From Trichoplax adhaerens (taxonomy: Eukaryota > Animalia > Placozoa), in contig NW_002060947.1 of assembly GCF_000150275.1 (NCBI RefSeq), forward strand, positions 2,345,740 to 2,409,739: a stretch of 64,000 nt of DNA, written 5' to 3'. Positions 1 to 64,000 of the stretch are shown piece by piece. How positions within the stretch are numbered: position 1 is the stretch's first letter; each line of letters opens with the position of its first letter. A program made the position numbers and the translations under genes. Below the pieces are notes generated by a model, which made no database searches, was not told the DNA's origin, and saw nothing but the letters and a program-made list of their open reading frames with translations.

Positions 1-3000
1 CCAATATCAATTTTTGCTCTTTCACTCATTCCTTGTTTGTAGGCTTGTCGACAAACATCAACCTAAAAATTTGGAGTGATATTGATGAAATTGTACAGTT
101 AATTTGCTCAATTATGACATAAGAATATATAACCTAATCAGAACGTAGATAAAATTAATCAATTAGGACATAAGAATATGTAATCAAAGAGGATAAATAT
201 ACCAATTGCTTCGGACTAATATGCAGTAGAATACGGTCGGCATTTTCGCTATCATGTCTGCTTTCCATGACCGCTAACAGTAGCTTTGAGGCATTATTCT
301 AGTATCATAGTAATATACCATAGAATAGAGTTAAAACAAATAAATAACACTTAACTTTAAAGAAAGCATACTTTAAGCTCCAGCACCAAATCCATGCGAT
401 GTTTTCCAAGTGGATTAATGTCATTTAAAACGAGGGCAGTTATGATGTCAATTCCGTTAGATTCATGCGATGCGATACAGTTCTATTTATGTAAATTCAA
501 TTTTGAAGAATTTAATTATAGTCAACTCTCAAAAATTAGTCCATTGAGTGTTGGTAATTGAAAGCAAACGCATTACTTGATTTTCGTGACAAGGACCCTG
601 ACAATACTCTGTTAAGCTCTCTAGGCACTGATTAATAAGACCAACATTATGCTCATTGATGTACAAGCCGAGAAGCCCTAAACCCCCACTGGTACTGCCA
701 CAAATACAGTCTAAAAATTGCAACGCTTCCAGAACAAGGTTATAGTTGGTCTTATTATCCTGCTTCCGAATATAGTTCTAAACAGTTATAAGGATTAACG
801 AAAGCATAAATTAATCGACAGGATCATTGTCCGCTTTATCCAAATGCGAACATGTAGTGTATCGCTATACAACATTCGGTAAAGGTAAGGAAGTATCATT
901 ACCTGTAAGTCTAGATTGTGGTTTTCACATAGTAACTGCAAGAAGCGTAAAATCGGACCCATGCACATTATTTCAGGCGCCATCATGGCTTTTTTCGCAT
1001 CACTTTTTAAATTTTGGACTCCCGTTCCGGCTAACATTTCTGATGAAACTGCTCCACTACTACTAGATAAATTATGACCAGAAGATCTAGTGTTACTACC
1101 ATTGCCTTGAGTGCCGTAGTTTGACTTTTGTCCATCAGTAACTGGAACGCAAGCGAATGACAAATGTTTTTTAGAGTTTTAGCCAAACGGAATCGATGCA
1201 AATACTAAAGTTACATGGGACTATCACAAGTATTGCCTACCTTGGTCGGTAGTCATTAAGCTAATACTATTTTTTATTTCTAATTGCGCTTCTTTCATTC
1301 TATCGCAAATGCATTTGAAAAAGGCTTCGGATTTCGATTGGCAAAATCGGTCAAAAAAGGACGCCTATTTTAAGAAGGGAGTTATGTAATCACTTCAAAT
1401 GCATATCTAAATCTAGAATATTGAAACAATGTAAAAATTTAAAGCTTTAAGGTAACCTGTATAACACTATTTCCTCCTTCCAAAAGAGCAATTCCAAGCT
1501 CTATACTTTCTAAGAAAACTCGACGACTGATACTCGTCATTACAAGATCAATCACTAGATCAGACGCCCCGTTTTTATCAAGCTGACATTGAATCTGGCA
1601 AAGGGTCATGTCAATTCGGGACAGCTTTACATTTCCGGGATGAGAATCAACATGAACAGAGATTCGATCCATTTTCGGCTTTCCTAACGAAATAACACCG
1701 TGGGCTCTACTATTATTTCCTGTTGAAATTTCACCATTACTTGTTAGTTTCAGACTGCCATCAATACTCGGCCTACGAAAATTCTTTCCGAAGTATCTAA
1801 TTAATAAGTTGTTACGTAATTCTTCTCCCTGGGTTTGTTAAAATAATAAATTTCCAGTTATTTAAGCGCTTTAGTGATTCCTGAGATATAATGGTTTAAT
1901 CGAGACTACCTTGTTATTAAAGCCAACGTCGACAGTCATCATCTCTCTTAAAATTTGTAGGACTTTCAAGCATAAATTCTCTTCACCTTTGTCCAATAAC
2001 TTCTTCGTATGTTGAATCAGCCTGTCATGAAATTTTATCGGGTTTAACCACATAAATTGGCCAATAAAAGTAATCAGTACCAAAGCATTAGTAACAGGAG
2101 AAAAACAGGGTGAATCAGCCAGAAAAAAAGCAAAGTTCCTACTCACTTTGATATGAAGCCGCCATTGGCACACTGGGTTCTAGCTTCAGTTTGTACAGGA
2201 AATACCAACTCGGGCCGATACAGTACATCGACTAGTACTGACATTTCTGCATCTACTAACGGCTGCAACTGGTCTTCAAAGAGGCTAACAATATCCTAAT
2301 ATTGACAAAAAATCAATAATTTATATAATAATTTGTCAAATAGACTATTTTAGTAGATTTATTACGAACTTGCAATCCTTCGATAATGTTTCGATAATCT
2401 CGATTTTGAGAATTGATGGAATCACGACGGTTTTTGCTATGGCTGATCCATTGTTTTGTACTCTTCATTGCCAATAAGGATTTGCTAAATAATGCGTTGA
2501 CCTGGCTGTCTAGATCTACAGGTATAGCTATACCACGATTTTTTGCTATAGGGAAACGTACATTAGATTTAACATCGGTTAGTTGTATAATATCATAATT
2601 GGTACACAAAAGATCAAAGAGAAGTGTCTGCACGCCACGTATCGATGCAATTATATATTCGTATATAATAAGAACAACCAAAATAAGATAGCTTAGTCGT
2701 TTAATAGCAATAGGAATATCACAATCGATCAATAATTGACATTGATATTTTAATCTGTAATACTGACATACCGACTTCTGCTAATACTCTGATACAAGTT
2801 TCCACATGATACTTTTGTTGACCATTAAGCCATCGACATAAAGACACGCGATATGATCCTTGTAAAATTTTAACAAATATAGGTTGGCGTGTCTATAGAA
2901 TGGCAAACCATATCATCTTAGCTTACACTATAGTGAACGTCTATACTCAACACAAATACAGAACATATTTCGTATTAATGAAATCGTTCTACCTGTAGAG

Positions 3001-6000
3001 TTGTACTAGAATCTGAAAATGGTGAGCTAAAGAAAGATGTTATGATCGTCATTATAGTTTCAGTAACATATTTTTCTAGCCGTAAATCTGCATGTCTACG
3101 ATCGATTGATTGGCATACCTGAAAAAGAAACAAGTAAAAGATTATCTGTAGGTCTCTTAAGAAGTGCAAAGTGAGAATAATTCTGGTTTTAGGACATTAC
3201 CAAAGCCATATCTATTAAGAAATTTTCGAACAAAGTCCACATATGATGGCTAGTATAAATTTCTTTCATTTCCACTTCGGTGTCGACGTAGCAATGGTTT
3301 AAGAAATTAATGTATGCAATTTTGACCTGTTTCGAGAGAATTCGTTAAAGCATAATGAATCTTAACCAGGTCAAAAATAAGATCCCACCTCAGGCAAGCA
3401 GTCTTGGTCACACACAATTTTAACTGTATCATCCAAGGGAAGCAGACTGTGGCATTTGATTTCGGTATAAACATTCTTTCCTTCTGTACAACATGCCAAC
3501 AGATGTACAAGATTAATATGGTACGACAAAGCCCCGCTATCTTCAAAACGTTCACGCTCCGATCTCATCATTTCAATGAACCCATCAAAAGACGCTTTAT
3601 CGTTATAAAATAATAGTACTTCTTCCCCGACGTTAACAAGCTGTAAAGTATTTACATACATTACGACACTCGAAGAGCAATGTAGAAGTATTTGATTGAA
3701 TAGTAACGTATACCTCAGCCATTACTAGATCTTGTGTTTTACGAATATACTGGCTTTCCGCCTTAACGATCGTTTGCAAAAACTTTAAATATTGCACGTG
3801 TCGACCGTGCGTTTCAATGCAGTGGACGAAATGTTGTACAACCCTCTCGGTTATTTCGTTACAAAGATTAGAGTTATTCAGAAAGATACTCCGTGCGGTT
3901 TCTGCTTCCAGTAACTAAAATATATTGAAGTCGAAAAAAGGTAGATTTAAATGCACGATGACATAAATAAATATACCTTTTATTGACTAAATTTACTCTA
4001 CGTTTATCTAGAAATTACCCCAGGGGTCAAAAATAGATCCAAGTATTTATGAAGTATAGCCTGATTAGCTGGATTACCAAAACAAAAGTTCTGCAAAAAT
4101 TGATGTGCTAACTTCATGATTTGTTTCATCTTACGGTCGGAGGCCTAAAGAAGTGCTGGCGTTAATCTATCAGTATAGCTTAAGCAGGACATGAAATGAA
4201 CTATCAAACCTTGTCGTACGGGATCTGTAAGAGTTCTAGAACCACCGTATGTGCGCCTAGATTTCTTAGCAACCGTTGTTCATGTTTTCGATTTTTATTC
4301 GTACTTTCAGATATACATAATTTACTTAACCGTTCCAGAATCTGAATGATAAAAATTATTTACACAGATAATTTTATCTTCATGATTGATCAATCTCAAA
4401 ATGAAACTTTTATGCTCTAAGATACAACTTACCTGTTGAATTTTGGAATAGTTCTGAACTGATTCATTGTCGCCAAAGGATTGCTCCAAGTCGATAGAAG
4501 GGTATCTTCCCAGCGCAGCATTCTTTTCTATAATAGCTTGTATGTTCTTTTCTAGATTCTAAGTACAAACAGTTGTGCTTATTGGACGCAATTTCAATTT
4601 CATAAAGATTCCTGACAAATAAGGCTAGCCTTACAACATCTGTGTTATCATTTGCCTTGTTCTTTTCTTGGTTCTTGGCGTTGTTATTCTCCTTTTCAGC
4701 AGATTTCTTTGAGTCTGTCTTAGACTTTTTCTTCTTGTCACCTTTAGCGTTACTCTTGCTTTTAAATACCCATAACTCTGATTTCTCAACTAGAAGTCGC
4801 AATTGATCTAGATCCTGCTTGATTTGTTTATAATTTTCAATATCGCTCTTCGATACTAGTAATTGAACCTAGAACACAAAGGATATGCTTTACTTTTTCA
4901 ATATTACACTTATATTAGCTATAATAATCGTATTCCTAATAAGTCAAAACGAATTCCTGAATTAATTTCAGAAGGGCGAAGGTGCCTGATTGTGGAGTCT
5001 ATATAATTTGACATCGAACAAATAACTGATTGCAACTCGTAGTTAATAAAACACTAACCCTGAGCCAGCGAGATTCTAACATATCTATTCCTTATAATAG
5101 TTCGTTAGTGTTCAGTACATTACCTTACTTGAGAAATACTCTATACGGTCATATAACAAAGAGCTACTACCTGAGAGATGTATCTGGTCTTCTAATAACT
5201 TAGCTTTCAAATAACTGCATTACATGAACATGTACGTAAGTATACAGTATCACCATATAGCTTCAAAGGTTGTAAGAAATCGTAAATTATATTATAGATT
5301 ATGATTCGAACATGTACTACACAGAACGAAGTATTTCGCTTTGTAGCGATAACATTTTAACAGAAGGTGCTCTTGTTGCACTCCTAAGATGCAAATATTG
5401 GAAATTTATAGTACAAACCATAACGACAAACCTGTTTAAAAGCCTGGAGTACTTCTTGTCGTTGACTGAAGTGTCTAAAAAGCAATTGTAATGCACCAGA
5501 CACTAACGGAGCGTAATCGTGCATAGTCAAATACAGCAGAACTCGAAGAAAAGTTCGACCACCACAACCATCTAAGTCCAGGTCAATATTCCTGTTCAGA
5601 TGTCGAGAATTTAGTGGTCTAAAACGAAAAAAGAATTGTAGAAAGTTGTGTTTGAAGTAATTACCCCATGCTACCGAAAATCTTTTCAGCCTCAGCGCTT
5701 ATTTTCTCTAAGTCCACGCCTACTCTCCAATATTCCATCAACGGTGAAAATTTTCCATTAACAGTAAGTAGAAAGTAGTTACTGGTTTCAAATACGTTAT
5801 GACGTTACAGTATCAAATTAATTTCAGAAATTGCCACCGTACTATCTATTAAAAGTGACTATGTAACATACCTGGTTTTGTGGTTCCTGCAACACTATTT
5901 GTCGTAGCGCCTTTCTCCCCAAACTCTCGTTTAAACATCGATAATAAGCAAGAAATCCGGTAGTCCAGACGGACGTCCATAATAAATTGCAAAATTTCAA

Positions 6001-9000
6001 TTATTTTCAATTTCGTATTCATGACGAGTACGTCTTCTGATTTAGTTTTCCCTATGCTACCAACTTGCGAGACCATTTCGTGTGTTGCAGCTGGTGCGTC
6101 TCTTCGATTCGTACTCGCATTATTACCAACGATAATGTTAGTCATAACAGATCCTACACCATGAATAGATTTTATTACACTATTCGGCCACTGCGGATTT
6201 GGGAGTGCAGCTGATAAAGATTCCATATATAATACAAATTTTAGATCATGTAGTATCACTTAAATTAAGAGAAGATCATCAATTTAAGCCAACCTATAGT
6301 GGTCTCTTTATTAGCTTCAGGAACGACATCACTTTCAGATATGTTAACAGGCTGTTGACAGTCAAGAATGGATAACAACGTCTTGTTCAACCTTAGTAAG
6401 TCGCTAAAGCTGTAAAATCCGAATTGGATCAATTTTGACGCTAGTTGTACCACCTAACCGACAATTGGAAATAAGTACTGTATTGGTTCTAGCATAACTA
6501 CATACAGGAAGCAAACTTTTCAAATATTGTGAGTATATGAATGATAAATTACTTGATAAGTAAGCTTATTTTGTTCCTTGTTGTGATGGTTCCAGTTGGT
6601 ACCAATCACGTTAGTTAAATAACCTTCTACAAATTTTATCGTGCTTGCAAATTTCGAAGTCATATCTTCTTTTACTTTTTGTTCCATTAAAGACTTATCG
6701 TATCTGTTTAAATATTCGTAAATCTAATTAGTACTGCTAGTGCAATAGACACAGAAAGCTAAGTTCAGATTGCCACAAAGGCATTCGGCGAATGGTAGGA
6801 TCACATAACTTACTCTTCAATAGTTATTTTGGTCGGTATTTCAGCCCACAAACGGGCGTATTTAACAGGGGTTACAGGCTCTTGAGGATCGCGGTCTACG
6901 TGCATATGTAACATCAAACGAGTAAAAGAAGCCCGAAGATCGCAGGGTAAAGCTTCATCCGACATACACCTAGTGATATTATTTTGTTTGCCCATTGAAA
7001 AAAATAAACAGTTGCAAGGACGTGAATTCTTTAATGCGTCGGTGATTAATTTGTACACTTACCGACGGATAAGGTCGATATCTAATTGTTTGCAAAGACT
7101 ATTGATAGCCAAGTATTGGCGGTCCAGACACATTTGCGAGAATAAATCTAATTGGTATCTACAAAGCAGGGAATTACAGTCTTCACATGTACTGTAGAGA
7201 CACTATGATAAAGTATCGGGATTTTACAATTTATATTACTACTACTTACCGGTAGTACTTCAAAAGTTCGATGTCTTCCCTGTTTCCTTCATGGGCTCCT
7301 TGTGCTAGATCTCTTTGGCTTTTACTGAAATTACCGTCACGCGAGCAGAGATACACTTTGCTATCGGATTCTTCATTGATGATCCTAATAATTAGCAGGT
7401 AATGTAAGCAAGATTCCAGAATTATGACATTGGAATAAGGCTATGCTCCAGGATTAAAATCCTAAAGTTAGTATAATAAGACAGGTACTGTACGTCATAT
7501 GCAAAACACTGTTGTACGTTTACTTTGTTTCAAACAAGATGTCGGAATTCTCTTTGCTCAAGACAGCTTTACAAATGAGTTCTTGTGTGGCGGGTATGGC
7601 AGTATTGTTGGACACACATAAATCCGATAAATAATCTAGAAATCTTAATAACAAGAGTAGTTTAACACCATTTTCGAAAAGGTTAAGTTTTATTGCACAT
7701 AAATTTTGTTTTGCTTACTCTTTATTACGACGGACTAGGTTTACAAAGGTGTCAATCTCTTTTGCTGTAATATGCTTTTCAAGTAATTTTCTGTTATTGT
7801 GTAACAGCGCAGTAATGGTGTCTTCAGCAAGGACGTCATATCCGATTTGTTGTTGCATAAATCCAAATTGTTTGGCAATGTATTCCTTCAACACAAGAGG
7901 TGTAATCAAATTGAATGCTTATACCAGAGGACTAGACAGTTTAATAAATTCACTGGTTTTATTTAGTCCTTCCCAAATACCTGATTTTTTCGATAATCTT
8001 GTTGTGAATGTCTCAGAATTCTATAGGACAGCCTACAAATATGTCTAATAGAAGTATGCCTTTGGTCTGCTAATTCCTCCATTCTGAGTAGACATCCTGT
8101 ACCAATGTCCGAAAAAGGGGCCTTGAGTAGTCGGAATACCTGTTCCAATATATTCTGTTCTCGAGTTAATTTCTGCCTTTCTCTATCAGGTTTATTAGTG
8201 GTGACAGATAGCGCATCTCCAACGGGTTCCATATCGACAATAAAATATACTACGTCCGTCAGTAACTGCGTCACAAAGCGTCTTTCAGTTTGTGAAAAAG
8301 TGCCTTTTTCTACTTTGCTTGCAAAATCGGCGAGTACCTATTATATTAGATAACATCAATAAAATTTCAGATAGGTAATACTTCAAATAGCCTCCTACTT
8401 TGCTGGCGTCGTTAGCAAAATCGAGATCTCGGACTTCTGATGCGGGCACTGGAACAATTGCAAATGCTTCCTTATCTTCACGAATACTTGCCGTTCCTAC
8501 TTTCAGCATAACCGGCTTATCTTCATCACTATCATAAGCAATTTGACTACTATGCACCCAAGTATTCGTGCATAAATGTCGTAGCCTTACGTAGCAGCTC
8601 CTGCAAATGAAAAAGGTAGTGGACAGTTATAAGAAACACGGAATATTCTTACAACTTTATACAGAATAACTACCTTGGAACCAGCGCATCACTATGTTGT
8701 AGCGTTGTTGGATCTAATTCAAAGATTGACGCGATATCATGACCATGCGGTACAGCAACCAAATGATATACAGGTCCACCAGCAGAGCCTCGTAATTTTT
8801 CGCGAGTAACATCTGGAGTTGGATCATGATCGATCTGGAAAATATCGACACGTATGACTTTGCCATTAATTAAAATAAATCTAGGTTTCATAACTGTACT
8901 AAGTCATACCTCAGCGGCTAAATACTTTCCAGTAGCCAAATGTTTAAAACGAAATAGACTATTCCAACGTCCAGCACCTCCACGACAAGGATCATGCTGA

Positions 9001-12000
9001 ACGACCTATAGGAGAGGAGTAACAATGATAAGTAAACTGATTGCATAGAGCTAACATATCACAAACAAAAGACCTCTGCTTCCCACAGCGCTTTCGAACT
9101 TGTGGCAGAAGACGCCGATGCACGTGCTGTGGTACGTAAAAACACATGCATTTTACTTTTGTAATCATCTGCGGTAAGAAATTTTTCTTGTTCCGCATGG
9201 AATAAGCGTATTACATCACCCTGTAATGACAGCATATTATTTCATCAATATAATTGATTATTCACACTGTTAGGCCATTCTACAAAAATCAGCTAACCCC
9301 CTTTAGTATGTCGTCTCTATTTTCTGAATAATCCATAAAAAGAGAGATCTTCCAGCTCGTATTGCAGTTTACCGAATTGACCTTCAATTTATATTCATAA
9401 TTTTATTACTATGCAGTCCCAATGACAGAAGATGCAGGTTGATTGATTGGTCACATACCTCCTTGCAACCAGGATTGTCTACTAGTTCATGGTTGCTTGC
9501 ATGCAGTGGCTGTCCAGCATTAACTGGGTTAACTATAACTTTGTCCCCGACAACCACCTTTACAATTCAGTACAAGATAAAATGCGGTTATTATTGATTG
9601 CATATGTGTACTATACATGCAGGAATAAAAGACAGTCTTCACTATGGAATTACACCCTTAACTTTACCAGTACTTTATAACCGTAATACTACCAACTATT
9701 TCTTAAACAGTGAGTAATACTTTAAGGTAATGACATCTTATTCCTAACGTAGAAAAAATAAGTTAAAAACACTAACGTTATCGCCAACACTCCGTAATTT
9801 GTAAAATGGAACCACATAGAACCATGATCCCTAAATAAGCAGTACATTAAGTGATATCTCAGCAATAAGATCGGAACATAGCATTATACTTAGCAATCTC
9901 ATACTTCGTTCCCGTTAGTGTCTAATGTGACTCTCATAGCATTTTTTTCCAATAAAGCCGGCAGGCGCTTATTGACGGTTAAGTATTTATTACTCTTGAG
10001 ATGCAACAGCTGAGCAAATATGTATAGTGTTAGAGAGACATTTTGACAGAGAATGCAAATTGTTTGTCATACCTGAATTACATTTCCGTACTGAATTGTC
10101 GTACCAAGAAGTTTTCCGTATTCTTGTTCATTTTGTTTCTTTTCCATTTCTGCTGCATGCTAACAAGTTCATAAATCAAGAATTTACAAGATAGGCATGC
10201 AATAAAATTAAAAATTTTTATGCTACACTTCTGCAATTTTTTATAAAGCTCATTGCTTTACTTGACATAAAAGAATTGTGGATACTGTAGTGCTTCACGT
10301 GTCATGATATATTTTCTACATTATCTGTACAAATTGTTTATATAGTGACAGCACCAATAATATCTGAGATAACTAAGGCTATTTAATAACGATATGAAAG
10401 CTAGTGTGATGCGATAAACACGGATAAGATTTTTGTCGCTCATATGTAATACAAGCAATATACATGTTTCTTAGTCTAACAAACTGCGTTATTATTTTGT
10501 ATTTCCGTATTTCTTTGATCAAATATGAAAATTTAAACACTCGTAATAGTGGGCAAGAAAAGCGGCTAAGCCTGTAAACCAGATTGAGTAATTTAATTCT
10601 GTTAATCTCTAGCTGGCCTACTTAACCCTCCATAATTGCCTACGAAATAAAGTGGCGCAATACAGCAAAACATTCTACCGACAAATCTAAAAGTGATATT
10701 TTCTGCATGCTAGTTGAATAGAAACTTATAAATTATAAGCAAGAATGATGGAATATAACAAATTCTGCATTTGCAAATGGTTTTCTGTTACAAATACAGT
10801 GCGATAAATATTTACACTATTTAGCACACTCAGGAGTAGATATTTGTAAAATAAATCACTTACACTTGATAAGAAATGAGATGCTTCCTCGTCAGAAGCG
10901 CAGACATACGGTATGTAATATAATACATGCATACTCATACATATTGAATACTTGCAGGTGATAAAAATTGTTTGAATACGCTGTACATCGTCCTGAATAA
11001 TCATATTGACAGCATTATCTAACTCCATCTATACATTCTCGTTTCTTACGTGTAACTTTTTAAGTAATACAGCATCGGTAGCAGAAGATAATGTCGGTTT
11101 AGCGGCTTTCCAGAATTGCTTTTGTGCTGAGTAGCGTGACATTGGACATATCTTAAATAAGCAATCTGTTGAATAGGTCAGATATTAGTCAAAAGCAAGT
11201 AAAGACTTCTAATCAAGTTTCGTAATATAGAATTTGTAACTAAGAAATTACTTTAACACTAGATCCTCTATGTCGTAGACAAAGCGACATACATTATTAC
11301 ATGAATATGTGATTCGAAATACAGAAGGTAATAGCGAATTATATTGCATCTGCAGGGTAAACACCATTATGTGCTAGTTAGGCTAGTGAGTCGGCAGCGG
11401 AAAAGATATCGACTAATACATAATTTATCGTACTATGCTACAGTGAATACTACTAGATTGCGTTATTTATCATTATCCATTATTAGATGATAAATGCAAT
11501 TAACTTTAGGAGTATCGAGGTATCTGATAAGATAGTGACTCAGTTGCTAACAATGTTTCGACGTTACTATCAAATTTTATAATAATTTTCGTACTTATTT
11601 AAAGACACTTTATCAACAGGATTATAAGACAGTTCCATCGTTGACATACTGTAGGTGATATCTAATTCAGCGTTACAGTAAGTGAAGTACGATGAACACT
11701 ACTATATACAGTAATTTTGAAATGATCTAATAGAGGCTGCCTCAACAGAATTTTGATCAGTTGATCACTAAAAGTTTTACTGACAATATATTTAATCGCC
11801 TAGAAGTATGAGTATCTCGTTACAAGGCAAACGGCTGTAAATACGATTAAATCTTGTACACATCGAATAGTACATTATTATGACGACATCGTTAGTTAAT
11901 CAATCAAAGCTTGTTTGCACACGACTTAAACGCACCCCGAAATTTTTTTGGGGGATTTGCCAAATCACCAGCGTCTGGCTGCACCACACATCGGTCATCA

Positions 12001-14210
12001 ACTAAGCTGGAAAATTATAATTTAAATTTATCAAGTATAAATATAGAACAATTTAGTAAACAAATAGCGATTTATGAAACATTCTTTAATAAGGATACTA
12101 AAATAGTCAACCAAACATGGTATCTTATAGCGATAGAAGTTAGCTATGGTTATAATTATGATTTGGCGCTATGGACTACATCAGTTGTAACTTATTTAGA
12201 CTACCAGACAATTACAATCAAAACTTTAAAATTCGTCGGCAATAAATGAAAACGTTGGCACGAAAACTATAAAAGCTAAATTTGAAGCCCCCTTATCACT
12301 AATTATCTCAGATCAAAGTTTACCTTACGATAAAATACGGCACGGTGTATTGCAGCTATAGTATTATATATGTGAACGGAAACTATCGGGTATGAATAAT
12401 TCTAAGGTAAATAATATTATTTATTTAATAGAGGTTACATTTAATTGTAATGATGACTAGAAAATGATAGTGATGTAAACGTACATTCCTCTTAATGAAA
12501 AGCTTCCAACATTTGCATGATATTTTCTTTAAATTAATATACTACGATATCCGTATTCTTATTATAACCGTTTGCAGTGCTTCGCTAAACTACTACATTA
12601 CCATTACTTGACTAGTAGCGAAGCTTATGAGTAGTGACAAGCGCAACTGACCCATAGTACAGCCATATTAATCTGTCATACTTAACCGTAAATCACTCTA
12701 TGTGATGACAATAATTGAGGGAGTTCTCAACTGAGGCTAAAGTTTGGAGCTAAGCTACCAGCATTACTTGGAATTGCTTCTAGTTTATAAGTCACGGCGA
12801 GTTTTACTGATTATTTGAATGTTGCTGTAGAGAAGCAAAAGGTATTCACTCTCAGACATGGACTAAACGCGGTTGCCACCGTAGAAGTAATGTCCAGTCA
12901 TAGGTTATTTTGCTTCAGAACTGTAAATGACTGAGTGTTACGATATAAAATAGTTCTGGGTAAGACTAGCATCAACTCTTATATTTATATTAATCCTACA
13001 ACGGTACAAACTCATTACTCTTCAGTATAGGAAGACGACAGTGGATAGTCAGTACTACAGGTGTACCTCCATTTGCTCAGTTGGTTGATGCACACTTGTA
13101 TAATGCACAGTAGAGACTTTTAAAGCATAGAGAGTGTATGTTATCAACCTTTTTCGTTAATAGTAGGCAATAGTTCTTGTCGTGCAAATACGTGGTGAAA
13201 TAGTAAACATTGATATTGTGCTAGGGTACTGTTAACTGATCATGATCAGGCCTAATCACTTTAGTCCGACAATTGCCAAGTGAAATACTGAACTTACGGT
13301 TTCTAATATAATCATATGAATCATTGCAACCAGAATAAAACGCAGATACTTAACGATACATATGATATAATTGATTGGTATAGTTAGTAGTTTACAGCAT
13401 GGATAAATCATTTATTCGAAAAGTAATTTGATTTATGAGCCCAGCAAGTGCACAAGTCTACATCGAACGTTCAATGTTCATGGTTATGCGTTTGTAAGGT
13501 GCAATCAATGTGTTGTAAATAATGACACCAAATATCTCGTATGTTCATGGACGTACTTTCTACGGTGCACAGTTTGATGCCGTGACAGTAACGCCAGCCC
13601 TATGCATTTCTGATTTGATTTATAGGGATTTAGCGGATTTTTAACAAGATAAATACTATAATTAATCGATACTACGGTTGGAGATTATCACGCAATCGCT
13701 TCATTATAGTGGTTGCCCCAAAGTACAGTACAAAATAATACTGTATTGTACTTGTATAAGGGTAAAACGATACCATACTGTAAGCACGCTACACATTACT
13801 ATATTGTACAAGCGTAGTACAGCACTATCATTTGAAACACCACTGGTACTGTACGAATACACGGAACAATGGTTCAATGAGTAACTGTGGTAGCGTGTGC
13901 ATTGACTTTTAACGAACCCATTATCGTAATAAAACGTCAGTCATAAAGTAAAATTGGCAGTGTCTATCTTCAGAAAGAATACAAATATTAGGTAGACATA
14001 CATTAGAATCTGAGATCATAGAAAATTACTATTGCAAGTAAAATACAATAAAGATCTACGCATGTAATATACAATCTACAGTATTTGTTGTAAAATGCTA
14101 GTAAATTACTTTTCTTACCCTAATGTGCAAATAAATCCGCAGACCGTCCCTTCTGCATATAGAGATGCGATATCTCCAACGTGTAAAAATCTAGCTCCTG
14201 ATTCAGTCAT
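1..14210 (-). CDS. ITPR: Inositol 1,4,5-trisphosphate receptor, multi-exon, 3'-partial (channel domain lies beyond the left edge)
   Basis: Exon 1 (14119-14210) reads [31 protein letters not shown]. Later exons give [118 protein letters not shown] and [16 protein letters not shown], all ITPR hallmark motifs. Introns checked are GT-AG. Confidence 0.98.
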
Positions 14211-15681
14211 GGTGATTTATCGAAAATGCTTCAGTTAATTCTACCTTGCTAATGAATATAATAATACGAACAATAAACAATATGGATAATATGGTGATAA
14301 AAATTAAAGATGTTATCCGTAGCTCAGAATACTAAACAGTGAAGTAATAGGATTTTATTACAGTGAACCGTTCAATGAGAGCAGAAATAACTTTTGGGTT
14401 AAACTATACTGCTTTTGAAGGGCACTACAGTGCTTCCGGTTGTATACAGTAAGTGAACATCGTAAGTTAATACCATACCTTAGGACTTTATCCTATATAT
14501 CATATTATAACATTATAACTTGAAATAATGGCATATCGACGCGAAATCAGTTTTGTGGTTCTTGAATGTTGTTGGAGTTTCTGTGAGCACTACAGTTCCT
14601 GTATTCGCCAGATTTGCAAACAGGTACACCATACAGTACGGTACACTGCTTCATACAAACAGTGTACTGTAGAGTAAAGTACTGTACAGTACCGTACAGT
14701 ACTGTACTATGTACTGTGTTCACAATACATTGTACACTAATGCACAGTACTGTACAGTACTGCATCGTACTGTACTGTACACGCGTACAGTACCTGTGCA
14801 CTGTACAGTACACAAGTTTGGTACATGTACTGTACGGCAGTACTGTACAGACTGTACGGTATAATCACTGACAATCATTTTGCTTCAGTTCTATCAAACA
14901 CCACGAATTGAAACAGTACAGTACTGTACTGTATTCATTAGCAAAGCGTGCTGGTTATTATAGTCACTTGGTCCGCACCAGTCTGCCATGGACTGTGAAC
15001 AGGGCTCATTTTTCTAGCAAAACTGTGATTGTGACAGAAACAGCGAATCAAGCCTCGTTTTTACAGTACTGTACACTGAGTGTACTGTACAGTACTTATT
15101 TTGCTACATAGGCCAGTATTACGGAGTGAGTTGTAAAATGGTTAGACCGACCGCACATACTGTATAACAGCGATTGATAGTTTGTATTAGAAACTTTAAA
15201 GAAATATAATTATTCAATACTTCAATAAAAAGTAATAGAAATACCAAGAACCAATTACTCAATGTTGTAGTGATCTGTCTGCGTGAAATTTGAGCCAAAT
15301 TTAAAGTAAATTTCTTCAAAATTTAAAGATATGTCTAGCAACATCATAGCTGAATAATGAACATCTTTCAATCATTTTATAAGGCTTGCCACGCCCCTGT
15401 GATAAAGGTCTTGTGTGCGTGTGCAGTACAGTGTACAGTAGCCATTGCATGTTATGGTTTTACCGTACTGTACGGTACTGCATGACTTAAAGTGACAGCA
15501 CTATACTGTACTATGCACTACAGTACTACTCCAGCTGCAGATTAGATTTTACATTTACATTTTCTAGCGCCCTACGATGGTTTTATATTTATCTGGCACG
15601 TACGTATATGTTGCAAATATAATTATACATATATGATTCATTAAATTTTGACAGTGAGTCGGGTGGTGTTGTAAGTGCAGA
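14211..15681. promoter_or_regulatory. Divergent (head-to-head) promoter region shared by ITPR and UTP18
   Basis: Start codons point away from each other about 1.47 kb apart. Contains an ETS-type CTTCCGG (14433-14439), an ACTACAGTTCC resembling the ZNF143/THAP11 motif (14589-14599), a Sp/KLF box GCCACGCCCC (15388-15397) and dense CAGTA/TACTG repeats. Confidence 0.65.
14620..14940. repeat. Palindromic CAGTA/TACTG (GTAC-core) micro-repeat island
   Basis: For example actgtacagtaccgtacagtactgtactatgtactgtg and cagtactgtacagtac. Further copies at about 15060-15095 and 15420-15530. Confidence 0.85.
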
Positions 15682-18600
15682 ATGTTACGACGACGCATAC
15701 TGAATGCAGGCAAGAATGAAAACGCTGGAAATCATAAAGCGATACCTTTCTTTGAAAATCATGGTCCTTTCGATCAAGAAACAGATACGAGTGGCATTGC
15801 AAAATCATCCTTGTCGTGCTCGCGAGATACCACGCCGGTTTGGAAGGATGAGGTGATAATAAATAATGCGATGGTGCAGTAAAGTGTAAAGTGATAGCAA
15901 TACCTGCAATTACTCACAATTACTTTGCGTTAGAAAGTAACATAGATCAATTAAGTATTAAGCAGATCCTTAGGAGTTATAATTGCAGAGTCGCATATAG
16001 GTAGGTCTTGAAGATCGAACATTTTATTTTATTTTGTGTTCCATAGGAGTATGCAGGTAACCCAAGGAACCCTGCGTGGACAGACGAAAATGACATCAGT
16101 GAGCAGTAAGTCATCAAAATTCTGTATTTTATGTTATGCCGTACTACGATACTGTACCGAGATTTTGTGGTCATCTCACCTGGTAGCTGCTTAAAGTCGC
16201 AGATAATTATATAATTTATTCGTAATAGTGCGGTAATTAAATGTCGTTATGCGCGTACTGTATATTGTACAATAATTATAGTAGCAATTGTTACAATGAT
16301 ACCAGATTGACCAAACCACAACGAGTAAAGACTTTTAAATTATATTTGCATGAAGATGTAATTTGATCGTGACGAAATCTGTCAATAGCTGAGGTGTCAG
16401 GTGATTTGAATTATAGGGTATTAATACCTCTTCACCAAAAGTACAAGAAATTGCGGTTAGGATCGGAAGAGAAGTTGATATCAGCTCATGCTTTAGAAGA
16501 CAAACTTAGAGAGAAGTACGGCATTAAATAAACTAATAATATACTTCAAAATATTCAATTTCGTTAATCATATTACTGTAGTTAACCGATATAACGTGAA
16601 TGTAATTATATGATGCTGAATTAGTTGGGTTACTTGTTACTTGCTTAATCGGATCAAATCATAATTATTTTAAGTTTCTATGATGTAATTGGCCAACCAT
16701 CTTGGGCAGCACTTTCTGAAGATCCGGATCACGATGGCTACGGAGGTAAGGATCTCACAATTTGATTTTGATATTAAGTATTAAACCAATAAGTGAAATT
16801 AATCAACCACTGGATTCTTAAAATTTCTGCAGTAAAGCCTGGTAGACTATTCTAGTGACTAATAAGCATTAAATTTGTATTACATGGCGTGAAATTCTGT
16901 GTGTACTCATTCGCCGTGTTTTCATAATCAATACTGAAGATGACTTATGCTTTGTAGAATTGAAACTTTTAAATAATAGATGTTTCTAATAATGTTACAG
17001 TAAAAAAATTATACTTATTGAAGGCATGCTAATTAATTTTAGACAGTACGCGGCATCACTATCGATATCATAAGAAGAAACGACTCAGTATTAGTCCCAT
17101 TGGTGTTGCATCTCATGATATTGAGGTTGGTTTTATAATATAATATATCACTAAATAACAGTTATCGTGTGATATATGTTGACCATCTTTCGTATATTGA
17201 ATGGTTCTCGTGCTTTTGCCTCAGATCGATTTCATATCGTTACATATATTACTTTTCGTCCATACAGAATTCCTTAAAGTTTATAGATTTCCATCCGACT
17301 AAGCCGATCTTATTATCGGCTGGTATATCCAAAACATTAAATATTTTCCAGGTATACTGAGCTAGTAGCTCGCGACGTAAATGTGATCAGGTGATCAAGT
17401 AATCGGATCGTGAGCCTGATTAATAGCTACCGCTTTACTAAATTAAATACTACACTGAAGTGCTATTCGATGTACATCATCAAGTCTTGTTGTATTTAAT
17501 GCTATAGGTTAACAAAGATGCAGTTATTAAACTGCAAAATATTTATTTTGAAAATTATCCGCTGCAAATGGCTCTATTTTCTATGGATGGCCGACAGATA
17601 GTCTTATCTTCAAGACATAAGCCATTGTGGTTTTATGACCTTCAGTCAAACCGTACTTTAAAAATTGGAAAACTGATTGGTATAATTTTTGTTCAGACGT
17701 AGATTGATTTTGTGTACGCGTATGTGGTTATTGTATACTCTAAACACATATTCAATCTTTTATCGATGTTGTAGGAAAATCTTTCAGTTCCAGCAAAGGC
17801 ATTTCGGTCTCTCCGGACAATAAATTGATAGCCGTCATAAGTGATGATGGCTACATTAAACTTGTTTCATACCATGTAATATAAGTTAATTATGCATTTT
17901 AATCAAACTCGATAACCGTAGAATTGATGAAGGTTTCATTTTTATGCAGACAAAGGAGCTTATCGGCGAATTAAAAATGAATGGATCAGTTTGCGTAGCT
18001 AGTTTTTCGGATGATGGGTCCCAATTATATGCCGGAGGAGGTCATATCAGAATTGTAGATTTTCTAATTACAGAATTATACATTACTTAGGTTGCTTGAG
18101 AGTTATTTGTCAGATTTTTTAAGTCAGTTTGCATTTATATAATGTAAGGTATACGAACATTTAGTCGTCAGCAACTTTAATATGTATTAGTGCATTAATA
18201 CTTAGGACAGCTAATTTCTACTGCTTGTATACAGCTTGTGCAAAGCTTCACCAATGAATACTTATTAGTAATACGTTTCGGTGGAACTATAGGTGATGGT
18301 GAAGTGTACGTTTGGGATGTTGGTCATCGCTCTTGCATTCACAGATTTGAGGATGAAGGGTCTATTTCCTGTTCAAGTATCTGCATTTCTCAAGACGGGA
18401 AGTACTTTGTTAGCGGGTATGGAAAGCCTTTACGCAGTGTCGCAGATATTTTTCTAGCCATAAAGACAGATATGTCGTTTCTGTTTTTTAAATTAATAGC
18501 CTAATGTTTCAAATGTTAGATCTAGTACAGGTAGTGTTAACGTTTATAACAAAGACGACATATGGAAATCCCGTCCAGAACCAATGAAAAAATTTCAAAA

Positions 18601-19549
18601 TTTGCAATCTGCCATTAACGTTTCTAAAATAAATTCGACGAGGTAGTTAACAAATTTGCTGCTAAGTTCCGGAAGTACTCTTCAGTACTAATTAGTCTGG
18701 CCTCTTACGTATAAAAATCTTAAATCACGAAGCAATTTGCAAATTTGTGAATTATTTCGCTAAGGAATTGTATGCAGATATAGATGATTTAGGCCTATAC
18801 CATATAGTGAAGTTTATATGTATATTTTGCGGCTTTTACTTTATAGTTTATTTTTAATTGCAGTATATTTACACATACGTGTATTACGTAGATTGTATGC
18901 GAACGAATATAATGGAATTTGGATAATATCTGAAAGTGTTTTCAGCTAAATTTATAGCTACTAGATTAGATGTGGTGAAAAAGTATTTGATGTAACCCTT
19001 ACTGTTACGATGGTGTAGCTAATTTTTGGAAATAAGGCTTAATCTTTTTATTGTCGTAATTTATATTCCTAGTCAAGTATTGGTTTATTCATCCGTTAAA
19101 CCGAAAAATTCACTTAAACTGGTAATCAAATTTAAAGTTATGAGATTATTATCACTCATTTATATTTTAATGGTTGTGCGGTGATTAACGTGATACGATT
19201 GTCTACGCTTTGCAAGGAACCGTTGTTGTGAAAAATATCGTATTGAAGGCGATTGTTTACTTATGCTTCTGAATTCTTGTAATGTTAACCATAGGTAGAT
19301 TTGAAGTCTCTCTCTGTGATGTCATACTGGCCCACGCGTCAAAACCGGCTTGGGTATATCCAGTCCGCCGCGTTCTCTGCAGACGGAAGCCAGCTAGCAC
19401 TTGGAAATTCTATTGGCAAAATATCTGTTTTTGAGTAAGTAAAATTTATCCGTCATCGTTTATTTCGTGATTCGCATTGCTAGATTTTATAACCTATTGA
19501 AGCTTATTTTGGGTATGAATTCTATTATAGGATGGTCAATAGTGGGTAA
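15682..19549 (+). CDS. UTP18: U3 small nucleolar RNA-associated protein 18 (WD40, SSU processome), multi-exon
   Basis: Exons give PAWTDEND, LEDKLREKFYDVIGQPSWA, DFHPTKPILLSAGISKTLNIFQ, TKELIGELKMNGSV, GDGEVYVWDVGHRSCIHRFEDEGSI, SGSSTGSVNVY, KNSLKLVDLKSLSVMSYWP and AFSADGSQLALGN, the UTP18 motif order. Last exon MVNSG ends at TAA 19547-19549. The start codon and first splice junctions are less certain. Confidence 0.9.
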
Positions 19550-20781
19550 TTCTTATTACGAATTCTGCTCTTTCGAAGGATGTTTAGAATAAGTTGTAAT
19601 GTTACGTTTACATTTGCTTTCATTAATGAAGAAATACCAAGCACTGTAAATAATAGTGTAACATTTTTGAGTTGCTATATTCCATCGGAATGAATGATAT
19701 CTGGTTGTTCTGCAGCTGGAAAGTTATGAATTTTACATATTGGTAGATTATACTACTACAAATATGACTTAGAACATTATTAATGAAATTTTGTAATTTT
19801 ATAATTTGATACTGTGGCCTGCAGTTATAAACATTAGCTGTGGATATCGGCTGTTTTTATATGTTTGCAAGTACAGAATGACTTCCTATATGTTGCAAAT
19901 AAAATCTCGCAATTTCAGCTGCTCTATCTATACTGTTGTTTATGCAGCATTTTACCTTGGAGTAAGGTAACGCATATACTTTAATTAATGAACCTGATTG
20001 ATCGTTAATTTGTCTGATTGATTCTCTTATTACTTTAATAACTAATTTACTTTGCCGCATACTGTAAGTTTTCACCTTCAGTTGTTGCTGATGCCGATAG
20101 GTCAAGTAATCGTAGAAAAACTTTTTAGTTCGTTGAGTTTTATATACTGGCTCAGAAAATTCCTAAGGTCAGTTACATATTTAAGGAATAGTGAGTTGCT
20201 AGTAGATGGCTGTTATTACCTGCAAAATTCATGAATTTGGGTCACTGCCGATAAGAATAACTGTATCCTGCTTTGCATTATTTATTTGAACGTTTATATG
20301 AGCAGTATCGTTTTATCCGCGAAGGACAAAAATGTTCGCTTTCTACAAGTTCGGTTCTGTATCCTTGTGATATCTACACTGTTATACATATAATAATATG
20401 CTCTATATAGAAAATTTGGGGTTGAGGGGTTGATTATGTACAGTAGATACGAGCATGTTACGAACGGTATTAGAACTTTCGAAGATTGCAGTTTTCAAAA
20501 ACTTTTAAACCTTTTAATCTGCTTTATTCAACATATAGAATAAGGTCGGCGAATACGTAATTGTGTAATTAAGGTTTTGCATTGACAATATTGTGCAGTG
20601 TATATTTATTCGAAGTATTACGAGCGGAATATTTTTATTAGCATGTGAAGTAGAACCAGTACTTGTAGAGTCAACAGCGCAGGTGTAGGTCTGCACTAGA
20701 AGCCACTGCCGATGTTAGTATTATACAACTTGAACATTCGATTATTGCCTCATGATATGAAGCTGTGACGATACTAGAAAT

Positions 20782-22282
20782 TCAGAAGCGGCCAGATAGT
20801 AGCTGATGAGCATTATCTGTTTAAAGGTATAATAGTAAGCGTAACAACTTCAATACTCAGTTATCTGCGCTCATGGGTATACGTATATGTAAGAAACTGT
20901 TCAATAAAGAAAGGTTTGTGTTATAACCTTCTACTACTGTGGTCATCTTATTGCTTTATCAACGAAAGAAAGACTGATAAAAGTGAATATTTACTAATGA
21001 GAATACAACTCCACAATCGATGACAGTTCTATCTAGTCGTACCCCATCAACAGCTCCGGTAAAAGTGGCTATTGCTTGTCCTTTTATCCTAGTATCTAAC
21101 CGTAACTAATAATATAATTGATTGCCCATAACAAAGTATGGATATCGGAATAATCTACTTCAATTCCATGATTTTATACCCAGCATATACAGTAAAATAC
21201 TATGTACTCCGCAAAGATTGACTCTGATTTACTTGCCTTTCTACCAACCTATTTGCCTAAAACTTTTACAAATAAGTAATTTGTGATGAAACAAACACTT
21301 ATTTTACTCCAGTATAAATTCCAATTCCATTGAGGTGAAAGATAATACTTTTTCTTTACTTCCATGTCTAATTCTGATCCCTTCCACTATGTTAACATAA
21401 TACGGAAAACAGTTGAACAATTGTAGAAAGCGTTATCATACTTGTATTCTGTAGACTAAAGAGCGTCAGTTACCTCAAGCTTAGTAATGTCACACTCACG
21501 AGTATATTTCTTTATAAGTACAGTACAATAAAGTTAATTTGACGTACAGTGTAACGTGTATGCAATAGTATATTACAGTAATAATTTAACCTCAATACCC
21601 CACCAGGAACTACTAAATGAAAATAAAAGAAGAAAAATGACTGATCAGAGCAAAATATGTGTAGGCCAATCTCTTTTAGTCATTTCGCTTTACTACTATG
21701 CTCTACGACTGGAACAGTAGCACCTTACACAGGACAATCGAAAACCAAGCTGGTAGTAGCAGTAATACAAGTGTAAGACGAACGGTACAGTTACAATGAC
21801 CAGCAAAATAGTCTGTCTTCCATTTCACGAGTACGGTATATGGAATGACCATTTTCCCTTCCTCTATCGTTCTCTTAGTAGTCTCTGGTCCCTGGTATAC
21901 GTTTGATTCACGATAAATGCAAGTGCTCACGCTATTTAAGAGCTTAAGTCTAGAACGACTTACCTTTTGAGGCAACTGAGTAAAACTAGATATTTATTTT
22001 ACTGTATAGTAAATTTCAGTAAAGTATGATATAATTATATCAGTAATTTAACATTAATAAAAGTGGTACTGTTACACTACCAACATATCTTTATTGGTAC
22101 CTTTAAGGCTCTAGCATTACAATCTTTGCACTGAATTTAATGTGATTCTTATAAAACTATATACGAATTCAATGCAAATAGTTATCTACAGATCTTAATC
22201 ATAAGCAAATAAAGCGCCAAAACCGTAAATAGATATTTATGCTTAACATGCAAATAACCTTTTGCATACACCCTCTCTTCAT
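20782..22282 (-). CDS. Candidate orphan micro-exon gene (about 110 aa, no recognised family)
   Basis: Ten frame-compatible exons of 12-46 nt (22282-21043) with AG acceptors, GT donors (one GC, with an in-phase GT alternative) and 72-148 nt introns form one open frame. Two further 3' exons to a stop at 20782 are tentative. Assembled by eye. Confidence 0.4.
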
Positions 22283-22370
22283 AATCGTCTTCTACATTTT
22301 TACACCGCTTAAATTAAAGTCAAAATTAAATTGAACTAAGTGCCGTAAGAAAATATCCTCTTATAATGAA

Positions 22371-25300
22371 CTAATCGTCAAGCTGACATAATAACGCAAC
22401 GCCTCGCTTTATCCAGTGTTTCGCAGGTTTTTCAGTTGGTAGCTTGATAGTCAGCACATAATTAGTAGAATGGCCAGTCGTACTTAATGTGCCACGTCTA
22501 GCGCTTGTCTTATAAACCGGACAATCGTACATTGGCAGGGTTAACACTTCACCTATTATACCTGCATGAAAATGAAGAGTAACAAATCAGATAGCTAAAT
22601 AACTTTATAAATTAAAATTTAGGCGTCAGCAATATTTGTGGTGGTCTACACCGGTGAACAAATTAAAAATATTCAACTAGGAATAATATTTACCTGGTTT
22701 AAGATAAATAACCGGAAGTAGATCATACAGTAACTTTGGATAAGATTCTGTGACAACCCTCCTAAAAGTTGTTAAGAAATTTTAAGTAATTAATCCTAAG
22801 CTGGAATAGAATACTTGTAATTAGTTAAGGATTTTGTCTTGCATTGAAAAGATGCCTGGGATTTTAATTAATGCTGAAAGTACCAATCGCTACCAAAGGT
22901 AACGAATCTCCCATATCATACTTCTCACATTGTAATCATTGCATAACAGTGGAGGAATCAATTAGAGTTTCAGGGTAAAATCTACAAACCTATCGCGATC
23001 CCAACGAGCTCCCTCTAAGTAAACACCGTAGATATAGGCACCATCCGTTGGTGAATTTGTGATCTCATCATGATTTTGCGATAATACCTGAATTACAATG
23101 TAGATGATTATAATTAATCATAGATAATTCTAAAACTCTGTTCTCAAATTTACGCACTACGTTATAAAATAAAAAATATAAAATCACCTCGTAACTAAAA
23201 TTAAGTTTATCAATCGCGATGGTGTACTTTCTTGCATAGTTCTGTATAACACCAGTTAGAAAAGCCTAACGAGAACGGATTCCATCAAAAAATTTAAAAA
23301 AGAAATAGATCAGTAAAGAAACCATTTTACCTGCGTGAAAAAGAAACCTGACAACCAATAAACCACGGGTTCGCCTTTGTTGAACCAATCCTACATCACA
23401 TAGTAAGCAATAGCATGCAATTACTTTACTTAAGAAAGAACGAAATGATAAGCGAATAGCTTATGCATAAGGTAATGCATCTAGTAGACCGTTCTAAAAG
23501 TGAACCCGAAAGTATAACATATAGTACAAACTTTTAAGAACTTTAGCCTCATTAACAAGTCTGCAATATAGCTTCCCAAGGGTTTCAAGCTGGGATACGA
23601 AAATTTCATCCACAATTCTGGGACCTAAAGATATTTATAAGAACATACACTTCAATCTACAACTGAAAGCTGCAAGATTAGTATGTAGCAACAAACTACC
23701 TTTCCAATAAGAAGGCTTTGGGATAAAGATTCAAGATCGGTAGACATGATAACGAGACCTTTGATAGCTTTCTGCAAATTGCTAAGACTTGAACGTATAG
23801 CTTCTAGAAGACTAGCATCAGCAATAAATGTCGTCAACATTATAATTACCGAATCCCTTCTGTTTAAGATATATCTATTTTTTTTGCTTACTCATTAAAT
23901 CTTTTCAATTCTTGTACTAGAACCGTATTCATACTCTCTGAATAGCTAACAGGATACTTTTTAATAGCACCAGCCAGATCGAAATTAGACGGCAATTTCG
24001 TCATAACGTCTTGAGCAATGTCATATAACGTATCATCCGCTTTTCGACTGACTCCAGTAGCAACATTACTACCTTGTGTACTTAGCAGTGATTCAAAAAT
24101 CTATCAGAAATTTAAAAATTTTATCAAATAATTATGATCGCTCCATTAGAGCCTCAAAGCATGAATGTTGACGCAAAGAAAAATTTGCAATGTATCCCGA
24201 ACCAGTTTAGTTTCTCGTAATTCACGCGAGATATCGACGTTTTCATGTAGTCCAAAAACTTCCGGTTGTTGATGCATTGGCAAGTTCTACATAAACCAGA
24301 GCAGTTTAAATTAAGTTATAGATACTTCTGTATAGTAATTATTATAGTGTTAGTTATTATTTCCTATTCTACTCTACACATACTTTTATATCTTCTATGT
24401 AATTATCAAGATTCCCGCTAGACAAAACGATGTAAATACCACTAGGCGAGAGTTTATACTTGGAATCATTTACGATTTCAGAACAATAAAAGTCCGAAAG
24501 TAATGTCAGCAAGCAGCGTCTATAAATAAAGGATTTAGTCCAAAAGATATTAGTGTTGGGCATATGCACGCTACCACCTTCCATGCCGAAACTCGATTTC
24601 TAACCTATCCCACTCATCCGTTACTCTTCCTCCGTAATTACATTCTCCAGTTAAATACAGAAGAGCATCAAAAGGGATCTGATCATAATCTCCTACGAAG
24701 GTCTACAAGAAGATGTATTTGGATGATTTGATGCATTACATCCCATATTTGAAAATAAACCAAAAATTTATACCTGCAGTTGGCGTATACTAATTCTCAG
24801 ATCGGATTCATTAAAGCCGTAAGGTATATTCCAGCCAATTGGACCAAACTTTCGACGCTCTTGTACAAGGGCGTGAAAAAAGCAAAGTCCATATAATAAC
24901 TTACTGAAGGCCTATAACATATTAAATGAAATAAATAAAAATATATCCAGACTTATCGCGAAGTCAGGCATCTTAATCTTAACCTGGACTTACCTGCTCC
25001 TTCCCACGACATTTACCGAAGAAATTTGGATCAGAGATCGGATCATTACTGTAGGACTGAAGTAAATTTTGTCGTAGCCCAGTTGGTGGTTCGTTTGTCA
25101 TTTTGATGCTATTTTGTAATATTGGAATTGGAAACTATGAAATGATACAATAGCATTTAGTTAAAAAGCAACTTACAATGATACTCGTACCGTATTACAA
25201 AGGTACATCGACTCCTAACAAAACACTTGAAACAGGAAACTGCCACTGCCGACCACCTTACCGGCTTTCCTTGATTTATTGATCAAAGCAAGCCTCAAGT

Positions 25301-28300
25301 CTATTGCTAACCTACCTTGTCCGAAGGATAGCTTGTAAGCCAGAGACGAAAGTTCTGGTCGACCTTATCAGCTAACAGCTTTTCACAAATTCTCTCAAGA
25401 GTCGGTAGCCAAGATACAGCCAAATGGCAATTCTGTAAAACGACCCAGTTTCCTTCCTTACTTGCAACATTAATTAGCTTAGCAGCAATGGGGCCCTTTA
25501 ATCACGTAACGAAATATTTACACGCTCGTTAAATTGATAACAATTTACAGCTGTCATTTAAGTGTTGTAATACCTGTCCTTGGCCTAACGAAATGGCATT
25601 AAATCGATTTCCAATAAATCCCTTATCTTCGGCAAATTTCATTAAACCTACCGTTAATACATCGTATATTATCAGTTATACAGATTTTATAGCAGTTCAA
25701 TGCAATGCCATATACTCTATGTCTCACCCGCCATTGGATCAGCTCCAGGCGACAATATAAAAAGCAGTGGTGCCACACAGCTAGAATCAGCATAGCTTTT
25801 ATACAAATCAAAGGGTGGAGGATCTACAAACTTACGACCTAGCTTTTCTTCAACGAAAGCCAATATCGTAGGTATAACCTATTGATTACACATAAAATTA
25901 TATTATATACGGAAATATCCGACTACTTCGTGCTTAATTTAGTGTCGTGATATCATTGATGACTTATGCACACACATCCATGCTATAATGTTAATAGTTT
26001 TATGTAAGGTGCGATAGGGTTCATTAGAAAATTAAGCATTACAAACATATCATGCTATTAATAAAATTTCTAAGCCGATTTTAATACCGTATTCAAAGAT
26101 GAACAGTATACATTTAGTATTCGATAGGTACTTCTGTCATTTATCATACTCCGCAGAAGCAAGTTTTACATACTTAAGTACAGTTATGCACATTTGGAAA
26201 TAGTACCACCGATATTATTCATATGGTATTATTGGAAGTATTATTTCATAAATAGCCTAAAATAGTAGGTTAAACTCTGCTCTCGTAGGAAGTTAGCTAC
26301 ATACCGTATGATACAAGTAATTTTATTGCTGATTAGAGTATTGTTTACTAATTGTGAATCGATTACTTGTAGCAGTCAAGTAACCATGATAACATTTAGC
26401 ACGCAGACATATCCCCAGCTAGTTGGGAAGGTTTTAAAAACGGTGACACTTTCAATGGTATAGAATGTTACATTGATCCTCAGCAAACTTGTTCACCTGC
26501 CTATAATGCGAAGTATAATCGCTACAATGCCCTAGACAGAGTATATACTATATATATTACTGTATACAGGAGGACAAGTTTCCTGAGCACGATTATTACC
26601 CCCGATCCCATCTCTAAAGTCCAACAACAATCAGTAAGAGGCTCATAGCATTTCAATAATTTCGAAACATAAGCTCAGTACCCTTAACATCACACACAAC
26701 TACACACTACCTTATCAGGACGTAAACACCGAACGACCATCATCCTCTGAAAGTCATTTAATTTTTCATTACACGGCGAGGGCAAAGGCATTTTATAAGG
26801 TTCTTTAGATTCGTACATCAAACGCCAATCGTCGATACCTCCAACAAAGCTTTCTCTTTAATGCAAAAGTAAGTTACGTTAGTTCAGAAACACCGCGATG
26901 TAAGCATCCAGTTATCATACTACGTAAACTATAAACATAAAATTATATTGACAAACAAAACAAACGGCAATTAATAGTCCAAGTGCATCATTTATTTTCG
27001 CCTCTGACCTGAAAGACTGTAACGACTGCAATTCTGACATTCGACAGATCTCATCCCAAGCCCTATCCGGCAGCCACTGTGGCGCTGGATTTTGGAGCTA
27101 CATTGTAACATATGCGTGTCATTGTCATTTAATTGAATAACCTGAATTGTGGCCAAAATATCCCTTATGACGCGTGCAAGAAATATTGTATAATTTTCTA
27201 CCTTATTTTCAAGTCCAACTCCGCCAGTCAGAAAGAACATAAACTCGTCACTATCCATTTCAGACCTGGCCCTATATCATAAGTAAAATTCATCATCGAT
27301 TTTGACGCTAAGTAGGATGGAATAGGTAACACTCTTACGTCAACATATTACAGCAAAGGAGAAATGAAAATAACAGCTTGTCCTTTTCGAAAAGTGATCG
27401 GCAGACATTACTATAAAGATTGTACGTGAAATGATCCGTCAAGTAACGCAGCCTTTTTTCCAAAATCTTTGACTTGTTACTACACAAAAAGAATCATATC
27501 AGATCGGCGACATTATTTCACACTCTATTCTATGCAATTCTTGCTACATTGTATAAGATTTTCAGAGAGCAAAAGCCAACACGACAATTAGCCGTAAGCA
27601 CGTAACGGTAATTCCAATACCTTTCTGTTATCGAATTTATGTATAAATTCACGAACCAAGACAGTGAATACTGATACATAGGATCGATATTTGCCAAGTC
27701 TGTAATCGAGAAGTATAAAACCGAAGAATGTTTGGCAATAGGCCTATACCCTGCCCTTGATTGATTTATCTTCTCTTCTGTTTCTTCAGCAATCTGTTAA
27801 ATAACGAAAAAATCCAACTCTGTCGCTTTTAACAGTATTACATATCTATGCAAGGTAAGTTTATACATAATCTGATTACACTTATAATACAAATCTAATT
27901 TTTCTAGCAGGAATAATAACGAACCTTCTGCTTTTTCGTTATTTCGTCAGAAAGCGATTTAGAGGAATCAAGCACTTGGATGGCGGATTCGTCTTCTAAG
28001 ATATTACCTTCAGATGAAGACAAAGTTTCTAATATTTTATCTTCTATTTCTTTTAACTGCTTTTTATTCGTAGCACTCTGGACTATCAAAGCGTTCCTCT
28101 GTTCTTCCAGTTCAGGCCTTAAAAAGGAAAAATATCTCTATTGAAATACAGATGATACCATCACATAAAAAAAAATAGATTGCGTAAGTACTTTTCTCTA
28201 GCTACAACAAGACCAAGAAGTTGATCTTCCAACCCTTCCGGTGTAATCATAAAATTCAAGAGTGATACCTATAAATCGTTAAGACACCCAATGAGACTAT

Positions 28301-31300
28301 GACACTATTAGGTTACTGTCTTCAATAAAATTCAGAGATTTCAGTTACCTTCGTAGCAACTTCTGGAAGATAATGAGGGTTCCTCAACTTCGTAGTTATG
28401 TATAGCCTAAAATCAGTAGAATACTGCACAATATTCTCTCCTAATCGCATATATTGTATTCCCCCTATAATTTAGTAGTATGAAATTTTTTAAACAATAA
28501 TTTACTGCATTTCAGAATTTCTCAATACAGAAAAGTAATATTTACCTTGCTTAAAAGCTTGCTTCAATAAGATAGGTTCGAGCGATGGATCGATTTCCTC
28601 GCTAATATTTTCAAGCAAAACGGGATTTCCGAACTGTATCGAATTTTCTAGGGCTCGCATGTAATCAGGGTCTGATAGTTTAATTATCTAGTTATAATGG
28701 AAATTCAGTTTAACTGCGTAAATTAAATTATCAATTTACATTTATTCATACTACTGTATAAGGAAATACCGCTAAATTATTATCACGTTCTAGTGTTTTA
28801 ATCCACTTGTTAGCCTGACTTTGTGGATCAATCATGAGTGGCCTAATTAAGCAATAGAAATTTTTATTCGAAATAGCTGGACTGTAACGTAGAAGAATGA
28901 TTTAGTACAAACCATCTTCTTGCATTTGCAACAATAATTCCGTTATCGATCGAAAAACTATCATTCGGCAAACCAGCGATGTTCCATGTTCGTATCTTAA
29001 TCGGTTCTCCTAGTGTCTTGCTTAAAGAGAATTCAGCAGAGCAAGGAACTTGTGACTCCTATAACATTTGACGATAAATTTCGGTCATGCTATTTATAAT
29101 TCATATAACAATTAACTTGGCATAAGCGTAATACATCCCCACATATCCGTAACAAGTCGGCACAGACAATGTTTGATATTTGCTCACCTTGCATCTGCTG
29201 TTCCATCCCGCTACGCAAACCGAACGATACGAAGAAGTAAAAGGTCCCAAGTATGCAATGGTTCCAGCAGATATTAATACATCACCTACAAGATTGTTAT
29301 ACACTTCTTCTAGTGCTTTTACAGCAGATCTCCATCGATCATTTTCACCACCAAGACCACCAATTAATTTAGTAGCTCTTTCCAGTTTCTTAGCACACAG
29401 GTCAACCTTCGATTATAATAAAGCTTTCAGAATCATTGCATCAACATTCACCAGAACGAATAATATGACAGTGGACAAAAACTTCTACAATAATTTTAGC
29501 AACTTTATTTACTTGAAATTCGAGCTGGGCCTTCTTTTCTTGCCCGGCTTCCAACTGATTCTGAAGTGACGTAAATTTGCTTTCAATAGCTCTTAACTCC
29601 GACCGTTTTTCATTTAAAGCAGCCATTATTTGAGAAAGTTTTTCTTCTGCTTCTCTTAATCTAATTTTTTTCGGAGCTACTATCTGTAACCGAAGAAGCA
29701 GCAATAATATCATGCACGAATACCAATTATACTGAAAGGGATAACAGTAGCGACAGATTTAACTCATGCCAGTAATCAATACGTTGCCATTCTCAATTTA
29801 CCTTTGCAACACGATCGTAAATTTCCATAGCAATAACCCATTTACAAAGTCCTTCAGCAGCCGAAGATGCAGTGCGAACCTTAGCCGGATCAAAATTTTC
29901 ATTCCTTAGAAATTCGGAACGAATTCTGTCCATTGTTTGAGGCTAGAGCATAAATATAGGCCATTAGACTTGATTTACTTCAACAAGCGGGTTGGAAAAG
30001 TCAACCGAATCCGTAGCAAGTCTCACCTGAATGTTATCTTTATCATATATTTTCAGTGTATTTAAAAAATTCATGTCAGTTAACATTTTCTTAGAAGGTC
30101 CCCAATAATCCAGAATCTATTAATCATTTAATTGCAACTTATTGAAAATCAGTGCAATTTATTGCAATTCATCCGTTAATAAATTACATTTTCAAAATGG
30201 CAATCTATAATTAACAAGACATCATCTTATATAATACTAGTAAATGTCCTAGCAAATTTCCACAAAGCAATGCTCTAAGAAATATATTACTGACACCTAC
30301 ATAAGTGTAATTTAGTATGTGCATAACCCTTAAACTATCTCGCAAAATCTGTAATCTCCTTCTCATAAAAATATTGATTCAATACTTATAAATTCCAATA
30401 TGGATTCTACACTAATATAGGTATAAATGCTTATATGCTTTAAATGATTCTTAGTAACCATTTACTATCACCAAGTTTTACCTTTTCATTAGGTTTATCG
30501 GGATTATTAACTTTGTCGGCTTTTATGCCTCGCATGACACAAACCGCAGCAAGCACAAGCTTAACCCCAGGTGGTGGATTCACCATGGTTCTTACTATTG
30601 CGATATCAGCTGGCTACTCCAAGTTGAAAATAGAAAAATTTCTGATAAATCCATTACACAAACTTCTAAAACAAGGTTATCTCTCACCCGAAGTGTATCT
30701 AAAGCCGCTTGAGCAGCTTCTAAAGCTGGGATAGCCTCAGCTAAATCATTCTCACACTAATAAATGAATTTTGAAGATTGTTTAGGAAGCTAGATACGCT
30801 AAATAACTCGAAAGTAGCAAAATACAGTAAAATATGTTAACTTTATTAAATTAACCTCATCCTTCAATGCCTGAGCCTCAGCAGCCTGTTCGTTTGCTTT
30901 ATGTTCTTCCTCTCTGACAATATTACTAGCGGCTTCAACCTCTTTAGACTCGTTTTCAATTAGCTAAATACATATTAAAATTACGAATTATAGGGTAGCT
31001 TCTTAAAGAATTGTCACAGACGTACAGCATTTATAATTTTAAACATTTATAATTCAAGCACATATATTAATCCTATCGTTAAACTTCAAGGATAGATTAT
31101 AATTATCGACAATAGCGTGAATTACTAACCGTCATCATTTCCGAATTCTGTTCAGAAGCTCGAACTAACTGAGGTTGAAGATTTTCAAGCTCAATTTGCA
31201 TCGAGGCTACTTGTTCCGATGCAAATGCTAGCTTTTGAAGCCCACCTTCGTATCGTTTGCTAACTTTTATAATCTGTAATACACCAAAATATAAATTTTA

Positions 31301-34300
31301 GAAAAAATTTTAGTAATACAAAATTTAATCATCTATAATTCGAATGTAAAGAAAATAAATCTTCAAGTACTTTAATTCTAAGTAAATATATTGTACTAAT
31401 GTATGAAACCGTGAATTAAGATACCTCATTTCGTTTTTGTGAAAGTAACAGTTTAAACGAGGAAATCAATTCAAGATATGAGGTCGGTGTAACATAGTTG
31501 TGACGATTTAATTCTGCTAAATACCTAGATGTAAAAAATTTGTAAGCTGAAGCACGACCAATCTAAGATATATTTAAAGTCTTACTTTTGCGATAACTGC
31601 CGAATGTTCTTGTGAAATAGCTTGCAAAGATCAACAATGTTATCTCTTTCATTTTCCTGAAGGTCAATGTCTTCCAAAAACTTATACGCCACCATTTCTA
31701 GGGCATCTTCTGGCCAAGCCTAGGCGTTTAAATTAAAAATATTTATGCTAGAATTTGGTGTAAGTATTTCCTTACTGATAATGGAACGACGTGACTAACA
31801 ATTAACAATTCTGTAGCATAAATGTGAGATATTACAGGTAACCACTAATCGATCAGCTGACAGATCTACTGTACTACCGTGTATTTTACAGTCTAGTCGA
31901 AAGCTTTAATTCTAATACTACTTAACCGGTAACACATTTTTCTTTGATATCTTACGATGACCTACATAAAATTATGATCTACTAGACCAATTTATACGAC
32001 TGGGTTCTCAAATCAACCCAGTCCGTGCTTTCATGCGTGCTAAAAAGTAGGTATTAAATTTAGATGGCTAGCTTTACGCGCACACCTACCTGGTACCAGT
32101 CAATATTACAGCAATTAATCAGAGAAGGAAATCGTCTTATTCGAGTTCTGAAAGCGTCTCCGATTGGGCTCATGCATAAAGCAATATGCAAATTATCACG
32201 ACAGCGACCAATAAAGTAGTTGTAGAGTGTTAATGGAGTAAACTCTGCATTGACATCTTTCGCCTGAGCTACAGGTCTGATGGCCTATCCGATAAATACG
32301 GTAACGATCAAAGTTTGTTATTAAGTATTAACTACCGCTTGGCTGTTACACACGTGAAATCACATAAGCATCCCTACTGTAGTTATAATTTTATTTAGTA
32401 ATAAATGGTATAATTCATATATAATACCATTACCATAAATTTTAGTGCACATAAACCCATAAAAACAATACAAGTAATGCGTAAACCTCAATTAGTTCAG
32501 CTTTTTCATCAGGTGGAAACAGATTAGGAACCTCACTGGAATTCAGTAAACTATCAATATCTTCTAAAAATGATTCATCTTTGATCTGGCTATCTCCAAG
32601 TAAGAATACTGTAGGTTTGCCTTGACAACCAGCCCCTTTCAACAATTTCTGTGAAATTGAAGTAATCCTATTAACACCAGATCACAACAAACATTTGCAG
32701 TATGTAGTATAATAACAGCAACAACAACCTTGAGATCATCCTTCCATTCAGAACGTCCATAATTCTTCGAAATCTCTGGTTGAAAAACATTAAATCCTGA
32801 CATAAAAGCAGCCAAACTTGTTAATGATTGCCGTCCGCTACCACCAACACCGACTAACAACAAATTCCCTCCAGCTTGTTTAAGTACACGACAAATGCGA
32901 GATAGATGCTCAAGCATATAGCTAAGTTAAGGATCACAATAAAATTAAATAGTTGTAATAGAAGAAGCGCTGTGCAGAGAAATTTAAGCAAAATAGCTTG
33001 GTGAATTTACTGTAATTTACAATTTATACCTAAAGACAACTAGTTTCATTGGAGTCTTATGTGTCATGTTATAATCTTCAAGTTTTAATTCAACGACGTT
33101 ATTCATATCTTCTAAGGAAGTAACTTCTTCGTATAATTGATCATCCTATAGCATAAATATATTGAAGGAATAAGCAGATGCCCTATAAATTCCTTAAACT
33201 TATAGCCACACAAATTCAACAAAACCGTTTCACTGTCGGAAGCCATATAGTCTCCAAATAATAATTTTCTCATATCATCCTCCGTCGGCTAGACAGTTAC
33301 AAAGACCCACGCAAAAGCAAATCGGATATCATTATAGGCCTAATAGAAAAATTGCTAATATGCTAATACATTCGCAACAATTACTAACAGCTTCTCCTTC
33401 TTTAACAGCAAGATGAGAAAAGATATCATCAAAGTTATCTTTCAAATGTTCTCTGACAACTTTCTTTGTTAAACTAAAACCAAATAACGAGAGTCAGTGC
33501 ATATATTACTGAGATGCTTGCATTACACACAGTCCAATAATAAAACCGTACTTATATAACCAGTCTCTGTCATTGATATCAGTAAGGCGATCATAAAACA
33601 CCCTGTAAATTTCATGGACCCAAAGCCTGCAAGGTATAAATCAAAAGAAACCGTTATTTACAAGCATGGGTCTATGTAATCGGTTAAAGAGCTAAACCTG
33701 ACCTGATTAAAGATCTCTTATTTTCTATCGATTGCGGTCTCACTAACAATACGCCCTGGATAGTTCTTGAAAAATCTCGCAAATTAAAGGTATAATGAGA
33801 CTTGGCCGGGGTTGGCAATAAATTTCCAATTGCTGATTTGTAGATCTGTAAATAACATAAAAACGCTAAGCTGTTGTTGCCTCATTCAACTATCACACTT
33901 TTATCTTTCAACAGCAGTAAAATGACCTGCAATGTTGCCGCAACTACTTGCATCCCTACAGAAAAATATTCGGCAGGAAACTGGCGGACCTGTATCGAAT
34001 AGAGCAACCAGGATGGATTACAAGAATCTATGAAGATATCTTCATGAAATAATTTATTTATGCAATGTAATAAGAAAGATCAAATGATACTCATTTATAA
34101 GAAATTAAAGATATTAATTTAGACCCACCTTTAAAATATGGGTAACTATAGTATTAAATATGGTCAGCATTGCCTCGTCAGAAAAAATGGTCATGGAAAT
34201 AATGTTAAAGTGTCTTAAAAATCTTGAAGATATATGACTTCTACCACCCCCTGGTGGGCCCATAGCTCCAATTATTTGTATATCATCTAGCTGAATTTTT

Positions 34301-37300
34301 GAAGTATCTTTCCTATCGTACCTGAGAAACACACGACAAGCTATTAAATCTCCAACCCAAATTCATAATATGCATTTAAAACACACAATGAAGGTATCAT
34401 CAATATGTCATAAATTGATTACGCATTTACACACCAAATTTTATGGTCAAGCCACTGTCGTAGTAACTCAATAGGCGGCTGTGCACCGTATTTTTCTTGC
34501 ATAGGCATATTAAGGTCATCCACGAACAGAATACAATTTTTACCGAGCGGAGGTCCATAGATGCCTTTTCTTCTTTTATCTAATTTAGACATCACTATAT
34601 CCTGCGACAAAATTTCAAATTTTGACGATTAGACCTTATCAAAAATGTATCTACACTGATAACTGCTACTTATAAGAGTTATTACGCGCGTGACTCTGAT
34701 ACTAGAGTAAATAACGTCTAGGGATTAGGGTACATAAAGCGCATAACTTATTAAATGATAAGATCAGCGACTTCTTGATAAGAGTGTAATACCAATACGG
34801 AATCATGTTTGATCGATGACTCCGAATTTTACTTATGTACACGTATATGTTTATACATAGTATTACTTAAGGTAAGGAAACCCTGTGTAAATTAAATTTT
34901 TGTGTTTAATAAGGCTGCCTTTGCCTTGACGCGTATAACCGTGTCTAGCGTTATTGACCTAGTGTCGCTACATATTAAATAACTGCAGCAAATAGTGATA
35001 TAGTTTCTTATAATGTTATACCTGCGTTTGATTAGCGGTTGTTTGGGCAGAAAAGTTTATTAACACAGGAGAATAACGATCCCTCGGTAGCTTATGTATT
35101 AACTTCTCCTTCACGTACATCGTCTTGCCAGTTCCCGTAGGTCCAACCAATAGTATAGGTAGACCATATTGAATCAATAAATCTAGTAAATAAGAATAAC
35201 GCATAGTATCTGTCGTAGGAACTATTATTTCATTCATTTTCGCATCCAAAGGAATTGTAATTCCATTCTTCGAATCTAGCCATGGTAACCATCTGCCTCG
35301 GCCCTTATTCTAAATCAAAATAAGATAAATAATTAATTATACAGTTCTAACTCAAAAACCATTCAAATCATGTAGCATAATGCAGAGTACCTCATAAACA
35401 TAGTCATATAACAGCCCAGTTTCGGGCAGTGGTACATCAATCCTCCCTAGTATATCAGGGATTGGATAAGTAGAAACTTTGCCAGATAATAGTTCACGTA
35501 AGAAAATATCAAATTTTGTTCGACTTTCACCATCGACACTCCCGCCAACAGACCATACACACGCAAAGATAATTGAAGCCTAAAATTTTAAGCAGAAACC
35601 TGCATTTTATATCATGGCAAGTAGGAACTACCGCAAGTCTCGAATAAGTATTGTAGCTATTACCGTTATCCACGTGCGTTTATGCTTGTTCTCTGAGACA
35701 AGTTCTTCACCATACGGCAATATCAAGGCTTTGGTTAACTTTAAGAATGACATTACAAGACTACTACTAGACGTATGTTCGAGTTGCTAAAATTTGTTGG
35801 TCCAAATAGATACTAATATTTATTCATGATTCTGTATTGTTATGTTAATCCAATGATTTATGTAATAATAGTCTACCTTGCAATTTCTGTAGATAAAATC
35901 TAAGCATGCAGTTGCCATCCACTTCATCAAAGCAAGGATATAAGGACAGGCATCCTGCAATCCACCGGGCAATTCTTCAAGCCAAGATAAAAGTAAGAGT
36001 TCCCAACCGAGCGATGCTGGCTCTAAGTATATCATACCACAGCGGCTAACAGTCGCAGGCTGAAAGAAAATATCGTACATGAAATGATCTTACAGACGAA
36101 TACTAATTTAACAACCCTGTACTTACTGATGCCTGCGACAAATCCAAACACTCAAATATTAGGCTCATCTTATCGGACATTTGAATAATTTCCCCACTCA
36201 TTAAACAAAGCTATAGGATAAAATAGTCGAACGATGGTAAACATATTGTTTAGCACTTCGTAACTAGCCGAAAACAAAAATAATGAGTTGCACACAAATA
36301 GACAGATTAGATCGGCCCTTATTTTGATATCCTTACTTTCTTATTGTCATCTAAAGCTGTATTCATACTTTCGATCCAAAGGGTATCCACAGGACCATCA
36401 AATACTACCCAATTTCGTGTTTTAGAAGAATGAGCAAACTCTCGAAATGTTGTCGCAATTACGCCATCAGTCCACTAAAAAGTAACGCATATCATATTCA
36501 TGGTTATGATCCCTTAACGCACAACATCGTTAGTGTTATTCATACTTCGTGAGAAACTGGATCGAATTGCCCAAATAGTTGTCCCATTGTAATAGCTTTC
36601 GGATTGATTATTCGATACTGCACCTAAATCGCACATATCAATAGTGAGACCGTAAACCACATCACATCTAAACTTTTATGTAATCAATTCTGCAGCTTAT
36701 ACGTATGTAGTCTCAAATGATATCTTAATAAATCATTTCTGCATTGTATTGCAACAACAAAACGAAACCAATATATCAAATTTCTGCAAGGCTTCAAACC
36801 ACATCTATCGGGCAGTGCACCTACCTTATCCTCATCAAAACCCTTTTGATGTAAGGATGCTAAAGTTTCTGCCAAAATCTCTAGCACCTTCGTTTTACCG
36901 GCTAACGGCCCACCTACTAACATGAACCTAGTACATAACAGTAAAAAAGCTCGAATGAGAAATTTTTTCCTTTATTATGGCAAAAAATTAAAGTAAATTC
37001 TACTTTACCCATGGCGCACAATCATCATCTCGTAAGTTTGAATCAATTTCTGTTTAAAAAACTCTACAAATTGCAAATTCTTTCCAGTACAAATCTAAAT
37101 TAAAAAATAGACCGATCGCAATAATTTATAATGGTATAATAGCTAACTGCGTCACATGCGCATAATTTTTAAAGTACCTCTTTGGCAGCATCAATCAAGT
37201 ATGCATAATTCGGTTTAGGCAAATTAATATTTGGAAACAAATCGGATACTATTCCCTCGAACAGAGGAATATCGTGGGCTAAAAACTGTAAATGGAGAAT

Positions 37301-40300
37301 TCTTAAAAAGTCTGCAGTAATTATTAACTTGTAAATCTTCAGATTAAGAAGTCAACCTTTGGAGAATTTACGTCAATTATGGAGCGTAATAGCTAAAAAA
37401 AAAGCGAACAGGGTTTAAGAGGGTTATAATATTTAATTTTACAAAAATCATAGTATAAACGGCTCATCTGGGTAGGTGCATTGAGCCAGATTACTTAGAT
37501 TTTTGTTTACCAATACACTTTCATTTTCACTAGGATGTTTCAATTTCAAATTAGCGGCAGCAGCCAAAACCGCCTTTACAGCTCTCATGCCATAATCGTA
37601 ATGAAATTGCGTAGATAGCTGAAAGATAAATACAGTATTAACCCCTAAATACTTCAATTTTAATCAATAATTATAGTAAGCATACAAATGACTTACTAAT
37701 TCAGAACAAAGACGATATGTGGATACGATCTTGATCGCAAGATTCCTGGCATCAACAAAACCATATGAATATAACATGATTTCACTTATCAGAGCGTAAT
37801 CAGGGACCATCATTGCGACCGTTCTAAATAAAACCTGATAAACGAAGTAATCTGAATGAAAACCCCTTAATAACTCCACCCGAAGTATAAAATTCTTGCA
37901 GCATACTTTTAAGTTGTCAGGTAATTCCGACCGACCAGCATATCCTGGGTTCATGGTAATGCATACATAACAGCTTGGATTAAGAACGATTTCAGTTCCA
38001 TCAAAGACAAATCGGTCTAACTGACTCTGAACAGCTCGCTGGATAGCCAAAATCTATATTTTTCATAAAGCAAAAATTTATCAAAATAGATTATATTGTC
38101 CAGTATAATGATCGTGTAGTACTCTAATTTCATCAATACGGATAACATTACAGTACATGTACTCTGCTGCAACTAATAAATTCGATTGATATCTTTCTTA
38201 GCCGAAGCATACCTGCTGGGCAACAACAGACAAGACTTCCAGTTCTATCCTATTGAATTCGTCGAAACACGCCCATGCACCGGAGGACGCTAAGCCTTTA
38301 AAAAACTAACAAACGAAGAATATTTAAAATTAATACACTACAAAACCGGCGTAATTATAAAAATACATAAAACGTTTTTTACTCTCGTAAATCTAAAGAC
38401 AGTTGTTCCAGTACCTTTCCCATAGCAAGATAGTCTAAACCATCAGAACAGTTAAAAACAACGCATTGCTTGGCCAGTGCTTTCGCTAAATCCTTAATAA
38501 CATATTACATGCCCTTTATAGAACTATACCTATGAACTTTAAATAAAAGAAATCTATGTAAAGTACCTTAACAGTTTCAGTTTTCCCAGTACCGGCTGGA
38601 CCTTCAGGAGCGCCGTTTAAGTTTAGACTATAAGCACTCACTAGCGTCCGATAGCACCGGTCAGTCAAAGGAGTAATAACGAGTCTGCATAAAGAAAGGA
38701 ATACGACATCGTTTTTCATACTATGTTCTCATCAAAATTGAAACACAAATTCAAAACTTTTAATCTTTGATAATCACCGACTGGTATTCCCTAAATATTC
38801 ATATCCGTAGTTTACACTCGCATTAACAATGCGAATAGTTATGTCATCTAAATGCCAATAGTATCGCAGCTGGCAAAGCCACTGGAAATCGCTCTCACTA
38901 CTAACGCCTAATTCGTAACCAATAATTAGATAAAATTCGTAATATTCGTACTATCCACGCAATGACAATTTAATTTATTAAAATTCATCGAACTCATAAA
39001 GTCAACTCAAACCTTTATCAGCTAATTCTAAAATTACATCCCTAGCGTGAACGTCGATAACTACAAGAGCACCAAGCGTAATGCGCGTTTGTTTTGACAA
39101 TTCCCCTCGAACCAGTTTGACAATGTTTTCAAGCTATAAACAAATTATGTCAACGATAGTATTAATTAGCAAAATCACAAAAGCTATGATATAACAAAAC
39201 TGGTACGGAGCTGAATTCATTTATAGATATCATGCAGTTATCCGAAAACATTTCAACACTTTCAAATGATATCCGTCTGCTAAGATTCTAATAAAACAAA
39301 TAGTCTGCAGCTACAGTATTATTTCTCTACCAAAGGAAACTCATTTATACACTATATCACTTCAAATTATAGCATCTATTTAACTCAAGTTACTTAGATG
39401 GTGTAGACCAACATAAGGTAAAAGCTGACTCGAACATCTGAGAATATAGTACTTTGCAATACTTAAATGTTTCTTATCAATTGTAACATTCTGATTTACT
39501 ATTTCCATCAAATGCAAACACCAAAAGAAATATCATAAGTACAGACCTGTCTCTGTAGTCTATCATGGTAATCGTTTAAGCCATGCGGACCTAGTTTTAT
39601 TGCATCATGCGTTTCTCTAGTCCAAATGATCTGGTTTACTGTCAGTACCACCTTTTAATCATAAAAATAGTAAATTAATAGGTTAGACATGTAATAATAC
39701 CTACCTACTATTTTACTTTATATAGAATCTATGTACCAAACCATTCTGATAGATATGTGTAAAATGTAATACAGATACTACGTTTTAAAAATATAGCTTT
39801 GCAATTTCTCATGATATAAGTGCTTTTCGCTGATGTCCCTGGATGCCTGCCTACCTGGCCTGGCCATTCAGTAACCCAAATAGACCTTTCGTCGTCAGTA
39901 TATGCCTGATGTGATAAAATTTACAGTTAGTTATCGTAACCCTGTAAAGTGTTCTGCATGACGTATCATCCTAAGCTATTATATGAAAGTTACCACAATT
40001 ATTTCCATAATGTTATATGTGCATTGTACGTTATTATTGAATAAAAATAAAAATACCAAGATTTAGCTGACTAAGAGCTGTGACACTAAGATAGGTTATA
40101 ATGTTAAAGTCAGTCTGATATCCATACACTGCATAGTGAAATATTTTTAATTCTTCAAATGTATGATATCTATATTGATCGTATAAAGCAATATCATTCT
40201 TTTCAAAGTTAGGACTAAAAAACCACTACCATCACATATATGCAGACTATACACTCCTCCTACAGGTTGATTAAAATAAAATGAACCTTAACTAACTACA

Positions 40301-43300
40301 AAATTAAATGCCACTTGAACCCTTCACTTCAATATCTGATTTATAATGTAACATACTAATCGTCCCATAATAGCTCTTGCAGCATATAATCAATTTATGT
40401 CATACTTATGTCTAATAACCGACGAAAATTTTAGTTATCAAAGACAATTTCAGTTCCTAGTACTAACAAAGACCACTACCATATCTGTATATAAAAACCT
40501 TATCACAAATGGCGCTGAGTTGCTTACCTCTAATGCCTTATCTAAAACGTTCTTAACGCTTAAAAACATGACGTTTTGAACCTGATCGTTTACAAAAATT
40601 GATTTAACCGTAGTGCGGGTTACCAAACGGTGCATATTAGTATAGTTTCCGAATAAGTCTATCATACCCTAAGTAACCATTTTTCAACTGCTCCCTTCGT
40701 TTCTGAAGTAGATATCCTTTCCGTAAAATCAATCTGAAAATTACATTACCGAAATATTTTAACAACGCTACATTTTCAAAGATAATATGTATGCTGGATG
40801 CTACTTTGAAACGATACTACTGTAAATTTTCCTAAATTTGCAATACCAACACATCATAAAATTTTAAATTTATACCTTCTCCCCTTGAGCGCTGTACATT
40901 GCAGTTATGTTCATGTTATTTGTAAAATCTAGTTCCGAAATCCCTTCAAAACATTTTTTTAGATGCGGTTGAACTCGAGTAGGATCTTTGGTTTCCGATA
41001 AGATTTCCAAAATTTCGTCATTTGACAAAAAGAAAAATCTGTTCAAAATTATCACAGAAAAGATAGTATTACCAAACTATCACGTAGTTAATTATCAAAA
41101 GATGCATACTAACTGCAATCACCAAGTAAACTCTTATAAAATTTTAGCACCTAACACGCAAATCTATAAGCAAAATCTGCACTTTCGAATTAAAAATTCT
41201 TATAGAATGGGTTTGACTACAGTATATGATTTGCTGCGAACCTCGGAAAGTATAAGCGTTTCTTTTCTAGATACTGATTTAACCCTTTATTTATTTTTTC
41301 CAAAAGTCGATTGCAGTCCGTCAATCTTTCCAGTAAATTTGCCATAGAAGTTGCCGCAAGAACCTAAGAAATATCAACAACCTTACAAACTCTCCTAAAA
41401 TAGCTGTCTATCTTATATAAGCCAAATAAAGAAAATTTTTTTACTTTTGGATCTTTCAGCGCATTCTTCATTACGTCCTTCCAAGTTCTATCAACTGTTT
41501 GAAAAAGCCGCCCCTCTTCTGGCATCTGTAGCATAATGTCCTCCGAACTAAAAATTGGCTCTAAATATAGCCATTGAGCCTGAACCTGCAATCGCGATAT
41601 TCTCATTTTTCAGTCCTAGTAAAATGTTCCAAATCCATCTAATATATGTATATCTATTTTGTACCTTGAGCCATTCATCTATAATATCTTGAACTCTCGT
41701 TAATCTTTCCTCCCATTCCTAACATAATTCAAGATATTCGTTAATTTACTATAAGGATTTCCTATGTTATATTGTATCCGCACTTTAATGTCTTTTTCAA
41801 AAGGTTTGATAAAAGGAGACCCCTTCATTATCTGCGTTTTGATAATTTGATCATCAAGGAGGGTCTGAATATCGTCGATAGCTGCTAGGATAACAATGCC
41901 TAAGATGGAATAACGTAAAAAGCTAAAGTAATTAACTACTTAGATAATGCCAACAAATATATTTACGCAAAAAAGTAGCAACTGGAGTTAACCTGAGTCT
42001 CTGTAAGTAGTCGTATTAAAATTTACGGCGTCCCACTCTTCAACCATGCGCTGCAGTGATTTTTCCAGTGCAAACTCCTTTAAATGTTACCAAAATAACA
42101 AATAGCAAATACTGCTGTATAAGATCACTGAGGACTGTAGCCGTAATTCATCTCTTTGCATCTGAAACGCATATGTACCGCAAAACCGCGTACCTTACTA
42201 GCGGCTAAGCTAATATTTTCGAATTCTTCCATATATGGCTGTAAATTAATTTTCAAGACTTTCCTTAAGGTGGTTCCAGAATCAGGTGTTAGATCAAATC
42301 CTATAAACTGCGACATCTAGAAGAGACGTAGTAACTACTTAGAGAACTCATCAGTTCATATCATTAGTAATTGTGATAGTATACTATTAACAGCAAGTAC
42401 ATACGAAAAATTTTAATTACTATTGTGTCATAAAAGTATCTAAGCAATGCCGTAGTTGATAATTATAAGTAAAAAACAAGTCACACAGTAAATATGTACA
42501 ATACCGTACAAACAAAAAGTAAACGTATGATAACGAAAGCGTTAGTGGCTTATTCCATCATATGTTTCAGAATAAATAGGGATATCACTTACGAACGAAC
42601 CCAATTTATTTCATTGGTGTCGGCTATAATCTAACTGTAGATTAAAAGCATACAATTAAGAATGTACTTACTTGTTTCCAGTGTCTGTCCCGTATACCAG
42701 GGTTACATAGAGTAGTCACCAATGGAATATGAACCTAAACACACAAGAGCAACGAATATTGTATATTAATCAACCTACTGCAATTGCAAGAGCATGTGTA
42801 CTAAATAAGGCTTCCAATAAAGGAATCTGTAAATGATAGCATGAGATATCAGCAAAATCGGCAAAAATATATATTTATTAAATGATTTTACAGTTACTAT
42901 TTTTGTATTTTCTATAACCTTAAAATCCAATATTTGCTTTTGAATAGCGTTGGAAACTTTAATAGCTGGAGTTTCCTCATCTTTTATTTCCCTATCTGAC
43001 AATCTTTCTCCTTTCTTCTGACGTGTTGCCTCTTTCCCTTTACCTTTCTTTAGTCTAGCTGTAAACACCTTTGCAACCTTCAGAATATCCCGATTGTATT
43101 CGTTTACCTAATAAAAATGTAAAACGATATTCACCAATTTCGAATCATAATATCACTAACAGTTTCAAATTCGACAATCAAACAACACTTTTAAGCTACG
43201 TAAGTGTTGTGCATGAATTAGCAATTCGAAATACTTTGCATATGATACAGTTTAAAATCTAAATTCATTTTCTAAGTTAAAATAACCCAACAGAAGGAGT

Positions 43301-46300
43301 TACTTTAATGTTAAATGAATTATTTCTCTCTAATTAATGCGGTCAAAAATATACTTGTACGTAAAATTGCATGATTCTCAAAGCTGGCAGAGCAAGGATT
43401 AACTACAAGCTTTAGTAACAAGATATGAATTATAAATTGGCCATCTAATGACAAATCAAATATCCACTATTAGCGACTTTGTTATTAAGTCGACTTTATA
43501 GTATTGTAAATTGATTTGGTGGTACGTATACTGCACACCAATTGAATAGTAGTGCAGTAATGTACAGTATATGAAATATTCCTTTAAGTTAAATAAACGC
43601 TCAAGATAAACCATACAAAGCATTGCATCAACAGTATCAATCATACATGAGTGTGCTGGTTAATGCACTAATAATTTTAATGTAAATAGGATTAATTTCT
43701 ATTCCAATGCCGGATTAACTGAGCACTATGGAAATAGTTATCTCCCAGTGTACTTGTATCTTCACCAAATACAGTACTTACTGCACTTGCTGAAAAACTG
43801 CTCATCTCTCCAAACACCGTAAGAAAAATTTATTCCAGCAGTTATATAGATTCTTAACTTTCAAATGGCGCGGTAATTTTAATGGTAAAACGTACCAACA
43901 TATCCAAGTACTGTACCATGCACACGTTTACGAGTCCTTCATGCACTTTATTATTTTGCTGGAACCGTACAGTACAGTACTGTACAGTATAGATCACTTC
44001 ATCGTAATGATCGATTGATAATTTATAATTCATTAATGTACGAGAATACATAATTAATTAAGGAATCTCGCTATGAAAGTAACACAAAGGTTAGCAACAT
44101 GATTGCTTGTCATCATGACCTGTATCTTATAGACTAACTCTATGAAGATGTTGAGAGTAATACCATCATACCATTAATTAATTACTGAATTTTGCTATGC
44201 GCAGCCATATTCAGTAAGTTTCGGTCAGGCTGTTTTAATACTAAGCATCAAAAACGGTATTGTACATTTATAACACTGAGCTATATTCTAACTTAACTGC
44301 TAAACAGTAAACTCATGCATCCGTAACGTGCGTAAGTCACCGTCAGGTCTAGTCAATGCCCATTACGATGTGCTGTATAGACATTGAGTCAAATTCTCAG
44401 TGTAACTCGACGTCATTCATTTGCTAGAAGCCTAGAATGTTATACTTTCCATCACATCTTACAGCGTAGTCTATAGTTGTACTGAAATCTTTCATCACAT
44501 GGAATTCGACTTAAGCTTGTAATATGCAGTATGGCTAGCCTACTATCAGATCACAACTTACTACTTTAGGAAAATATGGTGCTGTCCGAAAAATTAAATT
44601 GATGAAAGTAAACCAGAAATTCTTAAAAATTATAAAATTTAATCTTCTGTATTCGATTTCATCATTCTGTTCGTTACCCCTCTAAATATACAGCACTCAG
44701 AAAGTCTGTATCTAGTGCATCTCAAATATGATTGCAAGCCAGTAGTAATAAATCGGTATTTGAAAATGCAAACTCATTCGGAGAATGACATTTTTACGAC
44801 AAATCATTTCACATACCTCATTTTCAACCGTTTCCGCAATCAAATCCAGGAAGGATCCATCAGTCCACCTAAAAGTCAATTAATATCATATGTACTAATG
44901 AATTCAAGCCATTTTTCTTCCCAAAGTATAACAAGCGCATCCATACTATGCATGCGTAGTTCTCGAACAAATTTTTTCGTCAAAAACACAAATAACAAAA
45001 AGCAATCACAGTTCATACTTTTTTTCTGATTTTTGCCATCTTACGGCAAGCGTAAAAAGCTTAGAAAATGGTTCCAGGGTATTCGATAAATGCTCAATCT
45101 CCGGGTAATAGGTAGACTCCCATTGCAGAAGCTGTTCCTCCTAGGTTATTAATTTGTAGGATCATAATCATTATAAAAAATGAAATCCAACGTAAATCAA
45201 TGTGTTGCTAATAGAAAGTCTTGCAGTGTGATCTCAGAAAATTCACTTTTACCTCATTTATAACAGAAATCATTTCAGATATTTCTTGAATTTTTCTTTG
45301 TGTGCTTTGAACATCCTTGACGTATTGATTCATCATATCTAAGTCACCATATTCATTATATTCCATTACACGCCTATTACAGTACAAGTCATATTTCGTA
45401 AGTTATCCGATGGAAATTACTGTTGTTCACAGAAGCACTCCCATTCGAAAGTCTGTAACAAGTCAGTATTACGTATTTTCCGGCAATATCAAGCTCTGGC
45501 ACTGAATTTAATGAGGTCATCGTACGGTATCTCAAAGTTATAAAGAAACGCTAGTTCGCCAAGCCGCAATAGTAGTACTGTATACCTGTAATAGAATCCT
45601 TTTTGAAATAATTTCATTTTAAAAGCTCACCTATTCAATTTCTCTAAATCGAGAAGCACTTTCTCCCTTTTATCTACCAGATTGCGTTCGCTATTTTTTC
45701 TAGCTGTAGCGATTATCTATGTATAATGCATGTAATAAAAAGTATGACTTTCACAGGTTGTATCATGCAGAATAAAAACAAACTTACATCATCATTCTCT
45801 TCGAAAACTGGATCTATTCTTTGAGGCCAAGTTAATGTAATACTATTTAATTCGATATCGTCGGAACATAATAAACTAGCTTCTAATAGATATAGTAGCC
45901 TATGGAAGGAACTCTGTAATTGGAAACCAAGTCATCATCAGCGAAGTAACAGTAGCAATAATGATTAATGACTTTATTTTACTTTTATCTTTTCGTTCAG
46001 CTGGAAAAGCTTCAATGCTTTTGCATCTGTAATGTAGTTGATGCTATCAATCATGTCCTTCGTTGACTGTGGCACAGCCGAAGCTCGACGTTGAATTTCT
46101 TCATATTCATGACATATTCTACCAGAATGTCAAGTATGCATCAAACACCATTAATGTTATTTAAGTATTACAATTTACAGAATAGAACTACTGTAAGTAG
46201 CTTTATTATGCACTCACAGACCACTGAGCCGTGGTTTAACAACCCCAAATAAATACCTCAAATTTTCTTGTCGATGATCCTCGGACAATTTTCGCATCAG

Positions 46301-49104
46301 CCTATTAGCGTAGCTTCTCGCAATATCTGCAAGGCAAAATTTTATTTCTTCGCAATCTAACCTGACCATTGCGAAATGTGCCCAATTTGGTAAACCCATA
46401 ATTTCTTTCGCCAATGAACGAAAGCGTCCAACTTTCTAATTGGTAACAACCCGTAAAATAAAATGAAGAGAGTCTTTCAGAAATGACAAACGACTACTTG
46501 ACTAGCTAATATAGCTCATTGATAAATGCCCACCGTGCAGTATTCCTCAAAAGAATGTTCCCCACTCAAAAACGTTACCACCTCAGTTTCTGCAGTGCCA
46601 TCTACTAAGAATCTATACGGATCTAATAATATGATACGAAAGTACTAATTTCAATATCACAGCAGTCCTCACTACAGTATACAAAATTTCATACCATATA
46701 TGTTCAGGTAACCATAAAGTTCGTTAAAACTATTTTCTACAACACTTAACAACCGTTTATTAGCTTCACCCAGAACCGATGCATCAACACAGGTATCATG
46801 AAATATATTGGAGTTTCCATTTAGCCAAGACTGCAGTAATAAATAGAAATAGAGTAACACAATAACCGTCATCTAACGAGTCTTAATCCTGACCGTAGCG
46901 GGTCTACGACAATTTGAGGGGCACAATTTACCGCTGTACTACGTCGTATTATAGCTAAAAACAATGGACTTCTAAGACAAATACAGTATTTATCTGATAA
47001 AATCAGAATTCCCTGATGAAAATAATATCAATATAAATTTGATTGTAAGAGAATAGATTTAATATTTTACAATATTCAATCCTATAAGGCGTAAAATTGA
47101 TTTAATGTGGCAAAGTGACCGCAGCAAATCATCCGAGCCCGGGCAATAGCATATTAAAATAAAACCAAGCCTACAGTATACTATATACAGTATATATACC
47201 TGTACTGTTGGAATTTTTTGTAGGGTGTTTGCTACAGTTGTAACAACGCCTAATAGTGCAGCTTCAAGTTCTTCTCTGGACGGATAGAAGATCAATTCAT
47301 TGTTTTCTAAAGTCAGCGATAAATTAAATTGAGGCATCTTCGTAAGGTTTATATCTTGATCAAATAACGCAACCCATTCTCCAATCGTACGGTTAATATA
47401 GTTTTTCATCTATAATTACGTAGGAATGATATTTAGCTGATAATCGAAATATTATTTTATTAAAGAGTTGATTATTTCTGTTTACCAAATTTGAAATCAA
47501 TATCGAAACACTTGAAAAGAAAGAATCTGCTTTTGAGCCAGTTACTTCAGCGAACAATTTACGATCGCTAAATATATTTAATATTTCTGGAAACCATCTA
47601 ATAAGAATCACATAAATAATTTAATGAGTCAGTGCGACAAATCGATATAGCCCTCACCTAAAACTCTCTCAGTCACGCTAATTATAAATATACTTGTTCA
47701 ATATTTTTTCCTCAGTTCTTTCACAGTCTATGACAATGTCATTTTTCAGATCTCCTAATTCGTTTGGACCTTTATCCCTAATAAAGGTAAAGAATTCGTC
47801 AGAATTCGTAACTTACAGACACACTATTGATTAACGCAAAAAATAATTTTGATTATCGATCTTAGCTATATCAAATAATACGTTCTATGCCCCTTAATAA
47901 GATTCGCAAAAATACTGTAGGAATGTCGCTAGTAACCTGATGTTCTTAAAGTTTACAATTTCCTGATCTCTAAATTTTTGGGAAAGGCATAAAATTTTCA
48001 GCATTGCGGGATGTAGAATATGCAGATCACTAATCAACTTCCGCCTCGCATCTTCAAAATTTTTCTTCCATGGAGTTGAAAAGTCAAGGCCACTATTGTT
48101 TAAAAGTTACGGTGAGAATATGATACGAAATATCAGAGCAGCCTCGCAAGCACTGTGCAAGGATCTTGCGCAAGCTTAAAGTGATAATTAATATCGCATA
48201 AAATAATAGGTAAAGTGCTGCGTACGTAGGATCAGCCTTGCGTTGATCTTCGCCTTCTACTAGCTTAATATGAGGCTTGAGTAAAACATACTGAGCTATT
48301 ACAATAGTAACAGAAAACATTAGTTTACGAAATTTGCACCGAAGATTTAAATATAATGCAGACCCACCCATTGATTTCTGTAAGCTTGACATATAAATAT
48401 CCTCGATTTCTTGGCATATCACATCCCTTCGAGATGAAAGAGGCTTCGATCTCAAGAGCGGTTCTGGTATTTTTGAATATATATTATTCCACCAAGTGCC
48501 TACCATTCCAGAGACAGGACTACTACGAACTTGTGCTCTTAAGTATTGATAATTCAGCTGCAGAGTTATAAAATCAAGAATTAGAACATTTGACCTATTT
48601 AATTACGAAACAAGAAAGACTGATTATATTATCATGGTGCACCCTCTTTTTCCTGTCTTGGCTCATCATCTTCGTAAAATTAAGAAAATTGACGTAAAGT
48701 TAATTTTGAGAATGTATGCCACAGAAATATATAAAAAGCTTAAATGCTTCATATATTCTTGTGACTTACAGTTTCTGGCATTTCTGGAACATCAGGATCA
48801 CAATCACCCACCGTTAAATTTACAGCTACTGTCCGTGAATGCAAGACTTCGGCGCGCATTTGTCTGATTTATTGTTTTGAGACAGCATTGAATTACCTTG
48901 TCAATCGCACAGTGTTGCTAAATTCACGTAATATTAGAATTCGAGTACAAATATAGTAATGAACTTTACTAACATTTGCGAGTCAAGGTTAGTCTTTACT
49001 TTTGCTGCTCTTCGGTAAGTCCAAAGGGAGCTTTTATTGTAATCAGTCATACCTTGTTCACCATTAGCCGACTCAGGACGAAGTTCCCGTTTACTGAAAC
49101 TCAT
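22371..49104 (-). CDS. DNAH12: Axonemal inner-arm dynein heavy chain, DNAH12 type, complete multi-exon gene
   Basis: P-loops AAA1 [11 protein letters not shown]2 [11 protein letters not shown]3 GPTGTGKT and AAA4 [10 protein letters not shown]-terminus [15 protein letters not shown] ends at TAG 22371-22373. DNAH12-like segments recalled from the human protein: [79 protein letters not shown]. Probable start [10 protein letters not shown] at 49104. Confidence 0.93.
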
Positions 49105-49515
49105 CTTGCAACACTAAAGATATTGAAAGCACAGTTACGTTTATTACATCTAAGCCTTTACTTCCTTATAGGTCAGTCATGATGGAGGTAGTAAAGGGAA
49201 CTTACGGTTATTATTTTTAATGTAGCTCCATAATCGGAATAGCAAAGATGTAAATACTACAATACTATGTATTAAATAGATCTTTACTATTAAATTAATA
49301 CTAATCTATCTTCTCAGAAGCAAACACGCAAAATTATGTTTCGATACTACAGAATCAGGCAAAATAAGATTCTTCAGATGGAAAACATATATTAAAAGCG
49401 GCTAAGAATACAAATTCTAGCAAGTAATAATTAGTCTTCTCCTTGTAAAGAATTCAGCAAATAAAAAATCATCATCTACGGTAATTTATACGACTGCGAA
49501 TTGTAATTCGCTCGC

Positions 49516-49529
49516 GTTACCGTGGCAAC
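49516..49529. promoter_or_regulatory. RFX-binding X-box upstream of DNAH12
   Basis: GTTACCGTGGCAAC matches the X-box consensus GTTNCCNNRGYAAC and lies about 410 nt upstream of the ATG of a ciliary gene. Confidence 0.8.
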
Positions 49530-49544
49530 ACTAACATACTTTAA

Positions 49545-49742
49545 AGTACTGTACCAGTGTACCTATTAACAATCACATACTGTACAGTACAGTGTACAGT
49601 ACAGTACTCGATTTTGCAATCCTCTTTGTACTGTATTGTACTGTACACAGTATGAGCGTGCAGTTTTCAGTACACTGCGGCATACAGTACAGTACTGTAC
49701 TGTAGACCACCAGAAAAAATACCTACGTACTGTACTGTACGA
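49545..49742. repeat. Palindromic CAGTA/TACTG micro-repeat island upstream of DNAH12
   Basis: tactgtacagtacagtgtacagtacagtac, cagtacagtactgtactgtag and similar runs. Confidence 0.85.
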
Positions 49743-50071
49743 CAGAAATTTTCTTGGGCGGACAGACATTTGGCCTACTTTGGTAAATTGTGTCCTACAC
49801 TTTATTATGGCAGTGGTTCAGTACGTTGTTAGTCGATTCTGAATGGGCTGAGTTTTTCTAAATTAAGTAAGGTTCCATTTCCTGTTACTAAGTTCTGATT
49901 AGAAGCAGTAAATTTAGATCATGAATGTAACTTAAATTAATACGAGTGATTTAGAAAACAGACACAGAAGATCAATACTGAGTAACTGTTTTTCGATATT
50001 TTCGACCTACTCTGGTATGGCAGTCTGTCCGTCCGAGGAGAGTTTTAGGTCCAGGTATTTTTTCTAGTAGT
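49706..50071. mobile_element. MITE-like element bounded by degenerate ~50-60 bp inverted repeats
   Basis: Left arm 49706-49767 is accaccagaaaaaatacct...agaaattttcttgggcggacagac. The reverse complement of the right arm 50023-50071 is actactagaaaaaatacct...aaaactctcctcggacggacagac. No coding capacity and no target-site duplication identified. Confidence 0.5.
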
Positions 50072-51999
50072 ATGTGGCTATGGCTACGCAGACCATCACG
50101 CTTTAATTGTATAAGTCAATCAGATCGACTTCAAATTTTTCATCGTCTGCATATTGAAATAATTATGTCCGTGTGTCTATCTACTTTTCAGTGCATACTA
50201 AACACGAAGTAAAATACTTAGTACCATAGTACGCGATATATCACGACTCCCTCGTAGCTAAGCACGAGCGAGAATTCCATGTAAATACAGCAAGTAAAAA
50301 TATCATCTAGGTAATAATAACGCGCGATTGAATTATTTGAAAGTAAGGGATACGTTTAATTGCGCAATGTCCTTGCTTAAAATGAAGTCACCTATTGCAA
50401 ACAGTAGATTTAATCCCCTTTAAAAGTTGCTATTTCCGTACTATAGCTATATTACATGTACAGTAATATCAATTTCGTTTGCGTAAGCTTCGAGTCGAAC
50501 CTGGAATCTGGGTAATGACAGTAGGAAATATTGAATCACAGCGGGTAACATTCCTAGCTAATAATATAATTACAAGGAATAGTCAAAACTTATATTGCCC
50601 TTATAAATCATTAAGTAATCTACTGTACGCAATAAAGTACAGAAGGCTAATTCTGTCTAGTTAAATGGAATATCGAGCTTTACGTTAGCATATTAAAAAA
50701 GCAATCGATCACATTCTTATTATGCACCGAAATTGGATAGAGATAAGATCATATTCTTATACCATGGCTGTTTAACGAGTACGTATGTATGTACCTGTTA
50801 GAGTACTAAATTCAGTGTACTTGCGATATGCCTAGTCAGTTCGCAAACTGCAAAAATACCAAAACAACTAAATCAGAGAAACCATCTTTATTCATGCAGT
50901 AATATTACTAAAACCAAAGAATCTATAAATATGTTTCTTTGTAGATTATAATAATAATAATAGGCTGATTCAAGTAATCAATACATACGTAACTTGCTGA
51001 AGTAATTGCTTAACAGTTAGAGATACAATTATCAATCAAGTAGTTATTATCGAATTGATCATGTTCCGATTATGAAAATTTTTATTTATTTTTGCAAGTT
51101 CTCTTATTGATATTTACTGTTACACTTGACATTAGCCTTGAAGAATTGTATCAGTTAATATTAAAAGACGTATTGTCGACATTTTGCGAATTGACAGGAT
51201 TTCGTACTTGGGGAACTGTTACAAGAACACAGTCAAGAAGTCAAGTCCTGCAATTTTTTACCTCTAAAAAATGCTAAATTTCGATGCCAATGCGACAGAC
51301 AGAGAAAACACTGCATCAAAGACGTCTGCTCTAAACTCAAGCAATAGCAATGATGCGAGGCTGGAAAGCGTAGTCACCTTATGAAGCCTTATCAACAGAA
51401 TAAGTTGTATGCGACGAAACTCTTACTGTAAATCCATGGTACTTAAAAAAATATCATCATTGCAACTAAACCTTTATAAATGATGAAATAGTGAATGGAT
51501 ATTGTAATAAAAAATATGCGGTATTCGTAATTCATTATTAAATTGCGAATTAAAGCCATAAACAATTAATAACTGCATTAATTCATCGCGGTTTCTGAAG
51601 TAACAATGATTGTCACAAATTAATCATGATTAATTTTTTAGTTCACGTGGCTTCTGTAACTGCATATCGTGCCTTACATACTACTGTTAGTATTAAAACT
51701 GCGAGAGCTGAGCGATGTATAAGAAATAAATTGAAGGTGATCACTAAGCAAGATTGAATAACTTTCGGTAGCATCATTGGTCAGCAACCGTACATTAACG
51801 AGTTGGAAAATTTAACTCTAGACTACTCAATATAAAAATTTTCAACACTATGTCTACTATACTGTATACCAACTAACTTGGGGAGTTTCGTAAATTTCTC
51901 GAATACAAAAATACTTACGTATGTTAAAAAGACTTATCTAGAGATCGGCAACAGCTTTGTCAAAAGCGTGGTAGTCCACTGTACTAAAAATTAAAAATT

Positions 52000-54900
52000 T
52001 CATTATAAAACTGAACATATAAACACTAATTAATGTAAGTAGAGAAAATTGTATATTATATAGTTGTAGAAAACAAATAGTTCGCATATGAAATTTATTG
52101 TTTACTAATCAAAGACTTACAGTAAATCTAGATTTAAATAATGTAAAATAACAATAAAAAAATCTAATGCAAAAAAACAAGAAAAACCAAAGTGATTACG
52201 AGAACAAATCTGCGCGTCAAATACTATAACTTAAAATAATAACTTGCGAATTTTATTATAGACAGTTAATGAAAAAAACATTTCGAACAGAAAATCGATA
52301 CAGAAATAAAGATTGTTAATAATTTCAAGAAATTCCTATCAATCCTCAAAAAATTCTTTGACCTATATTTGAACTCAACTAAGAAATGTATGAAAATGAT
52401 GAATAAAAAAATTACAAAAATTATACGATAAAAATCATGCAAGATAAAAAAAGCTAATGTAAAGTAGTTTAGAGAACTTTCAATGTCTAAAAACTACAAA
52501 TTCCAAGAAATAAACAGTAATATAAACTGTTTAAAACCTGTAATTAGAATACCTAAAATACTAAAAAAAATTTTACAAAAGAGCTTTAGAACGAGTAAAC
52601 TGAATAAAATATAAAATTCTAAAAAATAATTCTGGCAGATAGCAAAAAGAAAAACTTTAATAACACTATAAATATTAAAAATGAAAACCTGAAGCATGGC
52701 TTCAACAAACTAAAAAAAAGTTGCACATTAAAGTTTGTCAGTGTATTTAATATTTAAACCGAAAAGCAAACGATTATGAAGTAACTAAACGACAAAAGTT
52801 CTTGAAATTAATAATTAGTATAATAAAATAGTCTTATAAAAAATGGAAAAAGCGTTCTGGCTTTTACATAAGAATGTCGATAAGAAATCAAAACGTATAC
52901 AAAGTTTTCCGATCGATACTATAAAACCTGGCTGTAAAAGACATAAAAATTTCTTTCGCGTGGAAACATTTAAATATTAAAAAATCGATTTCGTCTATCG
53001 ATTTATTAACAATGAAATAATTATATATAATGTCCCTTTACTAAAAAAAAGGTAACGCAACTTTTAATTTATATAAATTATAGATTCAAGCGAATAACCA
53101 TAATTAACAATTTTAAAAAGTAATTCTTCAAGCCTCAGGAAAAATTAGTTGAAAATAAATATAATTTAATTCTCAATCGCCTGTATTACGCTGAAATTAA
53201 ATCTAAAATAGTAAAATTTATGCGTATTTCTCGAAAGAAAACCGTATAAAAACTAAAATATTCTCTCCAAAAAACATTCTTTAAGATATTATCCGTTATG
53301 TAAAAAAACATGTAAAATTTAAAACATTTTTAAAAGTAAAAAGGTAATTCCATGAAATATATTTATAACACAAGATAATTGAAATAAAAATTTTGTCTTT
53401 AGATTAAATAAATACAGTAGCAAATTAACTCTTGACGCATCTTAAAATATTGAAAATTTTGAACAAAGGAAGAAAAGAAGCTTTTTTGTTATAAAAATAA
53501 ACTGGTCAATACACAAAAATTTTCATTGGTATCTACCAATGAAAGTATACAAATTTTTGTGTATAAATTGTAAAATGGAAATTCTAAACAAATATAATTT
53601 AGAAAAAAAATACAGGATACAGTACAGCAAAATTAAGCCTAATGTTGAAAAGATTTTACACTATGAGTACAGTTCACATCGTAAACTAAATAAAATATCT
53701 AAGATAGTAGTATTTCATTGCAAAATACCTAGACCGTTTAAGGAAGTTCTTCGTTGAAATATTCTAGCTATGAAAATTATACAGTAAGCAGCATATGTAA
53801 GCAGGTTTAGTAAGAACTATTCATTTATTCATAAAAAAATGTATTTTGAGAACGGCTACAGAACGATTTTGATTAGCTAAAACTTAAAGCAATAAGTTTA
53901 GTTTTTCGATTTCAAAGTATCAAATATAATAATAGCCTGTTTTAGATCTACAAATATATCATATCAATTCTATGTAGCCGGCTAAACTTACATGCAAGTA
54001 CTACCATACATTTCCTTCTTAGATTATGTACACTAACGTGCTACGAAAAAAGTAAACTTCCGTAGAAAACTAAACAGAAATTAAAACTTCGACCTCTGTC
54101 AAAAAAGTTTACACTACCTTAGATGACATACTTTACAGATCTAGTGTAATGAATTCATACCTTAAACATATAATCAATAAAGGTTAAAAAATCAATTATC
54201 AAAATAAATTTTTTGAGTTTATGACTGATCAAATTATTTCCTATTTACTCGTTATGAATTGAATTAACTTAAGTACACAAGTGCCTAAATTTCCTATTCA
54301 AAATTAGTTTTTCATTACTGATGAATAAACGAGGTACCTTAATTAAAATCTACTATTAAAATCTAATAAAAAAATTTAACTATTTAAATTAGAAAGAAAT
54401 ATTACTTCGAAAGATTTCAGGGGTGCATAATTTAATCTCCCTAAAAAAAGAAAAACCCTTCTTTATTTAGTAGAGGTTGTCACTTAAGAAGAAGTATTTA
54501 CATTTAATTCGAAGTTTTAGAAATAATTAAAATAGCAAAAATTTACTTTAATAGCTATAAATATAAGCATCTAAAAAATCATAAAATGTGATTCTTGAAT
54601 TACACAAATTTTGGAAACTAATTTTTAAGTGATCGCATTTACTAAACCTCTAAATACTGGGTCCGTAAATGTTTAATATATAAAATATGAAAAGAAAATT
54701 TACTGAAAATTTAATACGTTAGCTATACGTAATCATAAAGTCATGTTTATATACTTTAAAGAAATATATAATCTCATAATAATAATGACTATAAATAGTA
54801 GATATGTTCCTATACTAATTTAAAAAAATGTTGTATAAATTGAATGATGAGTAAGAGAATGTTTACTTTAATAGAGGTAAATGTAAATTAGAAAAAAAAA

Positions 54901-56720
54901 TTTTAAAATGACAACTTACACTTAAACGATTAGGTTTAGACCAATAAATTAATTTTAAAACAACTCGAGCTGTAAAAAGTAGATAGGAGGTACGGGTAAG
55001 TACATGTTAGGGCTAAAACTCGAAATAAGAATATATTANNNNNNNNNNNNNNNNNNNNNNNNNNNNNNNNNNNNNNNNNNNNNNNNNNTAGTTCTTTCAA
55101 ATATGCAATAAAATTAAACACCTCGATAGAGATATCTGATGACTAGATATGATAGAAGATTGTACTTGAAAAAAAATTGTGTCACCGTCTTAAGTTAGAA
55201 ATTCGAAAGATTTTACTCTATGGGCTTCAGGCGGATTAATATCATGCATAATAAAAGAATTGGATTTAAGCAGTTACGTATATTACATATATATATATAT
55301 GTATTTACGATAGTATCTCAGCTAATGTTAGGGTTAAGTTAGGGTTATATGTAAAAAATGAGTAACCAAAATATTTAACTTTCGACATTAACTTTACAAA
55401 TTTACAAAAGACCACGCGTGTCGTTCAAAATAAAAAGTTAAAAAATACGTGCGTTACTTCCAAATTCAGAAACGAATCTTTAGCTGGAATTCCCTGCTGT
55501 CAATAGATTTAGCCTGTAAAAACTATCGTAGCATATTTAAGAAGTTTTACCGTATATTACTAAGAATGGTAGCATATGAAAGAAAATTTCTTAAAAAAAC
55601 ACTCCCCTGTTTTTAAAAAGGCTCTGAACGTATGAAAAGAAACAATTAAATATAATCATATTTATGTACGGGCCCGAAATTTAAACATTGCAATGTCATA
55701 AATACGTGACGGTACGCCGATGAACAATGATCACATAGCGGAAAATACTGTTAAGAATCTGATTAAAGATAAAACCATCACAAGTGAAATCAATTGACAG
55801 ATTATGTATTGTACATATATATCTTCTATACCTAAAATTTACTAGTACAATGAAACTATATAAATTAAAAAGTTTTTGACTATGACGAAAAAAATTATAA
55901 TTAAAATATTGTTCACTTATTCTAATATACTACAGTAATCAGTTGTAATTTTTACTATACTATTAATAAATACCATTTTCATATAGTACCGTACAGAAAA
56001 TGAAAAGCCATCCTAGTTCTGTACGTATATTTAGAAAAAATACGTTGATATATCTGAAAAATATTATCAAATTTTATAAATAGGAATAGCTATGAGTATG
56101 AAAAAATAAACAAAGAAACTAACTAAATTATTAGGTTAGACGAGAATAATATTCTTGAAATAGCCATCGAAAGATTATTAATAATTGTACACTGCTACAA
56201 TTATATCTGATTAACCGAATAATTTATTGGGTTAAGGCAGTTATAGTCACTGTACACAAAAATGCTTTGAAATGCATGGTCTTAATTCAGATTTAAAAAT
56301 ACCAAGAAATTCAACAATTGACGCAAAAAGGATAGAGTAGAATCTCAGCTACAGTATACTATAATTATTAGTGCTAATTCATCAATACATATAACCGTAA
56401 TTCTAAATTAATACGTCTACGATTTAAAGCCTCGCTCATAAAACTTAGATTATTTCTGTATGGCAGTAATCGTTTCAATATATAGTCATACTGTACAAAT
56501 AGCAGAACAAATGCTAATACGGAATTCGCCTCCATAATAATTAATTGCCTGGAGCTTGCTTTAGAAATTTAGTAAATATTTGTTGTACAGTAAATTATAA
56601 GCTATAAAAGTATGCAAAATCTCAGAACAGAGATAAACTATAGAAATATTTGAAATATTTTCTAAAAATAACCCTGCAACGATAATTGTGCTATAAAATT
56701 CCTACATTCGACACAATATT
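52000..56720 (+). pseudogene. Heavily decayed, A-rich coding relic, possibly NACHT/LRR-type
   Basis: Strong A-over-T skew and low GC, unlike neighbouring introns. Fragments broken by stops and frameshifts: MEKAFW (52843), YSFIHK (53818-53835, resembling the NACHT winged-helix FxH motif) and LDENNILEIAIERL (56136-56177, LRR-like). Confidence 0.3.
55039..55088. other. Assembly gap (50 N)
   Basis: Run of n characters. Confidence 1.
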
Positions 56721-56809
56721 CTAGTCATAATTATAACGTTGCTTTTTCATCTCTAGATAGGTGTTAACTTAAATATTTTGATAAAAGGCAGCAATGCAAT
56801 ATGATATGC

Positions 56810-57144
56810 TCATGATGGTAAATTCTTTCCCAAGGAGCGAGCAAAATGTTGAGTCACAAGATCTTCTTGGCTTTCTGTGGTACGATTGCCTGTCAAGCTG
56901 CGAGCAAAGTGTTCCTCTACCATGTTATCAACATTGACTTCCTTAGAAGATTTTTCACAAGTTTTGTTCTCTCCAGATCTAATTCAGATAAATTACAAAA
57001 TTACTTCGCATTTCCCATCTTAATAGAGATGTACGAAATTTGTAAAACATTTATAAATAATCAATTCAAACCCGTAAATTTGAACTTCTTCACGCGCTGG
57101 AAGCTCATCACGGCGTCTTTCATGGTTCTCGCTGCTTACCTCAC
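56810..57144 (-). CDS. VGLL4: Vestigial-like 4 / Tgi-type TEAD(Scalloped) cofactor, last two coding exons; 5' exons unresolved
   Basis: Exon 57144-57072 (ttttttag acceptor, gtttga donor) splices in frame to exon 56978-56810. Together they read EVSSENHERRRDELPAREEVQIYGSGENKTCEKSSKEVNVDNMVEEHFARSLTGNRTTESQEDLVTQHFARSLGKNLPS*. This has two tandem Tondu (TDU) motifs, compared with human VGLL4 VEEHFRRSLGKNY and VDDHFAKALG. Confidence 0.85.
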
Positions 57145-58997
57145 CTAAAAAAAACTTTTCTATTAATCTGGAAGTTGAGTGGAACCACATACAATGAAAC
57201 ATTAATTTTTATTATTTCTTTTTAACTATCTATGTCTAAATTTATGAAGGCTTAAAGCAGTAAAGTGGGTAATTTAACCATAAACAGAAAAAGTGATGTC
57301 TACATAATAAAGCTCTGAAATACGAAAAGTAAAATAATTTCTAGGTAAAAATGTAAGCAAGCAATCACTTGCAATGTTACGAAATAATTCTAACTAAAAT
57401 TCCCATATACTCTCTCAATGCACTAGGATTTTAAATAAGTAAACAACTTTCATGAGGCGTAGTTACATTTATCCCTTAACCTAGCAGTTTTTGGCGCAGA
57501 TGTATGTTAGTAGCTGTCTTAAAATACTCCTTCTAAATACCAAAACGGGATTCGAATGTTGACTGGTCTATTTCGGCCTTGAATCAGTTATCACGTCGTA
57601 CGTGTCCTAAAACAGTGATTCATTCTTAAATTTATCAGGTGGTGTACTATGAGTCGATTTAAAAGGTTGCTTAATTTTCTACGATGTTTTTGCTTGTCGA
57701 GTGTCTGTCTAAACGTAAAATTGATCGCCTTTCTAATATTAGTCTATTACAACCTGCATTTTTGTATATCAAAGTAAAATTGTTTATAGGCCCTTAAACG
57801 TTTTTGTTGTACAGTATACATAAATCAAAAAGTCGTGACATGACAGTAAAAATATTTATAAGGTCTCACAATCTTTTGTTCTTGATAGTAGTAAGTAAAA
57901 TTTAGGAGCTTAGATATTATTATGTCCTGGATTTTGTTCTTATTTATATAATTTCGTTAATTGTTAGAACTATTTATTTATAATCAAGTGTACCCAAGCG
58001 TATTTAAATACGCCCGTTGAAGATGTCATGTGCACCCATTGCTCGTACTGTACTTGCGTACCTAACTGATTTTTTTACTTTATGTACCCTCATATTAATC
58101 TAGTCGATGTATATTGGTATCATGACTAATAAGAATTTCTTGGCTAGATTTACGATAATCAGTATAATTATAAGGATAACTAAATCTAGGCAACAGTTAC
58201 TATTGTAATGTAAGCATAGGATACTGTATGAAGCGTGCGTGAAATGAATGCTGCTATGTTAGTGTGGAAGTTTATACTAAAACCTATTTAAGAAATTTCT
58301 ATATTTTTACTGAATTGTTATTAAAACAACTTAAAAAGAGTTTATGTAACTTAAATTCTAAAATCTACAACGAAGCCTGCGGATCTTATCGTGTATAAAA
58401 CGAGGAAGAAAGTCTCGCTCGCACATCTAGTTCATATTTAAAATTTGCCGACGTCACTAATTTTTATACAAATCCTGTTAAATCGCGGCTTTTCTGATGA
58501 TGCATATTATATTTCTGATGAATATTATCAAAGCTGATGTTGATAAAAGAAAACATTTTTGATATTATCTTTATATCATAAACTCTACAAAGTTCCTCAC
58601 AATTTATCGTGATGCATAAAGAGTTGTCGAGTTATAAGACGGTGAATTATTAATTAAATTAAATTAATTTAAATTAATTAATGTATTATATATACAGTAT
58701 AAAGTAATATAATTTAATCAATTAGAGTACAGCATGTACAGTAGTGTACATTCACTTTTGGTAATTAAGAAGATTGTGATAAGTGGAACTTGAAATAAAT
58801 TTAATTCTATTTTCATATATTGCTTTCATTTAATCTTGACAGGCAGACAGTAAATTCTTACGGTTGGTTAACAATACGATTATTGTTATATCTATATATA
58901 TAGTGATACTAAATGATACGGTAGTAACTTGCGTGCGCAATAATAGCGATATATAGTGTCGAGTGCCGTTCTTTTTCGAAACTGGATAATTTGCCGC

Positions 58998-59165
58998 ATT
59001 AAATTAAAATTATGCAGTCTGGAATTGTACGCTGTAAAATATTCAATCCACTCTAATAATATCAAAAGTAGACACTGCTTCATTAGATTAATTTTATGCT
59101 GTATAGGATCGAACTCCGCAAAGTATTCAATTCACCCTCGTAACATCAAACTTATACTAATCGAT
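58998..59165 (+). repeat. Degenerate 84-nt (28-codon) tandem duplication encoding RI-type LRR-like units
   Basis: attaaattaaaattatgc...aaatattcaatccactctaataatatcaaa versus attagattaattttatgc...aagtattcaattcaccctcgtaacatcaaa, offset 84 nt. They translate as IKLKLCSLELYAVKYSIHSNNIKS and IRLILCCIGSNSAKYSIHPRNIKL. Confidence 0.6.
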
Positions 59166-60822
59166 ATTGTTTTCACCTTTACAGGTTCTGATTGTGTTTC
59201 ACCAAAAAACCTAATTTCAGATACTTACAATTAAAGTATAACGTTATTTGAATCATTACAAAATAACTAATTAGTTAGATAGTAGAAGTGGTCTGTACTT
59301 ATCGAACTGTTGCTAAAACGGAAATTGATGTTAAAGTCTAAAATTTAGAACAAAAGAAAGACGAAATCAAATCTTTAATTTTGCTAATATACCAAAATGA
59401 ACTGCCTACAAACCGATAAAATATGGCTGACGTAATCGATCCTAGACTCTACCTGATTAGTGAAGCGGTAGCACTCTTTACAAACAGCTACGTCGCAGTA
59501 GCACAACATATACGCAATTATATTGGGCATTTAGGGTAGGGATGACGATTCAGGGTATTTCGAATAGAGATCCTTATCACAGAACCTAACTCTCTTAAAT
59601 ACCAATATTTGTACAAGTAACTAAGCAAACTTATTTGCAAAACTTTCTTTACTTGAGGTAGATGCAAATAGATTAATGTAAACTATTCTTCACCTCTTAG
59701 TTCAGGCATTTCATCTACGATTATATTTTTTGTCAAGCTTTGTAAGTTATTTCTGGTATAGTAAACGCGACCATGAATACGTGCGAAACCTGAACATAAA
59801 TAGTATTTCCATTCATGTTAAAAAATTCAACTCGAACGCTATAAAGTTTCAGACTTGCACCCAACTGAACCTTTCTTAAGTCTAATTCTGAGAACGCTAA
59901 GTACCAGTGCCCTAAGTATTGTAAAGAAAGATAATGTACCAAGCAAGCTACTGAATTCCATCTGCATGTATATTGATTCCTATTTGAAGCTCAACACGAA
60001 TAGGTTATTAACTTTTTGATCTATTTACGAGAAATGAATTTTTATGCAAATCGTACGAAATTAATCTCCCGACAGATTCAGTTTAATTAAATCGCTCTCA
60101 TCTTTGTCTTTAATTCGTCATTGTATAAGCATTCCAAGATGCTTGTACGTAAATAAAACTGAAATAGCTTTCTCTACAGACTCTTTATAGGAGATAGTAG
60201 AGAACTATGACGACTGGTATAATGATAGGTACAGAATGATAGCCGTATTAGTTGCAGAAATCATACGTTTCTGTTCTGTAAGTGGTGTGAAAGTGTGGCA
60301 CCCAGTGATAGCGGCATTAATGCATGATGAATAGTGCAAGAACGGTCACTGTTTAGTAATCACGTCGCAGCCGTTGAAATAATTCAAATCGAGGGTAACG
60401 ATGTGTTAGTAAGCGAATTATCACGTGTGTTTATTACGTGTTTTTATTCTAACAGTACAATGTAACGCGCAAATTAAGAGACAGTAGTAGCAAATACATC
60501 AGTAGAGATTGCCAACAATGAAATAGCTGCATGTAGTAGAATTATTGTAGCGCTCGACACTATATAGGTTGAAAATTTTCATGAATTAATATGTACAGTA
60601 CTGTAAAGGTTAACCTCATCTATGTAGTAATATAGCATGTAATTATTATTCACTGTCAATATAAGGTACATATGAATGTAGTAAATGAATAATCTGATCA
60701 ACTATATTTACATATATAATTATTAGATTTTTATCTATAACATTATATACTGAACATAATATACCGGATTACTGTGCTGTTCGCAATATCTGCCTTCATT
60801 GTCTATTGTAATTGCAACAGCT

Positions 60823-61561
60823 ATGACGAACATGTGTCAAAGCGAACAGTATATTCTTTTACAGCTTCGTGTTCGTAATTAATTGCATACCATCCTAATG
60901 TCTGCTAAATGCAGCATAACAATAAAATTTTCAGACGTACTAACGATGCTACTGAAAGCATCTCAGGCTTGACCCTTAGGTAGACTGAACGCTATATTAT
61001 CAATAAGAACAGATGAGGCATTACTCTACATGCAAGTATATTACCTAAACTGATTATGAGAGACATTACAATAACTTAACCTGTAGATTGTAAACTAAGC
61101 TAAATTAAAATAATTAAATTTAGTATTAACAGGAACATTTTACCTACTCGTAGAAGCGGAATAAATCGCATTGTAGACTGTATTGACGTCAAGAACAATA
61201 CTTTGCTAGTTAAAGCCCATAGTCGTATACTGAACCCAGTCATATTCAGTAAATGTTACGAAATTACGATAAATATCAAGAAAATTATGGTAAAGAATCG
61301 GCGTTATATAACCGTCATCTGGGCATAAAGGGTTAAGTGTAATACAACAGTATACGTACAGTGCAATAATTGCAGAATATTAATGAAAGAAATAAAACTG
61401 CTGAAAGCGAAATAGAACCAATGCGTAGTACACATACTGTAGTAGATCAAAATCCACTCTCGAGGTTGATGTGCCTAGCATTTGGCTGTCCCGGAATATT
61501 ATACTTCGTATTCGCATTTGCAAAGTATTACGTGTCAATGTTACAGTTCTACAAACAGTAA
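60823..61561 (+). CDS. Possible small orphan gene with a C-terminal hydrophobic segment
   Basis: Frame-compatible exons 60823-60848, 60935-60979, 61133-61289 and 61376-61561 with GT-AG boundaries. Ends LMCLAFGCPGILYFVFAFAKYYVSMLQFYKQ*. No recognised family. Confidence 0.25.
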
Positions 61562-63339
61562 TTGATAATCAAGCCTAAATAAAGACTTAAATACAGTACA
61601 CGTACAAAAAAATTAGCGGATTCCCAAATTCGGTAGTAAGATTGCGACGTAAATATGACTGCTTGGAAATTGTTAACTGTAAATTAATCAACTGAGCTTA
61701 ATTTATCAATTTTTAGAATTAGAGGAGATAAAATATGATAAACTAATACCTTCCGACGGCATAAACACTTAAGATATGGAACACAATCGGGGATTACTAG
61801 AGGATGCAGCATTCTCTGGTACTACTGTACTGTACTACATAAATGTAGAACACACGCGTAAATTCTGTTAATGCACCATTAGCATGTAATTTCCGTATGT
61901 TCAAAACACAACTTAAGCTTCGGCTATCAATGCTACTGTATGTGTTTGGATCTTTTCTGTACTGTATACAGCTTTGGTGGGAATAAACTAATGTAATTCC
62001 TATGGCAAAAATTTGATATCTATGCTCATTTACCAAAATTATTAATTGTAAGTAACTATTACAATTAGTAACGACTGTTTCGCATAACTAGATCTGTAAA
62101 GGTTCTAGATCCTTCAAGACGTTCTGAAGCAAGAACCTTTCGGGATTTCGATTTTTCACTGGGAACTGGTTCTTGTTCGATTCAGCACAGCTTAATCTGC
62201 GTTCCACGTTACAGTATAGTACCGTACACGATAGACTCGATAAGTCTAAAGTACAATATCATAGTAGAGAGAAAAAAATTCAATGGTGAATCCGATACAG
62301 CAAATCGTAAATCTTGTATCTCATGTTGACGAGGGCTACCTAGTAATGACATTGATCTGTCAAAGCAACCTGCCAAATTGTATATTATGCGTATGCTAGC
62401 CAATCTAAACCTGCATAGTGATGGATGTGGAAATTTCTATACGTACAGTAAGTATAGAGTTTAGCAGTTTAGAGGTTGAGATTTTTTTATTAAAGTTCTT
62501 TCACACTTTTAAAGTGATGAAGACTATCTACACTGTACGCTGATTCCGGAAGTATGCATAGTTTTTTCTCTCCCACTCTCCGTTTGGCCGTGATGGTATT
62601 ACAAAAAAATCGTCTTTTACTTTATGCACACACAGTAGATTATTATTATTATTAAGACTCATTGGCAGCGTCAAAAGCGCCTAACAATGATTAAACTCTT
62701 TATTGAGCAATAAGATACAACCCCCAAGATCTTTTAACCTCATTAGCAGTTCGCGGATCAATTTCATAAAGTGTTTAATATCGTCCTCTATAAAAGACTC
62801 CGATGGTTCGTATCTAATTCCCGGCGTACCGCATAGTTCACCCATCTATTAGATTTAGATTCGGGCAAGAGCTAAGTTGCGAACAGATACATTGGAATGC
62901 AACGTGCAAATCAATATCCAGCATTCTACAATACTCTACTGTACAATACGCGTATGTGCCATTCGCTAAAGTTATTTACAACTTTACCTTCACTGTGTAG
63001 GAATTCCAAAACAAGATAAAATTTGAAAAGAAATTCCATAATATTATTATTACAGTGCTGTGAATCATATCCAATTTGTATACCTTTAGAACGATACATA
63101 ATAGAGCGCATTGAAGACCGTAGTATATCACTACTGCAGTCATTAACTCTTCCAATCAAATGCATGAAATTTAAAGGACCAAGTTCATCGAGCAACATCA
63201 TGCAGAAATTTACATTTAATAATTAACCATCGTCAACTTACAATTTTGGGCCATCACTAAATGCGCTGCGTAAGACAGCAATTCAAGGGATGATTTCTCT
63301 TTATTATCCATGCCTCAATAATTATAATAATTTAACTTC

Positions 63340-64000
63340 TGACGAGCATACAGTATACAGTAGTACAGTATAAATATGCACTATACAGTATATATATGTA
63401 TGTTGTATAATAGTACTGTACAGTATCTCAGTGGTTTTGCAAATTGAGATTCGACTACGTCATATATTATTGCATAAACGCTTCTTTTACAAGTTATTAA
63501 ATGATCATCTAGTATCTTCCTCGTTCTCCTTGTGCAGAAAAAGAAAGAAAGAAATATGTACAATTCTACAGTAACTTTACTTTATTACTAAACCCCAAAT
63601 CAGCTAAAAGTGTACTGTACAGTATCAAACTCGGTACTGATCTGGCGTAGAGTATTGTACTGTGGCCGTGTACTGTACTGTATTGTACTGTACTGTGAGT
63701 CTAACTGTGACCATACAGTACGAGAATAGCAAAAGTTGTTTCACATTGTGAGAGGGGTAAGCAATGATTCAAACAACTTTTGCTATTCTCGTATGGTCGA
63801 CTGCACACTATTAGAATAATGTATCATCGTTTAAGCTATTTACGCTGAGTATCTGAGTAATCGGGATTATTATGGCTGGGGCCTACTGCACACTGTGCAC
63901 AGTGTACAGTACAGTACTGTACTACAGTATACTGTACATGTACTGTGCAGTACACTACAGTCCAAAGAGGAAAAAGAACCTCTACAGTACAGTACAGTAC
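63340..64000. repeat. Palindromic CAGTA/TACTG micro-repeat island (probably near a promoter)
   Basis: tactgtactgtattgtactgtactgtg, agtgtacagtacagtactgtactacagtatactgtac, cagtacagtacagtac. Confidence 0.85.
63709..63798. repeat. Perfect 23-bp inverted repeat / long hairpin
   Basis: tacgagaatagcaaaagttgttt (63719-63741) is the exact reverse complement of aaacaacttttgctattctcgta (63771-63793). The 29-nt spacer has extra cattg/caatg pairing, and outer gacca/tggtc also pair. Confidence 0.9.

Follow-up and report, generated by a model that had tools for sequence, protein, structure and literature searches.

The stretch of DNA analysed here (the window; 64,000 nucleotides of Trichoplax adhaerens, C1410:2345740-2409739 of a 105.6-Mb assembly of 1414 contigs) carries on its minus strand a three-exon gene that runs from position 63311 to about 56205, with a predicted product of about 103 residues and two Tondu (TDU) motifs in the terminal exon (Table 1). 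DNA, protein and profile searches of the genome found no paralog, second copy or retrocopy of exon 3, which is single-copy, and Rfam gave no match over 55500-64000, an interval that covers intron 1. As the preliminary description had pointed out, the open reading frame track is blind to this gene, the frames of at least 60 aa being one of 100 aa in antisense and one of 60 aa that holds exon 2. The sole match of the antisense frame (56846-57148, plus strand) was Herpes_UL31 at chance level (E 0.06; 12.7 bits against a cut-off of 25), and a plus-strand reading of the locus was rejected because the intron ends read GT..AG on the minus strand only.

Table 1. Features of the minus-strand Tondu gene, in window positions.
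Feature	Position	Strand	Length and basis
Probable 5' untranslated part of exon 1	63312..63543	-	putative extent; rest of contig assumed colinear
Exon 1, coding part	63242..63311	-	70 nt; loose contig end behind 57144 in X1 and X12 matches
Intron 1	57145..63241	-	6097 nt, GT..AG; donor, acceptor AG 57146-57145 and contig continuation from 57144 to 63242
Exon 2	57072..57144	-	73 nt; contig pieces end exactly at both limits in 4/4 runs
Intron 2	56979..57071	-	93 nt, GT..AG; contig joint in X9, X11, X12 and X1
Exon 3, coding part	56810..56978	-	55 codons and TGA; both Tondu motifs; translation, Pfam matches
Tondu motif 1, VEEHFARSL	56894..56920	-	translation; aligns to TDU1 of 4ln0_C and the VGLL1 TDU of 5z2q
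Tondu motif 2, VTQHFARSLG	56828..56857	-	translation; collinear alignment to VGLL4 TDU2
3' untranslated region	56205..56809	-	about 605 nt; AATAAA at 56228-56223

Exon 1, read from its first ATG (63311-63309), gives 23 codons and the first base of a Cys codon (T|GT) that spans the junction with exon 2; an in-frame stop lies two codons upstream of this ATG, a second in-frame ATG at 63254-63252 would yield a product of 84 aa, and the donor GTAAGT starts at 63241. Exon 2 encodes an acidic/basic stretch with ENHERRRDELPAR, two of its bases completing a codon at the start and two opening a codon at the end. It joins exon 3 in frame (TAC GG|A, Gly), as had been proposed from the letters of the stretch, and the donor GT after 57072 and the acceptor AG at 56980-56979 are both in place; the TGA stop occupies 56812-56810. 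On the 3' side the spliced contigs end at 56204, 56206 and 56248, and the AATAAA sits 17-19 nt upstream of contig ends.

Part of the interval 56400-60400 is contained in 20 public runs, and the contigs of four of them, three with RNA on record (X9, X11 and X12) and the one with the best coverage (X1), were compared with positions 56100-62099; these four runs span no fewer than two studies and two organism labels. Contigs of all four join 56978 to 57072, skipping 93 nt that read CT..AC on the plus strand, i.e. GT..AG on the minus strand, so that the spliced junction on which the preliminary description had made its gene depend is present in each. The contigs of X1 and X12 continue past 57144 with letters that match nowhere in the 6-kb stretch, and 30 of these letters equal 63242-63271 of the minus strand exactly, the sole such place in the window, which puts exon 1 some 6.1 kb upstream of exon 2. 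The X12 contig (record 18, 366 nt) has 64 nt on exon 2 and so 302 nt upstream of the junction, of which the first 30 were compared with the window and matched at 30/30. The ATG exons that had been suggested for the N-terminus (58040-58013 and 58426-58369) were not borne out, as they have no contig joint and the contigs join 57144 to 63242 instead. This splice evidence consists of assembled contigs, which speak only indirectly to strand, level and transcript ends; contigs of the same runs also cover the introns, at lower depth, a sign that these runs contain either pre-mRNA or DNA. Canonical spliced introns, together with the purifying selection on the ORF described below, mark the locus as an expressed protein-coding gene.

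The runs also differ from the window at a number of positions. At 56892 all four have T where the window has G (plus strand), which changes ACA to AAA on the coding strand and Thr to Lys just after TDU1; the residue there is Thr in the sister-strain protein described below, as in the window, and Arg-Lys stands at this place in the distant ortholog. This may reflect a shared allele, a base specific to the reference or a non-canonical RNA-DNA difference. Positions 56694 and 56699 and a 1-nt deletion at 57188 likewise differ from the window in 4/4 runs, which favours a reference-specific haplotype. An unspliced X12 contig over intron 1 (57081-58337) differs at 36 of 1247 positions, with 12 gaps besides, and has G>A on the coding strand at 57111, turning an Arg of exon 2 into His, whereas the X12 contig spliced to exon 1 apparently does not carry this variant, judging from depth figures. 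The X12 sample seems to contain two haplotypes or strains that have diverged.

The nearest database protein, RDD46781.1 of Trichoplax sp. H2 (P0001; hypothetical protein TrispH2_001143, 90 aa), is identical to the window gene over exons 2 and 3 (79 residues, exon 2 being its residues 12-34) and is the product of the same gene in a sister strain; it is unnamed, and no Pfam domain is recorded for it. A predicted exon at 57571-57541 of the window supplies the first 11 residues of P0001, whereas the window gene uses the exon 6.1 kb upstream. In the window genome the H2 exon starts with ATA and has no contig joint to exon 2, and it was rejected as a first exon. In runs labelled organism B, T>C at 57569 turns this ATA (57569-57571) into ATG, the start codon of the H2 model. 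Despite the ATG at 57571, the organism-B runs also splice exon 2 to the far exon, and the contig-supported first exon corrects the public H2 gene model. Neither the word-index protein search nor a phmmer search of 1.84 billion proteins returned a protein of the window's own genome for this gene, and the word-index search, with phmmer, gave no relatives beyond the H2 protein and one Logan ORF. As regards prior annotation, which the preliminary description had raised, there is thus a hypothetical protein in H2 with a differing first exon and none was found for the window's own genome.

Both TDUs lie in the same exon and within the last 37 residues of the protein, their starts 21 residues apart, and are followed by KNLPS and the stop; the motifs, their spacing and all coordinates given for them earlier were confirmed. 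Chance expectation was estimated from the six-frame amino-acid frequencies of the window. By chance, the 105.6-Mb genome should contain the loose core [VIL]xxHFx[RK][SA]L about 119 times, a pair of such cores at most 40 residues apart in one frame 0.002 times and the exact motif pair about 1e-8 times; within the 64-kb window these two are the only loose cores. The Ser codons of the two HFARSL copies are AGC and TCC here and AGC and TCA in the distantly related contig L010, i.e. they belong to different codon families with the same split in both, so any duplication is old and the identity has been held by selection. The preliminary description had taken the shared HFARSL as a sign of an ancestral internal duplication; an old origin agrees with the codons, whereas the identity cannot serve as evidence of a recent copy (Ser AGC against TCC).

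By its sequence the gene is of the VGLL4/Tgi type, having two tandem short TDUs with a His-Phe core, and the same assignment in the preliminary description is now backed by splicing in RNA runs, Pfam, PDB and atlas matches and conservation of the motifs in a distant relative. The exons were searched separately, with P0001 standing in for exons 2 and 3. The terminal exon matched Pfam Vg_Tdu (PF07545; 26.0 bits, E 8.5e-6) and VGLL4 (PF15245; 25.8 bits, E 1.3e-5), in two stretches each, so the profiles proposed earlier as a check gave E values near 1e-5 and scores about 1 bit under both curated cut-offs (27 bits). The VGLL4 match covers positions 188-213 of 217 only, and this profile gave 24.1 bits for P0001 and 17.9 bits for the Logan ORF (P0002); since PF15245 is dominated by a long region that is absent here, a score below the threshold is expected even for a true short member. 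On Vg_Tdu the ortholog exon P0002 reached 29.5 bits, above the 27-bit cut-off. In a PDB search with the single exon the best match was the VGLL4 chain 4ln0_C (E 0.013). A two-sequence profile matched at E < 10 four PDB chains from three entries, all of them TEAD-bound Tondu peptides: 4ln0_C at E 4e-4 with both TDUs collinear, two VGLL1 chains of 5z2q at E about 0.006 and, weakly, Vestigial 6y20. The three nearest neighbours by features in the protein atlas were VGLL4 clusters (0.90, 0.87 and 0.86). The atlas model of P0001 is disordered (pLDDT 0.43), as one would predict for TDU peptides, which take up their fold on TEAD.

Searching 1.84 billion representatives with phmmer at E <= 0.001 returned the H2 protein and P0002 and no bilaterian VGLL4, as would be expected for two 10-residue motifs, so what ties the protein to bilaterian VGLL4 is a pair of 9-10-residue motifs, together with the order and position in which they occur. 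Outside the motifs Pfam and phmmer detected no similarity to VGLL4 or any VGLL. A PPxY motif is absent from the exon translations and from P0001, as is any known repressor-recruiting region, and the exon 1 peptide has no Pfam match and no usable atlas match. Profile, protein and DNA searches detected no Tondu gene in the genome other than this one. A genome scan with PF15245 gave zero candidates and missed exon 3 itself, and is therefore insensitive here; two Vg_Tdu candidates (on C592 and C1398) proved to be noise, their translations being without a TDU and one of them containing a stop.

The Logan ORF P0002 (54 aa) is a placozoan-like exon with 61-64% identity to the terminal exon and is located on two AT-rich contigs, L010 (4.3 kb) and L011 (3.8 kb). 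A comparison of L010 with all 64 kb of the window aligned nothing but the coding part of the terminal exon (73% DNA identity over 124 nt by blastn; a single tblastx match) and the flanks were unalignable. Of the last 50 codons, 15 are unchanged, 17 carry synonymous differences only and 18 encode another residue. In the conserved blocks MVEEHFARSL and EDLVTQHFARSLG (about 22 residues) E is replaced by D and Q by K, both conservatively, and nothing else differs; the 21-residue register is preserved, as is the ending LPS-stop. In L010 a candidate exon of 76 nt precedes the terminal exon; its entry and exit phases are those of exon 2, its start is conservatively similar (DANTDNHDK against EVSSENHER) and a 148-nt intron follows it. 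The exon-only conservation and the pattern of synonymous and non-synonymous changes are signs of purifying selection on the ORF.

Vertebrate VGLL4 (4LN0, chain C) has the same order of two short cores, V-x-x-H-F-x-[RK]-[SA]-L, and the placozoan TDU2 (LVTQHFARSLGKNL) is close to TDU1 of VGLL4 (VVEEHFRRSLGKNY). The placozoan motifs stand at the very C-terminus. Differences from VGLL4 are that almost no tail follows TDU2 and that the linker of 12 residues between the motifs is 7 residues shorter than in mouse VGLL4. Vertebrate VGLL4 is 286-290 aa long, compared with about 103 aa for the placozoan protein, whose match to the VGLL4 Pfam profile is limited to the last 28 of 217 positions. The gene plan is alike, the first coding exon being short and the first intron long in the placozoan gene as in VGLL4, and the first exons of vertebrate VGLL4 encode about 22 residues and arise from alternative promoters (PMC12922143). 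Drosophila Tgi is a two-TDU cofactor of a single TEAD (Scalloped) that antagonizes Yorkie (PMC12922143), and the likeness here extends to the two TDUs and to a host with one TEAD locus (and, in the present case, one YAP). The placozoan protein, being without PPxY, differs from Tgi in this respect. Tgi itself is several times longer than 103 aa, and its PPxY motifs contact Yorkie. The core of TDU1, MV[DE]EHF[AS]R[SA]L, aligns with its upstream residues to VGLL1 (E 0.006) and weakly to Vg; Vestigial and VGLL1-3 (5Z2Q, 6Y20) have a single TDU of about 24 residues (PMC12922143), in contrast to the two short TDUs of the placozoan protein.

The peptide of exon 1, SLELLSYAAHLVMA (63243-63311), may resemble the N-terminus of one vertebrate VGLL4 isoform. 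A text search found no paper containing this vertebrate N-terminal motif. If the resemblance holds, it would be a further argument for the first ATG as the start, and if SLELLSYAAHLVMA is truly homologous then both ends of VGLL4, as well as the gene plan in which a short first exon stands before a long first intron, would predate the placozoan-bilaterian split.

The genome encodes one TEAD locus, which holds both the TEA domain and the YAP-binding domain (C1412:6774945-6784529, with the YAP-binding domain at 6783765-6784529), and one YAP. One exon of the YAP-binding domain gave E 2e-17 against mammalian TEAD4, the two agreeing at most of the 47 residues aligned, and in this exon the groove-forming segment of TEAD is nearly unchanged. 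The stretch C1414:7771392-7771496 encodes, with 100% identity, the TEAD-binding peptide (residues 15-49) published for T. adhaerens YAP; this peptide binds human TEAD with an IC50 of 880 nM, and Vestigial-like proteins and YAP bind the same region of TEAD (PMC7784741). The two TDUs of VGLL4 bind TEAD4 at a ratio of 1:2 and modulate the recruitment of YAP (PMC13247214), and altering the EEHF core abolishes TEAD binding (PMC12922143). By analogy with the solved VGLL4-TEAD4, VGLL1-TEAD4 and Vg-Sd complexes, each V-x-x-H-F-x-R-S-L core of the placozoan protein would fold into a short helix upon binding, and its His-Phe pair would insert into the helix-binding groove of the TEAD YAP-binding domain, a surface that the LxxLF helix of YAP also uses. 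The two motifs could thus occupy TEAD molecules or bridge them, in competition with YAP for the animal's single TEAD, and YAP-driven transcription would be lowered. Both His-Phe pairs are kept and the TEAD groove is conserved, so that the most likely function would be occupancy of TEAD in competition with YAP; the competition is suggested by the overlap of the binding sites in the known structures. We infer that the protein is translated from the first ATG, binds TEAD, competes with YAP and acts as a repressor. Overall, we consider it likely that the locus is a real, single-copy, three-exon protein-coding gene of the minus strand, of the VGLL4/Tgi type, whose product would occupy TEAD in competition with YAP.

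The protein may instead be a Tondu partner of TEAD that works as a co-activator or TEAD-clustering factor, in the manner of Vg/VGLL1-3 or of VGLL4 at low dose, instead of antagonizing YAP or repressing. Together with the residues upstream of it (VNVDNMVEEHFARSL), TDU1 aligns to the VGLL1 TDU of 5z2q (E 0.006) no less well than to VGLL4, the searches of the genome found no second, Vg-type TDU gene, so one protein may cover both roles, and a protein of 103 aa without a recognizable repressor region could fit such a part; furthermore, the tandem TDUs of VGLL4 promote multimerization of TEAD4 and enhance YAP recruitment at a low VGLL4:TEAD4 ratio (PMC13247214). However, two short C-terminal tandem motifs are the defining arrangement of VGLL4/Tgi (PMC12922143), the best PDB and atlas matches are to VGLL4, and the overlap of the TDU and YAP surfaces on TEAD leads one to expect some competition whatever the net output, so we regard a co-activator as quite unlikely. 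It is far less probable that the transcript is real and its ORF untranslated or non-functional, whether as a long non-coding RNA or as a decaying gene in which the motifs are a relic or coincidence. The shortness of the ORF (103 aa), the apparent lack of a model in the H1 protein set (the H2 protein and the Logan ORF being all that was found) and the disordered atlas model (pLDDT 0.43) would fit this, but a tandem pair is expected 0.002 times per genome, only the coding exon can be aligned between the diverged relatives, with 17 synonymous-only codons and no non-conservative change in the motifs, the exon phases are kept in L010, and TDU peptides, since they fold on TEAD, should be disordered on their own. 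Least credible of all is a convergent likeness in which the HFARSL motifs bind a partner other than TEAD, since, despite the lack of similarity to any VGLL protein beyond the motifs, all four PDB profile matches are TEAD-bound Tondu peptides and the groove-forming segment of TEAD is nearly unchanged in the genome.

With a VGLL4/Tgi-type competitor of YAP as the preferred reading, the nuclear end of the Hippo pathway would be complete in a placozoan, TEAD, YAP and the putative competitor all being encoded. The two 10-residue TDUs of VGLL4/Tgi are described as conserved from sponges to mammals in PMC12922143 (citing Simon et al., 2016), so their presence in an early-branching animal is to be expected; the gene is not new in kind for such animals and leaves the picture of the age of the family unchanged. 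None of the papers covered by our literature search names a Trichoplax VGLL4 gene. What is added here is the identification of an unnamed gene, its transcript-supported first exon and the small size of the protein. At about 103 residues it comes near to the smallest natural two-TDU unit, which would make it a convenient reagent for asking whether YAP-VGLL4 antagonism predates the bilaterians and how linker length relates to 1:1 or 1:2 binding. We also entertain, as a tentative and rather unlikely proposal, that the protein is a natural minimal VGLL4, a two-TDU clamp of about 100 residues with hardly anything besides a short N-terminal exon, and the only Tondu protein of the animal, covering roles that are split between Vg/VGLL1-3 and VGLL4/Tgi in bilaterians.

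The sequence around the gene has features of its own. Islands of the words CAGTAC, GTACTG and TACTGTA occur at 63340-64000, 14501-15500 and 49501-50000 (31-53 matches, against a mean of about 2 per 500 nt), and within the first of these, directly upstream of exon 1, ATACAGT is present six times at 63348-63392. In intron 1, contigs of several runs share short pieces at 59116-59149, 59588 and 60222 with unlike sequence on both sides, and these are probably dispersed repeats common to other loci; a 92-aa ORF on the plus strand (58956-59234) has an internal sequence repeat. Just downstream of the gene, 52000-56000 is very AT-rich (GC 0.24-0.25, against about 0.34 elsewhere) and includes an assembly gap, where the ORF at 54936-55121 shows consecutive X residues.
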